A stretch of DNA of 64,000 nucleotides. Source: an uncultured Verrucomicrobiae bacterium. GTDB lineage: Bacteria; Verrucomicrobiota; Verrucomicrobiia; Opitutales; Opitutaceae. This document shows positions 1 through 64,000 of the stretch, in pieces. Each line of letters opens with the position of its first letter. The stretch's first letter is position 1. The position numbers and the translations under genes were made by a program. The notes beneath the pieces were generated by a model that was given only the letters and a program-made list of their open reading frames with translations, searched no databases and was not told where the DNA came from. The stretch lies in assembly GCA_963804395.1 (NCBI GenBank), contig CAWDQK010000002.1:1169-65168 (forward strand), written 5' to 3'.

Positions 1-1
1 A

Positions 2-853
<852 letters not shown>

Positions 854-915
854 GACGTGCCTTCACGCGATTGGCTGTCGCGCCGCTGCCGCGAACCGGC
901 GGGTCGAATTGACCC

Positions 916-988
916 GCGGCCGAGAACGCAAACGTGGCTGCGAGCGTGAGCGAGCGGAAAGGGCGTCCACTCGCTCACGCTTGCGGCC
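916..988. repeat. GC-rich palindromic intergenic repeat, family 2 (CCGAGAACGCAAACGTGGCTGCGAGCGTGAGCGAGCGG - loop - CCACTCGCTCACGCTTGCGGCC)
   Basis: Near-perfect ~22-bp inverted repeat with 9-nt loop. Related copies at 16268-16316 (reverse orientation), 21310-21365 and 39515-39577. Confidence 0.6.
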
Positions 989-1174
989 ACACCTGATAAA
1001 CCGCGTTTGAAGTATTCCGGGCGGAGGCATCCAGGCGAATGCGCCCACCGTGGCACGGACGGGATAAAAGAATTGGGTGTATTCACCCAAGATCGCCTGA
1101 TCTCGGATGTCTTGTCAACAGCAAGACTGTCGTAATACTTTGGATATAGGTATGTTACAGAAACTATCAGATCC

Positions 1175-1190
1175 TGGCACGCCGTGAGCA
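1175..1190 (+). promoter_or_regulatory. candidate sigma-54 (-24/-12) promoter
   Basis: TGGCACG-N4-GAGCA with GG and GC at the canonical 10-nt spacing, ~50 nt upstream of the ATG at 1239 and directly downstream of a sigma-54 activator gene. Confidence 0.4.
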
Positions 1191-1238
1191 ATTAGCTGGT
1201 GTCCGAACGAAGATCCCAGTCAGCCCGATTCCAGTTCC

Positions 1239-2174
1239 ATGAAAACAACCCTTCCTTTTCTATTCTGCTTTGCCTGTCTGACCGCGGCATTCACCGCTCG
1301 CGCGGAGGATTATGGGGACATTACCGCCATCTCTTCCCTGGCGAACGACGACTATGTCCGGACCAAGCTTCCGAACGGTTCGTATGCGCCGGAGAGCTAT
1401 GCCTTCGGGGAAGGCGGACTGTGGAATGGACGCATGGGCGATCCCTCGATCGACAATCTGAGGTTCATCGAGATCGCGCGGACGATCGCGGGTCCGCTGG
1501 CGAGCCGGAGCTATGTGCCGGCACGTGATCCAAACACGACCAAGCTGTTGATCATGGTCTATTGGGGAACGACCATTGGCACTGACGACGCTTCCAGTTC
1601 CATTGGTTACCAGAATGCGAGTGCTGCCGTGCAAAACCTAGCCAACGCCAAGGGAGCCGTGCAGGCAGCGAGGGCGGCAAGATCCAGCGGAATGAACGGG
1701 ATGCTGGCCGGAGCGATCGGGCAGGCGGCGCAGTCTGAAATGGAATTGGCCATGGAGGAGATCGGATTGGAGAACGACATTCGCGACAAGCAGGACCTCG
1801 ATAATGCCCGCATTCTCGGCTACAACCGGACTGGAATGTTTCAAACGGACTACGGTCGGGGACTCGAGGGGACTGCGTTACGCTACCGGCGGCGCGATCT
1901 GATTGCGGAAGTCGAGGACGACCGCTATTTCGTCGTGTTGATGGCCTATGATTTTCAACTGATGTGGAAGCAGAAAAAGCACAAGTTGCTTTGGGAAACG
2001 CGCTACAGCATCCGGCAGTACCACAATGATTTCGACAAGGTGCTGGCGGGGATGACCCAATATGCGTCGCAATATTTCGGCAAGGACAGCCAGGGATTGA
2101 TCCGCCAGCGGCTGCCGGTCGGCAACGTCAACATCGGTGAGCCAAAAGTCATCGAGGTTGAGCCGGCAAGATGA
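1239..2174 (+). CDS. secreted hypothetical protein, paralog A of a 3-member family in this window
   Basis: 311-aa ORF with signal peptide MKTTLPFLFCFACLTAAFTARA. Shares motifs YVRTKLxxGS, DPxIDxLxFxxxAxxIAGxL, YVPxRDxNxTKLLIxVYWG and RYFVVLxAYDF..LLWxTRxSIR with 2215-3391 and 12177-13460. No characterised domain recognised. Confidence 0.6.
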   Translation: MKTTLPFLFCFACLTAAFTARAEDYGDITAISSLANDDYVRTKLPNGSYAPESYAFGEGGLWNGRMGDPSIDNLRFIEIARTIAGPLASRSYVPARDPNTTKLLIMVYWGTTIGTDDASSSIGYQNASAAVQNLANAKGAVQAARAARSSGMNGMLAGAIGQAAQSEMELAMEEIGLENDIRDKQDLDNARILGYNRTGMFQTDYGRGLEGTALRYRRRDLIAEVEDDRYFVVLMAYDFQLMWKQKKHKLLWETRYSIRQYHNDFDKVLAGMTQYASQYFGKDSQGLIRQRLPVGNVNIGEPKVIEVEPAR

Positions 2175-2214
2175 ACCAGGCAAACGGGACCGCACACCTC
2201 GTCCGCCGCTCAAG

Positions 2215-3391
2215 ATGCGAACAGCAATCATACTCTGTCTTGCCCTGCTTACTTCGCCGGCCATTCTTCGTGCCGGGTCCGGTTTCGACACGATCGCCGT
2301 CGCGGAGCAGACGGTGCCGGGTGCCAGGATCAATTCTCCTGCGCCAGGGCATCCCGCTTACTATGTCGCCTATGATGGCGGCTATATCGAAGCCGGAGCG
2401 GTCATCGGGGGGCTGAAACCGCCGGCCGGCGCCGCGATCGGGCGGGCGCTGCGCTCCGCCCTTGGAGACGCCGGATATGAAGCGGCTTCGGCTCAAACCG
2501 TCCCCTCGCTGGTCCTGGTCTATCATTGGGGCTCCATTCGCCTCAACTACGGTGGCCAAACCGACTCCTTTCCCAATCTGGATGCCCGGCTGTCGTTGGT
2601 CGCGCCGGCGAGGATGGTCCGCCAGGCCGAGGAGTTCGTGCTGCACGGGCATGACGCAAATGTCGGCTACGTTGCAAGTGATCTGCAGTTCGACCCTGGA
2701 GTTCGCCCATGGTGCCCGTTACTTTGTGATCGTCTCGGCCTACGATTTTTCGGCTCTCACGCGGCACAACGTAATGCTGCTATGGCGCGTCAGGCTGAGC
2801 ACGCCGGAGAACAGCGGACCGATGGATGAGGCCCTGCTCGCGCTGGTCGGCAGTTGCAGTCCGTACTTGGGACGCAACTTCGACGACCGGCAGCGAATCT
2901 CAGCGTTGTTGCCCGCCCAGGATCTGGCGGGCCGGATCGGGGAGGGGGACGGGGCGGCGCTGCCGGTTCCGGACGCCACCGGACGGCTGGATGCGGGATT
3001 GATCAGCGACCTGATGCACCAGGAGCATGCGTTGTTCTCGGGCGAGCCATTTAGCGGGAACCTGGATTCCCATCCCCTCCTGCCGCCGGCGCTGGCCGAA
3101 CGCATTGCGGCCTACCGGCAGGAGAAGACCAAGTTGCAGGCGATCCTGGCGGAGAAGATCAAATCTCAGGCGCCCGGGGCGGACACCCGCCGCGCGATCG
3201 ACGCATTCAACTCCGAATACTCCGGGCGCATCCTGGCGCTCGGCCAGATGAGGGAACGCATCCGCAGCGCACTCGCGCAACTTCCGGCCGCGGAATCGCC
3301 GCCGGCCGAAGGACAGCCGCTCGACGCCTTGCTGCGCGAATTCGCGATCGATGTCCGGCATCTGGAACGCCCCCCGGCGGACACCCCCTGA
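2215..3391 (+). CDS. secreted hypothetical protein, paralog C; reading frame switches near nt 2690-2700
   Basis: Signal peptide MRTAIILCLALLTSPAILRA at 2215. Family motif SLVLVYHWG in frame 1, then ARYFVIVSAYDF..LLWRVRLS in frame 2 (ORF 2462-3391). Junction lies at gcagttcgaccctggagttcgccc. Confidence 0.5.
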
Positions 3392-3393
3392 CG

Positions 3394-4797
3394 ATGCCGG
3401 GCGGCGGACCGCCCGCCCGGATGTTTCGCCGCTCACTCCGCAACCGAATGCACCCACCAATCAAGCGCCCCGCGCTGCCGATGCTGCTCGCCGGCGCGCT
3501 CTTGGTGGGGATTTTTGCGGCGTTGGTGGTCGACTTTCGCGCCACGCTGCGGGAGCAGATCAGACAGACAATCATCAACCGCAATGCGGCCGTGCTCCGG
3601 CCGGTGGCCCTGCGGCAGTTGATGCAACGCGAGAACAGCCCCGGCGATCCGGCCAGCCTGCTCGCGGCCGTCCTGGAGAGCGTTCAGCAGGAGGACATGC
3701 TCGCCGTGGTGATTTTTGATGCGCAGGGCCGCACGCTACAGTTTGCTCCGCATTCGCTGCTTTTCGCCGAGCTGCCGCTGGATGATTACCTTCGGCTGCT
3801 CCAAGGCGATCCGATCAGCCGTTTTCATCCGGACTTCCCGCTCGATCGCTATTTTTCCGGCGTTGGCCCGTCGCCGACCGCCCGTTCAACGCCCGTGCTG
3901 GAAGTGCTGCTGCCGCTGCATGGCCGGGATGCCGACAGGAATCTGGGTTTTGCCCAGTATTACATCGACGGCCGTCCGCTGGCCGAGGAACTCTCAGCTA
4001 TCGACCGGCGCATCAACCGTCAGACAGCCGCCACTCTTTGCATCGGTGCCGCGCTGATCATTGCCGTCGTGACGGTCGCGTATTTCCGCCTGCGCCGGGC
4101 GCACGACCGGTTGGTGAAGGCCAATTTCGAACTCACCCTTTCCGCCAAGGCCTCCGCCCTCGGACAGATTTCCTCGCATTTGATTCACGGCTTGCAGGGC
4201 TCCGTCGCCGGTTTGCGGGCCGTCGTGGCTGGCCGCGACCCGGCGGTCGCAGATGCTGCCGACTGGGAGGCTGCCGCCGGATACACGGACCGGATGCAGG
4301 AGATGATTCATGAAGCCGTGGCCCTGTTGGGCGACTCCGCGTCAAGCGAGACGCACGAACTCACCGGGCAGGAGATCGCGAGCCTCATCCGTGAGCGCAG
4401 CGCGGCGGCGGCGGCGCAGAAGGGAGTCATCTTCACGGTTAACGGCCGTTTCGATTGCCCGCTCGACAGTCATCGCGGCGGGCTGCTTTCCCTTATCACC
4501 AGCAATCTTGTCCAGAACGCGATCGAAGCGACCGACGCGGGCCGGAATGTCGTCGTGAAGCTGTGCAGCGGAGATGACAGCGCGTCCATCATCGTTTCCG
4601 ACGAAGGCCACGGCATCGCCGAGGAATTGCGCGCCCATCTCTTCGAGCCCGGTCGAACCGGCCGCCCGGGCGGGTCAGGTTTGGGTCTGGCCATCAGCCG
4701 GTTGCTCGCGCGGCAGATTGGAGCGACCCTGACGCTCGAATCGACGGGAGCCGAGGGAACCACGTTTTGCGTGAAGTTGCCGCTGGTCTACACCTGA
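3394..4797 (+). CDS. sensor histidine kinase with periplasmic sensor domain
   Basis: TM1 LLAGALLVGIFAALVV, ~190-aa extracytoplasmic segment, TM2 LCIGAALIIAVVTVAYF, H-box ISSHLIHGLQGS, HATPase_c N-box NLVQNAIEA, G1 DEGHGI, G2 GSGLGLAIS. The true start may be an internal Met (3421 or later). Confidence 0.8.
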   Translation: MPGGGPPARMFRRSLRNRMHPPIKRPALPMLLAGALLVGIFAALVVDFRATLREQIRQTIINRNAAVLRPVALRQLMQRENSPGDPASLLAAVLESVQQEDMLAVVIFDAQGRTLQFAPHSLLFAELPLDDYLRLLQGDPISRFHPDFPLDRYFSGVGPSPTARSTPVLEVLLPLHGRDADRNLGFAQYYIDGRPLAEELSAIDRRINRQTAATLCIGAALIIAVVTVAYFRLRRAHDRLVKANFELTLSAKASALGQISSHLIHGLQGSVAGLRAVVAGRDPAVADAADWEAAAGYTDRMQEMIHEAVALLGDSASSETHELTGQEIASLIRERSAAAAAQKGVIFTVNGRFDCPLDSHRGGLLSLITSNLVQNAIEATDAGRNVVVKLCSGDDSASIIVSDEGHGIAEELRAHLFEPGRTGRPGGSGLGLAISRLLARQIGATLTLESTGAEGTTFCVKLPLVYT

Positions 4798-4831
4798 GGC
4801 AGGATGGTGCGGAGGAAGTTTGGCCGGGCAT

Positions 4832-4992
4832 GGCGGCGGGCCTCACCGCGCCGGCTACAGCGGACGGTCTTCTGCAGCCGGGGGCGCATGCCCTGAGCCT
4901 GCCGAACGGGCCGACCCCGGCCTGAATGTCTGCCGGGCTGCGGTGCGTAGACTTGATCGAAGGCCGGCCTCACCGCGGCCGGCTACAATTGC
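4832..4992. repeat. GC-rich mosaic palindromic repeat array, family 1 (GGCCGGCCTCAC/ACGCGGCCGGCTACAGCGGACGGTC..CTGCAGCCGGGGGCGC..CCTGAGCCTGCCGAACGG)
   Basis: Modules GGCCGGCCTCA(A/C)CGCGG, CCGGCTACAG, CTGTAGCCGGGGGCGCTGACCCCGG and CTGAGCCTGTCGAACGG recur in varying order at 18940-19100, 30385-30445, 33696-33724, 36323-36546, 37866-37900, 42950-43060, 51495-51530 and 58440-58500. Confidence 0.65.
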
Positions 4993-5063
4993 AAGGGTGC
5001 GCCGGCAGCGCAGCGCCCGCCAGAACCCGAATTGCCGCGTGTTTCTCTCCGGGAAAGCCGGAA

Positions 5064-6101
5064 TCAAGCATCCGCCAGCTGCCGAAACCCAAGCTGATCG
5101 CCGAGGGCGAGGCATTCTGCGGCCGGGCGGACGCTCTGGGAACAGGTTGGGTGATAAAGCGAAGCGGCGGCAGCGCAGACTCCAAGCTTGAGGCTCCGCT
5201 GCATCGTCCAGAATTCGTGGCAGCCGTAGAGAACGCCGGCGGCAAACGCATCGCCCGCACCGGCGAGTCCGGCGATGTCGCCTGCGGGAACATCTACGCT
5301 GGACTGCCAGATCACTCCGCCGCCCGCGGAGCTGGCGCATGCGCCTTCGGGAAAATGGATCAGCGCCCATTCATGCACGCCAAGCCCGACCAGCATCTTG
5401 GCGGCCCGTTCAACCGTGCGGCGATCGAGTTCCATGCCACGCCGGAGGGGAAAGCCGGTGAGTTTCTCGGCTTCAAAGTCATTGGCAAACAGCAAATCGA
5501 CCTCCGGCAGCACCGGCGCGACGACGGTGAGAAAGCGGCCGCTGTTGTCGCTGACGCAATCCATCGACGTCGCCAGGCCGGCCGCTCGCGCCTGCGCGAA
5601 GACCCGGGCCAGGCGCGGGAGGCCGTCAACTCCGGGAGCGTCAAGGGCGTCAAGGAGCAGCGCGTATCCCAGGTGAAAGCGCCGGGCACGCGTGCGGAGA
5701 AAGTCGAAATGTTCCGGCGCGAGGAGCGCGTTCGCGCCGCGCTGGTGAAAAAAGGTGCGGCGACCGGTGGACTTCACTGTCATGACATCCGTGTAGGACG
5801 TGGCGGCGTCCGCCGTGACCGCGAGTTGCGCGGTGCCGATGTGATGGGCGCGGCAGTCGTCGCGGATCAGCCGGCCGCCGTCGTCGTCGCCCACCAAACC
5901 GACGCCTTCGAGCGGAAACGGCGCGCCGAGCCGGGCGAGGTCCTTGAGGACGTTGTACGGCGAGCCGCCATTGCCCCACGACTCACTGAGAATGTTGGCG
6001 AGCGAGTCCTCCGGTGGCCACGCGTCGATGACCTTTACGTGGTCGATGAGCCAGTTGCCGCCGGCGAGAAGGCCGCGGCGCGTTGGATCGATGGCAGTCA
6101 T
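5064..6101 (-). CDS. PfkB-family carbohydrate kinase (ribokinase-like)
   Basis: 345 aa. C-terminal PfkB signature GAGDAFAAGVLYG. N-terminal region resembles ribokinase-fold kinases. Confidence 0.85.
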   Translation of the reverse strand: MTAIDPTRRGLLAGGNWLIDHVKVIDAWPPEDSLANILSESWGNGGSPYNVLKDLARLGAPFPLEGVGLVGDDDGGRLIRDDCRAHHIGTAQLAVTADAATSYTDVMTVKSTGRRTFFHQRGANALLAPEHFDFLRTRARRFHLGYALLLDALDAPGVDGLPRLARVFAQARAAGLATSMDCVSDNSGRFLTVVAPVLPEVDLLFANDFEAEKLTGFPLRRGMELDRRTVERAAKMLVGLGVHEWALIHFPEGACASSAGGGVIWQSSVDVPAGDIAGLAGAGDAFAAGVLYGCHEFWTMQRSLKLGVCAAAASLYHPTCSQSVRPAAECLALGDQLGFRQLADA

Positions 6102-6670
6102 GGAGAGACCAGCTTCACCGCTGCAGGCTCGTCTGCCTCGACGCCGGGGAAGCGGCCGACATCGGGGTTCAGGAAGAGATTGTCGTGGAGGTCGTCGTTG
6201 GCGGTGGAAACCTCACCGATGACGCATTCGGCGCTGGAAGGGAAGAACTCGTGCCACACGCCCGGGACCAGCGTGACTCGCGAGCCGGCGGCAAGGACGA
6301 ACGGTTCTCCGGAACGGACTGTCGTCAGCTCGCCATCGACGGGCACCGCGAACGTGGGGGCGAGTTGGGCCACTGTCGTCGGTTTCGCGGGCCAGAGCCT
6401 GAGCGTAAGTTCGCCCGCGCGGCAGATGATGTCCTCCTTCTTGTTGGCGTGGCAGTGGCAGACCGTGGTCTGGCCCCGCGTCGCCCACATCAGTTTCTCG
6501 CAATACTCCGGCTCCGTCGCGAGGTTGACCAATACGGAACCGTAATGCTCGAAATCGCCGAGGCCAAAGTCGGTGATGTCCCACTTTGGTCTTGGCGGCA
6601 GGGTCCAGCCATTTCGTGCGAAACAGGCGGTGGCGGCACGGAAGGCGGAGTTGATAACGGATTGTTTCAT
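6098..6670 (-). CDS. cupin-type sugar isomerase (D-lyxose/D-mannose ketol-isomerase-like)
   Basis: 190 aa. Cupin metal motif CHCHANKKEDIICRAGE plus second His motif PGVWHEF. Size and motifs fit the D-lyxose isomerase cupin family. Family assignment is from memory, not a search. Confidence 0.45.
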   Translation of the reverse strand: MKQSVINSAFRAATACFARNGWTLPPRPKWDITDFGLGDFEHYGSVLVNLATEPEYCEKLMWATRGQTTVCHCHANKKEDIICRAGELTLRLWPAKPTTVAQLAPTFAVPVDGELTTVRSGEPFVLAAGSRVTLVPGVWHEFFPSSAECVIGEVSTANDDLHDNLFLNPDVGRFPGVEADEPAAVKLVSP

Positions 6671-6676
6671 GACAAT

Positions 6677-7768
6677 TTAGCGTCGGGCGCGGGAAGGCAT
6701 GGCGGTGGGCTGCAAGTCCGCACTGAGCGGCCGGTGGGGGCGAATGCGGAGTCGCCGCAGCGTCGCGTGATAGGCGCGGACCGCCTCGGCCGGCTTGATT
6801 TCACCGTCGGCGATCCGCCGCAAAAACTCGATGAACGTCACCGGATGTTCGGAGAGATTGATCTTTCGGCCGAAAAGCGCCGCCCAAGCGCCATGCTGCT
6901 GGGCGTCGTGGATGAGTTGGAACGCGTCAAGGGTGGTTCCAGCGCTGCCGCCGAGGATTCCGACGATCAGACTTGGATCGTAGGTGACCAACTCTTCGAG
7001 CGGGCCCGGCCCATGGTAGGGAATCTTCAGGAAAATCGGCCGCCCCACCGAGGGCACGCCGGCGAGCGCGCGCACGATGTGGTCGTTGAGAAATGCCCCG
7101 ATCCGGCGGGCGGGAATGCCGGTGGCGACATTCGGATTGAACACTTCGAGGAGATAGCGGAATTGCTTGGCTTCCGCCTCCTGGCGAAAGGCGGCGAACT
7201 CTTCGAGCGTCCGGTGGTCCGCGTCGAGGTTGTTCGTAAAGGTGATTGAATACAGCCCGAGGTCCGCCCCGGTGGCCGGTCGCGTGCAATCCGCCGTCGT
7301 CTGGCCGTATTTGATCTGTTCGATCGACGCACTGCGGAACGGTCGGGATGGCTGGGTGTGGTATTTCCCGCCCCGGACCAGCCAGATGTCGGTTGTGTCG
7401 TTGGCCCGGCCCGCGGGTGTGATCGGGGAGTGCTCGAACAGGCGCTCGCGCATGGCAAGCTGCTCGATGTTCGAGGCGGACAGCAGAACGATGTCCACGA
7501 GACCTTGCGCCACGACGTCGCGGATCTGGGCACGGTAATCCTCCAGTGTCTTCCAGCAACCACCCGGGACCTGGCGGAGCCGCGGCCGCTGCTCTCCCGG
7601 GCCGGGCGCGGTCAGGCCAAGCGCCAGGTCGGCGTCCTTGGCGTCGGCAATGATGAAGTCACTCCGCGTCGCCTGTCCGGCGCGGATGCGGGCCAGCTTT
7701 TCGTCGAGACGTTTCGGTGCGGACATTGGTTTGGGTGACGGATGAGGAGAAGGACGGTGGGGTGCCAT
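6677..7768 (-). CDS. hypothetical protein, possibly a TIM-barrel class I aldolase (LacD/DeoC-like)
   Basis: 363-aa ORF, translationally adjacent to the kinase and isomerase. Assignment is tentative and rests on context plus the IIADAKDAD and FLKIPY segments. Confidence 0.4.
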   Translation of the reverse strand: MAPHRPSPHPSPKPMSAPKRLDEKLARIRAGQATRSDFIIADAKDADLALGLTAPGPGEQRPRLRQVPGGCWKTLEDYRAQIRDVVAQGLVDIVLLSASNIEQLAMRERLFEHSPITPAGRANDTTDIWLVRGGKYHTQPSRPFRSASIEQIKYGQTTADCTRPATGADLGLYSITFTNNLDADHRTLEEFAAFRQEAEAKQFRYLLEVFNPNVATGIPARRIGAFLNDHIVRALAGVPSVGRPIFLKIPYHGPGPLEELVTYDPSLIVGILGGSAGTTLDAFQLIHDAQQHGAWAALFGRKINLSEHPVTFIEFLRRIADGEIKPAEAVRAYHATLRRLRIRPHRPLSADLQPTAMPSRARR

Positions 7769-7877
7769 TATCTGCGCGCCTCGTCGCGCCGCGACGATTT
7801 TGTTGGAGGCTGGCGAGGCGATGGCTCAAGTCGGTGGGCGGTCAACGTGGCGCCTGGCCGCGCCGAAGACGCGCCCA

Positions 7878-7908
7878 GGATCAATGTCAACTAATAGATG
7901 ACATTTCG
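7878..7908. repeat. 31-bp AT-rich palindromic element GGATCAATGTCAACTAATAGATGACATTTCG, copy 1
   Basis: Exact reverse-complement copy at 37944-37974. Internal 7-bp inverted arms AATGTCA/TGACATT around a 9-bp AT-rich core. Supplies the last 7 codons (VEMSSIS) and the stop of the GH2 gene. Confidence 0.8.
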
Positions 7909-10136
7909 ACCCGGGCAGGGGCGCCCGGTGGTTCCTCATCCGCCGGAGCAAGCGGCATTGTGTATTCGGAATCCCATTCCGGGCGTCCCTCGACACGCAG
8001 GCGCAGGGTGAATCGATCGGCGTTGGCGGGGTGGGTCAGGCGCCAGTGCAAAACTGGTCCCCGCACGTGGCGGTCGGAAACGGCTTCCGGGTGCTCCCAG
8101 GTCAAGACGGTCGTTTCGAGGTCAGCCAGGACGATGGCCGCGGCGATGCGGCCGGCGGGAATGGTTTCATTCGAGTCGTTCAGGAGCCAGAGCTCAGCCG
8201 CGAAATCTTCCCCCTCCGTCCAGGAGAATTTCGGGATGCGGGCGCTGGCCATGACCGGCCGGCAGGCTGCGGCTACCGCGTGATAGGCCGGTTTCGGCTC
8301 GGCGGGCCAGTTGACGATGCTGTTGTTGGCAGCGGATGGCCAAGGCTCGTTGAAACACCAGTTGAGGGCCATCGAGCACCCGGGCTTTTGCCGACGCGCC
8401 TCTTCGAAAATCACCTTGTACCCCTCGGCTTGCAGCCATTGACCCTGCGCGACCGCTGCTTCCAGGCCGGCGGGCTCGCCGAAATAGTGTCGCTGAACGT
8501 CGAGGAAAAGCCAGGACGTGGGTTCCATCGACCATGCGCCGAGGCCGTGGTGGACCTGCCAGGACGATCCCGGCTGTGGAGGCCAAAGCTCGGACTCGGG
8601 GATGAATTTCTTGAGGTAATCCACCGGCGAAGGGCCCGGACAGCCGAACTCCGAGTAGGCCGTGCCGCTGGCCGCCGCGAAGATCTGGTGGACTTCGCGT
8701 CCACGCTCGTCGCGGAACCGGTAGTCGCCATGCCTCATGCCGTCCAGGGGCGCCGTCGGAATGAACGGCGTGGCGGGATCGAGATCGAGGCAGTTACGGT
8801 TCAGAATCCGCAACGCGAGCGACTGGTCGGTCATGCGCGACCATGAATTGAACAGCTCGTTGCCGCCGCACCAGATTGCCAGGCACGGATGACGCCGAAG
8901 GCGGCGGATGATCGACCGCGATTCTGCCTCAAGGACCCGCAGGTAGTCCGGATCATCGGCGTAGAGATTGCACGCGAGAGGAAACTCCTGCCAGACCAAC
9001 AGTCCCATTTCATCGCACAGATCGAAGAACCCCTCCTTGTTCACGATCCCGCCGCCCCAGGAGCGGATGAGGTTGAGGTGGGCGTCGCGGATGAGCCCGA
9101 GCAGCGGCCGGTAGGTTGCGGTGTTGATTGTGCCAGGAAAAATGTCGGGAGGCACCCAATTGGTTCCTCGTGCGAAAATCGGCCGGCCGTTGATTTCGAT
9201 CGTGATCGGCGGATGATTGCGCGACTTCGGAAAACTCGCCGGCAGATCCCACGCTCCTTCATGCATCACCAGTTTCACCTGGCGAAATCCAACACGTTCA
9301 ACCCGCTGGTTGACAGGCTTGCCCGACGGATCCAGAAGCTCGAATGTCGCCCGATAGAGCGGCTGGAGCCCATGGTCCTGCGGCCACCAGAGCTGCGGGT
9401 GTGCGAGTTTCGCCACGTCCCGACCTTTGCCTCCGGCCAGGTCGCTCTGGCCACTGAGCACCGCGGCCCCCGAAGGATTCGAAAGCGTCCAACGCCAGCT
9501 CAGACCGTCCGCCGCTGCGGAAGCGGAAACCGCCAACTCCAAATCCGCGCTTCGCAGCGACTGATCCAGGCGATAGGTGACGCCGCATTCCAGAAAATGC
9601 GCCGATGGCCTGACCTCCAGGCAGGTGTCCTGCCAGATGCCCAGCGGAATCAGGCGAGGATGCCAGTCCCATCCATAGGCGACCGCCGGCTTCACGCTCA
9701 GGCGGGCCTGGCTCGGATCGTCCCGTGGCGACGGGGCCATTGGCGCTGGCCAGAGGCGTATTTCCAGAAGGCCGCCCGATTGCGCCCGATCCGTGAGATC
9801 GATTTCAAAGGGCGTGAACATGCCCTCCTGTTCATGCACAATCTGGTCGTTCCAGACGACGGCGAACCGATAGTCAACCCCGCCACAAACGAGAAAAAGT
9901 CGCCCGCTGCCGGCGTTGAAGGAGCCGCCAACCCGGGCGCGATAGGTCCAGTAGACGTCTTCCATCCAGCGATAGGACGCGCAATTGGCGCCGTGCCAAT
10001 AGGGCGGCCAACCCTCTGCCCGCGCCCAGTCGAGCTGCACGGCCCCGGGCACCGCGGCGGGCACCCAACGTGCCGGTCGCGCTTCGGCCGACGGAGCGTG
10101 GCCCACTTCCCAATCGAAATCGATGCGGCGGATCAT
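7887..10136 (-). CDS. glycoside hydrolase family 2 (beta-mannosidase/beta-galactosidase-like)
   Basis: 749 aa. GH2 TIM-barrel segment NLIRSWGGGIVNKEGFFDLCDEMGLLVWQEFPLACN, paralogous to the same segment in 13469-16099. No signal peptide. Confidence 0.8.
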   Translation of the reverse strand: MIRRIDFDWEVGHAPSAEARPARWVPAAVPGAVQLDWARAEGWPPYWHGANCASYRWMEDVYWTYRARVGGSFNAGSGRLFLVCGGVDYRFAVVWNDQIVHEQEGMFTPFEIDLTDRAQSGGLLEIRLWPAPMAPSPRDDPSQARLSVKPAVAYGWDWHPRLIPLGIWQDTCLEVRPSAHFLECGVTYRLDQSLRSADLELAVSASAAADGLSWRWTLSNPSGAAVLSGQSDLAGGKGRDVAKLAHPQLWWPQDHGLQPLYRATFELLDPSGKPVNQRVERVGFRQVKLVMHEGAWDLPASFPKSRNHPPITIEINGRPIFARGTNWVPPDIFPGTINTATYRPLLGLIRDAHLNLIRSWGGGIVNKEGFFDLCDEMGLLVWQEFPLACNLYADDPDYLRVLEAESRSIIRRLRRHPCLAIWCGGNELFNSWSRMTDQSLALRILNRNCLDLDPATPFIPTAPLDGMRHGDYRFRDERGREVHQIFAAASGTAYSEFGCPGPSPVDYLKKFIPESELWPPQPGSSWQVHHGLGAWSMEPTSWLFLDVQRHYFGEPAGLEAAVAQGQWLQAEGYKVIFEEARRQKPGCSMALNWCFNEPWPSAANNSIVNWPAEPKPAYHAVAAACRPVMASARIPKFSWTEGEDFAAELWLLNDSNETIPAGRIAAAIVLADLETTVLTWEHPEAVSDRHVRGPVLHWRLTHPANADRFTLRLRVEGRPEWDSEYTMPLAPADEEPPGAPARVEMSSIS

Positions 10137-10185
10137 GGTGAATTCGGGAGGTGCAATGGCACTATCCAGCGCGGGGCAGGCGATT

Positions 10186-10237
10186 CTGTAGCGGAGCCGC
10201 GTCCGGCTCCGGCGGCGCGGAACGCCGCGCCGCTACG
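10186..10237. repeat. GC-rich hairpin repeat, family 3 (core GGCGGCGCGGAACGCCGCGCCGC nested in CTGTAGCGG..CCGCTACG)
   Basis: 23-nt core identical to 19174-19196. Sits just downstream of the minus-strand operon ending near 10291. Confidence 0.7.
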
Positions 10238-10400
10238 ACCCATCGCAGGCAAGCTCGATACTGCAATTTGCATAGTTACCACCAAGAGGGTCATCGTTCC
10301 GGTGTGGAGATGCGGAACGGCGCGGCGGCGTCGGTGGATTGCGCAAGGGCACCGCCAGCCACGGCTGAGAGAAGCAATCCGACGGCAATGGCTGTGGATT

Positions 10401-11882
10401 TCATGGCTGGTTGGCTTCAGCGTGGGCGGGCACAGCGCTCCTGGCCAGGTTGTCCAGGAGTGAGAGTTTTTCTTTGGCGGACGGATCCGATGACTCCCAT
10501 AGGGCAAATTCGATCAACGTGCGGGCTCCAGAGACGTCTCCGGCACGCAGGTCCCATGAGACGCAATCGATGGCCAACTGCGAATTCCGCGGGAAGAATC
10601 GCGCGCCTTCGTTGAGGCACGCCCGTTCCGGCCCGGTCGGTCCGCGACCGAGGTGCTGCAACACCCTGGCCTCAAGCAGATAGGCGCCCTCGATGGGGGG
10701 CGGCTGCTTCAGCATGACCGAGAGCATTTCGAGGATGCCGGCGGCCTGTGCGTCGCTGAGGTTCCGGTTGAGGCCCGCGGGTTTTTCCAAAGCATCCTGC
10801 AACTGGAGCCGGGCGAGCGCCAGGCGGGCCATGGGTCGGGCGGCGACGGCTTCCGGGTGTTCCGCAAGGATTGTGCATCCGCCTGCCGGGTCGCCGGTTT
10901 CGATCCGAAACAACGCCAGAGAGGCAAGAAGCTGCGGATCGCGCTGACCCAGGTCGTAGGCGCGTTGCAGCAACTTGCGGGTCTTCTCGATGTAAAGGGG
11001 CAGGGCGCTGGGGTAGTTCTCCTTGATGACGCGCAGGGTTCGCCGGGCCCATTCGCCCTTGATCCGGCGAATCTCCTCGGGGTTTGCCTCCCGCCATGCA
11101 ATCGGTGGGGGCGTGGCGATGGGCACGTAGGGTACCTGCAAGGGTTTTAGCACGGCCTGTGGCAGGTAGTCGCTGAGGGCGTCGCGAGCGTCGGCATAAT
11201 TCATCCCGAAACAGGACTGGAACAGGCCTTCGGTGACCGGCTGGGCCGCCGCCGCCGAAGCGAAGCGTCGGAGACGGTCCTTGCCTCCTGTGACGTTTTC
11301 TGAATAAGCCCATCGCACGAAGAGCTCGGATTGTGCCTCCCAGACACGCCGGTATTTCTCCGACTTGCTCACGGGAATTGACGGGACGAACACCTCGCGC
11401 ATGGGCAACAGCGGCCGGGGCGCCCCGGCATCGGAGCGCAGGACCATGGCTGCGCTCTCCGACAGCCAGGGGTCCGGCTCAAATCCGTCGATCTTGTTCT
11501 CGTGGGAAGATTTCGAGGCCGTCGAGACTATTGCCTGAAACAGAACACCCGGTTGGAGCTCCGGAAAGAGGCTCGATTCGTAGAGGCCGGAAATGCCCAC
11601 GCTGTACCACGCCGGCAGGGCGGGCGCACGCGATTCGAGCAGGAAGCGAAGGTAGGTGGGTGAACAGACGATCGGAGGGCCTTGCCTTCCCATGGATCGA
11701 TTCGTTCTCCACTGATAGTCTCTCAGAATCGCAAAGGTGTAGGTGGAGTCGGGATCCGACAAACGAAGGTCGAACATAGGCTCGAACCGACTGCGCTCGC
11801 TGGACCTAGCTGGAATCTGATAAAGTTCCTGCGCCATTTCCTTGTCTATTTTGGCCGTTAGCGATCGGGGAAAAAGGATCAA
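10401..11882 (-). CDS. hypothetical protein, 493 aa, helical repeat-like C-terminus
   Basis: Long ORF on minus strand with no signal peptide and no recognised domain. Its stop overlaps the start of a 37-codon signal-peptide micro-ORF (ATGA at 10401-10404). Confidence 0.55.
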   Translation of the reverse strand: MILFPRSLTAKIDKEMAQELYQIPARSSERSRFEPMFDLRLSDPDSTYTFAILRDYQWRTNRSMGRQGPPIVCSPTYLRFLLESRAPALPAWYSVGISGLYESSLFPELQPGVLFQAIVSTASKSSHENKIDGFEPDPWLSESAAMVLRSDAGAPRPLLPMREVFVPSIPVSKSEKYRRVWEAQSELFVRWAYSENVTGGKDRLRRFASAAAAQPVTEGLFQSCFGMNYADARDALSDYLPQAVLKPLQVPYVPIATPPPIAWREANPEEIRRIKGEWARRTLRVIKENYPSALPLYIEKTRKLLQRAYDLGQRDPQLLASLALFRIETGDPAGGCTILAEHPEAVAARPMARLALARLQLQDALEKPAGLNRNLSDAQAAGILEMLSVMLKQPPPIEGAYLLEARVLQHLGRGPTGPERACLNEGARFFPRNSQLAIDCVSWDLRAGDVSGARTLIEFALWESSDPSAKEKLSLLDNLARSAVPAHAEANQP

Positions 11883-12180
11883 GGTCGAACGGGAGCGCCG
11901 TTTTGAACAGGAATTCTTCCGGGATCAGCTGGTGGAGATAGACGAGATCGGTGCGGAGATCCTGGATGAACGCCTGGGTTTCATCCTCCTCGCCGGCAGA
12001 AAGGATCTCCAGACCGGAGCATTCACCATGAAGCCAGTGCGGGCCATCCAGGGGTTCGGCTTCAACCAGGAATGGAGGCAGCGCCACGACGTTCTCGGTC
12101 CGGGATTCCCCCGATCCCAGGAGGGGGGAAGATCCGGCCGGAATGCCCAGAAGCATCAGCCAGATACAGAATCGCCTCAT
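11806..12180 (-). CDS. small secreted hypothetical protein, 124 aa
   Basis: Reverse complement of 12151-12180 reads MRRFCIWLMLLGIPAGSS, so the ORF is on the minus strand although the supplied track labels it +. Signal peptide present. ATGA overlap with the stop of 12177-13460. Overlaps the 10401-11882 start by 77 nt in another frame, so the two may be one frameshifted gene. Confidence 0.4.
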   Translation of the reverse strand: MRRFCIWLMLLGIPAGSSPLLGSGESRTENVVALPPFLVEAEPLDGPHWLHGECSGLEILSAGEEDETQAFIQDLRTDLVYLHQLIPEEFLFKTALPFDLDPFSPIANGQNRQGNGAGTLSDSS

Positions 12181-13460
12181 GGGATGGCCTGTCTTTGGCC
12201 GATTTCGTAAAGCAGGTCGTCCGCCCGGTCGAAGACGAAATACCGGGCCGGGCCTGCACCGCCGGACGCGAGGAGGAGAAACCGGTGCCCGGCGGCGTCC
12301 GCCCCGAGAATGATGATCTGTCGGTCCGGCAGTTTTTCCTCGGCGAGTGCCTGGATCTCTGCGAGCGGCGGTTCAGCAGCGGATGCGCGGGAATCTTGGG
12401 CCGACGCGAGTCCGGCAGCCTTCGCCTCGGGTTCCGCACGCTTCCCGGCCAGGTTGAAACAGATCGGTTCAGTCGCTGACTGGGGAATCAGGACATGTCT
12501 CGCATCAGCCCACCTCAAGGGCGCGAACCCTGCTTGGAGACTTGGGATCTTCGCGACAGCCGGTCGTGTCACCCCGTCGACATTCACGATTACCAGCTTC
12601 GAGATTTGATTCTCCTTCTTCACATAGGCGACATGAGCGCCGTCGGGCGCCAGGGCGGCATGGCCCGGCTCCGGCTCAGGTGTGACGCCCAGGGATTTGA
12701 GTTCACCAATCGCGACATGACCCTCGGGAACCGGCTTGTGGGTCAGCCCAGGGCTGTCTTGTCCGAAGAAGCGGGAGGCATTCCCAACCATGGTCGCCAA
12801 TTGCTTGTCGAACTCGTTTCCTTGTTCGCGAATGCTGAAGCGTGTCTGCCAGAGCAGCCTGCTCTCCCCCTGCTTCAGTTTCATCTGGAAGTCGTAGGCC
12901 AGGAGGACGACAAAATAGCGGCGACTTTGCAGTTCAGAGTCCGACAGCGAACCATAACCCAGGAGTTTCGCTGTTTGCTGGATTCTCTCGGTATCCTTTT
13001 GGACCTCATCGTTGGGCAGACGGCTGTTTTCGATAAGGTCCGGCGGACCCGCTTTCTCACCAGGCTCCGCAATGCTTAGTGAGGGGAACGGGTCATGATA
13101 GTCGGGTGCGAGCGTGATTCCCCAATAGACCACGATCAGGAGCTTGGTCGCGTTGTGATCGCGGGACGGAACATAGTTTTGGCGAGACAGCGCACCGGCG
13201 ATTTTTTGGGCGAGATCCACAAATGACAGCTTGTCGATGGTGGGGTCGGCAATGTCTCCGCCCAAAGATCCGCCTTTCAGGAGAGTATACGTTTCGGGTT
13301 GGAACGATCCGTCGGCGAGCTTGGTGCGGACGTAGCCGTTGCTCGTCTCCGAGAACACCGCCTCGAAGTCCTCCGCCAGCACCGGGCATTGCCAGCAAAG
13401 CGCCGCCCAAAATCCAACCAGCGCAAGCAACCAGCCGCGATTGGGAAGCCGCGTTCTCAT
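12177..13460 (-). CDS. secreted hypothetical protein, paralog B of the family at 1239-3391, with C-terminal beta-propeller-like extension
   Basis: 427 aa. Signal peptide MRTRLPNRGWLLALVGFWAALCWQCPVLA. Family motifs YVRTKLADGS, DPTIDKLSFVDLAQKIAGAL, YVPSRDHNATKLLIVVYWG, RYFVVLLAYDF..LLWQTRFSIR. Confidence 0.65.
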   Translation of the reverse strand: MRTRLPNRGWLLALVGFWAALCWQCPVLAEDFEAVFSETSNGYVRTKLADGSFQPETYTLLKGGSLGGDIADPTIDKLSFVDLAQKIAGALSRQNYVPSRDHNATKLLIVVYWGITLAPDYHDPFPSLSIAEPGEKAGPPDLIENSRLPNDEVQKDTERIQQTAKLLGYGSLSDSELQSRRYFVVLLAYDFQMKLKQGESRLLWQTRFSIREQGNEFDKQLATMVGNASRFFGQDSPGLTHKPVPEGHVAIGELKSLGVTPEPEPGHAALAPDGAHVAYVKKENQISKLVIVNVDGVTRPAVAKIPSLQAGFAPLRWADARHVLIPQSATEPICFNLAGKRAEPEAKAAGLASAQDSRASAAEPPLAEIQALAEEKLPDRQIIILGADAAGHRFLLLASGGAGPARYFVFDRADDLLYEIGQRQAIP

Positions 13461-13468
13461 AATCGGGT

Positions 13469-16099
13469 CTATTGCGGATTGTTGCCGGAAGCCGGCGGCG
13501 GGCTCTGCAGGTCAGGCCCAAAGGCGTCCACGAGCGAGCGGATCGTCAGATTCTTCCGGACCTCGTCCAGGGAGGCCGCGCCTTTGAGCTGGATGTCAAC
13601 CGACTCTCCGGGCAGCAGGTCGAAATAGTTGTCCGAAGGCTCCACGTTCAGCTCCCCGAACGAAAGGCAGACGCTGCGGGCGAGCGCATCGGAGGCAACG
13701 CGCACGCGGCACGTGTCGCCCTCCTGAAAAACTTCGGTTGAGAGGTGGACCACGGGAATGCGGACCTCTTTCGTCGGCCGCAGATAAACGAGGTTGTGAG
13801 CGACGACGCGGCCTTCAACCGAAAGCTCCGCCACGACGAACGTCTTCGCTGTGTCCGTCCCGGCCGGGACCAGTTGCGCCAGTCCGGTTTGAACGGAGAC
13901 TTGGCTCGACAGCGCGGGAATCTGCACCGGCGCAGTCTTGTCGTGCAGAACGGTTCCGCTGAACGTCATCAGGCGCACGCGGAGCTGGCCGGCGGTGGGC
14001 TGCGTCCGGTCGGACACGACGTACACGGCCAGCTGATCGTTCTCGATGTGCGGCGACACGAGCATCGGGGCATAGAAACGCCGGGCGTAGTACTGCAGGG
14101 CCTTCCACCGGCCAGCGTAGTCGATGCTCGCCCAGGATGCCACCGGCCAGCAGTCATTCAGCTGCCAGAAGATCGAGCCCATGCAGCGCGGCCGCTCGCA
14201 CCGCAGATGCTCCGCGCCGACCTTGACGCCCTCCGCTTGCAGCACCTGGCTGACGTAAAGCAGCGAGGCAAGATCCTTCGGCTCGGGATAGTCGCGGAGC
14301 AGGTATTCGTGGATCAGCCCGTTGCCGATCGGACTCTTCTGGTGCGCGAGCATCACCGGCGTGAAGATCCCCGTGCGGTCGTCGGCCGCCGTGTAGGACT
14401 CGACGGTCCGCATTTCCGGGAAGGATTGAAACCCGTACTCCGAGACAAAACGGAAATGATGTTTCTCGTAGGAGGCAAACGGTTCCTTGCCGTGCCAGAT
14501 GCTCCAGTCGTGAATGTCGCCTGACTCGTAGGCGGGCGACGTTGGCTCGTAGTCGGCGCTGGGCGAGCTCGGCCAATACGGCGTCTCCGGGGAAAACCGG
14601 CTGACAGCCTGGCCGAGAATGCCGCTGGAGATTGTAATGTAGTCTTTCCACATCTGGAGGAAGACGGGGGCCTCGCGCGGATGGGACTTCTGGTTCCAAT
14701 CCATCGCTCCCTCCGTCTCGTTGTTGCCGCTCCACAGGACGATGCTCGGATGATCTCGCAGCCGCTTGATCTGATCCTCGGCTTCCTGGGCGACGTTCAA
14801 TTTGAATGGATAGGTGCCCGGTTGCATTTCATTGCCGAACATGAAGTCCTGCCAGACCATCAGTCCGAGTTCGTCGCAGAGGCCGTAGAACTCGTCCGTC
14901 TCGTAATAGCCGCCGCCCCAGTGGCGGATCATGTTCATGTTGGCCGTCCGGGCGGATTCGAGGATTCGGCGGTAGTCTGCCGTCGTCACGCGATTGGGAA
15001 AACTGTCAAAGGGGATCACGTCCGCGCCTTTGGCGAAGACCGGCACGCCATTGATCACGAACTCGAACGAGCGTCCCCATGCGTCAATGTCCCGGCGCAG
15101 CGCCGCGTTGCGCAGGCCCGTGCGAATCTTGCGCGTGTCCACGGGCTGCGTCCCAATCGCGACCACAGCTTCGAACGCGTACAGCGGCTGGTCGCCATAG
15201 CCGCTCGGGAACCAGAGCTTTGGCTCATTGATTTCGATGGGGAAATCCACGTGGTTGACGCCGGCATGGAGCGAAACCTTGCGTTGCAACTGCGCCGGGC
15301 GCCCGGCGTCCAGATATCGCAGAGTCACTTCCGCATCGGTGTTCGCCGACGCAGCAATTTCGACCTCGGCCGCGAGGTGCGCGACTGCCGCGGCCACGTC
15401 GCGCTGCCGGATATGCAAATCCGAGATCCGCGCCTCGTTCCAGGCTTCGAGCCGGAGCGGACGCCAGATGCCGCTGGTAACAAACGTCGGGCCCCAGTCC
15501 CAGCCGTACTCGTAGGCGGCCTTGCGGACATAGGTCTTGGCCTCGACGCCGGTCCGCGCGCGCCAGGGATCGGCGGCGGCCACCTTCTCCGCGGCCGAGC
15601 CGGGCGACGGGAAAACCACCAGCAGTTGGTTGGCGCCGGCTTTGAGCCACGGTTTCGCGTCCACCCGCCAGAGGCGGAACATGTTGTTCGCGGTGAGCAC
15701 CAGTTGGTCGTTCAGGTAGACTTCGCAGAACGCGTCCAGCCCTTCAAACACGAGCTCGATGTTCCGATGCTGCAGCAGTTCGGGCGTCGCGACGACGGTG
15801 GTGCGGTACTCCCAGGCGGCCTGGCTGATCCACTGCAGCTTGGCCTCGTTGTCGCGAAAAAACGGATCGGGAATCAGCCGGTGGCGCAGCAGATCGAGGT
15901 GCACATCCCCGGGCACCTTCGCCGGCAGCCAATCCGAGGCGACAGCGCCGGGTTGCGCGTCGCGCTGGCGGAATTCCCATCCCTGGTCCAGTGAGATGAC
16001 CTGTTTCTCCGACGTTTTCATCTGAGCGAAGGATTTTGAGACAGAACAACCGAGCGTGACGGTTGCGCAGAGCAGAAGAGGGAATGGGTGAGTTCTCAT
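13469..16099 (-). CDS. glycoside hydrolase family 2, beta-mannosidase-like, secreted
   Basis: Start taken at the internal Met (MRTHPFPLLLCATVTLGCSVSKSFAQ signal peptide). The upstream part of ORF 13469-16246 has no support. GH2 segment NMIRHWGGGYYETDEFYGLCDELGLMVWQDFMFGNE. Confidence 0.85.
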   Translation of the reverse strand: MRTHPFPLLLCATVTLGCSVSKSFAQMKTSEKQVISLDQGWEFRQRDAQPGAVASDWLPAKVPGDVHLDLLRHRLIPDPFFRDNEAKLQWISQAAWEYRTTVVATPELLQHRNIELVFEGLDAFCEVYLNDQLVLTANNMFRLWRVDAKPWLKAGANQLLVVFPSPGSAAEKVAAADPWRARTGVEAKTYVRKAAYEYGWDWGPTFVTSGIWRPLRLEAWNEARISDLHIRQRDVAAAVAHLAAEVEIAASANTDAEVTLRYLDAGRPAQLQRKVSLHAGVNHVDFPIEINEPKLWFPSGYGDQPLYAFEAVVAIGTQPVDTRKIRTGLRNAALRRDIDAWGRSFEFVINGVPVFAKGADVIPFDSFPNRVTTADYRRILESARTANMNMIRHWGGGYYETDEFYGLCDELGLMVWQDFMFGNEMQPGTYPFKLNVAQEAEDQIKRLRDHPSIVLWSGNNETEGAMDWNQKSHPREAPVFLQMWKDYITISSGILGQAVSRFSPETPYWPSSPSADYEPTSPAYESGDIHDWSIWHGKEPFASYEKHHFRFVSEYGFQSFPEMRTVESYTAADDRTGIFTPVMLAHQKSPIGNGLIHEYLLRDYPEPKDLASLLYVSQVLQAEGVKVGAEHLRCERPRCMGSIFWQLNDCWPVASWASIDYAGRWKALQYYARRFYAPMLVSPHIENDQLAVYVVSDRTQPTAGQLRVRLMTFSGTVLHDKTAPVQIPALSSQVSVQTGLAQLVPAGTDTAKTFVVAELSVEGRVVAHNLVYLRPTKEVRIPVVHLSTEVFQEGDTCRVRVASDALARSVCLSFGELNVEPSDNYFDLLPGESVDIQLKGAASLDEVRKNLTIRSLVDAFGPDLQSPPPASGNNPQ

Positions 16100-16251
16100 G
16101 TCTGTAGTAGTAGCTAGATCGAGGGGAAGCTCGCTTCTACGATGTGCATAGTACGAATTGGACTGCAACCAAGGGTGGAGGGCGCTGCGCCGGCCTTCGC
16201 CAAGGCTACGGCACGGCTGGCCGTCAGCGCCCTTTCGATTGGGCAACTGTT

Positions 16252-16316
16252 GCGGACACGGCGGTCCGCCCTCCGCTCGCTCACGCTCGCAGCTACGTTT
16301 GCGTTCTCGGCTACAG
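16252..16316. repeat. mosaic GC-rich repeat (GCGGACACGGCGGTCCGCC module + family 2 module + GGCTACAG family 1 module)
   Basis: Reverse complement of GGCGGACCGCCGTGTCCGC (also at 55905-55924 and 36371-36420) joined to the reverse complement of the family 2 arm (916-956) and ending in CGGCTACAG. Confidence 0.6.
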
Positions 16317-16337
16317 TTCTAATTAAACCGCTCAAGT

Positions 16338-18899
16338 CTAATTCAACAGGTGCCCGGCTTCATCCAAGATCGCTGGATCGACCGGCAGGGTCTTCAGGTC
16401 AGTCTTCAGCTGCTCATAGTTCTTCAGAAACGCTTCGACGTCCTGCACGCATCCCGCCGGGTTGTAGTTGATCTTGATGTCCGTCAGTTCGGTGCCCGCC
16501 AGGGCGGATGGCAGCAGGTCGCCTTTCCAATTCGATTTGATCAGGCGGAGGCAGCTGGTCAGACGAGCCATCTTACCGATCACGCCGTTGAGGTCGGCCG
16601 ACTTTGCCAGGGTTTCGGGCGCGTAGGCGACCGTCACGGTGACCTTGCTGCTACACGCGGTGGATGGCACAAAAATGTGCGTGGTGAGGTCTGCGCCGGT
16701 GTAATCCCAACTGGCGCCCGACGCTTCCGTGGAATAGGCAATCCTGGTTCCGTTGACGGTAACCTGCGCCGGTGGGAACCGGCCGCAGAACTGGACTTCG
16801 TAGGAACGCGCTGCGGTCATCCCGGTATAGCTGCCTTCGCGCGGGAGGATCGTCAGCGTCATCGACCCGTCGGGGTTTTGGACGGTTTGGAGCGGCGTGA
16901 ACGCATATCCCTTGTTCTGGTATTCGAGACTGTCGCCCTGGTCTTCATACATGCGGGCGGATGCAGCACCGCCCGGGAAGACGCGCACGATGAGCTTGTC
17001 CGGATTCTGCTGGAGGTTGTCGATGCGCGGATACAACGGGATGATTGCGCCGGCCCGGACGTATACCGGCACCTGGTTGATCATGAACCTCCGCTCGTAG
17101 GTCTGGCCGCCTTTGAGCAGGGTGCCGCTAAACCATTCGTACCAGTCGCCCTCCGGCAGCCAGACGTTCACCGTCGCGAGGCCCTGGTTTTCCTTCGAGG
17201 TCACCGGGCGCACGATCAGGTCGTCGCCAAACAGGTACTGATTCGGGCAGGCATAGGCCTCCTTCTGGCCGGCGTAGTCATAGTACATCGGATGGCAGAG
17301 CGAGACACCTGTGTCGTAGGCTTTGCGGGCCATCGTATACACATAGGGCGCCAGAGCGTATCGGAGGCTGATGGCGTCGAACATCGGACCGCGGTAATAC
17401 GGGGGATAGGTCCAGACCTCCTTGTTGATTCTGGCATCCTTGGTCGAATGGGTCCGGAAGATCGGGCTGAAGGTGGCGAACTGCAGCCAGCGCGTGTAGA
17501 GCTCGGGATCCATGGGACGCACCGGATCCACCGGTTGCGCAAGCATGTGTCCGCCGATGTCATGGCTCCAATATCCATAGCCGACATTGGCGGCGGTGGA
17601 GGTGAAATACGGTTGGTAGTCCAGCGAGTTCCAGGTGATGTACGTGTCGCCGGAGAACCCGATCTGGTACCGGTGGTTCCCCATGCCGCCCCAGCGGTGG
17701 TAGATCAGGGGCCGGTGTTCCCCGGAACGTTCCATGTCCGAGAAGAAGCAGTAGTTCAGCCACCAGGTATTGCTCAACTCGGGAAGCTGCCTGGAATTCG
17801 GCCATTGCTGCCAGTCCAGCCACCAGAAATCCACTCCCTGCCGCTGCAACGGATGCAGGACGATATTAAACAAATTCGTCATGTACCGTTTGTCCGCGGC
17901 CTCGAACGGCACCGGTTGCGAGCCGGCTGGGTCGAAGCCCATGGCCCGCGCGAATTCGGGGTATCTCTCCTCGGTGGACTGGATGCCCGACGCCGGATGG
18001 AGATTCAGCGTCGTCTTCAACCGCTGCTGGTGGACCCAATTCAGAAACGCCGCCGGCTCGGGGAAGAGGCTGCGATTCCAGGTGAATCCGGTCCAACCCT
18101 CGGTGTGCCAGTCCATGTCGACGACCAGCACGTCGCAGGGAATCTGGTAGCGGTGGAAATTGCCGACCAGTTCCCGGAGTTCGCGGTCGGAGTAGTTCCA
18201 GTAGCGCGACCACCAGTACCCGAAGGCGAAGCGCGGCGGCAGCGGAATCTTGCCGGCAACCTGCGTGAAATCATAGAGCGCGGCCTTGTAGTCCCGCGCG
18301 TATCCAAAGAAGTACCAATCCTGCCGTTCCCCCGCCGGACGCGGCTGAACCCAGCTCCAATCGGAACCGTCAAACAGCAGGTTCGCCGAGTCATCCGACA
18401 GACACCATCCGTCGGTCGAGATGAGGCCGTCTCCCAAAGCGATGTCTTTTTGGTCTTCGACGTGGAGAGGACCGTTGCAGCCATCGAGCGTCCGATAGGT
18501 GCCCTTAAGATTGCCCGCGTTCTTCTCGCCGGGCTTCCAGGCAACCGGATTGCGGGGGTCGCGGAATGTTATCTGGAGATTCTCAGCCGTGAACCGGCCC
18601 GATCCCAATCGGTACCTGAGTTCGAGTTTCTCGGTCTGAATGGAAAGATATCCGTCTTTCTCCGCCTTGGAATACTGCGGAACGGGAAGGTCGCGGTTGA
18701 GGTACAGCAATGAGGCGTGATCCTCGAACTGCCCAGCGGCGTCCCATTCCATCCGGATCAGCCCCGGGGTCAGCACCGTGAATCTGGCGTCGGGGCAGGT
18801 GACCACCGCGGCCGGATTGGCAACAGGATTGTTTCCGGCCTCCACCGGCGCGACCAGACAGAACAAAAACAGGAGCAGTGAACCGATGAACGATTTCAT
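16338..18899 (-). CDS. glycoside hydrolase family 31 (alpha-glucosidase/alpha-xylosidase-like), secreted
   Basis: Start at the internal Met (MKSFIGSLLLFLFCLVAPVEA signal peptide). GH31 hallmarks GWTGFTWN, DFWWLDWQQW, WSHDIGGH. The upstream 41 codons of the ORF run across a repeat array. Confidence 0.85.
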   Translation of the reverse strand: MKSFIGSLLLFLFCLVAPVEAGNNPVANPAAVVTCPDARFTVLTPGLIRMEWDAAGQFEDHASLLYLNRDLPVPQYSKAEKDGYLSIQTEKLELRYRLGSGRFTAENLQITFRDPRNPVAWKPGEKNAGNLKGTYRTLDGCNGPLHVEDQKDIALGDGLISTDGWCLSDDSANLLFDGSDWSWVQPRPAGERQDWYFFGYARDYKAALYDFTQVAGKIPLPPRFAFGYWWSRYWNYSDRELRELVGNFHRYQIPCDVLVVDMDWHTEGWTGFTWNRSLFPEPAAFLNWVHQQRLKTTLNLHPASGIQSTEERYPEFARAMGFDPAGSQPVPFEAADKRYMTNLFNIVLHPLQRQGVDFWWLDWQQWPNSRQLPELSNTWWLNYCFFSDMERSGEHRPLIYHRWGGMGNHRYQIGFSGDTYITWNSLDYQPYFTSTAANVGYGYWSHDIGGHMLAQPVDPVRPMDPELYTRWLQFATFSPIFRTHSTKDARINKEVWTYPPYYRGPMFDAISLRYALAPYVYTMARKAYDTGVSLCHPMYYDYAGQKEAYACPNQYLFGDDLIVRPVTSKENQGLATVNVWLPEGDWYEWFSGTLLKGGQTYERRFMINQVPVYVRAGAIIPLYPRIDNLQQNPDKLIVRVFPGGAASARMYEDQGDSLEYQNKGYAFTPLQTVQNPDGSMTLTILPREGSYTGMTAARSYEVQFCGRFPPAQVTVNGTRIAYSTEASGASWDYTGADLTTHIFVPSTACSSKVTVTVAYAPETLAKSADLNGVIGKMARLTSCLRLIKSNWKGDLLPSALAGTELTDIKINYNPAGCVQDVEAFLKNYEQLKTDLKTLPVDPAILDEAGHLLN

Positions 18900-18939
18900 G
18901 GGACCTGGATGGTTTGGGTGTAGCCGGGGGCGCCCGCCC

Positions 18940-19100
18940 TGACCCATTCGACTCCGCTCAGGGTCATCCTGAGCCTGTCGAACGGATGAGCCTGTCGAAC
19001 GGGCTGCCCCCGGTCTGTTCATTCGAAAATCCAGGCCGGCCTCAACGCGGTCGGCTACAGCGGACGGTCATCTGTAGCCGGGGGCGCTGACCCCGGTCTG
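18940..19100. repeat. GC-rich mosaic palindromic repeat array, family 1
   Basis: CTGAGCCTGTCGAACGG x2, GGCCGGCCTCAACGCGG, CGGCTACAGCGGACGGTCATCTGTAGCC (8-bp arms around an 11-nt loop), GGGGGCGCTGACCCCGG. Confidence 0.7.
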
Positions 19101-19173
19101 GTTAGGACGGAAGTGTTGACTCTCCCAATACATTCGGCGTGCCTGCGGCTCAATGTCTTTCAGATCCGGTTCC

Positions 19174-19196
19174 GGCGGCGCGGAACGCCGCGCCGC
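19174..19196. repeat. GC-rich hairpin repeat, family 3 (GGCGGCGCGGAACGCCGCGCCGC)
   Basis: Identical 23-nt core to 10211-10233. Lies just downstream of deoC on the minus strand. Confidence 0.7.
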
Positions 19197-19230
19197 GACG
19201 CGGCCAATCAGAAACGAAACTGACGTCGAC

Positions 19231-20001
19231 TCAACCAGCAAGTCCGGCGGGGATCGGTCCGGGCAGGCCGCGTTTGATGGCGGCAACCAGGATGGCCTCG
19301 GTCGCGGTGGCGCCGACGCGAGTCACGCCCAAAGCGCGCACCCGCAGCAGATCATCGAGGGTCCGCACGCCGCCGGCCGCCTTGATCTGCACGCCCGGGC
19401 CGCTGTGTTGCCGCATCAGCTTCAGATGTGCGTCCGTGGCGCCCTTGTAGTTGTAGTCACCGTTGGCCTGCTTCACGAAGCCATAGCCGGTGGACGTCTT
19501 CACAAAGGCGACCCGGTGTTCGGTGCAGATCTCGCATAGCCGCACGATGTGTCCATCCTGCAGGTAATCGGTCTCGAAGATCACCTTGAGAATCGCCCCC
19601 CTGGCCACGCAGGCGTCATTGATGGTTCTCAGTTCGTCAGACACATAGGCCCAGTCACCGCCGAGGACCTTGCCGATATTGACCACGACATCGATCTCGG
19701 AGGCGCCTTCGGCGATGGCTCCTTCGGCTTCTGCAACCTTGATGGCAACATGACTGTTGCCGTGGGGAAAGCCGGTTACGGCGCAGACCCCGACACCGGA
19801 ACCGGCCAGTGCGGACGCTGAATGCGGCACGGCGTAGGGCTTGACGCAGGCGGTGGCGCAACCGCATCGGCGCGCGATGGCCAGACCGGCCGCGAGTTGC
19901 ACATCGGTGAATGTCGGATGGAGCAGGGAATGGTCGATCATCCGTGCAAGCTCGGCGATGGAAGGGAGACCGGATGCTGACGGGAGGATGGCGGGATTCA
20001 T
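19231..20001 (-). CDS. deoC: deoxyribose-phosphate aldolase
   Basis: 256 aa. IDHSLLHPTFT, Schiff-base lysine region FVKTSTG, IKAAGGVRT. Confidence 0.9.
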   Translation of the reverse strand: MNPAILPSASGLPSIAELARMIDHSLLHPTFTDVQLAAGLAIARRCGCATACVKPYAVPHSASALAGSGVGVCAVTGFPHGNSHVAIKVAEAEGAIAEGASEIDVVVNIGKVLGGDWAYVSDELRTINDACVARGAILKVIFETDYLQDGHIVRLCEICTEHRVAFVKTSTGYGFVKQANGDYNYKGATDAHLKLMRQHSGPGVQIKAAGGVRTLDDLLRVRALGVTRVGATATEAILVAAIKRGLPGPIPAGLAG

Positions 20002-20127
20002 AGGTGGTAAATGGCGATGGGGCGCTGGACCTCGTTAGGTCCGATTCATTTCATAGGAAACCACGAATGAACACGAATGGACACGGATTCCGGCAACTGT
20101 CCATTCGGGTGGATTCGTGGGCAAAGG

Positions 20128-21231
20128 CTAGTGCGTTGCAGGCCGGCCGGCCAGGTGTTCATCCATCCACGCCAGAGTCTTCGCCCACATTTCCGGCGTG
20201 TAGACGTGTCCGAGGCCCGGGTAGACGATGCTTTGGAATGCGTTCTCCTGTCCGTAGAGTTGGTAGACGGGACGGACAGCCGACTCGACGAGGCGGATGC
20301 CGTGAACGGGCGAGCCCGCGTCCCGATCGCCGGTTTGAAACAGGATCGGCCGCGGCGCGATCAGTGAGATGACCGCCTCGCTGTCGAAGTGATTCAACAT
20401 GCCGGGAACGAAGTAGCCAATGTCGTGCTCATGGATGCTACCGTGCTCGATGAGATTCCGGTAGCGCGTCAGGCAGGCGATGGCGACACCGGTCTTCAGT
20501 CGCTCGTCCAGCGCCATCAGCCACCAGGTGCGTGTTGAGCCCATGCTCATGCCCGTCACGCCCAGGCGGTCCGGGTCGACCTCCGGACGGGACGCCAGAT
20601 AATCCAACGCCATCAGGTCATCGCGCAGCAACATGCCCCAGAACGAGCGGCCCGCCCAGAGATTGAATTTGCTGGCGGTCTCCTCCGCGGTGTAGTCGCG
20701 CTCGGCGGGGCCGTCCGGTCCCTGGCCGTTGCGCTCGCCAAAGCCGCTGGCGTCGATCGCGAGGACCGCGTATCCGCGCGCCGCGAGCGCCGGTCCGGGG
20801 GCCTCCGGCGTGTGCTTGGATTGAAAGAGCTCCTCCTTGCCGAGATCGTATTCGCCGGCGTGCCAGTGGCAGTAGAGGATTCCGGGCAGCTTTCCAGCGG
20901 CGCGCGTTGGGAGAAGGAGATAGCCGGGCACAATGGCGCCCGCGCCGTTGTCGAAGGTAAACTTCTCGACCACGTAGCCGGCCCGGGTTTCCCGCGACCA
21001 GGTCTGCACGGCCGGAGTGCGTGGGCGCGGGGGCAGCCTGCCCAGAAGCTGCAGGAGTTGGGCGCGGATCTTCCTGCGCTCGAGTATCCATGCCTCCTGC
21101 GATGCCGGCGCGGCGAACGGCGGAGCCAGCTCAGCTCCGGCCAGCCATCGTTCGGCGGCAGATTGTTCGCCTTCAGCTGTCACAGTTGCTGCGCAGATCA
21201 TTGCGAGGAGGCAGGCGAGCGGGGTCTTCAT
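20128..21231 (-). CDS. secreted alpha/beta-hydrolase (dienelactone hydrolase/acetylxylan esterase-like)
   Basis: Start at the internal Met (MKTPLACLLAMICAATVTA signal peptide). Nucleophile elbow GVTGMSMGS. The upstream part of ORF 20128-21783 is unsupported. Confidence 0.75.
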   Translation of the reverse strand: MKTPLACLLAMICAATVTAEGEQSAAERWLAGAELAPPFAAPASQEAWILERRKIRAQLLQLLGRLPPRPRTPAVQTWSRETRAGYVVEKFTFDNGAGAIVPGYLLLPTRAAGKLPGILYCHWHAGEYDLGKEELFQSKHTPEAPGPALAARGYAVLAIDASGFGERNGQGPDGPAERDYTAEETASKFNLWAGRSFWGMLLRDDLMALDYLASRPEVDPDRLGVTGMSMGSTRTWWLMALDERLKTGVAIACLTRYRNLIEHGSIHEHDIGYFVPGMLNHFDSEAVISLIAPRPILFQTGDRDAGSPVHGIRLVESAVRPVYQLYGQENAFQSIVYPGLGHVYTPEMWAKTLAWMDEHLAGRPATH

Positions 21232-21970
21232 GGGCGCCGGTGTGCACGGATTGAAGGAAACGGCTGCAGTGAAACGAAAAATGAATCTGAATTCCGCAGT
21301 TGCGGCTCGATCGACCCGCTCACGCTCGCGGCTAGAAGGAGCAGAAGCTGCAACTGCGGAATCCACATGAAAGCAGATGCCCGATGGTGGACGCGGCCAT
21401 GATTGCCGTTCGCGAATTGCTGTCAACGCAGGGGCAACCGCGGCGGCACAACCCGGCCAATCTTGGCCCACGAATGGCCCCGAATGCAAAACCAGCCGCC
21501 GGCATTTGAGACGCGAGCGCGCATGAATATTTGCGCTTCCACGTGATTCCCCCGGCAATGCCGCGGGATTCACAACCCTATCAAGCGCACTGCCAAGAAA
21601 GGATTCAGTCATGCGATTCGTGATGTTCGCCAAAGCTCCGCACCAGGAATTCAACGCCGCCACCAAGGACGGCACCCGAAGATGAATCGACCTTCGGTTG
21701 CGGAGGAACCGCGCCAGGCTTTTTTCGTCAAGTTTTGTGAAGCCACCCGAATTTCTCACGGATTTTTTACAGCCAGAAGACACAGGGAATTAAGGCCGGG
21801 GGGCGGAAGGGAAGTCCATCAGATTCCCCTCGATAAGATTCGTGGCAGCATGGCGTCCCGGCAAGGCATCCAGCACGGATTACAGGGTTCAACCGGATGT
21901 CTGGGATGCGTGCGGCCCTCGGTGGGATTCGTTTCTTGCGTCTGCGCAAATCGGCTGCAGTCTGGTCGTG

Positions 21971-24900
21971 ATGCTTTTCAGACAGCATCCGCCGTTGCCC
22001 GGCCGCGTGGCATGCGGGCGATGTCTTTCGCGGGCAGTCGCCTTGGCCGTGGTTGCGGTGGCGCTGGCGTTTATCGTCGGCAGTCTGCCTGCGCAGGAAT
22101 CGACTCCAGGAGTGACGCGTTTTGTGGCGCCGGGTGTGCTGACAAGCTTCGAGCAAATCTGGCAACTTTCCGATGCCGAGAAACGACAGTGGCACCGCGT
22201 GCGACTGGAATGCATCGTCTACTACTACGATTCCTCGTGGAATGCCTTGTGGGGCCGGTGCGGCGGGACAGACGGCTATCTGTCGCCCGGCCACCAGGTT
22301 TTTCCAATCGAGCCAGGACAGCTCGTCCTTCTCGAAGGCCTGATGCAGCCTTCAATGGGCATGACCGTCGAAGAACCCAAGATGACAGTGCTGGCTGCGT
22401 CCGTTCCGCTGGAGCCTCTCGGCACACAAGGGCACGTGGGCGAAACGGATCGCTTCAACAAACGCCTGGTCACTGTCGAAGGCAACGTGGACCGGCAAGT
22501 CAGTCGCGACGCCAATCATCAGGATATCGACCTCATGGCGGAAGGCCACATGATCAGTGTCCGGTTGCTGTTGAAAGGTGGCGAGCCCGTGCCGCAATGG
22601 CAGGGCTCGACGGTGCGCGCCAAAGGAGTTTACTTCCTGCGCGAGGCCCAGGACGGCAGCGCCCCGAGGATCGAACTCTGGGTGCAGCGGACGGAAGATG
22701 TGGAGGTTCTCACATCGTTGAGCCGGGACGCCCGGTTTACCATGCCGCCGACGCCGGTCGGAAAGATCGCGGGGCTGCCGGCCGGAACACTCGTGCGGGT
22801 GGTGGGCACGGTGACCGCGCAGGAGCCCGGCAAATCGCTGGAAGTTCGGGATGATACCGGCGCGGTCGAGGTGCGGACGCTTCAGGGGCGGCCCGTGCAG
22901 GTGGGCGAGGCGGTCGAGGCGATCGGCTATCCGGCCCGGGAGGGTGGCGCGCTGGTTCTGCAGCAGGGTATTTTTCGAACCGCCGAGTCAGTCGTCGCCA
23001 GTTTCTCCCAGTTCTGGCAGTTGCCCGAAGTGGAACGGCGCATTCGACACCAGGTGCGCATGGAGGTCCTGGTATATTATTACGATCCGGGGTGGCAGAA
23101 TGCGTGGGGGCGTTCGGGGGGAATCGACGATTACTTCTCGCTCGGAAACGCTGCCCTCGGCCTCCATCCGGGCCAGCGTGTCCTGGTGCAAGGTTCGGTG
23201 CTTTCGCCCGAGGGGCTCACGATTGACGATCCCAAGGTGACGGTGCTGGCGGAGGACGAGCCGATCGAGGTGTTGGCGACGAAGGGCCGGATTGGCGACA
23301 CCGAACATTTGAACAAACACATGGTCCAGGTCGAGGGCTACCTCGACCGGCAGGGACCACCGGATGAACGGCACGTCAAGCTTGACCTCGTCGTGGAAGG
23401 CCGTCCCGTGACCGGCCGCCTGTTGCTCAAGGAAGGAACGCAGGCGCCCGAAATGGAGGGATCGTTGGTGCGCCTCAAGGGAGTCTATAGCGCAACACCG
23501 AATCCCACCACGACGGTTCCGACCATCGAGATCTGGGTGCAGGGGCTGGAAAACCTGGAGCTGCTGGGGTTGGTTGGACAAAGACGAGCGGTTCAACCGG
23601 GCCGTCACCCCGATGGAACGGCTCTCGACGGTCCGGCCGGAATCGTTGGTGCGGGTGGCCGGAATCGTGCGCGCGCAAGAGGCGGGCCAATCAGTGACGC
23701 TCCGCGACGACACGGGGCAGGTGGTCGTGCAGACGGCCCAGACCGCTCCGCTGCAGATCGGGGAACCGATCGAGGCCATCGGACTGGCGATGCCCAAGGG
23801 CGCCGACTGGATCCTGCGGGAAGGCCTCTACCGCCGCAGCGCGACCGGCCCGCTGGCGCCCGCAGTCGGAGCATCGACGGTGCGGCTGGCCGAGCAGTTG
23901 TTGGAGCTCTCACCGGAGGAAGCCGCGCGGAGGCACCCGGTGCAGCTGGCGGGTGTGATCACCTGGGCCAATGAGAACGCGAGCTTCTTCTATTTGCAGG
24001 ACGGGAGCGGCGGTGCCTGCGTGACACGGCCCGCTGACCTGACCGGGCGGCTGCTGGTGGGTGCGCGCGCAGCCGTGAGCGGAGTTTCCACGGAGGGCCG
24101 GTTCACGCCGGAGGTGCTGGCGATTAACGTGCTGCCGTCTGCGGAGGTGGCGCTGCCCGAGGCAAAGGTCGTAACGCTCGAACAGGCACTCACCGGCATC
24201 GAGGAAGGGCGATGGGTGAGCATGACCGGCTATGTGCGCGAGGTGGCTCCCGAGGGCCCGTGGATGCGGCTCGGTTTGACAACGGCGGCCGGGGAGTTTG
24301 TCGCGCTGGTGCCACCGGACAGCAGTCTGCTGAAGCTGCAGGGGTCGGTCGTGCGGGCGCGCGGTGTCTGCAGCGCGGTGGCCAACAGCCGGCACGAGCT
24401 GGTCGGCATTCGGTTGTGGGTGCCGGGGACCTTGTATCTCGAAGTCCAGGAGGGCGTGCCGGGCGACTTGTTTGCAGTGCCAAAGCGCACGATTGCGAGT
24501 CTGCGGCAATTCAGCTCACAACAGGCGTTGAATCATCGGGTGTGCGTCTCGGGAACGGTTGTGCACCAGACGGTCGGCCGCCTGGTGCACATTCAGGAGG
24601 GCAACGAGGGCCTGCTGGTGCTGAGCCGCGACACGGTCACGCCGCTGGCGGCCGGCGATCGCATCGAGGCGGTTGGATTTCCCGGCATTGAGAACAATCG
24701 GCTGGTTTTGCGGGAGGCAATCTATCGGCGGACCGCCACCGGACCGGAACCGGCGCCGCTGCTGCTCGGTCCGCGCATCCCGGTCAACGCCGAAATCGAT
24801 GGGCGCCTGGTGCAGATGGAGGGAACTGTCCTCGATGTCGGAGCGCAGGAGGACCACGTGAGGCTGATTCTGCGGACGGACACGCTGATCCTGGAGGCGA

Positions 24901-26377
24901 TGCTCGACGCGCGCCCGGCCGCGCTGCCGGCTGGTCTGGCGCCCGGCAGCCAGGCGGCATTGACCGGCGTCTACGAGATCCAGTCGGACGAATACCGGCG
25001 GCCGGAGACGGTCCGGTTGCAACTGCGAACGGGCGGCGATGTCCGCCTGATTAAGAATGCGCCCTGGCTGACGGGCTGGCGGGTTGTTGCGCTTATTGGC
25101 GTGCTGGCGGCGAGTCTGGTCCTTGGAAGTGCCTGGGTGTTTGTGTTGCGCCGCCGGGTGGAGAAACAGACCGACCAGATTCGGGAGCAATTGGAAAAGG
25201 AAAAGGCGGCGCGCCTCGAGACCGACCTCCTGCGCACCTCCAAGCTTGAGTCGCTCGGTGTGCTGGCCGGTGGCATCGCGCACGATTTCAACAACATGCT
25301 CACCGCGGTGATGGGCAATATCTCGCTCGCCAAGCTCGACCGACAGTGCGAGCCGGAGACCCTCCAACACCTGGAGGAGAGCGAGCGCGCGGTGCTTCGG
25401 GCCCGCGAGCTGACCCAGCAGTTGCTCACGTTTGCCCGGGGTGGAGCGCCGGTTCGAACCGTCACCGCGTTGCCGGAGATTGTGATGGAGGCGTCCCGGT
25501 TCGCGCTGCATGGATCCAAGGTCAGCTGCGAATTCAACATCGCGGACGACCTCTGGCTGGCGGATGTCAACAAGGGCCAGATTGCGCAGGTCGTCCACAA
25601 TATCATCATCAATGCCGACCATGCGATGCCCCAGGGCGGCGTTATCCGCATCACCTTGCGCAACGACCGGGTGGGCTCCGAGCGTCGCAGCGGGCTTGCG
25701 GCCGGCTGCTACCTCAAGCTGAGTGTTGCCGACACCGGAAAGGGCATCAGTCCTGAGAACCTTCCCGGATCTTTGAACCATACTTTACCACCAAGGGCAC
25801 GGGCAGCGGGCTCGGCCTGACGACCGTTTTCTCAATTGTTTCCCGGCATCAGGGGCATGTCGAAGTGGAATCCAGGGTCGGTAGCGGCACGACCTTCCAT
25901 ATCTGGCTACCGGCGCGCGAAGGGATGCTCGAATCTTCGCTTCCGGTGAAGTCTTTGGGAACCGCCGTACCCGGAGCGCGGCAGCGGAAAGGCCGGATTC
26001 TGTTCATGGACGACGAGGCGGCGATCCGGCAGATGGCTGTCGCCACGCTTCGACGCATGGGGCACGAGGTCACGGCGGTGGACGATGGTTCGGCGGCCGT
26101 CATCGAGTATTCCGCCGCGCACGAGGCCGGCCGGGGTTATGACGTGGTGATCCTCGACCTGACGGTGCCCGGCGGGATGGGCGGCGCCAAGGCGATGGAG
26201 AAGCTCCGGCAGATGGATCCGGAGGTTCGCGCGATTGTGTCGAGCGGGTACTCGAACGATCCGGTGCTGGCCAACTACCGCAGCCACGGGTTCCGTGCGA
26301 TCGTGCCCAAGCCATACGAGATCGGGGTGCTGACCGACGCGATCGATGCCCTGTTGCGCGAAGGCAGAGAACTGTAG
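21971..26377 (+). CDS. hybrid sensor histidine kinase/response regulator with large repetitive periplasmic region; two frame switches (near 23567 and 25765)
   Basis: Frames 2, 3 and 2 joined. Two ~190-aa tandem modules ([36 protein letters not shown] vs [36 protein letters not shown]), about six ~70-aa beta-rich units ending ..[29 protein letters not shown], His[13 protein letters not shown], HATPase [29 protein letters not shown], receiver [21 protein letters not shown]. Frame switches sit at gggg and ccc runs. Confidence 0.8.
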
Positions 26378-26750
26378 CCGGAGGCGGCTGCCCTGAGACT
26401 GATCCCGCGGGCCTTCGCCCGCCACCGGGCATCGCTGACAGCGGCGGCAAAGCGAGGATCGTTGGCATCCACGCAACCCAGTTGAGCCAGATGTATCTCG
26501 GGGCTGTTGATGACCGGTGGCTCGCTGACCTCGTCTGTGTCCGGCTGGGGTTCCGGAAGCCGGCTGAGCGACTCACCGGTCGCCATACGTCGGGGCGATA
26601 AGAGGAAATTCCCGGACCCTGTGCGAGCCAATTGCGGTTGAAGCGGATCGGCCTTGAACTGCAGATGACGCCAGTGACAAAATTTGGAACAACCTCCCTC
26701 CGCATCAGGGAAGGCGAAAGTCCTCCAGCCGCCAGGGACTGCCGGGCGTT

Positions 26751-27116
26751 TTATGCAGCGGCCGGGATGACCGAGAGCCCGGGGTTGAGCACTTCTGATC
26801 CGAGATGTGCGATGGTGCCATCCTCGATCAGGACCGTCATGTGGAGCGTGATGGCGCCCGGTCGGCCGTCGAAGAGGAATGGCCCGTTGTATTCTCCGAT
26901 TTCGACTACTCTGATGTGGTTAGGGTCGGTCCATTGTGCCAGATCGACAAGACCGCCGGCCTGGGGCTTGTCCGGGTGTGTGGTCCTGGCAGTTTCCGCG
27001 TCTGGCGCGGCCATGATGGCGGAGAGAATCCTGGCCTGGGATCCGTCCTTGTGAAACTGCCTGACGAATCGGGCGAGGTGTTCGACTTTGGTATTGATGA
27101 GGAGAAAGAGTTTCAT
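26751..27116 (-). CDS. hypothetical protein, 121 aa
   Basis: Compact ORF with no recognised domain. Confidence 0.35.
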   Translation of the reverse strand: MKLFLLINTKVEHLARFVRQFHKDGSQARILSAIMAAPDAETARTTHPDKPQAGGLVDLAQWTDPNHIRVVEIGEYNGPFLFDGRPGAITLHMTVLIEDGTIAHLGSEVLNPGLSVIPAAA

Positions 27117-27563
27117 GGGGAGTTGGACCCGGCCGACAGCGTTCCTGGCGCCAACTGACTGCGAAGGCGGGCGCGGGAGGTTTCGACCGGCGTCCGGTCA
27201 AGGTTTCGAGCGGAATCCACCAAAAAGAAAGATGACAAGGCAGATCAACAGGATCAGGCCAAGCCCTCCGCCACCGACATAGGGCCCGCCGAAATAGAAA
27301 CCGCCGCCGCCGAAACAGCAGAAGAAAAAGGAGCAGGATGACCAGTAGGTTCATGACTGCAAGATAGCACCCCGCAGCCACGGTTCCTATGGGGCCTTCG
27401 CCCCGCGACTGAAGCATCTGCGAGCCCGTGTCGGGGGCAGGGCGCGATGGAGCCGTTCGCGGCCAACCTCATGCCGGGGAACGACGCGCCCATCCACGTT
27501 CGCCAAGGCTCCGGGTCGCGAGCACGGTCGAGGGGGAGCACCGCACTACGAACGCGGCACTGG

Positions 27564-28489
27564 CTAATCCAGCGTGACGCCTTTGGACTCGGCGGAGCGG
27601 CGCAGGGCGGCAGCCATGTCGGAGGGCGTGGCGGCAACCTCGACGCCGCACTCCTGGAAGATGGCGATCTTCGCGGCGGCGGTGTCCTCCTTGCCCCCGA
27701 TGACGGCACCGGCGTGGCCCATGCGGCGTCCTTTGGGGGCCGTGGCCCCGGCGATGAACCCGGCGACGGGCTTCTTGCAGTTCTCCTTGATCCAGCGCGC
27801 GGCCTCGACCTCGGCGGTACCGCCGATTTCGCCGATCATGATGATGCCCTTGGTGTCCGGATCATCGTTGAACAACTTGATGACGTCCAGGTGCGAGGTG
27901 CCGTTGACCGGATCGCCGCCGATCCCGACGCATGGTGCTCTGGCCCAGGCCCATGCACGTGACCTGCCAGACGGCCTCATACGTGAGGGTGCCGGAGCGC
28001 GAAACGATGCCGACGTGGCCCTTCTTGTGAATGTAGCCCGGGGCGATGCCGATGCGGCAGCCGCCGGAGGAATCGGGACCGCTGCCGGGGGTAACAACTC
28101 CGGGGCAGTTGGGCCCGATGAGGCGCGTCTTCCGGCCGGCCATCGCCCGTTTCACGCGCACCATGTCGCGTACCGGAATGCCCTCGGTGATGGCGACGAC
28201 GAGATCGAGGCCGGCATCCGACGCATTCGAGGATCGCATCGGCGGCAAAGGGCGGGGGGACGAAGATCGCTGATACGGTGGCGCCGGTCGCGGCGACCGC
28301 GTCGGCGACGGAGTTGAAGATCGGAATCCTGTGTTGCTTGTACTCGAAGAACTGGCCGCCCTTGCCCGGGGTGACGCCGGCGACGACTTGCGTGCCGTAG
28401 TCGAGCGAGAGTTGGGCATGGCGGGCGCCGAACGCGCCGGTGATGCCCTGGATGAGGATCTTCGTTTCAGGAGTAATGAGAATGGACAT
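27564..28489 (-). CDS. sucD: succinyl-CoA ligase alpha subunit, split over three frames (frame switches near 28245 and 27931)
   Basis: N-terminal [34 protein letters not shown], middle [34 protein letters not shown]-terminal [29 protein letters not shown]. Each junction is restored by removing one nucleotide. Confidence 0.8.
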
Positions 28490-28640
28490 GGAAGAAAGTG
28501 AAAGTGAGGGGGATGGTGAAATCAGCAGGTCGGAGGCGGGCGCCAGCGGGAAGTCAGTGACGGGATGCGGATAGTGAGCGCCAAACTGCGCTGGCAGGTG
28601 GTGAGTGTAGGGGACGGATCATGCGTCGCAGAAAGAAACC

Positions 28641-29009
28641 TCAGGAGGCGCTCTTGCGTTGGTGGAGATTGATCTGGTTGCCGTCGGGATCCTTGATGGC
28701 GAACATCCGGCAGGGCGGGAACTCCATCACATCGAAGGCCAGCGCAACCTGCGCCGCGCGGACGGCGGCGAGCGCCGCGTCAAGATTGGCGACTTCAAGC
28801 GTGAGGCTCGATGCCGGCGTGCCGGGCACCGCATTGGAGATGGCGAGCGCGACGCCCGCCACATCGAATTCGATCCACCATTGGCCGGGGGCGAATTCCA
28901 CCTGCAGGCCAATCTTGAGACCGAGCAACCCCTCATAGAACTTGCAGGCGCGGGTGACATCGGTGACCGGATGAAAAACGAAAGCGACCTCTTTGATTTG
29001 GATGCTCAT
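28641..29009 (-). CDS. VOC/glyoxalase-family protein
   Basis: 122 aa with paired beta-alpha-beta-beta-beta modules typical of glyoxalase I/bleomycin-resistance fold proteins. Confidence 0.6.
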   Translation of the reverse strand: MSIQIKEVAFVFHPVTDVTRACKFYEGLLGLKIGLQVEFAPGQWWIEFDVAGVALAISNAVPGTPASSLTLEVANLDAALAAVRAAQVALAFDVMEFPPCRMFAIKDPDGNQINLHQRKSAS

Positions 29010-29070
29010 GCGGACTTAAAGTGAGGGTGAAAGTGAAGGTGAAAGTGAGAGTGGCAGTCAGGGTGGTGCG

Positions 29071-30264
29071 TCAGGCGACGAGGCAGACGATCTTCTGCGC
29101 AGCGTCGGCCATGCTGTCGCCGCTGACGAGTTTCAGCCCGCTGGCGGCCAGGGTCTGCTTGCCGGCGACCACGTTGTTGCCTTCGAGGCGGACGACCAGG
29201 GGCAGCTGAAGGCCCACTTCCTTCACCGCCTCGACAATGCCGGCTGCGATGACGTTGCAGTCCATGATGCCGCCGAAAATGTTGACGAAGATGCCCTTCA
29301 CCTTCGGGTCGGTAAGGATGATCTTGAAGGCCGCCACGACCTGCTCCTTGGTGGCGCCGCCGCCAACATCGAGGAAGTTCGCCGGATTGCCTCCGAAATA
29401 TTTGATGATATCCATCGTGCTCATGGCCAGGCCGGCACCGTTGACCAGGCAGGCGATGTTGCCGTCCAGCGCGATGTAATTGAGGTTGTGCTTCGAGGCC
29501 TCGGTTTCCTTCGGATCCTCCTCGTTCAGGTCGCGGAGGGCGACGATCTCCGGGTGGCGGAAGAGCGCGTTGTCATCGAAGGATATCTTGGCGTCGAGCG
29601 CCTGCACCTGGTCGTCCGGCGTCGTGATCAGCGGGTTGATCTCGACCATGGAGGCGTCGGTCTCCCAGAACACGTTGTAGAGGTTTCGGATGAGCTTGGC
29701 GGCGTTCTTCTGCTCAGCCGGGTTGAGGCGCAGGCCGAAGAGGAGCTGCCGCACCTGAAAATCGGCGAGACCGATGGCCGGGTCGATGAAGACTTTGACG
29801 ATCTTCTCCGGCGTCTCCCGGGCGACTTTTTCGATCTCCACGCCGCCCTCGGTCGAGGCGACGATCACCGGTCGCGAACTGGCCCGATCAAGCAGGATGG
29901 CGAGATAGTATTCCTTCTTGATGCCGCTGGCCTGCGTGAAATAGATCGTCTGCACCTTGCGGCCGGCCGGCCCGGTTTGCGCGGTGACCAGCGTGTTGCC
30001 GAACATCTTCCGGGCGTAATCAAGGGCTTCGGCTTTGGACTTGGCGATCTTCACCCCGCCCTGGAAGCCGTCGACGAAGGTGCCCTTGCCGCGGCCCCCG
30101 GCATGTATCTGGGACTTCACGACAACCAGTCCCTCCGGGAACTGGGCGAGCGCCGGTTCGAAATCGGCAGCGGAACGGGCCGCCACCCCTTTGGGCACGG
30201 CGACACCGTATTTCTCGAGCAAAGCCTTGGCCTGGAATTCGTGAATGTTCATCGGTTGCCCCAT
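29071..30264 (-). CDS. sucC: succinyl-CoA ligase (ADP-forming) beta subunit
   Basis: ATP-grasp N-terminus [30 protein letters not shown]-terminal CoA-ligase domain. Sits immediately upstream of sucD. Confidence 0.9.
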
Positions 30265-30513
30265 CTTCTCACGAAAACGCCGCCCAACGCAAAAAAAAAG
30301 ACCACGGGGGAAACCTTCCCGAGGGCGCCACAGGGAAACTGCCGCCGGGGGCGCACTCCGTCGCCAAGGCTTCGGAGCGCAGGCTGACCCCGGCAGGTCG
30401 TTTCGATATCCGGGCCGGCCTCAACCCGGCCGGCAACAGCGTAACCAGCGCCGCCCTCCAGCCGAATTGGCTGACACGGCGGCCCGCCAGACCACAGGGG
30501 CTGGCAGGCTCCT

Positions 30514-31326
30514 CTATTTTCCCGGACCGCGCGGCGGAAGCTTGGGCGGCGGGGTGGCGAGCCTGGCAGCGTGCCCTGCGGCGATCTTTCCCTCGATCAC
30601 GCCCGTGATCTGCTCCGCCTTCTTCAGCCAGTCTCCAGCCGCCTTGATCGTCTCTCCGATCTTCGTCTCCGGCAATTTCAGCTCCTCCGTGGCGGTGTTG
30701 CCGATCTTCGCAAAGGCATCGAACGAATGGTCCGCCTTCTTGAACAGTTCGCCGACTTTGCCCGTGGTCACCGCTTCCAGTCCCTGATAGCCGTTGACGA
30801 CCCATTCGAGGCGCCCGGTATTGACGTCAATCAGGATTCCGTGCACCGGAATCCGCGGACCGATCAGCGGGCTCACCCGTACAAAGTTGACGCTTCGGAT
30901 CACGTTCTGGCGCTCGGTGCCGAACAACCCGAAGAACTCGACCAGGTTTTCCGGGAGATGCCCCCGGTCAACCCCCAGGGTCTGCAGCTGGTGCAGCAGG
31001 TTCATCGCGGTCGACTTGCCGACCAGGCAGTCGCTGTGGCCGATGACAGCGATTTCCCTGGCGCCCTTGATCGCGCACGCCAGCGAGAGCGACCGCATGG
31101 TGCTGCTCAGAGGTCCGGTAATGATGTTCCCGGCATTCCGCAGCCAGACGAACTTGTCCTCCGGCAGACCGAGCATGTCGGGCAGCAGGCGATTGAGTCG
31201 CGGATCGATGCAGGTCAGAGCCGCCACGGGCAGCGCGGCGTCGTACTCGGCCACCGGCAGGACGGCCGTCTTGTCGCCGGCCACCCGGCGCTGGTTGAAC
31301 TCGAAGATCGCTTCGAAAAGGCGCAT
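30514..31326 (-). CDS. beta-class carbonic anhydrase-like protein with ~90-aa C-terminal extension
   Basis: Zinc-ligand motifs CIDPRL (CxDxR) and GHSDC (HxxC). Confidence 0.6.
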   Translation of the reverse strand: MRLFEAIFEFNQRRVAGDKTAVLPVAEYDAALPVAALTCIDPRLNRLLPDMLGLPEDKFVWLRNAGNIITGPLSSTMRSLSLACAIKGAREIAVIGHSDCLVGKSTAMNLLHQLQTLGVDRGHLPENLVEFFGLFGTERQNVIRSVNFVRVSPLIGPRIPVHGILIDVNTGRLEWVVNGYQGLEAVTTGKVGELFKKADHSFDAFAKIGNTATEELKLPETKIGETIKAAGDWLKKAEQITGVIEGKIAAGHAARLATPPPKLPPRGPGK

Positions 31327-31447
31327 TGAAGAACGCGGTCAGAGGGATTGTTCGGTGACAGCCGTGTAGGAGCCTGCTAGCAGGCAATCGGGGGCATGCG
31401 AACGGCTCCCAGAATCGCCTGCAAGCAAGGCTCCTACGGCACGCTGG

Positions 31448-32975
31448 CTACGTTGCCGCCGGCTCGTCCTTGCCCATTGCCCGGCGGATAACCGGCACCT
31501 GTTCGAGCAGCTTCTCGAATTTCACGCCGGTCAGACTCTCCAGGACGGGGGGCAACTGGGCGACGATCTGCGTGATATCGCCGGTGAGCTTGCTCGCCCC
31601 GCCGCCGGGGCCGTTGCCGGAGTTGATGATGACGATCTTTTCGGTCTTGGCCAGCGGCTCGCTGATCTTGCCGGCCACCTCGGGCAGCACGCGCACGATC
31701 ATCTCGATCACCGCGGCCTCGTTGTATTCCTTGAACGATTCGGCCTTCTTGCGCATCGCCTCGGCCGTGGCGAGACCCTGAGCCTCGATGATGGCGGCTT
31801 CGGCGAGGCCCCGCGCCTTGTTGGCATCGGCCTCGGCCAGGCCCGTGGCCCTGGCCACATCGGCGCTCGCAAAGCCGGTCGCCTTGGTCGCGGAAGCGGC
31901 ACCCTCCGCCTCGGTTTCCAGCTGGAATTTCCGGGCGTTGGCCAGCGTCTCGACCTTGTAGCGTTCGGCGTCGGCGGGCTTCTGGACGTTTGCTTCCAGT
32001 TCGCGCTGCTTGCGCATGATTTCCTGCTGCTGGAGCTCGATCTGCTTCTGTTTCTCAATGATCTGAACCTGCACTTCCTCGGCCTTGACCAACTGGCCGG
32101 TCTTGAACTTCTGCAGGTCGTACGCGAGGTCGGCCTCGGCCTTCTTCTGGTTCACGGCGGCCTGGTATTGCGCGACGTTTGACTGATAGTCGCGCTGCGC
32201 CTCGGCAATCCTGGTGTCGGCCAGGAATTTCGCCTCCTGCCCGGCCTGGGTGGCCTGCGACGACTTGATCATCGCATCGCGGTCGGCCTCCGCCTGGGCG
32301 ATCTGGGCATCGCGTTTGACCTGGGCGATCCGCGGCTTGCCGAGAGCGTCGAGGTAACCCTGGCCGTCGCGAATGTCGCGGATGGTGAAGCTGACGATTC
32401 CGAGCCCCATGTTCGCCATGTCGCCGGCGGCGACCTCCTGGACCTTCGAGGCAAACGAATCGCGGTTCTGGTAGATCTCCTCGACGGTCATCGTGCCGAG
32501 AATCGCGCGGAGGTGTCCCTCGAGCGGTCTGCGTCGCAATATTGCGGATCTCATCGGTGCTCTTGCCGAGAAACTGTTCCGAGGCCGTGGTAATCGAGAT
32601 GTCGTCGCCCTTGACCTTGATCTGGGCCACTCCGTCAACCTTCACGGGCACGCCCTTGAGCGTGTAGACTTCCGGCGTCTGGACGTCGATTGTGAGCAGT
32701 TCCAGGGAGAGCAGGTCAACCTTTTCCAGCACCGGGTAGACGAACACGCCGCCGCCCTTGACAATACGGAATCCCACGGTCCGCGTCGTGCCATCCGGAT
32801 CGACCATCCGGCGTTTTCGGCCCGAAATGACGAGCACCTGGTTCGGGCCAACCTTCATATACCGGCTGGCCCAGATCCCGGCGAAAATAAAGATGACGAG
32901 CAGGATGGCGGCGACTCCGCCGATCAGGCTGAACCAGGGCAGTTCTTCAATTGCGAACAGGATTGTGGGGGTCAT
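31448..32975 (-). CDS. SPFH/band-7 flotillin-like protein (YqiK-type), one frame switch near 32510-32525
   Basis: N-terminal TM plus SPFH domain (ORF 32055-32975), then long coiled-coil flotillin tail (ORF 31448-32638). Junction RNIATQT/LEGHLRAILGTM is restored by deleting one c. Confidence 0.75.
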
Positions 32976-33006
32976 GGGTGGAAAGGGATTAATTCGAGCA
33001 ACTGCT

Positions 33007-33570
33007 TCAGTCGAGGGAACGCACGTAGAACTGGCTGCCGGCGATGCGGCAGACCTTCACCGTCTCGCCATTGCCGACCGCCTTGCCATCCTCCGCGCGG
33101 GCCGGAGCGGTGTAGCGGGTTCCTCCCTGCACATAGGCGATCTCGCCAACGCCGTCCTTCGGAATCGGGGTGATGATCGAGGCGGTCTGGCCGACGACGG
33201 ACGCGATGTGGGATTCGCTGGAGCTTTGCGTCCGGTTGAACATGGCGTTGAACATCAGGAACACGAGCCAGGCCACCGATCCGCCGCAGAGCGCCGCCAA
33301 CGGGGCGCTGGCCCAAACGCTCCTGGTGGCGGGGAGGTGGGTGAAAATGAGGCCGAAGGCACCGAACGCCGTCACAAACGAGGCCAGCACCGTCGGACTG
33401 AAGAACGAAATGCCGGGCATGCCGGTGTGATCAAAACCGGCCTCCGCATGACCGCCTGTGCCAATTTCCGCATGGCCGTCGGTCCCGCCAAAGAAATGGC
33501 CGATGGTCGCGCTGATGATCGTGAACAGCAATCCGACCGCCAGACAGACCGTGTAGATCAGGGTATCCAT
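33007..33570 (-). CDS. NfeD-like membrane protein (YqiJ-type partner of flotillin)
   Basis: Start at the internal Met MDTLIYTVCLAVGLLF. Multi-TM N-terminus plus C-terminal OB-like domain. Immediately upstream of the flotillin gene, as in yqiJK pairs. Confidence 0.55.
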   Translation of the reverse strand: MDTLIYTVCLAVGLLFTIISATIGHFFGGTDGHAEIGTGGHAEAGFDHTGMPGISFFSPTVLASFVTAFGAFGLIFTHLPATRSVWASAPLAALCGGSVAWLVFLMFNAMFNRTQSSSESHIASVVGQTASIITPIPKDGVGEIAYVQGGTRYTAPARAEDGKAVGNGETVKVCRIAGSQFYVRSLD

Positions 33571-33913
33571 GGGGTGGAGAAGATGCGCCAAACTTAAAGG
33601 CGTAATCCGCGATTGGCACAAGCGCGAAACCGACGCTCTTCCCGGAAGCGGTCGCGGCGGACACGGCGGGACAGGCCGTCAACGGCGTTCGCGCAGTTGT
33701 AGCCGGCCGCGTTGAGGCCGGCCCACGCGCCGGGACCGCCCTGCGCTCCGAAGCCTTGGCAAAGGAGTGCGTCCCGGCTACAGACCGCCCAGGCGGCGTG
33801 GACACCGCTTGTGCGGCCTACCAAACCGCCATCCAAGCCGGTACGGGCTGCCCGGGCATCAGCCTGCTGGCTCCAGGATTGCGTTTGCCCGGGCCGGCGG
33901 CAGCCTCCCGGGC

Positions 33914-34405
33914 ATGCAATCGCATGAGCTCCTGAAGGAAATCCTCCAGAAAATCAGTGCCAAGCAGATCTCTGCGGAGATGGGTCTTTCGCTGTCGCTG
34001 ATCTACAAATGGGCCGAGCCGGCGGAGGAGGGCAGCGGCGCCTCCAATCCGCTGGACCGCATCGAGCAGCTGCTGAGGCTGACCGGCGACCGGCGTCTGG
34101 CTCAATGGGTGGCGGAGCGGGCGGGCGGCTTCTTCATCCGGAATCCGAAGAACAATCCGCAGGCCACCCATTTGATTCCGGCCACCAACACGATCGTGCA
34201 GGAGTTCGCCGACATGCTGGCGGTGATTGCGGCCGCGGCGACCGACAGCACGATCACCAAGGAGGAGGCGGAGGACATTCGCGACCGGTGGGAGGAGCTC
34301 AAGTCGGTCACGGAGGGATTTGTTCGCTGCTGCGAAGCGGGCAATTTCGGGCCGGTCCACCAGCACCTGGCGGGCCGCGCGAAGGGCGCGGAAACGGGCG
34401 GGTGA
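33914..34405 (+). CDS. hypothetical protein with putative N-terminal helix-turn-helix
   Basis: Start at the internal ATG (MQSHELLKEILQKISAKQISAEMGLSLSLIYKWAEP). The upstream part of ORF 33767-34405 lies across repeats. Confidence 0.45.
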   Translation: MQSHELLKEILQKISAKQISAEMGLSLSLIYKWAEPAEEGSGASNPLDRIEQLLRLTGDRRLAQWVAERAGGFFIRNPKNNPQATHLIPATNTIVQEFADMLAVIAAAATDSTITKEEAEDIRDRWEELKSVTEGFVRCCEAGNFGPVHQHLAGRAKGAETGG

Positions 34406-34460
34406 GGGCGGAGTATTCAGAATACAGCGACAGAGGGACCCGCGTCCGGCCGATCGCCCG

Positions 34461-35333
34461 ATGAATTACCGTCACGCCTTTCACGCCGGCAACTATGCCG
34501 ACGTCTTCAAGCACGCGCTGTTGCTGCAGTTGCTGCGTGCGCTGCAACGGAAGGAGACGGGGTTCCTCTATCTCGACACTCACGCGGGGCGCGGTCGCTA
34601 CGATCTGCAGCCTGCGCCAGCGCTCCCACGCCCGGGGGCCGATCGCGAACCCGAATGGCCCGACGGCGTCGGCCGGCTCTGGCGGGCGCCGGATCCGCCA
34701 CCGGCGCTGGAAGACTACCTGGCGATCGTGCGCGAGTTTGCCCGGCGGAGGGGAATGCCGGGCGGCGAACTCCGCGCCTATCCCGGTTCGCCTTGGATTG
34801 CCGCGCTGGCGTGCCGGCCCCAGGACCGGCTGATGTTCTGGGAACGGGAACCCGGGGAGGCCGCGGTCTTGCGCGATGAGTTTGCCGGGCGGCGCCGCAC
34901 CGGCGTGGAATGCGGGGATGGCTATCGTGCGCTGCGTGCCGCGCTGCCGCCCGTGGAACGCCGGGGGTTGGTGCTGATCGACCCGCCGTTCGAGAATCAG
35001 GACGAGTTCGAGGCGATCGTGGCAGCGCTGCGGGAGGGTCTGGGGCGTTTTCCAAGTGGAGTGTATGCCGTATGGCATCCGGTAACCGAAAGGGCGGCGG
35101 CCGAGACATTTCGGCGGACCTTGAGGGCGCTCGTGCCGCAGCCGGTAATCTGGGCCGAACTCGCGGTGACGGCCGATCCGCAGGTGCGGATGAAGGGCTG
35201 CGGCCTGCTGGTGATCAATCCGCCGTGGGGTTTTGCCGATCTGCTGCAATCGATGCTACCGGTGCTCGCGGATCTCCTGGCCGTCGATGCCGGCGCGACC
35301 TCGCGCTGGGACTGGCTCGTGCCCGAGCAATAA
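34461..35333 (+). CDS. rlmJ: 23S rRNA (adenine2030-N6)-methyltransferase
   Basis: N-terminus MNYRHAFHAGNYADVFKHALL characteristic of RlmJ/YhiR. About 290 aa counted from the internal Met. Confidence 0.85.
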   Translation: MNYRHAFHAGNYADVFKHALLLQLLRALQRKETGFLYLDTHAGRGRYDLQPAPALPRPGADREPEWPDGVGRLWRAPDPPPALEDYLAIVREFARRRGMPGGELRAYPGSPWIAALACRPQDRLMFWEREPGEAAVLRDEFAGRRRTGVECGDGYRALRAALPPVERRGLVLIDPPFENQDEFEAIVAALREGLGRFPSGVYAVWHPVTERAAAETFRRTLRALVPQPVIWAELAVTADPQVRMKGCGLLVINPPWGFADLLQSMLPVLADLLAVDAGATSRWDWLVPEQ

Positions 35334-35337
35334 AGAA

Positions 35338-35364
35338 CCCCGGCGGACGAACGTCACGCCGGGG
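35338..35364 (+). terminator. candidate stem-loop downstream of rlmJ (no U-tract)
   Basis: CCCCGGCG-gacgaacgtca-CGCCGGGG, 8-bp GC stem 5 nt after the stop codon. Confidence 0.3.
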
Positions 35365-35797
35365 CGGTAGATCAGTAACTGAGCTCGTGTTTCTCCCGGC
35401 TCGTGGGCCGAAGAGGGCGCATGGCGGTGAAGGCCACCGTGTTGAACAGGCGCGGATACGCTGGCAGCGCGGGCGCGCGAAACACCGGGCGACCCCATTG
35501 GACGTCGCGAACCGGCACAACCTGGGAACCCGGCCCGCCAATGGGAGCGGGACGCCCTGGTGCTGAAGTTCGTGAAAGCCAGTTCATGGGAAAGTCAGGT
35601 CTTTATCGGTGCAAACGGTCGGCAGTTGAATCGGGAATCGCCAATATCGTGTCTACGCTTCATCAGAAACGCAGGCCGGACATTTGTTCCTGATTTTTTT
35701 GACGCCGCGAACGATCAGGAACCAGCTGCAGCATCAACAATATACCGCCTTCGCCGTCTTCTCAAACCGCCATCCGGATAACCGACACAATTGCTGA

Positions 35798-36196
35798 CTA
35801 GGCCAGGGAGACAGCCCCCTTCTTGGGAATCGTCACCGTTAATGTGCCTCGGCGAAGATCGGCCTTCAGGGCGTCGTAGGCGAGGCTGAAGCCGAGCCGC
35901 AGCCGCAGTCGGTAATCGTGGACGACGTTGACGAGTCGCGCCGGCGTCCGAGCCCGATCCCTGGTGGCAGTAATCGTCAGATCAGGCGCGTCAACTTCGA
36001 GATCGACTCCGGAGGGATCAGCGCCGGGGACATGGATCACTAGTGTGAGCGTATCCGGTTGTTCTTTGCAATGATAACGCGGCCGGCTGAAGACGGGTTG
36101 ACGCGCTTGAGGGGAGGCAGCGGACGCGAACGGGGTATTAGACTTCCGGGCGCCCGAGGTGCGCTGGGGCGCGGTCGGTTCCAAGATATCATTCAT
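35798..36196 (-). CDS. Hsp20/alpha-crystallin family small heat-shock protein
   Basis: Start at the internal Met MNDILEP. Alpha-crystallin domain ending GTLTVTIPKK. The ORF part upstream (36197-36514) is a repeat array. Confidence 0.75.
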   Translation of the reverse strand: MNDILEPTAPQRTSGARKSNTPFASAASPQARQPVFSRPRYHCKEQPDTLTLVIHVPGADPSGVDLEVDAPDLTITATRDRARTPARLVNVVHDYRLRLRLGFSLAYDALKADLRRGTLTVTIPKKGAVSLA

Positions 36197-36322
36197 TGGA
36201 AAGGGGCTGATGTAGAAGCCTATCGGTAATGAAACCGCAGAATTTAGCGCGAATTTCGAGAAAACGCGGGCGGGCGCTTTGGCGGAAGCTTCGGATTGGC
36301 AGGCGGTGTTCGCCGCAATCGC

Positions 36323-36546
36323 CCTGTAGCCGGGGGTGCCGACCCCGGCCTGAGGCTCGCCTGTGTGGAGGGCGGACCGCTTGCCTTCGCTCAAGCTGCG
36401 GCTGGGCCGCCGTGTCCGCCGCTCGCCGCTACCGGAAAACTGTAGCCGGGGGCGCCTTGGCCCGCCGTAGCCTCGCGCGAAGGCGGCCGACTCCGGCGCA
36501 GTGGCCGGCCTCAACGCGGCCGGCTACAACTGCTGGGAGCTGTAGA
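36323..36546. repeat. GC-rich mosaic palindromic repeat array (family 1 modules plus GGCGGACCGC..CCGTGTCCGCC module)
   Basis: CTGTAGCCGGGGGTGCCGACCCCGG, GGCGGACCGC..GCTCAAG..GCCGCCGTGTCCGCCGCTC, CTGTAGCCGGGGGCGCC, GGCCGGCCTCAACGCGGCCGGCTACAACTG..GAGCTGTAG. Confidence 0.7.
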
Positions 36547-36565
36547 AATCGAGCAGAACCCGGCG

Positions 36566-36949
36566 TTAGGCCGCCGCGCCAGCCATGGCCACCGGAGCCT
36601 TCTTGGGGATCGTGATGGCGAGTGCCCCGTCACGCAACGAAGCCTCAAGTCCGTCGAAATTGAGCCGGTGGCCAAGCCGCAGCCGCAGTTGGTAATCGTG
36701 CTGCACCGGTTCAAGGTGCAGCGCGCGCCAGTTGGGGCGTACCAGATGACTCTTCTTTGCGGTCACAATCAGATCGGGCCCCTCGACCGTGATCTCAACA
36801 CTGCTGGCGTCAACTCCGGGGACGTAAAGCACGAGGTTTAGCGCATCCATGTGCTCCTGGCAGTCATAATGCGGCCGGCGGAACGCGTCCTTGCGGGCGA
36901 AGGCCGGGGAGGGCTTTTTTGATCTGAGGGAACGGATGATTTGGTTCAT
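36566..36949 (-). CDS. Hsp20/alpha-crystallin family small heat-shock protein (paralog)
   Basis: 127 aa. Alpha-crystallin domain ending GALAITIPKK. Paralogous to 35798-36196 (DYQLRLRLGxxL shared). Confidence 0.75.
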   Translation of the reverse strand: MNQIIRSLRSKKPSPAFARKDAFRRPHYDCQEHMDALNLVLYVPGVDASSVEITVEGPDLIVTAKKSHLVRPNWRALHLEPVQHDYQLRLRLGHRLNFDGLEASLRDGALAITIPKKAPVAMAGAAA

Positions 36950-37504
36950 GTGGATGTGCTCCTTTCGTCGGTCTTCACCGCCGGATCTCCTGGAAAACGA
37001 ACGACCGGAAAACGGTTTCGTTCAGGCCAGGCAGCCGGCGTCGGTGAATTTGCTCCAGCGAGCGACGACCGGATGCATCTGGCCGCGACAAGACTGCTGG
37101 GCCGCCTTCGTAAGCGAAGTGCGGGCCGTGCGGCTGATGAACTGTGGAATCCGGGTCATTGGACTGAAGCGCTGTCAACATGCATAAAGCAGATCGCGCG
37201 CCAAGGACTATTTTTACTGTAACCTGATTTTTGCATTCCCGCTGTGCCGGTGGATGTAGCGTGCGTGGCTGGATTCTGGCCAGGGCTTGCTTTTCGAGCC
37301 GCCTGGCATCGCGAGGCACGCCGCACGGGCATCCGATCCAACTTGGTGTCAAGCTGTCGGCCTGCGGCCACGGTGGCTTTGTCGTCCCGCAAGGCGAAAC
37401 TCCGCACAATGACGGATTGATGCCAGAAGCTCTGGCCAGATTCCAGTCACGCATCCAGGCTGGCCACGGCACGGATGGGTGGTAGGTTTCCAATCTATCC
37501 AACC

Positions 37505-37879
37505 ATGCCTTCACTTTCCGACGCCACTACCACCATCGCCGATCTCAAAGCCCGCGTGCTTGCCTTCAGCCGGGAGCGGGATTGGGAACAGTTCCATTCG
37601 CCAAAGAACCTTAGCATGGCGCTCGCCGCGGAGGCGGGAGAATTGATGGAGCATTTCCTGTGGGTGGATCCGAACGCGTCCCAGGAGCGGTCCCGCGAGG
37701 CGGTGCGACGCCGGAAGATCGAGGAGGAAATTTCCGACGTGGTGATCTATTCGCTCGAATTTGCGAATGTCACGGGAATTGATCTGGCGGGCGCCATTGA
37801 GGCCAAACTTGCCGCCAACGCCCTGAAATATCCCGTGGACAAGGCCCGGGGCCGGTCGGAAAAATACACCGAATTGTAG
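37505..37879 (+). CDS. MazG-like nucleotide pyrophosphohydrolase
   Basis: Start at MPSLSD. EExGELxE-type motif AAEAGELMEHFLW and second EE motif KIEEEISDVVIY. Confidence 0.7.
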   Translation: MPSLSDATTTIADLKARVLAFSRERDWEQFHSPKNLSMALAAEAGELMEHFLWVDPNASQERSREAVRRRKIEEEISDVVIYSLEFANVTGIDLAGAIEAKLAANALKYPVDKARGRSEKYTEL

Positions 37880-37943
37880 CCGGCCGCGCTTGGGCCGACC
37901 TTCGCGCCAGCCGGCGGCGCGTCAGTCCCGCCGCCGCCCAGGC

Positions 37944-37974
37944 CGAAATGTCATCTATTAGTTGACATTGATCC
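37944..37974. repeat. 31-bp AT-rich palindromic element, copy 2 (reverse complement of 7878-7908)
   Basis: CGAAATGTCATCTATTAGTTGACATTGATCC. Contains TTGACA on the plus strand. Confidence 0.8.
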
Positions 37975-38002
37975 CTTGCAGCCCGCGGTCGCCGGCCCGG
38001 CT

Positions 38003-38251
38003 TCAACCATTGCAGCTGCAGGCGCCCCCGCACCCGCATCCGCCCCCGGCCCCGCGAGTAGCGCGGGTCGCGCCGGTGCGCTTGCCCGCCAGGCCCATGA
38101 AGCCGAATCCGCCGGAGATCACGCGCCGCACCGGCTCACCCGTTTCCGGATGTCGCCTGAGCGCTTCATCATTCATGCTCTGGACGAACTCAAACCGCAC
38201 GGGGAATTCGTCCGGATGCTGGGGGACGGTCTCGTAGACGTAGGTGGCCAT
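38003..38251 (-). CDS. FmdB-like small protein lacking the zinc-ribbon cysteines, Cys-rich C-terminal tail
   Basis: MATYVYETVPQHPDEFPVRFEFVQSMNDEAL..HPETGEPVRRVISGGF aligns to the FmdB pattern MPxYEYxCxxCG..FExxQxMxD..CPxCG..VxRxIS with all four Cys replaced. The tail GGGCGCGGACSCNG carries four Cys. Confidence 0.5.
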   Translation of the reverse strand: MATYVYETVPQHPDEFPVRFEFVQSMNDEALRRHPETGEPVRRVISGGFGFMGLAGKRTGATRATRGAGGGCGCGGACSCNG

Positions 38252-38374
38252 GTCGATTTACGATTTGCGACTGCAGATTCTAGGACGAACGCGGCGCAAC
38301 GCAAGCATGCTGCCCATCCATTCAATCCCTGAATCAAGGACTGAAACCTCAAATCCAAACTCGGAAATCCGAAA

Positions 38375-38719
38375 TCAGAACGTATCACCCTTCCATCCCC
38401 ACATGCCGCGGCGGACGTCGATGAATTTTACATAGACCCGCTCCGGCCGGATTCCGAGATGGCGGTTGATCAGGGTGCAAAGTGCCTGGCTGAGCTGCTT
38501 CGTCTTTTTCGCCGGCAGGCCGATGCTCTTCAATTCAAGGAACGCGACCGGATCGTCGGTTCCCGCAAACAGCATCGGTGTGTCCGGCTGCACGGCGATC
38601 ATGACAAATTCCTCGGGCTTGCCGAGTTCCTGTGCGACCACCGTGGATGCATCCTTGAGAATGTTGCGCTCGGCCTTCTTCGACAGGAGAAGGTTGGTCT
38701 GGATTTTGAGATAGGGCAT
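38375..38719 (-). CDS. MIF/tautomerase-superfamily protein
   Basis: Start at the internal Met giving N-terminal MP (Pro-1), MPYLKIQTN. ~114 aa, typical MIF length. The upstream ORF part is unsupported. Confidence 0.65.
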   Translation of the reverse strand: MPYLKIQTNLLLSKKAERNILKDASTVVAQELGKPEEFVMIAVQPDTPMLFAGTDDPVAFLELKSIGLPAKKTKQLSQALCTLINRHLGIRPERVYVKFIDVRRGMWGWKGDTF

Positions 38720-39044
38720 GACGTTTCTCCGGTTGATAGTGAACCTGATTCCAACGCGTTCCCCGACGTAATTATTATGGTGCCATTGCCGCCGTCTGTC
38801 GAGGTTTTGCGCGGCGCAAAACCTGACGCGGCCGCGCCGCGCTAAACGGCGGAGGGAGTTTCGTCCTCCTTCTCTTTTAATCCTGCAAGATCGCGGTTGC
38901 CGGTTGACGCTGGGTTCCGGACCTGGCCTGACCGCCTGCCGTCGCGATGCTTCGGCCGACACTTTTGCTTTCGCCTGGCCGTTGCCCCGGTTGGTTGTGG
39001 GCTTGCGGCGGAGCACGTTGATTGTTCAATCGCGCGGTTCACTC

Positions 39045-39401
39045 ATGACCATCAACAAGAACAAGGTTGTCCAGAACTACTACGTTTTGCCGTGCTGTCT
39101 GCTGCTGCTCAATCTGGTGAACAGCGTTGTGAGCTACAAAGCGGGAATCATAGACGATCCCTACTTGCGAACCGGCGCGGTGATCCTGCTGGTGCTTTTT
39201 GGCAGTTCCGTCGCCGCGTTTGTGGTCGCGCCGGCGCTGACCGCCCTCGTGCGTGTGCTGCACCAATCGAGCCGCCGGGGCGCCGGCGCATTGGGCGAGA
39301 TTCTGTTTTTCCTGGCGCTGGGCGGAGTCGTTTTCTGGCTCTATTACCGCATGAGTCTCTACGGCACGGCGTCCATCCTGCCGCCCGACTGGCGGAATTG
39401 A
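39045..39401 (+). CDS. hypothetical small membrane protein
   Basis: 118 aa from the internal Met. Three predicted TM segments (VLPCCLLLLNLVNSVV, AVILLVLFGSSVAAFVVAPALTALV, ILFFLALGGVVFWLYY). Confidence 0.45.
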   Translation: MTINKNKVVQNYYVLPCCLLLLNLVNSVVSYKAGIIDDPYLRTGAVILLVLFGSSVAAFVVAPALTALVRVLHQSSRRGAGALGEILFFLALGGVVFWLYYRMSLYGTASILPPDWRN

Positions 39402-39514
39402 GGCCTGCTTCCATCCGACACAGCGCCAAACGCGGACTGACGTCAGGCATTTTACAGCAGCCCAAAATGCAAAACGCGGTTCTGCTTCGGACGGGAAGAA
39501 CCCTTGCCGGGCTG

Positions 39515-39577
39515 TGGCTGCGAGCGCCAGCGAGCGGTCGGTTGAACGTTGGCTCCACTCGCTGGCGCTCGTGGCCA
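39515..39577. repeat. GC-rich palindromic repeat, family 2 (TGGCTGCGAGCGCCAGCGAGCGG - loop - CCACTCGCTGGCGCTCGTGGCCA)
   Basis: 23-bp inverted arms with a 17-nt loop. Variant of 935-988. Confidence 0.65.
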
Positions 39578-39757
39578 CCCAGCCGGTGCTCTTTCTTACG
39601 AGACAACGGAGGAAACGGAGAGGGCGTTCTCTTCTCCCGTTTGTTATCTCAGTTTTCTCTGTTGCCTCTTGTAAAATTGTCTGGGTTTGGTTGCGGCCTC
39701 CGGCAGGTTCGGGATTGTCACCGTCAACGCATGATCTGGCTGCACCAGCCAGCGGGC

Positions 39758-40282
39758 TCAGCCTTTCGGCCGGAACGCCTTCATAACGGCTTCGTTCGTC
39801 TCCAGGCGCGGTCCGCCGATGAGGTCGATGCAATAAGGGATGGCGGGAAACACCGCCTCAAGGTTTTCGCAGATCGACTTCGGCCGCCCCGGCAGATTGA
39901 CGATCAGCGCTCTTCCCCGGATGCCCGCCGTCTGGCGCGAGAGAATCGCGGTCGGCACGTAACGCAGCGATGTCGACCGCATCAGCTCGCCAAACCCCGG
40001 CAGGATTTTCTGGCAGACCGCCATCGTTGCCTCCGGGGTCACGTCGCGCCGCGCCGGACCCGTGCCGCCGGTGGTGATAACCAGGCTGCAACCGGACTCA
40101 TCGGTCATGCGGCGCAATTCAGCTTCAATCACCGGTTGCTCGTCCGGCACAATCCGATAGTCCGTCTCGAAGGGTGTCGCGAGCCATGCGCGCAACAGGG
40201 CTACCACCGCCTGGCCGGGCGCATCGTCGTAGATGCCCGCACTGGCGCGGTCCGAAACGTTGATGACGCCGATCTTGATCAT
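39758..40282 (-). CDS. mogA: molybdopterin adenylyltransferase / molybdenum cofactor biosynthesis protein (MogA/MoaB family)
   Basis: 174 aa. GVINVSDRAS, TTGGTGPARRDVTPEA (GGTG motif). Confidence 0.85.
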   Translation of the reverse strand: MIKIGVINVSDRASAGIYDDAPGQAVVALLRAWLATPFETDYRIVPDEQPVIEAELRRMTDESGCSLVITTGGTGPARRDVTPEATMAVCQKILPGFGELMRSTSLRYVPTAILSRQTAGIRGRALIVNLPGRPKSICENLEAVFPAIPYCIDLIGGPRLETNEAVMKAFRPKG

Positions 40283-40352
40283 AGCAGGCTCGCAACCACG
40301 GATGAAGACAGTGAATGCGACCCTTGCTCCGGGTCAATCTGGCGATCCGCGG

Positions 40353-41411
40353 TCAAAACTGTTTCCGGATGTCTTCCGGCGTGCTTCCCGCAGCGCGCAG
40401 CGCCCGCAGGCTCAGGGGGTCGTGTCGCTTGGCGAGCCGCACGCCGTGCTCATCGGTCACCAGAGGGCAGTGATAGAATGCCGGCGGCGTCAGGCCGAGT
40501 GCACGATAGAGCAGAAGCTGGCGAAAGGTGGACAGCAGCAGATCGGCGCCGCGGACCACCTCCGTGATGTGCATCGCGGCATCGTCGACCACACAGGCCA
40601 GCTGGTAGGCGGGCTGGTCGTCCTTCCTCCAGACAATGAAATCGCCGAAATGCACGCCGGCAGTCGCGGTCTGCGGTCCGTAACGACCGTCCACAAAGGC
40701 CAGCACTTCGCCGTCGGGCACCCGGAAACGCCAGTTCGTCCCGGAGCGCGGTTCCAGTCGATGCAGACGCAATGCTTCCGTCTCGTTACCGACTGCTGGA
40801 CGCGCCGAGGGCGTCGCGTCCCCATTGCCCGGCCTCGCCCACAGGACATTATCGAGACGCGATGGCCCGGCCGGGCAGGCCTCCAGTGGCAATCCATCCC
40901 GCAGCGGCGGGCGGCAGGTCCCGGGATAGATCGGCTCGTCCGGCGCCCAAGCTTCGCCCGGAGGCGCTTCGTGCGGCGCGCCGGCCGCCTCGTGCACATC
41001 GCGCCGCGAACATTGGCAGGGATACACCGCACCGCTGGCGCGGAGCTGCTCGATCGCCGCAACGTAATGGGCCCGCCGCTCGCTCTGGCTGTAGGGTCCG
41101 TACGGTCCGCCAACGTCGGGTCCCTCCTGCCAGACGACGCCAAACCACCGCAGATCCTCCATCATCGCCACCGTGAAATCCGCCCGGATGCGGGCGGCGT
41201 CGAGATCCTCGTTGCGCAACACCAGCGTGCCGGCCGCCGCTTGCGCGCGCTGCTGCGCCGTCCAGAAGGTCCGCGCGTGCCCCAGATGAGGGTAACCGGT
41301 CGGGGAGGGCGCCAGCCGCCCACGATAACTGGAAGGATGATGAACTGCGGATTGCACGGACCATTTCAGCTTTAACCAGCGCCCAGCTATGTCATCGCTG
41401 GTGACGGTCAT
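40353..41411 (-). CDS. gluQ: glutamyl-Q tRNA(Asp) synthetase
   Basis: Truncated class I GluRS-like catalytic domain: YRGRLAPSPTGYPHLGHARTF (HIGH), zinc site CQCSRRD, no anticodon-binding domain. Confidence 0.85.
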   Translation of the reverse strand: MTVTSDDIAGRWLKLKWSVQSAVHHPSSYRGRLAPSPTGYPHLGHARTFWTAQQRAQAAAGTLVLRNEDLDAARIRADFTVAMMEDLRWFGVVWQEGPDVGGPYGPYSQSERRAHYVAAIEQLRASGAVYPCQCSRRDVHEAAGAPHEAPPGEAWAPDEPIYPGTCRPPLRDGLPLEACPAGPSRLDNVLWARPGNGDATPSARPAVGNETEALRLHRLEPRSGTNWRFRVPDGEVLAFVDGRYGPQTATAGVHFGDFIVWRKDDQPAYQLACVVDDAAMHITEVVRGADLLLSTFRQLLLYRALGLTPPAFYHCPLVTDEHGVRLAKRHDPLSLRALRAAGSTPEDIRKQF

Positions 41412-41985
41412 GCCAAGGCTTATTTGTGTCTATTGCTCGTCGAGCGACCAGCTCGATCAAAAGTATTACCGGGAGGCGGAGAGATTCGCCCGCCAGCTGG
41501 TGGCGCACGGCTGGGGCCTCGTCTACGGCGGCGGCAACCGCGGTGTCATGGGCGTGGTGGGTCGCACGGTGCGCGAGGCGGGCGGCCATGTCGTGGGCAT
41601 CATCCCCGGCTTTATGAAGCGCCGCGAACTCGCGCTCGATGACGCCAATGAACTCATCACCGTCGCCACGATGCACGAGCGCAAGCAACGGATGGAGGAA
41701 CGGGCGGACGGGTTTGTGACCCTGCCCGGCGGGATCGGCACGCTGGAGGAGTTCGTCGAAGTCATGACCCTCCGCTATCTCAACCTCCTGCACCAGCCGG
41801 TGATCCTGGTCAACCAGGACGGTTTCTATGACGACCTGCTGCGCTTCTTCGCGCGAATGACCCGCGAGCATTTCAAGTCTCCGGGCTTGCACGACCTCTT
41901 TACCGTGGTGAGCACGGTCGACGAAGTTTGGGCGCACCTGGAGGATCCCAAGCCGTTCACGGCCGACGAACTCTGGCGCGGATAG
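41410..41985 (+). CDS. LOG-family protein (cytokinin riboside 5'-monophosphate phosphoribohydrolase-like)
   Basis: GLVYGGG and PGGIGTLEE LOG motifs. Start at MPRLICVY, divergent from gluQ. Confidence 0.8.
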   Translation: MPRLICVYCSSSDQLDQKYYREAERFARQLVAHGWGLVYGGGNRGVMGVVGRTVREAGGHVVGIIPGFMKRRELALDDANELITVATMHERKQRMEERADGFVTLPGGIGTLEEFVEVMTLRYLNLLHQPVILVNQDGFYDDLLRFFARMTREHFKSPGLHDLFTVVSTVDEVWAHLEDPKPFTADELWRG

Positions 41986-42020
41986 CTTGGAATAATCCGC
42001 GGATCTGTCATGCTGCCCGC

Positions 42021-42920
42021 ATGAGATTTGCCGTGGCCGGAGCGTCTGGTTTCGTTGGCAGCGCGCTCGTGCAGCAACTGGCGGCGGACGGCCATGAAGT
42101 GCTCCGCTTCGTCCGGCGGCCGGTGGAACGGCGGGGCGAGATTGAATGGCACCCGGCGGCGTGCGAGGTTGAGACCCGGCACGCCCTCGAAGGTCTGGAT
42201 GGGATTGTGAATCTCGCTGGCTCGAATCTGGGCGCCCGGTGGACGGCGGCGCGCAAGGACGACATTCTGCGGAGCCGCGTGAACAGCACGCGCACGCTGG
42301 TTTCGGTGATGAGCCGTCTGAACCATCGGCCGGCGGTGTTCGTGTGCGCTTCCGCGGTCGGCTACTATGGGGACCGGGCGGAGGAAGCGCTCACGGAACA
42401 GAGCGGGAGAGGCGACGGGTTTCTCGCGGAGGTGTGCCACGCGTGGGAGGAGGAGGCGCGAATCGCGGAGAGCGCCGGGATCCGGACGGTCATGCTGCGC
42501 CTCGGCCTGGTGCTGGGATTGAGCGGCGGGGCGCTCGCCCGGCTGGCGCCAATCTTTCGCGCGGGGGTCGGCGGCCCGCTGGGCGACGGGCGCCAGTGGG
42601 TCAGCTGGATCTCGCTCACTGACGTAGTTGGCGCGCTGCGACACGTGTTGCAGGATCCGGCCCTGAGCGGGGCGGTGAACGCCGTGGCGCCCAATCCGGT
42701 GCGAAACGGGGAGTTCTCGGATGCGCTGGCGCACGCGCTGGGCCGCCGGGTGCTTGCGCCGGTGCCGGCCTTCGCGTTGCGCGCGGTCTTCCGCGAGATG
42801 GCCGACGAGATGTTGCTGGCGAGCGCGCGGGTCCTGCCCCGGCGGCTGCTCGATTCCGGCTTTCGGTTTGCGCATCCGGATCTGGCTGCCGCGTTACGCG
42901 CGGTGTTCGGGGCGAGATAA
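42021..42920 (+). CDS. TIGR01777/YfcH-family NAD-dependent epimerase-like protein (DUF1731 C-terminus)
   Basis: Rossmann N-terminus MRFAVAGASGFVGSALV, YfcH-like length and C-terminal region. The track ORF begins at an upstream TTG; the ATG at 42021 is preferred. Confidence 0.75.
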   Translation: MRFAVAGASGFVGSALVQQLAADGHEVLRFVRRPVERRGEIEWHPAACEVETRHALEGLDGIVNLAGSNLGARWTAARKDDILRSRVNSTRTLVSVMSRLNHRPAVFVCASAVGYYGDRAEEALTEQSGRGDGFLAEVCHAWEEEARIAESAGIRTVMLRLGLVLGLSGGALARLAPIFRAGVGGPLGDGRQWVSWISLTDVVGALRHVLQDPALSGAVNAVAPNPVRNGEFSDALAHALGRRVLAPVPAFALRAVFREMADEMLLASARVLPRRLLDSGFRFAHPDLAAALRAVFGAR

Positions 42921-42949
42921 AACCCGACTGAAGGGCGGCCTAGGGCGAG

Positions 42950-43060
42950 ACTTGTAGCCGGGGGCGCTGACCCCGGCATGCCCATCGAAACCTCGCACGG
43001 AGGGCCGGCCTCAACCCGTTCGACACGCTCAGGGCAGGCGCGGCCGGCTACAGCGTGACA
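42950..43060. repeat. GC-rich mosaic palindromic repeat array, family 1
   Basis: CTTGTAGCCGGGGGCGCTGACCCCGG, GGCCGGCCTCAACCCG, reverse complement of CTGAGCGTGTCGAACGG, GCGCGGCCGGCTACAGCG. Confidence 0.7.
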
Positions 43061-43372
43061 GGCTGTCAGCGGCATCCAAGAAAATGCGACGGGAGGAACC
43101 GTTTTGCAGGACGCGCCTCGGGAGCCCGCATATCCGGCGATTCCAGCCGGCACCGCGGATGTCGCGATGGAAGAACGAAGCGGCGGTGGGAACCGCGCGG
43201 TATGCGGGCTAGGGGGAATTGCCCAGTGCTCCTAGGGTCCTGGCTCCGCGGAACCGGGAAGCCGGGACCGGAGTCCTGGGATAAGCCGGTCGCGGAACTA
43301 GGGCACCAGGATTGGGCAGTTTGAGGGCGAGCCCGAATACCCGGATTTCACTCTGGCGGTTACGCTGCTGGC

Positions 43373-43879
43373 GTGAAAATCAACGCCACAGTCCGCCAGA
43401 TCCTCCCGGTGAGCGCGCTCGTGCTCGCGCTGTTCGGGGCGGTGACGGCCCGTGCTGCAGAGCAACTGGTGGCGGGAATGACCTACGATGCGGCGGTCTC
43501 TGACGCGCTGGCGGTGGTTGGCCACCGGCCTGAAATGAGTGTCGTGCGCATCGCAGGTCATTCGATGGAACCCTATTTCAGTGATGATGCAGTGATCGTG
43601 GTGAAGAAGATCGACGCCGCCCGTCTGCGAATCGGGATGATTGCGGTGTACGTGAATCGGTTTGGGGAGAAGGTGGCCCACCGGGTCATCGCTCCAGTTG
43701 CCGGCGGCTGGCAGGTCAAGGGGTATAGCAATGATCGGCCTGACAGCACGGTGGTGGACGCCGGCAATCTGCTGGGGATCGTTTACGCGACGTTCAGTCC
43801 TGCTGGTCGAGCCCCGGTTGCGGTGGCGGCGTCGATCCTTCCCGCGATTGAGACCGTCTACGCCGCGCCCGCCAAATAG
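43373..43879 (+). CDS. secreted S26/S24-family peptidase-like protein (signal peptidase I / TraF-like)
   Basis: Signal peptide, then GHSMEPYF matching the GDSMxP serine-protease box (Asp replaced by His), and AHRV..G..VKGD-like C-terminal region. Confidence 0.5.
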   Translation: MKINATVRQILPVSALVLALFGAVTARAAEQLVAGMTYDAAVSDALAVVGHRPEMSVVRIAGHSMEPYFSDDAVIVVKKIDAARLRIGMIAVYVNRFGEKVAHRVIAPVAGGWQVKGYSNDRPDSTVVDAGNLLGIVYATFSPAGRAPVAVAASILPAIETVYAAPAK

Positions 43880-44147
43880 CCAGCGAGGCGCAGCCTCAGA
43901 CCAGACTTGGGCCTTGATGCGGTCGGAAGACCGGATGCTGCCGGAGGCCGGAGCCAGCGCCTCGCTGAATGTCCGCGGCGCGGACAAAACGATCGAGGGG
44001 ATCGACCCGCGAAGCAGCGAAAGCGTCACCGAAGAAAACTTGACCTGATCGCAGCACGTATCGCGGCTCAAGGACTCTCGATTCCGGCCTGCGCCGGAAT
44101 CTGCAGGCTTTCCAAGCAAGGCGCTGCTGGTATGGTTCGGCGCACCA

Positions 44148-44564
44148 ATGGAGAAGACGCTGATCATTTTCAAACCCGACTGTCTGGAGCAACGACATGT
44201 CGGCAACGTCATCGCCCGCTTTGAGGAGGCCGGCTTTGCGATCATCGGCTGCAAGATGATGCAGCTGGCTCCGGCCCTGCTCCGGGAGCATTATGCGCAC
44301 GTGGCCGACCGGCCGTTCTATCCGAACCTGGAGCGGTTCATGAGTTCGCGCCCGGTGCTCGTCATGGGTCTGGAGGGCGAAAACGTCGTGCAGCGGGTGC
44401 GCGATCTGCTCGGGCCGACCGATTCGCGCAAGGCCGCGAAAGGAACGATCCGCGGCGATTTCGGCACGGACACGACGGTGAACGTGGCGCACGCGTCGGA
44501 CAGCGCGGCGAACGGCGCGATCGAACTCGCCCGCTTCTTCCGGCCGGACGAAGTTTTTCCTTGA
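44148..44564 (+). CDS. ndk: nucleoside diphosphate kinase
   Basis: MEKTLIIFKPD, active-site NVAHASDS, 138 aa. Confidence 0.95.
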   Translation: MEKTLIIFKPDCLEQRHVGNVIARFEEAGFAIIGCKMMQLAPALLREHYAHVADRPFYPNLERFMSSRPVLVMGLEGENVVQRVRDLLGPTDSRKAAKGTIRGDFGTDTTVNVAHASDSAANGAIELARFFRPDEVFP

Positions 44565-44605
44565 GATTCCGCGCCGCGACCCAAAATTCCTCCGGTTCCG
44601 GCAAC

Positions 44606-44680
44606 GCCCTCATCGTCTAGCGGCTAGGACAAGAGATTCTCAATCTTTAAACCGGGGTTCGATTCCCCGTGGGGGCGCCA
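44606..44680 (+). tRNA. tRNA-Glu (anticodon CUC)
   Basis: Cloverleaf folded by hand. Acceptor GCCCTCA/TGGGGGC with one GU pair, D-arm GTCT-AGCGGCTA-GGAC, anticodon loop TTCTCAA (C34 T35 C36), 4-nt variable loop, T-arm CGGGG-TTCGATT-CCCCG, discriminator G, encoded CCA. D-arm TCGTCTAG.GGC.TAGGACA matches bacterial tRNA-Glu. Confidence 0.8.
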
Positions 44681-44924
44681 ATTTTAGAGGTAGAACGAAA
44701 GTAAGTGACGAAAAACGGACAAACTCCCGTCCTCTGGGAAACGAAAACCCCAACCGGATCATGCCGGTGCCCCCCGGCCGCTTCTGCCCATCCCATCGCT
44801 CCCGCCGGCCTGAGATAGTTCATCCTGGGCAACCTGTGCGCCCTGGTTTCCGTTTCCGCGGTCTGAACACGCTTGATCTCTCTGAGCGAAAAGCATTCAC
44901 GCTCAATCAACCATTCGTTAACCG

Positions 44925-45776
44925 ATGCCCTTGCTATACCGCTATTTTCGCACGGGTTACCTGGAAACTCTTGATAATTGCGAGCTTAGGGTTGCGAGGA
45001 TTCGGGATCTCAATGATCCGTTCGAATGCAAAATTGCAATTGTCGGTGAGATGACGCCTGAAAATGCAAAGGCCCTTTTGACCGAGCGGAAAGACAGGGG
45101 GACTCTCCTTCATGGAATTCAGCAGAAATACCCTAATCTAAGGACGAGACGGGCGCTTGAACGCCACTTCACCCAACACAGCGAAGAATATGCACAAAAT
45201 CTCATTTTGGCTGAGCCAAGACTCAAAGAGAGAATCGAGAGAGTCAATTCGGACGTACTCGAAAAGGACATAAGGGTTGTGTGCTTCTCGGCTAACCAGA
45301 AGGACGATAGAAACACTGTCCTGTTGTGGTCTCACTACGCGAACGAGCACAAAGGCGTCCGGATCGGCTTTGATGTGCCTTCCGATGTTATGACACAATG
45401 CTTCCGCAAGATCGAATATTCAGACAACCGCGTTTTCCTCAATTTGACAGAGAACGCGGAATCGGAAGCAGGAAAAGAACAAATTGCGAGGTCACTGCGG
45501 ACCAAGAGCAGTTCGTGGGCATATGAAGAAGAAATTCGAATGCTTGTACATCCCGGCGAATGTTACGGTAAAACGGTCGTGGGTAAATCGATGGAATTTG
45601 TGAAGCTACCAAGATCTTGGGTTCGATTTGTGGATTTCGGGGTAAATGCGCCTGAATGTGACATCTCCAAGGTTCGCGAAATGGTGAAAGCACGCGGATA
45701 TGAGGCCGTGCTTAGGCAAGCGAAGACACATGCTACGAAGTTTTGCCTACTGTTTAATCCGATTTCTGGCGGGTAA
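44925..45776 (+). CDS. DUF2971-like protein in a low-GC islet
   Basis: 283 aa. N-terminal LYRYF..NDPFE and W(S)HYANEHKGVRIGF segments fit my recollection of the DUF2971 signature. Local GC ~45% against ~65% background, immediately 3' of tRNA-Glu. Confidence 0.6.
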   Translation: MPLLYRYFRTGYLETLDNCELRVARIRDLNDPFECKIAIVGEMTPENAKALLTERKDRGTLLHGIQQKYPNLRTRRALERHFTQHSEEYAQNLILAEPRLKERIERVNSDVLEKDIRVVCFSANQKDDRNTVLLWSHYANEHKGVRIGFDVPSDVMTQCFRKIEYSDNRVFLNLTENAESEAGKEQIARSLRTKSSSWAYEEEIRMLVHPGECYGKTVVGKSMEFVKLPRSWVRFVDFGVNAPECDISKVREMVKARGYEAVLRQAKTHATKFCLLFNPISGG

Positions 45777-46147
45777 CATCGGCGTTCTCTATTCGTGACA
45801 TCTGAAGGCACTTCAAACAAAAAGCCCGGCGCGCGGTGAAGCGGGCCAGGCTTGGAGGTCCGGAAACTCCGAATCTCAGCGCCGCGCCGGCCGTCTGCTC
45901 ACAGGCCGATTTAAGGGGGTCGGGCTTTGGGGTTTGGGGTTGGCAATTCAAGTGATGCGTCCAGTTGGAGCCGGCCCAAGGCCGAGCCTAAAGGGTCAGG
46001 ATCGACGGATCGCCCTGCTGATTCCCTTTTCGGCAGAACCGCGGGTTTCGCGGTGGAAATCTGGTTGCATCAGCGGAGTGAAGGCGGACGATCCCAGGCT
46101 TAGGTACGCCGGTGGAACCGGCCAATCGGAGTGCGAAAGGAGCAGTC

Positions 46148-48707
46148 ATGAACCGACGTGAGTTTGTGAAGGTGTCGGCAGCGGCGGCGGCCACGCTGCC
46201 GGCGGCGGGAATGGTGGCCAGGACGCGAGACCCCGGCGGGGAAGCCGCCAGCCGGGCGGCCGGCAGCGGGAATCCGGTTCGTTGCTTCAACGGGGTCTAT
46301 GAAGGGCCGAACTTGAGCCGGGTGGCGTTTCCCTTGGGCGGCATCGGCGCGGGCATGGTCTGCCTCGAGGGCGCCGGAGGCTTGTCCCATTGCTCGCTGT
46401 GGAACCACCCGGATGTGTTCAACGGCGCAGGGCTGTTTGCCGCCATCACGGTCAAAGGCACCGGAGGCGTTGCGCGCGTGCTGGAGGGACCGGTGCCGGG
46501 CTGGAAACTTTTCGGCCGGCCGGGGAACGCGGCGGGCGGGGCCGAGCCAGGTCTGGGCTTGCCCCGTTTCCGGGGCGCGTCATTCCGGGCCAGTTTCCCG
46601 TTTGGCGAAGTGACTCTGGCCGACGATGCGGTGCCGCTGGCCGTGAGGATTACCGGGTGGAGTCCGTTCGAACCGGGCGACGCCGACAATGCGAGCCTGC
46701 CGGTGGCGGCGCTGGAGTACGCCTTCACCAACCGCGGCACCGAGCCGGTCGACGCGGTGTTTTCGTTCCATGCGAAGCACTTTGTGGCGACGGAGAAGAG
46801 GCCAAATGAGATCAGGCCGGCGCCCGGTGGATTCATGCTGCACGGCGCCGGGACGCCGGACCGGCCGTGGGACGAGGCGGCCCTTCAGGTTTCCGTTGAA
46901 CGATCCCACGGTGAAGGTGAACCATGCCTGGTTCCGCGGCGGTTGGTGGGACTGGCTGGCGATGGTGTGGCGCGATATCGCCGCTGGCGCCGCTTACGAT
47001 CGTCCTCCGGTCAACGGGGGGCTGCCTGCGCCGGGCGCCTCGCTGTTTGTTCCGTTTCAACTCGGGCCGGGCGTGACCCGGGTGATCGCGGTCCGCCTGG
47101 CCTGGTATGCGGGGCAGACCAATTTGCGGGTGGGCAAGGACCTGCCCGGAACCGCCGGAGGGCCGAAAGAGACCTACCGGCCGTGGTATGCCGGACGGTT
47201 CAAGGACGTCGCGGAACTCGCGGCGTATTGGAATGAGCACTACGATGGGTTGAGGGCGGCGGCCGGGCGTTTTACCCGGTGCTTCCATGACTCGACGCTG
47301 CCGCCGGAGGTGATCGAGGCGGTGGCCGCCAATCTCGCGATCCTCAAGTCGCCGACCATCCTCCGTCAGACCGACGGGCGGCTCTGGGGTTGGGAAGGCT
47401 GCGCCGACCAGGAGGGCCAGGGGGCGCTGTGCAGCCACGTCTGGAATTACGCGCAGGCCATGCCGCATCTGTTTCCGGCACTTGAGCGCACGCTGCGGGA
47501 GACCGAGTTCGGGCCTTCCCAGGACGACCGGGGGGAGCAGACCTTTCGCAGCGGCCTGCCAATCCGGCCGATTGTCCACGAGGAGTACGACGCCGCCGAC
47601 GGCCAGCTGGGCGGCATCATGAAGGTCCACCGCGACTGGCGCATCAGCGGCGATCTCGGGTGGCTGCGAGCGAATCTGGCCAAGGTTCGCGTCAGCCTCG
47701 ACTACTGCATCGAGACCTGGGACCCGAGGCACTCGGGCTGCCCGGAGGAGCCCCAGCACAACACCTACGACATCGAGTTCTGGGGAGCCAACGGAATGTG
47801 CGCCAGCATCTATCTCGGAGCCTTGCAGGCCGCCGTCCTGATGGGCCGGGCCCTGGGCGAAAGAGTCGATGACTACGCCGCCCTCCTGGAAAAAGGAACC
47901 CGACGCGCGAACGAGGAGCTGTTCGATGGCGAGTATTTCTTCCAGCGAGTCGAGTGGGAAAACCTTCGCGCCAAGCTGCCGAAGGATCCCAAGAACTGGG
48001 TTGGCGAGAGCTTCTCATCCGAAGCAATGGCCCTCATCGAGAAGGAGGGACCGAATTATCAATACGGCACCGGCTGCCTCTCTGACGGGGTCATCGGATC
48101 CTGGTTCGCGCTGGTGTGCGGGGTCGGTCAGGTGCTGGACTCCGGCAAGGTGAAGAGTCATCTCAACGCCGTCCACCGGAACAACCTGAAGCACGACCTC
48201 TCGGCACACGCGAATCCCGACCGGCCCACCTACGCCTGCGGCTCCGAGGGCGGCCTGTTGCTTTGCACCTGGCCCAAGGGAGGCCGCGCCTCCCTGCCGT
48301 TCGTGTATTCCGACGAGGTGTGGACCGGCATTGAGTATCAAGTCGCCTCCCACCTGATGTTGATGGGATTTGCGAGCGAAGGGCTCGAGATCGTCCGGAC
48401 CTGTCGCAACCGGTATGACGGACGCGTCCGCAATCCCTTCGACGAATATGAATGGGGCCACTGGTATGCCCGGGCGATGGCCTCGTATGCGTTGTTGCAA
48501 GGGCTCAGCGGCGCCCGCTACGACGCGGTCGACAAGGTGCTGTATCTGCAGCCATCGATCGTTGGCGACTTCCGCTGTTTTCTTTCCACGGCGACCGGCT
48601 ATGGCACCGTGGGCGTCAAGGATGGGAAACCCTTCTGCGAGACTGTCCACGGCACAATCGAGGTCCGGGAGATCCGCTATTCGCCGGCGACGAAGGAGCG
48701 GGGATAG
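46148..48707 (+). CDS. glycoside hydrolase family 116-like beta-glucosidase (GBA2-type), Tat-secreted; one frame switch near 46885-46900
   Basis: Twin-arginine signal MNRREFVKVSAAAAATLPAAG. GH116 N-domain FPLGGIGAGMVCLEG, C-terminal catalytic region. Frames 2 and 3 join at DEAA/FRFPLNDPTVKVNH when one c is removed from ccc. Confidence 0.8.
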
Positions 48708-48801
48708 CAAAACGGCGGCGTTGTCAGCCGGCCCGGCCCAGGCCGCGATCTGACCCAAAGGATCGCGGATGCAGGCGCCGCATCCCCAGGGGATCCTTGG
48801 A

Positions 48802-49302
48802 TTACGCCTGCGCGCTGAAGACCGAACCGGCGGGAGGCGTCGTTGCGGTGCCGTTTCCTGACGAGGAGAGAAAAAAATTCCCCAGCGAATTGCTGCTCGC
48901 CGGGACTGCAGCCGGATCGGTGGAGCTTCCGGACGAATGGTGATGGTGATGATGGTGACCGTGGACGGCGACGGACCCGGAACTGAAGCCCTGCATTGCC
49001 TGTTGCAGATCGCTGAAGGCCACCTTCGCCTCGCCAAGATTCCCGGATTGGAGGGCGGTTCCCAAGGCGGCAAGGGCCTGGGCACGTGGGTTGGTTGTGC
49101 CGGCGCTCTGGCCCGCGGCGGCGAGGCTTGGCGCGTCCTTCTCGATCGCGGCATAAGCGGCCTGGGCGCTGCCCAGATCGCCCGACTGCAGCGCGGCCGA
49201 GAGCGCCTGCATGTCGGCCTTGATTTTCTGGTACGGACTCAGGGAATTCTGTGTTTTGCCAGGAGCATACAGGCCGGTGACCGAGGAGATAGAATCAGAC
49301 AT
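48802..49302 (-). CDS. hypothetical protein with internal repeat and native poly-His tract
   Basis: Start at MSDSISSV. Repeated helical segments LQSGDLGSAQAAYAAI / LQSGNLGEAKVAFSDL. HGHHHHHHH encoded at 48937-48963. Confidence 0.45.
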   Translation of the reverse strand: MSDSISSVTGLYAPGKTQNSLSPYQKIKADMQALSAALQSGDLGSAQAAYAAIEKDAPSLAAAGQSAGTTNPRAQALAALGTALQSGNLGEAKVAFSDLQQAMQGFSSGSVAVHGHHHHHHHSSGSSTDPAAVPASSNSLGNFFLSSSGNGTATTPPAGSVFSAQA

Positions 49303-49609
49303 GGGTGGATTGGACCGTGATCCTTCTCGCATTCGCCGTGCCACAATGCGGTTGGTGATTGCAGGCCTTTCGGGGAAAACATCATAGATATCTATTTCTA
49401 TTTGAGCCGCGCCGGAGCCGGTGTCGTGTCGGCCAAACGCGTGAGCTGCAGGAACTTTTTGCCGCTGGCTGACACGAATCGCAGAAACCCAACCCGCATG
49501 CCATTCGCCGCGGCCCGGCTGCCGCGAAACTCAATCCGTTTTACAGGATGAGCCTCCTCCCACGAATACACACGAATCTGCACGAATGAATGATCGCGCG
49601 AAGCTTCGG

Positions 49610-50374
49610 CTATCCCGTCGACCGCGCGAAGATCAGCGCGTTCGACTCCACAGTCTCCTCGATGGTCTCGTTGGCGACGAAGAACGGGGACAGCAGTTTC
49701 CGAAGCTCGGAGGCAACCTGGTCCGTTTTGGAGCCCAGCAGCTCCGGGGAGGTATTGGACATCGAGAACAACCGGCCGACCAGCGTCTCCACGGAGATGG
49801 TTTGCCGGGATTGAAGGGTCAGGTTCTCCGTGAGGGAAAACGTGCTGCCGGCAAAGAACGAGACCGCATCCGTTCCATATCTTTGGCGGTCTTTCTCGGG
49901 ACTCACGCAGTGCCTGAATTCGTCGTAGCCGGCGAGCCATGGATTTGCCGGTCCCTCGGCTGCGGAAGCCCGGCAGATGACAATGGATCCTCCCGGACTG
50001 ACGATGCGATTGAGCACGGCGAGGGTCGGCGCGGGTGTCATCCAGTGAAGCGACCGTCCGAAGGTTGCCACATCGAACGGGCCGAGACCGGCGGGCATAT
50101 CCTCGGTGCGGCTCTCGATCAGCTCGATCGCCACGCCGGCGGCGGCGGCTTCATCCTTTGCCGTGACGATCATGGCTGGCTCTGGATCCACTCCGACGAG
50201 GCGCCGCACGAATGGCGCGAAACCAAGCGCAAGCAGGCCGGGACCGCAGCCCAGGTCGATCAGCGCCTGCGAGCCGTCGAGATGAAGTGCCCGCGCAACC
50301 TGGCGAAAAAACTCCGCAGAATACGGCTCACGGCAATGCCGGTAGTAGGGGGTAGTGGAAGCGAAACGTCCCAT
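49610..50374 (-). CDS. class I SAM-dependent methyltransferase
   Basis: SAM motif I LIDLGCGPGLL, acidic motif II VGVD. Confidence 0.75.
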   Translation of the reverse strand: MGRFASTTPYYRHCREPYSAEFFRQVARALHLDGSQALIDLGCGPGLLALGFAPFVRRLVGVDPEPAMIVTAKDEAAAAGVAIELIESRTEDMPAGLGPFDVATFGRSLHWMTPAPTLAVLNRIVSPGGSIVICRASAAEGPANPWLAGYDEFRHCVSPEKDRQRYGTDAVSFFAGSTFSLTENLTLQSRQTISVETLVGRLFSMSNTSPELLGSKTDQVASELRKLLSPFFVANETIEETVESNALIFARSTG

Positions 50375-50380
50375 GCCGGA

Positions 50381-50962
50381 TCATGTCCGTCGCAAGTCGG
50401 CCACGATTTCCGCGGTCTTTCTCACCCGGCCAATGCGGGGAAAGATCTTGGAAACGGCCAGCAGATGCTCCTCGGCCGAAATGGCGGACATGGCATCTTC
50501 GGCAAAGATCTGGTTGTATCCATATTCGTAGGCGAACCGGGCAGTGCTCTCGACGCCGAGGTTAGTCGCGATGCCGCACAACACCATGGTTGCGATGCCG
50601 CGCCTCCGGAATTCGAGGTCGAGTTCGGTCCCGTAGAAGGCGCCCCACTGGTGTTTGGTGATCACGAAATCGCCCGGTTTTGGTCCGAGTTCGGGAACAA
50701 TGTCCGCCCAGCCAGGCGGCGGAGTCTGAAATTGCATTGCGGCATCAGCAACGGGCCGCAGCGCGTCCTTCCCGTCCGGTGATGGACTGACCCGCACCAA
50801 AAAGACCGGCATGCCATTTTGGCGGAACGCGTCGGCGAGGGCGGCTGCATTGCTGACCACGCTGGCAGGCGAGTAGGGGGCGGCTGGCCGGCTTACGACT
50901 CCGAGCTGGAGATCGATGACCACCAGCGCCGTTTTTGATTTGTCGATGAGTGGATTGGTCAT
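50381..50962 (-). CDS. isochorismatase-family cysteine hydrolase
   Basis: KTALVVIDLQ, catalytic Cys context VLCGIATNLGVEST. Confidence 0.8.
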   Translation of the reverse strand: MTNPLIDKSKTALVVIDLQLGVVSRPAAPYSPASVVSNAAALADAFRQNGMPVFLVRVSPSPDGKDALRPVADAAMQFQTPPPGWADIVPELGPKPGDFVITKHQWGAFYGTELDLEFRRRGIATMVLCGIATNLGVESTARFAYEYGYNQIFAEDAMSAISAEEHLLAVSKIFPRIGRVRKTAEIVADLRRT

Positions 50963-51049
50963 AAGTGGCGAGGCGTGGCCTTGGATTCCGTTTGAATGTG
51001 GCCGCGAGATGGTAATTGGAGACCAATCGAGGCTTGAGCAAGCGCCTCG

Positions 51050-51475
51050 CTAATCATCGTTGCTTTCGGTCTGGCCCTCCGCGCGGGGGGAAAAACTGAG
51101 CAGGTGCGCCACGAGGAAACACCCGAGCGAGCCGCCCACGGAGAGCACGACAACCGTGCGGGCCAGCTTTCGCCCCTGCCACAGACCGACGAACCATTCC
51201 CTGAACTCCGACGCCACAGCGTTGGATTTTCCCCCAATGCGTTCCATGGCATAGTCGTAACGCTTGGAATCGCCGAGAATGTCCGAATCCGAACTTCCGG
51301 CATCAGACACAGCCCAGCGGCTGATCATGACCGCAGCCAGCAAGCCGCCAACCAGGATGATGACTCCCGCAAGTCGGAATCGCTTTTGGAGGATCCGGTC
51401 TCTCACCGATCGGTCCGGGGTTTCGTCCGCGCTCATGACAGCATTCTGTTTGTCGTCTGCGACACGGGATCGCAC
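51050..51475 (-). CDS. hypothetical membrane protein
   Basis: Two predicted TM helices (LAGVIILVGGLLAAVMI, TVVVLSVGGSLGCFLVAHLL). The start may be an internal Met. Confidence 0.4.
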   Translation of the reverse strand: MRSRVADDKQNAVMSADETPDRSVRDRILQKRFRLAGVIILVGGLLAAVMISRWAVSDAGSSDSDILGDSKRYDYAMERIGGKSNAVASEFREWFVGLWQGRKLARTVVVLSVGGSLGCFLVAHLLSFSPRAEGQTESNDD

Positions 51476-51591
51476 GTCAAAACTGAAGGATGGGCTGATC
51501 GTCCGCGGCCGGCTACAGCTGCAGGATCAGCGCTGACGGCGCCGTCGAGTGGCTCACACCGCGGCCACACTTTTGTTGGAAACCGCTCCAG

Positions 51592-53836
51592 CTAATTTGC
51601 GACGGCCCCCAGGGTCTTGTCGGAAGCTTCCGCGGAGTATTTCTGGAAAAGGCGGCGGGAAACCGCGATCGTGTCGCCTGTCGGCGCCGCCGGATAGGTT
51701 TCGTGCTGTCGTGTCCAGGCCAGGTCATTTTCGCGGATTTTCGCCCGCGTTGCCTCCACGTCGAGTGCGTTGCCACTCGCGAGTGCAGACTGCAGGGCGC
51801 CGAGCCAGAGTTGCCAGCGTTGATAGTAGAATGTGCCGACCAAACCCGACCATTGCCGGTTGGCGTAGTCGGTGATTGCATCGTCCCGATTCCAGGTGGT
51901 CACGAGCTCACGTGCGTTTCGTTCACACAGGTCCTGCTCGTCTGTGGTCGTGCCGTAGGCGCGGGCGTCGGCCAGCCAGACTCCGAGGAGAAACTCCCGG
52001 CGGGTGGCGAGCAGTTCGTCGAGATCGTGAAACAGTCCGAGCAGGCGCCCGCTCAACTCGCGCACCGCGGTGGCGTCCTTGCGGGCATACGCCTGGACAA
52101 TTGCCTTGTGATAGCGTCCGGCGAGATCGGCCAGCACCTGCCGGCTCACATCGGCCAGATCGTAACGGTAGCCGTCGCTTTCGCCGCAGGCACCCGCGGC
52201 CTCGAGCATCAGCCGCCAGGCGTTGACCAGGCGCGTCGTGTCATAGCGCGGCTCCGTCGAGCCCCAGAGTCGGGCCTTGGGGTAGGGTTCGAGGGACGGG
52301 CGCGCGCAGACCACCGAATTCAAGGGATAGTCGACCACCGCGGAACCCCAGACGGTCTCGCACAAAATCTGCAAGGCGCGCTGCGGCGCCGGCGAATCGC
52401 TGCCATAGCGCCGGCGGGCGTAGTCGCGCAACCAGCCGGCGGCATCGGGCGCCTCGCTGCGCCAGGCGTTGCCAAAGAACATATCCCAGAGCAGCGGCTG
52501 CGTCTCGCTGCCTTCCATCAGCGCTCCAATGCCGCGCATTTGACCCTTGCCCGGTCCCGCTTCGGCGAGAGCCCGGACCGGTGCCTCACGCAGGGACTCC
52601 AGCCGTCCCGACAGGCCGACGTTGCCCCCGAAATTGTGAATCGTGCACCACAGCCACGGCGTATGGCCGAATTGCCCGCGCTCGCGCCAGTTCTCCTTGC
52701 TCTCGCAGAAGAGATCGAGCACCAGGAGCCTTGATTTGTCCAAGGCGTTCGACCATCGGCTGCCGCGGATTGTCCTGCCACGACTGCAGCACCCAGGTCA
52801 CATCGGGACGCGCCCGCACCATGGCCGCAAAGATCGCCTGGCCGCAGGCCGCAAGATCGATGCCTTGCGTGGTTCCGCCTTCGTGGAAGGGATCGGCGGC
52901 CAGGAATCTCGCGCCGCCGAGAAGACTGGTCTGCGCGTCATAGACCGCCGCGGCCACCTTCGCAAACAGCGGATCGAGCGGATCGAGCATGTCCGGCCGC
53001 TTGGAGCCGGCCCAGTCGCCCTGCGGATGGATCTTCGCATCCGGGAACCGCTTCTTGAAATCGGATGGCACGATGCCGTAGTAGCCCTGCAACACCGGGT
53101 CCATGCCCAGTTCGCGCATCCGGGTGACGATTTCGCGGCCGAGGGCGAGCCGCTTCCCCACGACCGCCGGCGGCACGGGTCCGCCGTAGTCCTCGATGTT
53201 CGACATGTATTGCCACGGCTGGTGCGATGGCATGCACAGCCAGCGCCTCACTTCGGAATCGGAATAGCCGAACTGCTGGAGTGCATTGATCCAGACCTGC
53301 TCCTGTCCCTCGATGATGAGGGCAAGATTGACACCCTTAAGTGCGAGGAAATCGAGTTCCCGCTCCCACCGCGTCCAATTCCACCAAGCCATCGTGTAGC
53401 CGTGGGTGCAGTAGTTGTAAGCGTACCGATACCGATGCGGGCTCACGACGCGAATCTTCCCCGGCACCGGCGGCAGCGATTCTGGCAACGCCAGCTGGTT
53501 GCCGCAGTTCCAGGAGATCTCGCAGCGGCCGAATTCCTCCAGGTAACGATTCAGGGCCGACGCGATGGAGACGCCGTTATTGCCGCGCAGAACGATCTTC
53601 CCGCCGCGACTCTCGACCTCGAAAACATCCTGTCCCTCGGCTGGCGGAATCACCTCCACGGCGAAATCGGAAGCGTGCGCGGGAACGAGGCGTTTGATCA
53701 GGCCGGTCGCGGCCCGGCTTGTGGCGGCTGAATCGGGTGCCGGCGGGCGCCCGGCCGGCTCGGCCAAGGCGATCGACTGGCAGGCGAGGAGAATCGTCCA
53801 AAGAAGCAGCCTAGGAATGAAGTTCGTTTTGTTCAT
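51592..53836 (-). CDS. alpha-N-acetylglucosaminidase (GH89, NAGLU-like), secreted; one frame switch near 52740
   Basis: Start at MNKTNFIPRLLLWTILLACQSIALA. GH89 TIM-barrel region ALKGVNLALIIEGQEQVWINALQQFGYSD..WQYMSNIEDYGGP, C-terminal helical domain in ORF 51592-52743. Upstream part of ORF 52586-54784 belongs to the MFS insertion. Confidence 0.8.
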
Positions 53837-54045
53837 CTGGGATGGGTCCGATTCCACGGACGCGTACTTCGGCTTGGTCAGAGTGTAGGAGCCTGCTTGC
53901 GGGCGATTCAATGGATGTCCCGTTTTCGTGAGTTTGAATCGCCGGCAAACAGGCTCCGACAAAAGAGAGAAGAAAGGTGGAAGCGGTGACTTGGCGTTGG
54001 TTTGACCACGTGCCCCGGAGCTCTCTCCGGAGACCTTTTTCGAAT

Positions 54046-55862
54046 TCAGATCTTGGCCGTCCCTTTTTCGAAATGCTCCTCGATCTCCTCGAGCGTCTTG
54101 CCCTTGGTCTCCGGCAGGAAGAAGGCGGCGGTGATGAAGTAGATCACAGTGCAGCCGGCGAATGCGAAGAACATGGTTGAGTAGCCGTACTTGCCGACGG
54201 TCGGCAGAAAGATGGCCGCGATGGTCGTGGAGACGGCCTGGTTGACGAGCAGGGCGATGCTCATGCCGTTGGAGCGGATGCGCGTCGGCATCAACTCGGA
54301 GAGCGCCAGCCAGACGCAGACGCCGGGGCCAACGGCGAAGAACGCCATGAAGCTGAACAGGAAAGCGGCGGTCAGCCACCGCTGGCGGGTGCCCGGCACG
54401 CGGCGTGATCAGCGCGTGTTCGATCCGCAGGGGCGCCAGGCGAGCCTGGTCCAGGCTGGCCAGCGGATTCGAAAAGAACGCTTCAACCTTTGTGGACGGC
54501 ACGCAACCGTCGCGTGTCACTTCGATTGGCGCGGCCAGCGGGTCGTCGGAACGCGCAGCCTTCGTGGCGGCGCGGTAGTCGCCGCAGGCATAGATGACGA
54601 CGAGAGTCGCCGGCTTCCCCGTGAGCCCCGCACCGGAGTCGTTGGTGGTGGCGAGCAGTCGATCCGCGGCCGCCTGATCGAACCTGAGCGCGAGCTTCTG
54701 GTCAGCTGCGACCATGGCTTGAACGGCGGCGCGAGCGTCCACGCGGAGCCGCTCCGTTCTGGCGGAAAAGCAGACCGACCACAATCAAGGAGACGATGAT
54801 GCCTGCGCTCCCGATCGAGAGCAGAAACTTGCGGCCCCGGCGGTCGACGAGCACGACGCCGCCGATCGTGCAGAGAAAATTGACGAGCGTCAGGATGACA
54901 TAGCCCCAGTGCGCCTGGACGTCGGACAGGCCGCTCTGGAGCAGAATCGTGGCGTTGTATCCGATAATCGAGTTGACCCCGGTCGCCTGGTTGCAGGCCA
55001 GAATGACGCAGGCGAGGATGAACGGCACCACGTATTTGCGCCGCAGCAGCGATTCCCGGATCGTTCCGCCGGCCGTGGAGGTCCCGGCTTTCCCGGGAGC
55101 GTTGGCCTCCTCCATTTCACGCAGCTCGATTTCGGCCTGGGCGGCGGTGCGGGAGCGAAGCAGGGCGGCGCGGGCTGCCTCCTTCCGGCCGCGGAGGAAC
55201 AGCCAGCGCGGCGACTCCTCCACCAGCAAGCTGCCGATCACAAACAGGAGGCCGGGTGGCAGCGACACCCAGAAGATGCTGCGCCAGGCCGCGTCCTTGA
55301 ACGCGCGAAGCTTCTCCGCATCGCCGAGCTTGGTTACGTCTCCGACCCGGATACTGAAATACATGCCGATCAGCGCCGCCGCCACGATTCCGAGCGTCAG
55401 CAGCCATTGGAAAACGCCGGTGCCTTTGCCCCGGTTCGCCGCGTCGAGGCATTCGGCGAGGTACAGCGGCACGACGACACCGATCAAGCCGGCGCTGATG
55501 CCCTGCAACAGGCGGCCGAGAACCAGCGGTTCATAGCCGTGCGCGAGGGCGATGATCGGAATGCTCGCAACGAAGAGAACGCCGCTCAGAACCATGAGGG
55601 GTTTCCGGCCCATCCAGTCGGCGAGCAGGCCGGCGAACAGCGTCGAGATCACGCTGCCCAGCAGCACGGCGGCGACGATGAACGATAGTTGCCCGGCAGT
55701 CAGGTCGGACGTGGCCTCCAGATAGGGGAGGGCGCCGGCGATGATTCCGACATCCACGCCGTACAGCAGACCGCCCAGGCCGGCGACCAGCAGAAGGAAG
55801 CGGTTATAGCCGGTCTTTGCGGCTTCAGGGGCCATTTCGTCTTTCGCAGGGGGATGGTTCAT
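54046..55862 (-). CDS. MFS sugar-porter family transporter, interrupted by a ~330-bp insertion between TM9 and TM10 (nt ~54405-54740)
   Basis: N-part ORF 54702-55862 (TM1-9, GRK, PESPRWL, R-K loop motifs). C-part from 54399 down (TM10-12, PGVCVWLALSELMPTRIRSN, PETKGKTLEEIE). The two parts are in different frames and separated by ~300 nt where ~15 codons are expected. Confidence 0.7.
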
Positions 55863-55904
55863 TGGCCGGATACTTCAGGGTGACGCGCGACGTTTCATTT
55901 GGAG

Positions 55905-55934
55905 GGCGGACCGCCGTGTCCGCCGCTCAAGTCT
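55905..55934. repeat. GC-rich palindromic repeat GGCGGACCGCCGTGTCCGCC + GCTCAAGTCT
   Basis: Same module in reverse at 16252-16270 with CCGCTCAAGTCT at 16330-16341; split copy at 36371-36420. Confidence 0.6.
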
Positions 55935-56017
55935 TGGCCTCCGTCGCGCGAAAGCGGCTTGGCTGGTACTGAAATCGAGAATGCAAGCGTCGCTGCGACC
56001 GCCAATCCCACGACGAG

Positions 56018-56086
56018 CTCGGGGCCCTGAGCTCGTCGATCGGGCGAGCAGAAGGGGCGCCCACTCGCTGGGCTCGTGGCTACACC
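56018..56086. repeat. GC-rich mosaic repeat (CTCGGGGCCCTGAGCTCGTCGATCGGGCGAGCAG..CCACTCGCTGGGCTCGTGGCTACA)
   Basis: Near-duplicate of 58440-58500 (CTCGGGGCCCTGAGCTTGTCGAACGGGCAAGCAGGCTCCTACAG). Contains the family 2 arm CCACTCGCTGG. Confidence 0.65.
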
Positions 56087-56172
56087 TCGTTTGAAACCGT
56101 TCCAGGGGCTCTGCGGGATGGAGATTCGTAGGCTGTGGTTCTTCGATCAGATTCGGGCGGACGGATCGTCGT

Positions 56173-58296
56173 TCACGGGTTCGGCGGCTCGGGCGGAAAT
56201 GCGACGGCGTGGAGGTATTGCCGCCAGTCCTCCGGCGCGAGGGTGGAGCGCTTGCCCTGCTCCGCGGCGGCCGCGACGAGCAACCGGAGCGATGGGACGA
56301 TTGGGAATTCGACGGCGGCCGGTCCGGGTTCACGGGCGCAGCGAAGCCGGTCGTTGCATTGCCGCACCCAGTTGTTGTCGGGCGCCTGGCTCAAGAGGAG
56401 CACCTGGAGGGCATCCTGCCCCACGTCGGTGAGATCCGCCAGCGCCTGCGCGACGGCGGCGACTTCCCTGGCGGCCGGTTTCTCGGCGAGTTGCCGGCCG
56501 GCGGAATTCCAAATTCCGAGCTGCCGGGCGATCCCGGCGGCCAGATCGCGATCGAAGGGACCGGGCTGAAACAGGAACCGGTCCACGGAGGTGGCGAATT
56601 TCCGCGCCGGGACGCTGTCCGGCCGGGCACAGTCGGCAAGCCTGGTGAGCGGAGTGCCTTGAACGACCTCGGGCTGGAGTCCGCCGCGACGGTAGTCCTT
56701 CACGGGCTCGACAAGATCGACGAGCGCCCGGAGTTCCTGCACTTCGCCGGACGTGGCGTGTTCGCCAGCCAGGCGCCGCACCATGATCTCGTGGTGCTTC
56801 TCCTGGGTGAGGCCCGCTTCGTCCAGCCGGGCGTTGATGATTGCCAGCCGGCGATACATCTCATCCACGTCCTGGACCTCCCGGGGAGACCAAAGGCGCT
56901 CGGCAATCGCGGCGGTGCGCGGCCAGATGCGCGAATCGATCGTCTCGGGCGTCACCCATTCCGACCACATCGTCGCCTCGCCGCCCAGAATGCGCCGCTG
57001 TTCCTCGGTCGAGAGCGTTGTTGTCGCGGGCAGCGGGTCGTTGCGGTAGTGCTCCGCCGCCGGGTGGATGAGATCGATGTAGTAGCCGTTCGAGAGGATT
57101 CCGGCGTAGCCCAGGCGGGCCGCCGCATCAAGCGAATCGTGACCCCGCCAGGAATGGATGACGGCGTCCTGGGGCAGGCCGGGATGCAGGACCTCATCCC
57201 AGCCGATCAACCGCCGGCCGTGGTGTGCCAGGATCTCGGATACGCGGCGGTTGAACCAGGCATGGAGTCCGGCGTTGTCCTTCAGGCCGTGCTCGCGGAT
57301 GAACGCCTGGATCTGCGGGTTGGCGTTCCACTGCACCCCGTTGTTCTCATCGCCGCCGATATGGACGTAGGCATCCGGAAAGAGGCCCGACATTTCGCCG
57401 AGGAAATCGTCGAGCAGCCGATAGAGCGCCTCGTTTGTCGGATCCAGCACCGGGTTGAAAACTCCCCAGTGGCGTTCGATCGCGTAGGGACCGGGCAGGC
57501 TGGCCAGTTCCGGATGGGAGACAACCCAGCTGGTGGCGTGGCCGGGAATGTCAAACTCCGGCGCCACCCGGATGCCGCGGGCCTGCGCATAGGCGACGAT
57601 TTCCCGGATCTGATCCTGGGTGAAGTAATGCCCATCCGAGCCAGTGGCCGGCAACTCGGGGTGCGTCCGGCTCTCGATCCGGAATCCTTGGTCGTCGGTG
57701 AGGTGGAGGTGCAGAACGTTGAGCTTCACCAGCGCCATGCCGTCGAGGTTGCGTTCAATGACCTCGATTGGCTGCCAGTGCCGCGCCACGTCGATCATTA
57801 GGCCGCGCCAGGGGAAGCGGGGTTGGTCGCGAATGCTTGCGGCTGGCAGGAAGAAGCCACCCACGTCCCGGCGGAGCAATTGAAGCAGGGTTTCCAGCCC
57901 GCGCATGGCGCCGACCACGGTCGGGGCGCGCAACGTCGCCTGCTGGGCCGTGACATCGAGCGTGTACGATTCATCTTCTCCGATGGATGGGACGGAGAGG
58001 CCCGGCCCCTGGCAGTTGATCACCAAAGTGGCGGATGTCGCCGTGGGGATCGTGGCGCGGACCAGATTCAACCCCGTGCGGGCCTCCCAGCGGCTCAAGG
58101 CGCGGGAGATCGCGGCCTGCAGGCGCGCATCGTCGTGGCCGCACACGGCGACCGCGAATGCCCCGGTGATCGGCAGCCGGCCGGCGGCAGGGAGGACGTC
58201 CGCGGGGACCGGCATCAGGTCGAACTGCGTGGGTGCGGCGGGGTCCATTGATTGGACGAACGGGATCGTGCCACAGAACCCGATTACCAGCATCAT
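56173..58296 (-). CDS. beta-N-acetylhexosaminidase (GH20), secreted
   Basis: Start at the internal MMLVIGFCGTIPFVQS. GH20 catalytic region RGLMIDVARH, HLHLTDDQGFR, HIGGDE. The 218 upstream codons of ORF 56173-58950 cross repeats and are unsupported. Confidence 0.85.
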   Translation of the reverse strand: MMLVIGFCGTIPFVQSMDPAAPTQFDLMPVPADVLPAAGRLPITGAFAVAVCGHDDARLQAAISRALSRWEARTGLNLVRATIPTATSATLVINCQGPGLSVPSIGEDESYTLDVTAQQATLRAPTVVGAMRGLETLLQLLRRDVGGFFLPAASIRDQPRFPWRGLMIDVARHWQPIEVIERNLDGMALVKLNVLHLHLTDDQGFRIESRTHPELPATGSDGHYFTQDQIREIVAYAQARGIRVAPEFDIPGHATSWVVSHPELASLPGPYAIERHWGVFNPVLDPTNEALYRLLDDFLGEMSGLFPDAYVHIGGDENNGVQWNANPQIQAFIREHGLKDNAGLHAWFNRRVSEILAHHGRRLIGWDEVLHPGLPQDAVIHSWRGHDSLDAAARLGYAGILSNGYYIDLIHPAAEHYRNDPLPATTTLSTEEQRRILGGEATMWSEWVTPETIDSRIWPRTAAIAERLWSPREVQDVDEMYRRLAIINARLDEAGLTQEKHHEIMVRRLAGEHATSGEVQELRALVDLVEPVKDYRRGGLQPEVVQGTPLTRLADCARPDSVPARKFATSVDRFLFQPGPFDRDLAAGIARQLGIWNSAGRQLAEKPAAREVAAVAQALADLTDVGQDALQVLLLSQAPDNNWVRQCNDRLRCAREPGPAAVEFPIVPSLRLLVAAAAEQGKRSTLAPEDWRQYLHAVAFPPEPPNP

Positions 58297-58564
58297 CGCC
58301 AGCCCCAACCGGCGGGAAAAAATTTTGGTCGCATCTATGCTGACTGTAGGAGCGAGCTTCCGCCTTCGCAAATGCTTCGGCGGACAGGTGCTCGCGACCT
58401 GTCCTCCGCAGGCTCGGCGAAGGAGGATTTCGATCTGAGAATCGCCTGCCTCTCGACATGCTCGGGGCCCTGAGCTTGTCGAACGGGCAAGCAGGCTCCT
58501 ACAGCGACCAACTAACGATATCATCTCCGCGAGTGAAGGCGGCGTCAATTGGCGAACGCCGGAT

Positions 58565-60532
58565 TCAGAGTTGCGCATGGCTGAGGAATTCGTCGGGGCT
58601 GTAGCGCTTGAACGCCTCGATCGCCTCGTATTCGGCGAGTCCCAGGGCATTGTAGGCATCGGCGAGACGCCGGCTTCGATCTTCGGTCCGCTGCCAGAAT
58701 TCCCGGCGATCGTCGCCCAGGAAGAGGGCCTGATCCTTTTGCGTCTCGTGCCGGAAGATCGCGCGCCGACGGCGCAATACCTCCCCGGGGCTGAGCGGCA
58801 CGGCGAGGTCGATCTCGTCCAGTTCCCACTCGGCCCAGGCTCCGCGGTAGAACCAGAGTTCCGTCTCGCGAAACCAGGACTCAGCCGTGCTGCGGGCCAG
58901 CGCCTCGCGCAGCGCATGCACGCAGAGCCGGTGCGTGCCATGGGGATCATCGAGGTCGCCAGCGGCGAAGATCAAATGCGGCCGAATGTCGCCCAGCAAC
59001 TGGCGCATGATTTCGACGTCCTTCTCCGTCAGTTGCCGCCGTCGGACCGAGACGGTATAATAGAACGGCAGGTCAAGAAAATGCAGGCGATTCGCGGGCA
59101 CGCCGCAGACGTGGGCGGCCGCGACTGCCTCGTGACGACGGACCAGGGCCTTCCAGCGAGTCAGTTCCGCCGACGTTGGCAGGGCGCCCCCGGCTTCGTA
59201 GGCGGCACAAAGCGCCGCGACGCGGCCGGCCGATTCGGCATCGGACAGTCCCAGGTCGCGGACGAAGAGCAGCGCACTCCACAGCGACTCATCGGAGACC
59301 GCATTGGTCCCGGAGACCTGGTATGCGATGTGAACCTCGTGTCCGTGCTCGGCCAGGCGGCAGAGCGTGCCGCCCATGGAAATCGCATCGTCGTCCGGAT
59401 GCGGCGACAGCACCAGCACGCGTTTCGGAAACACGTTGGCCGCAGGCGAGCGCAGCGGGCGCACCGGCGCATCCCCTGGCTTGGTGCGCGCGGGATCGCG
59501 ACCTCCGGGCCAGCCGGTGATGGTGTGCTGCATCTGGTAGAAACCGGCCAAATTAGCCTCATAGGCCGAACCGTAGACTTGCAGCAGATCCTGGAGACCG
59601 GCCTCGTTATAGTCGTCGTCCGTCAGCTTGAGGATTGGCTTCCGGCGTTGCTGTGACAGCCAAAGAATGGCGCGGCGGGTCATGCGTTCGTCCCAGCTGA
59701 GACCCTGGTCCTCAAGCGCCCCAACCAGCCATGGGGTCCGATAACGCGTGAGCGCACTCGCGGCGGCTTGGTCGAGGACAAATTGGGCCTGATCGTGTTC
59801 CTGAAGAAACGAGGCGGTCACCTGCGGGGTGACCTCGCCTTCGATGGCAGCGCGCACGATGCCGGCCTTGTGCTGGCCCCAGGCCATGAGCACGATGCGC
59901 CGCGCTTCGAGGATGGTGCGGACGCCCATCGTGATCGCATCGCGGGGCGTATGCTCCACGCCCCCGAAATCCCCGGCGGCGTCGCGCCGGGTGAGCGGAT
60001 CCAGGGTTACGACCCGGGTGCGCGAGCGGCGGGCGCTGCCCGGCTCGTTGAAACCGATGTGCCCGGTGCGCCCGATGCCCAGGATTTGCAGGTCGATGCC
60101 GCCTGCCGCCCGGATCTTCTCCTCGTAGTCCCGGCAGCGAGCGTCAGCCGCGGCGTTGGAAACGGAACCGTCGGGCAGGTGAATCTGACCGGCCGGAATG
60201 TCGACGTGATCGAACAAATGGACCCGCATAAAGCGGTGATAACTCTGGGGATGATCGGCGGGCAGGCCGCGGTATTCGTCGAGGTTGAAGGTGACGACGT
60301 TGGCAAAACTCAAGCCTTCCTCGCGGTGCAAGCGGACCAGCTCCGCGTAGAAATTGACCGGCGTGGAGCCGGTCGCGAGCCCCAGCACCGCTCCGCGACC
60401 ATCGCGCTGGCGGGCGCGGATCAACTCCGCCGCTTCGAAGGCGACGGCGCGGGAAGCACCGAGACTGTTGGCGAAGACGGCCAGCGGGGCGTGTTCAAAG
60501 CGATTGGGCGCCAGGGTGTTTTGGGTGAGCAT
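58565..60532 (-). CDS. glucosamine-6-phosphate deaminase (NagB-like) fused to a PIG-L/LmbE-family N-acetylglucosaminyl deacetylase-like domain
   Basis: N-domain GLATGSTP, FNLDEY, GIGRTGHIGFNEPGS. C-domain SPHPDDDAISMGGT (PIG-L HPDDE-type motif) and HxxH region. Start at the internal Met MLTQNT. Confidence 0.75.
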   Translation of the reverse strand: MLTQNTLAPNRFEHAPLAVFANSLGASRAVAFEAAELIRARQRDGRGAVLGLATGSTPVNFYAELVRLHREEGLSFANVVTFNLDEYRGLPADHPQSYHRFMRVHLFDHVDIPAGQIHLPDGSVSNAAADARCRDYEEKIRAAGGIDLQILGIGRTGHIGFNEPGSARRSRTRVVTLDPLTRRDAAGDFGGVEHTPRDAITMGVRTILEARRIVLMAWGQHKAGIVRAAIEGEVTPQVTASFLQEHDQAQFVLDQAAASALTRYRTPWLVGALEDQGLSWDERMTRRAILWLSQQRRKPILKLTDDDYNEAGLQDLLQVYGSAYEANLAGFYQMQHTITGWPGGRDPARTKPGDAPVRPLRSPAANVFPKRVLVLSPHPDDDAISMGGTLCRLAEHGHEVHIAYQVSGTNAVSDESLWSALLFVRDLGLSDAESAGRVAALCAAYEAGGALPTSAELTRWKALVRRHEAVAAAHVCGVPANRLHFLDLPFYYTVSVRRRQLTEKDVEIMRQLLGDIRPHLIFAAGDLDDPHGTHRLCVHALREALARSTAESWFRETELWFYRGAWAEWELDEIDLAVPLSPGEVLRRRRAIFRHETQKDQALFLGDDRREFWQRTEDRSRRLADAYNALGLAEYEAIEAFKRYSPDEFLSHAQL

Positions 60533-60813
60533 GTCGGGAATCGTTGAATGGCCGCCGGGCGCGAGCCGGATGATAGACTTGCCGGGACGGGAGAAACGTA
60601 GCAGAAATACCGGTTGTTTGCGCCATTTCTTTCGCAACGAGAGCAGTGTCCTGATTTGCATTGTCATCGCGAGGCACACCTGGCGTGGCCGCCTGTCCTC
60701 CGTAGGCCTGGCGCAGGAGGGTGGCGATCCAGTGACATGGATTGCTTTGGCACAGTTTTCGATTGCGGCGGATCCGCGCTAGGCAGCGATGCCTGGTTCC
60801 CTCTCCATCACCG

Positions 60814-61965
60814 ATGACCACCCCGCCTGCCCCATCTTCCGGACCGAATGCGCTGGGACCCGGTCCCGCGTCACGCCTGCTGTCGCTCGACGCCCTGCGC
60901 GGATTTGACATGCTGTGGATCGTGGGAGCCGACGCCCTCGGCTCCGCGTTTGCCAATCTGCACGGGGGGTGGGGCAGTCGGTTCGCCGCCACCCAGCTCG
61001 ATCATGCGGCGTGGGCGGGATTCCATTTCGAGGATCTGATCTTCCCGTTGTTTGTGTTCATGATCGGCGTGGCGATCACGTTTTCGCTCAACCGCCTGAT
61101 CGCAACCGAAGGGCGTGCCGGGGCGCTCCGGCGGGTGTTCCGTCGCGCCGCGCTGCTGTATCTGCTGGGCCTGTTCTACTATGGCGGCCTGGCCCGGCCC
61201 GTGGTGGAAATCCGCTTGCTGGGCGTGCTGCAGCGTCTCGCGCTCTGCTATTTTTTTGCGAGCCTGCTCTTCATCTCCGTGCGGCCGCGAAACCTCGTGG
61301 CGATCTGCGCGGGATTGCTCGTCGGCTATTGGGCGCTGCTCACCTTCGTGCCGGTGCCGGGCTTCGGCGCGGGAGATTTTGCGGAAGGACACAATCTGAC
61401 AAATTGGATCGACCAGCATTTCCTTCCCTTCCGCAAATGGGACGGCGACCATGATCCCGAAGGCCTGTTGAGCACGCTGCCTGCAATTGCCTCGTGCTTG
61501 CTCGGAATCTTTTCCGGATTGCTGTTGCGCGATTCGGCGCGGACCGAGAAGCAAAAAGCGGCGCTGCTGGCCGGCGCCGGAGTGGCGCTGATCATCCTGG
61601 GTTATTCGTGGGGCTTCGAGTTTCCGGTGATCAAGAAGCTCTGGACCTCGTCGTTTGTGCTGGTGGCCGGCGGCTGGAGCATGCTCCTGCTCGCGACGTT
61701 CTACCTTGTGATCGATGGCTGGAAAGTGCGCGCCTGGGCCATGCCCTTCGTCTGGCTTGGCACCAATGCGATCACCATCTACCTCATCAGCAACATCACG
61801 GACATCGGCCAACTATCCGCGCGTTTTGCCGGCGGCGACGTCGCGGCGTGGCTCGACGCCCGCTGGGGCGGCCTGGGCGGACTCGTGCTGGCGATCGTCA
61901 GCGTCGTGATCTGCATGGCGATCTGCCGGTTCCTGTATCAGCGGAAGATCTTCCTGCGTCTCTAA
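60814..61965 (+). CDS. HGSNAT-like membrane acyltransferase (DUF1624/DUF5009 family)
   Basis: Start at MTTPPAP. LSLDALRGFDMLWIVG N-terminal motif, ~9-10 TM helices. Confidence 0.7.
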   Translation: MTTPPAPSSGPNALGPGPASRLLSLDALRGFDMLWIVGADALGSAFANLHGGWGSRFAATQLDHAAWAGFHFEDLIFPLFVFMIGVAITFSLNRLIATEGRAGALRRVFRRAALLYLLGLFYYGGLARPVVEIRLLGVLQRLALCYFFASLLFISVRPRNLVAICAGLLVGYWALLTFVPVPGFGAGDFAEGHNLTNWIDQHFLPFRKWDGDHDPEGLLSTLPAIASCLLGIFSGLLLRDSARTEKQKAALLAGAGVALIILGYSWGFEFPVIKKLWTSSFVLVAGGWSMLLLATFYLVIDGWKVRAWAMPFVWLGTNAITIYLISNITDIGQLSARFAGGDVAAWLDARWGGLGGLVLAIVSVVICMAICRFLYQRKIFLRL

Positions 61966-62100
61966 CCGCGCATGGGACTCTAACCGCGCGGCGGACCTTG
62001 TCCTCCACGCGGTTAGGAAACGCCGGCTGCGCCAGCGGGAGGGAAAGTTGAGCTTTCTCGCTTGCTGCGCCGTTCACGGCAACGATGTAATTGACGGGTC

Positions 62101-62934
62101 ATGTCCGATCCCGAAGACGAATATCCGCCGCTGCGCCGACTCAAGCGCGATGCTGATGGGTTCTTCCAGCCCGACCACGTCGATCCGTGGCTCGGTCTCG
62201 ATTACGGCAAGGGGTGTGTGCGGCAACATCTGGAATCGGCTGAAACCGGAGTCTCCGCTGAGCTTGGCCTGCGCATGAATCGCGGCGATGGCGGGAGCTA
62301 TGGAGTTCAAATTCACTATTTCGGCGCCCGGTTCCTCGCCGGCAGCACCAGCGCAACCGGGTCATCCGCCCCGGAGCGGGGCCGGATGATCGGAGCGGTG
62401 CTCGCGCCGCACCATGGAAGCATTCCCGAGGAGAGCAGTTTCTACTGCGCCTGCGATTCGATCGATGAGGATATCACCCAGGTTGCCCGCGTGTTGCTGG
62501 ACCAATATTCGGTCGGCGGGCTATTCAGGTCCGGGAGCTTGCTGGTGGTGGTGGAACATGAGTTCGCCGGAACCTGGACAGGCGGAGAACAGGAGACCGC
62601 CTTGCGGCTGGTCATCGATCACCTCGCTCGTCGATGGAAACGCGTGAGGAGGGTCGCCGTTCAGGTGACCGCTCCCTCGTTCAACCGCGAGGCGTTGCCC
62701 ACCGATCCACCCGCGCTCCAGCTGAGTTATCGTGAGGCGCTCGCCGCTGAGTTGGAGCGGGTGCAGGGATTCCATCTTTCCCCGCCGTGCTTGTGGGACG
62801 GAACGATCTGCCGCAGATCCGACCTCCTGTTTAATGTGGACCGGCGGTTCGACCACGACGAATCCATCGTGGAATTGCTCCGTCATACCGGCAAACTGCC
62901 GCGCCGCTCGCCGGCGGGCGCACCTCCCGATTGA
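62101..62934 (+). CDS. hypothetical protein, 277 aa
   Basis: ORF with no recognised domain, soluble composition. Confidence 0.4.
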   Translation: MSDPEDEYPPLRRLKRDADGFFQPDHVDPWLGLDYGKGCVRQHLESAETGVSAELGLRMNRGDGGSYGVQIHYFGARFLAGSTSATGSSAPERGRMIGAVLAPHHGSIPEESSFYCACDSIDEDITQVARVLLDQYSVGGLFRSGSLLVVVEHEFAGTWTGGEQETALRLVIDHLARRWKRVRRVAVQVTAPSFNREALPTDPPALQLSYREALAAELERVQGFHLSPPCLWDGTICRRSDLLFNVDRRFDHDESIVELLRHTGKLPRRSPAGAPPD

Positions 62935-63022
62935 CGGCACGGGTCTTCCGGTCCGTCGGCGCGCGCCCAGACACCGGGGCAAGTCCCAGCCTTCGCCCGA
63001 GGCTACGGCGGGCAGGGCGCCT

Positions 63023-63328
63023 TCAAAGGCCTAGAAAGTAAACCGGCGCAGCGGCTGCAACCGCGGCCGCGAACTGCAAAGCCAGGATCACGCAGGCTTC
63101 TCGTGGAGTCCGCCGCAGCCATTTGGCCGCGAAGACGACAATTGCCGGAACCTGGGCAACCATCAGAAGCTGCCAGAGGTGCGCCGCGGCGCCCTCGTCT
63201 GCCTCCCTCGCAGCGCCAAACCTTGCGACCTGAACTGCAACGACGACAAGTGCGGCGAAAGACATCAGAAGCGGTGCAAACGCGCTTGGCCGCTTGATGG
63301 TCTCTGAAACGCTAATTCTGGAATTCAT
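63023..63328 (-). CDS. hypothetical small membrane protein
   Basis: 101 aa, three predicted TM segments. Confidence 0.35.
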   Translation of the reverse strand: MNSRISVSETIKRPSAFAPLLMSFAALVVVAVQVARFGAAREADEGAAAHLWQLLMVAQVPAIVVFAAKWLRRTPREACVILALQFAAAVAAAAPVYFLGL

Positions 63329-63479
63329 GCCTACCAGTATAAGCGGGCGTGTGATGCCATGATGAAATCGCCGCGAAATCCAGGTGAATTAATCGGGCTG
63401 CGAACGCTGAAGGTGACTCCCGAACGAAGCGGAACCCGAGGCTGCCCCGCAGCCGAAGTGCCAGCTGAGGCTGTCGAGT

Positions 63480-63806
63480 CTACCGCTTGGTTCGGCCTCC
63501 TCTTCGTCTGACGATGTTCTGGATTTCCAGTGGATCTCGGCGCCCATCGAGCACGGCCAGCACTACGGTAATGTCCGCCTCCACCAAAAAATAGACAATA
63601 TAGTATGACTGCTTGAGAATCGCCCGTCGCACGGCCCCGTGCTTTTTCGGAAATGCTTCTGGATTCCATCGGATCCATTCTACCGTCTCTTCGTATTTCT
63701 GTAGAATTTGCGCGGCACCGTCCGACCGCCATGAGGCATAGTGAGTAGCCGCAGCCCGAAGATCGGCCGCGACCTCCGGCAACGCATAAACCGACAGACT
63801 TTTCAC
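63480..63806 (-). CDS. type II toxin-antitoxin system toxin, RelE/ParE family
   Basis: 108 aa. ParE-like core QSYYIVYFLVEADITVVLAVLDGRRD. GTG start overlaps the stop of the upstream antitoxin ORF (GTGA). Confidence 0.65.
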   Translation of the reverse strand: MKSLSVYALPEVAADLRAAATHYASWRSDGAAQILQKYEETVEWIRWNPEAFPKKHGAVRRAILKQSYYIVYFLVEADITVVLAVLDGRRDPLEIQNIVRRRGGRTKR

Positions 63807-64000
63807 GGGGTCCGGAGGCGACGCATCAACTCTATGTGTGAGATCGGCTTGCTTTCTCCGGATCTGTAAGCGGCCAACCGAGCATCAATGATCTTTTTGT
63901 GGCTCTCGGGCACGGGCATATCCTTTTCATCGGCCACGGAAAGCCACAGACGCTCGGCGATCTCAAGCCGCCTACGCCTGGGAAGTCGGAGAAGGGACGA
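63803..64000 (-). CDS. putative antitoxin (addiction-module component), 5' end outside window
   Basis: 66 codons readable to the window edge: ..RLEIAERLWLSVADEKDMPVPESHKKIIDARLAAYRSGESKPISHIELMRRLRTP*. Resembles a stable addiction-module component family as I recall it. Overlaps the toxin start by 4 nt. Confidence 0.55.
   Translation of the reverse strand, partial: SSLLRLPRRRRLEIAERLWLSVADEKDMPVPESHKKIIDARLAAYRSGESKPISHIELMRRLRTP

Follow-up and report, generated by a model that had tools for sequence, protein, structure and literature searches.

A native loop domain between TM9 and TM10 of a sugar porter, apparently hidden by two single-base insertions

Main finding

The segment that seems to interrupt an MFS sugar-transporter gene in the window (the whole 64-kb stretch of DNA analyzed here) is a native conserved domain between TM9 and TM10, and not foreign DNA. 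It resembles an insert because two 1-nt insertions shift its reading frame. By comparison with orthologous genes, the transporter gene appears to have been broken in silico, or very recently, by these two single-base insertions. Both are probably consensus errors of an indel-prone assembly, so that the real gene is probably intact; we put the probability of this reading at about 0.7. Under it, the locus would hold one ordinary 604-aa sugar-porter MFS gene of a very abundant Acidobacteriota/Verrucomicrobiota subfamily with a folded exofacial TM9-TM10 loop of about 120 aa, and the A at 54758 and the G at 54401 would each shift the frame by +1, leaving the N-part, the loop domain and the C-part in three frames. 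The transporter gene itself is ordinary and abundant, and the only mildly new element is the uncharacterized family of loop domains, predicted to be periplasmic. The features discussed below are listed in Table 1.

Table 1. Coordinates of the transporter gene, its parts, the inserted bases, the repeated 7-mer and the neighboring genes in the window.
Feature	Position	Strand	Description
Whole MFS sugar-porter gene	54046..55862	-	604 codons and stop after removal of bases 54758 and 54401
N-part	54759..55862	-	Residues 1-368, TM1-TM9 and long cytoplasmic TM6-TM7 loop (Pfam, GlcP alignment)
Middle segment (TM9-TM10 loop domain)	54401..54757	-	119 aa, 119 codons (TERLRVD...ALITP)
C-part	54046..54400	-	Residues 488-604, TM10-TM12, PETKGKTLEEIE tail and stop codon
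Extra A (T on the plus strand)	54758	-	First +1 frameshift, CAG[A]ACGG; gap in the L008 and L088 alignments
Extra G (C on the plus strand)	54401	-	Second +1 frameshift, ACGCC[G]CGTG; gap in the L008 and L088 alignments
CACGCGG, copy 1	54397..54403	+	Chance; made by the extra base itself; orthologues read CC-CGTG
CACGCGG, copy 2	54740..54746	+	Chance; within the domain coding sequence, codons LRVD; orthologues read TTGCGCGTCGAT
Alpha-N-acetylglucosaminidase NAGLU/GH89, downstream neighbor	51592..53836	-	Pfam; frameshifted at 52749
GH20 beta-hexosaminidase, upstream neighbor	56173..58400 (5' end approximate)	-	Pfam; synteny with L008 and L088-L091

Organization of the transporter gene

Pfam matches and codon phases confirm the layout described by an earlier reading of the sequence alone (hereafter, the sequence-only reading), with the halves of an MFS transporter around a middle segment in three frames, and the middle peptide quoted there is the exact translation of the third minus-strand frame. 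The coordinates of codon starts, taken modulo 3, are 2 and 0 for the N-part and the C-part, and 1 for the open frame of the middle segment. GC3 follows the three phases in turn, being approximately 0.8-0.9 in the N-part, 0.78-0.85 in the middle segment and at least 0.9 in the C-part (0.92), and therefore all three segments look coding on the minus strand.

The frame of the N-part as assembled continues past 54759 to a stop at 54702-54704. The corresponding ORF (54702-55862, minus strand, 386 aa) matches positions 3-335 of the Pfam family Sugar_tr (PF00083) with E 2.4e-64, and the ORF of the C-part (54046-54399, minus strand, 117 aa) matches positions 351-452 of the same family with E 3.9e-24. 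The sequence-only reading had supposed that some 10-15 residues were missing between the two halves. Nothing is missing there: the 15 unmatched Sugar_tr positions are the short TM9-TM10 loop, replaced here by a domain of 119-126 aa.

The gene as assembled, lying in three frames, is not an uninterrupted ORF of the sugar-porter type, and it becomes one (a CDS of 1815 nt) once bases 54758 and 54401 are removed. Signature-like motifs of sugar porters are present, namely GRKP after TM2, ESPRW after TM6 and the C-terminal PETKGKTLEEIE, and the orthologue P0024 scores 248.1 on TIGR00879, above the cut-off of 237.8. Judged by these family matches (PF00083, TIGR00879) and by its likeness to GlcP and XylE, the core is a bona fide sugar porter.

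The middle segment in related genomes

Used alone as a protein query, the middle segment retrieved 20 relatives, each of them running in frame into the C-terminal transporter part, with the junction read as ...APLRIENALITPVPxxxNGWLTA..FMAFFAVGPGVCVWLALSELMPTRIRSNGMS.... Among the 79 loci from two phyla that have the FFSNP motif, the N-part, the domain and the C-part lie in one frame in 77, within stop-to-stop ORFs of 591-782 aa. A scan with the domain alignment, covering one genome per species, showed that the domain is encoded in the genomes of at least 558 species, mostly Acidobacteriaceae/Terriglobales and Opitutaceae/Verrucomicrobiota MAGs. The full-length search with the repaired 604-aa protein yielded at least 8000 candidates; the best 120 of these are 582-635 aa long and 76-83% identical to the corrected protein, covering 96-100% of it, and intact homologues of 595-606 aa number in the thousands. 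The database names of the homologues are 'MFS transporter' or, for many of them (JGI/KEGG), 'SP family myo-inositol transporter-like MFS transporter 13'. Because intact single ORFs turned up by the thousand in the scan and in the full-length search, the ideas of a conserved split gene, of a conserved frameshift and of a systematic assembly breakpoint were considered and rejected.

A phmmer search of the domain against 1.84 billion cluster representatives gave 98 hits. All the checked hits belong to the transporter family, as members or pieces of it flanked by Sugar_tr on at least one side, except for weak matches of query residues 34-79 to multi-repeat Ig-like repeat proteins (InlK_D3, CHB_HEX_C_1). 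No stand-alone donor gene for the domain was found among the checked hits, and no relatives beyond the bacterial family were detected by phmmer other than these weak matches.

The insert-only protein search, which drew on 181 candidates from a word index, gave only matches of at most 226 aa consisting of the domain and the C-part, several of them starting at the same Met. Contigs L001, L002 and L004-L006 begin within 18 nt of that Met codon. The list of short matches probably reflects the retrieval bias of the word index together with truncation at contig ends.

These observations bear on the explanations offered by the sequence-only reading. The captured gene fragment, or insertion, that it proposed is contradicted by the same segment standing at the same position and in frame in orthologues and in distant homologues, and by the lack of any GC discontinuity. 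Such orthologues, which it had itself named as evidence against an insertion, were looked for in related genomes and found. The chimeric assembly join is refuted as well, since the whole gene is colinear with its orthologues at a uniform identity of 81%. What the evidence shows is precisely the option that had been held less likely, an inserted extramembrane domain masked by two indels.

The two single-base insertions

The closest relatives of the window are L008 and the contigs that carry P0024 (L088-L091), all syntenic with it; no same-species assembly was found for comparison, the nearest relatives being 81% identical at the nucleotide level, and an exact look-up of the N-part ORF gave no match. 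In the alignment of the gene with L008, an Opitutia MAG, 1491 of 1836 nt are identical (81.2%) and there are exactly two internal gaps. The same two internal gaps, at 54758 and 54401, appear in the alignment with L088. Since both events are +1 insertions, the three segments fall into three different frames.

The corrected 604-aa product aligns with the 604-aa orthologue from L008 without gaps and with 82.6% amino acid identity, and its junctions, ...LLFRQ-TERLRVD... and ...ALITP-VPGTRQRW..., are identical in reading to those of the orthologue. Moreover, the junction at 54758 is read in frame also in L007 and L003, and at the 54401 junction ALITPVP... is in frame in all homologues.

Relative to L008, dN/dS is 0.142 in the N-part, 0.349 in the domain and 0.145 in the C-part. 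The C-part value is close to that of the N-part, although the C-part lies downstream of both frameshifts. Equal purifying selection before and after the frameshifts means that they are either extremely recent or not real.

Some properties of the two sites count against a consensus error. Neither insertion is in a long homopolymer, and both lie in sequence identical to the orthologues and close to the true boundaries of the loop (within approximately 1 and 5 codons); for two random sites such proximity to the boundaries has a probability of about 5e-4 by a rough estimate.

Other frameshifts in the window and the origin of the insertions

At least seven frameshifts in five genes occur within the 64 kb, approximately one per 9 kb. 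Besides the MFS gene, NAGLU, GH116, a histidine kinase and sucD (twice) are broken, which makes at least five frameshifts in four genes. In NAGLU, the cause is a 1-nt insertion at 52749 (TCG[A]ACG), seen as a single-base gap relative to L008 and L088. The protein is intact at 747 aa in both of these, and in the window copy the Pfam NAGLU TIM-barrel matches, 1-224 and 241-335, lie in two frames. GH116 is broken at about 46870 (GTTG[A]ACGATC), with positions 1-152 and 219-310 of Glyco_hydr_116N in different frames. The hybrid histidine kinase is split within HATPase_c (positions 5-55 and 56-110), where a C-run is apparently one base short (CCCC to CCC). sucD occupies three frames, namely a CoA_binding part, a middle part that is 56% identical to residues 74-174 of E. 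coli SucD, and a Ligase_CoA part. The two +1 insertions between these parts have the 9-mer ATGCGTCGG in common. The count excludes one further candidate 1-nt difference, at 60559 in the 5' region of NagB/PIG-L, because the gene probably starts downstream of it.

Six of the seven events are +1 insertions, with the context G[A]ACG occurring three times and [A]TGCGTCGG twice. These recurring contexts point to a systematic process. Neither in-frame stops nor larger deletions were found in any of the five frameshifted genes. Consensus error is the best explanation of the MFS insertions, because four other genes of the window are frameshifted and the same contexts recur.

The main rival is recent pseudogenization. 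The insertions would then be real mutations that recently turned the transporter gene into a pseudogene, in a genome that has several of them and is losing its glycan-utilization genes. We consider this unlikely. It accords with the given sequence, which is frameshifted, and with the damage to NAGLU in the same block and to GH116, a glycoside hydrolase gene approximately 7 kb away; moreover, a second mutation in a dead gene costs nothing, and neither MFS site is a long homopolymer. However, the equality of dN/dS downstream and upstream of the shifts, together with the GC3 of 0.92 downstream, leaves no time for decay. Since the TCA-cycle housekeeping gene sucD is affected twice and the histidine kinase once, the damage is not confined to one pathway. 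The predominance of +1 insertions in recurrent contexts is more typical of technical bias, and the five genes are free of in-frame stops and larger deletions.

It is very improbable that the assembly is chimeric, with the middle segment coming from another strain or species and joined with off-by-one junctions. The gene order and content are exactly as in the orthologues, identity to L008 shows no jump beyond that of a domain evolving faster in all members of the family, and the other five frameshifts of the window are away from comparable boundaries. What such a chimera would account for is the placement of the indels at the edges of a more variable domain, in stretches perfectly conserved between species, where ambiguities of the assembly graph or of polishing are to be expected.

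Still less credible is the proposal that the +1 frameshifts are real and are corrected in expression, by programmed +1 ribosomal frameshifting or by context-specific correction at the RNA level, so that the full-length transporter is made. The recurrent contexts shared by the six +1 sites (G[A]ACG and [A]TGCGTCGG), including those in sucD, which is expected to be functional, and the perfect preservation of the coding sequence downstream of every shift would fit it. None of the sites is conserved in orthologues, though, and the remaining event, that of the histidine kinase, removes a base from a C-run. On inspection of the sequence, the MFS sites lack a slippery run, a stall at a stop or rare codon, and a Shine-Dalgarno-like stimulator upstream. 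The features of a programmed +1 frameshift of the prfB type are likewise lacking, as L008, L088 and 77 of the 79 loci read in frame and there is no stop or slippery motif. No recoding or editing system of this kind is known from free-living bacteria.

The chances are negligible that the transporter gene was invaded by foreign DNA, whether a captured piece of a gene or a small mobile element, and that CCGCGTG is the resulting target-site duplication. The attraction of this idea lies in the third frame occupied by the segment and in the 7-mer near both ends. As the sequence-only reading had noted, CCGCGTG (CACGCGG on the plus strand) does occur twice around the segment, but its placement at both junctions does not hold, since the copy at 54740-54746 lies 12-18 nt inside the domain, away from the junction, and the other copy was created by the extra base. 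The 7-mer is moreover rarer in the window than expected by chance, with 16 occurrences observed and about 27 expected from shuffles. A target-site duplication or excision was ruled out: the 7-mers are 343 nt apart, and the frame is still broken after that stretch is deleted. The segment is about 81% identical to its orthologues, as are its flanks, there is no GC step across it, it stands at the same site and in frame in the 77 loci and in thousands of proteins, and the checked phmmer hits, apart from the weak matches to repeat proteins, are all embedded in Sugar_tr, with no stand-alone source among them. Other marks of a mobile insertion are missing too: the segment is present in all homologues examined, it has no target-site duplication and matches no Pfam family, and the repeat search gave no inverted repeat pairing the two junctions. 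An intein is not indicated either, as there is no Hint/intein Pfam match, the segment forms a conserved loop that joins two TM helices, and its predicted alpha/beta fold has no PDB relatives.

A genuinely split gene encoding separate polypeptides (TM1-9, a soluble domain and TM10-12), which might be suggested by the ATG at 54715-54713 that overlaps the end of the N-part ORF and by several database proteins starting at its Met, can be dismissed: those proteins are at contig ends, with gene starts at contig positions 3-11, and are therefore truncated and not independent genes; there is no signal peptide, which a lone periplasmic domain would require; the domain frame has no stop after the domain and runs out of frame to 52586; and full-length single ORFs are the rule elsewhere.

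With consensus error as the preferred reading, the locus illustrates how two single-base indels can disguise a native domain of a gene as a protein-like segment in a third frame. The window contains at least seven indels of this kind, and all its broken genes are therefore suspect.

Fold, topology and conservation of the loop domain

An AlphaFold2 model of the domain, built from an alignment of 57 sequences, is a compact alpha/beta structure (mean pLDDT 92.5, pTM 0.83). The predicted helices are at positions 9-15, 28-36, 39-42, 82-85, 90-96 and 102-107, and the predicted strands are at positions 22-24, 51-58, 61-64, 78-80 and 110-118. The length of the domain across homologues varies from 119 to 126 aa. 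Its invariant positions include Y56, G59, S70, R82 and P87 in addition to the FFxNP motif, and only one Cys is nearly invariant. No Pfam family, PSI included, matches the domain at E<=1, and no relatives were found in NCBIfam or among solved structures in PDB.

The TM9-TM10 loop of sugar porters is exofacial (PMC2890515), and the GlcP alignment places the domain in this loop; therefore it is expected to face the periplasm, and this is the predicted orientation. The loop domain would then sit over the periplasmic mouth of the transporter, where its role could be gating, pre-binding of the substrate or docking of periplasmic partners. Searches of the literature for a periplasmic loop domain in bacterial sugar porters gave no result. 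We see about even chances that the loop represents a periplasmic domain family not described before, lacking relatives in Pfam, NCBIfam and PDB and found in at least 558 species, which may help sugar porters to capture the products of glycosidases. For this abundant subfamily of sugar porters from soil Acidobacteriota/Verrucomicrobiota, the loop may reasonably be put forward as a new domain family, though one unsurprising in kind, and it suits the study of how TM9-TM10 loops affect transport.

Genomic context and putative substrate

The block NagB/PIG-L (a fusion) - GH20 - MFS - NAGLU is kept in L008 and L088-L091. GH20 is located upstream of the transporter gene in eight Verrucomicrobiota loci, and the commonest downstream neighbor is a SIS-domain protein (15 of 76 loci). 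The GH20, GH89, NagB/PIG-L and SIS neighbors suggest a proton-coupled transporter for an amino sugar such as GlcNAc or GlcN that the adjacent GH20 and GH89 enzymes set free, with modest confidence in the substrate because the neighborhood varies across the family.

Comparison with known systems

Genes split by indel errors in draft and long-read assemblies likewise have single-base indels in ORFs that are otherwise perfectly conserved, several per tens of kb, with housekeeping genes included. L003, a related contig assembled from long reads, shows comparable damage, with kdpA and kdpD split and its copy of this MFS gene spread over three frames. The classic errors of this type are deletions in long homopolymers, whereas the window has mostly insertions of one to two bases, in recurrent non-homopolymer contexts.

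The 12-TM core is shared with GlcP from S. epidermidis (PDB 4lds), whose residues 4-325 and 333-440 align with residues 20-366 and 493-600 of the query (E 1.3e-47). In GlcP and in XylE from E. coli (4gby), both TC 2.A.1.1, the TM9-TM10 loop is only about 7 residues long, whereas the family considered here has a folded domain of 119-126 aa in its place.

HMIT (SLC2A13), plant INT and GLUT10/GLUT12 likewise have an enlarged exofacial loop joining helices 9 and 10 (PMC2890515), as does the family of the window. The eukaryotic loops are cysteine-rich, unlike the bacterial domain with its single nearly invariant Cys, which lacks this feature of a PSI loop. Dotzauer et al. 2010 (Traffic 11:767), to judge by the title, reportedly assign these eukaryotic loops to PSI domains. 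Moreover, HMIT and INT transport inositol, whereas the gene context in the window points to amino sugars. Judged by its cysteine content and alignable relatives, the bacterial domain is like the HMIT, INT and GLUT loops in position only and is not a member of that loop family.

Frameshifts in other genes of the window

Genes and loci with reading-frame breaks or related features (coordinates of the window unless a contig or locus is named)
Feature	Location	Strand	Remark
Hybrid histidine kinase	23412-26374	+	HATPase_c broken at ~25763-25768
sucD (succinyl-CoA ligase alpha)	27564-28489	-	three reading frames
GH116 glycosidase	46112-48707	+	+1 frameshift at ~46868-46876, base approximate
NAGLU (alpha-N-acetylglucosaminidase)	51592-53836	-	single extra A at 52749
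NagB/PIG-L	58568-60778	-	1-nt length difference relative to L088 at 60559, upstream part
Contig starts near the Met codon of MVxxDQ	L001:1-20, L002:1-20, L004:1-10, L005:1-10, L006:1-10
Transporter loci with shortened ORFs	L060:3416-4705, L075:3596-4723

The sucD gene contains two +1 insertions, at ~28222-28226 and ~27934-27938, with the 9-mer ATGCGTCGG common to both sites, and CoA_binding, the middle part and Ligase_CoA are each encoded in a different frame. In the syntenic loci L008 and L088 the NAGLU orthologue is intact at 747 aa; compared with these, the window gene has one additional base (TCG[A]ACG), and its context, G[A]ACG, is shared with the N-junction of the MFS sugar-porter transporter gene. 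In the GH116 gene the frameshift context is GTTG[A]ACGATC, with positions 1-152 and 219-310 of Glyco_hydr_116N found in different frames. In the histidine kinase, HATPase_c is split into two pieces (positions 5-55 and 56-110), apparently by the loss of a single base from a run of C (CTTCCCGGATC, with CCC-CGG expected); of the seven frameshifts of the window, this one alone is a -1 event.

The peptide called as the NagB/PIG-L start in L088, MAQTTGISA, corresponds to another frame in the window gene. Since the true start is likely MLTQNTLAPNRFEH, downstream of 60559, the difference at this position was left out of the frameshift count.

Two other ORFs, 33716-34402 (+) and 44925-45776 (+), one with a match to Phage_CP76 (CII-like regulator) and another of 283 aa, are both unrelated to the transporter finding.

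Weak similarity of the loop domain to Ig-like repeats

The loop domain, the segment between TM9 and TM10 of the transporter, is encoded at 54401-54757 (-). Over its residues 34-79, phmmer aligns it weakly, in a multi-repeat pattern, with Ig-like repeats (InlK_D3 and CHB_HEX_C_1) of large surface proteins (P0167, P0184, P0220 and P0230). These matches may reflect only the TLVVIYSYGDF hairpin, and structure searches gave no support for a relationship between the loop domain and Ig-like repeats.

Related contigs and loci carrying the transporter

Five short contigs, assembled from metagenomes of different samples, start within 18 nt of the Met codon of MVxxDQ in the loop domain. The shared starts are probably an effect of biased retrieval in the initial word-index search, while a recurrent assembly breakpoint may be an alternative explanation. 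The 594-nt MEGAHIT contig L007 (L007:1-594) leads from TM9 into the loop domain in frame, and the unrelated sequence following ...AFFSNPFG (SIILIRLLRLHG...) suggests that it is chimeric or rearranged.

Shortened ORFs, of 430 and 376 aa, were observed in two of the 79 genome loci; both breaks lie in the N-terminal half of the transporter, away from the loop-domain boundaries. In the related 170-kb ENA contig L003 (L003:400-8600), kdpA, kdpD and the corresponding MFS gene are each distributed over several frames, with break positions different from those of the window, and this contig is an independent case of an indel-prone assembly carrying this transporter family.
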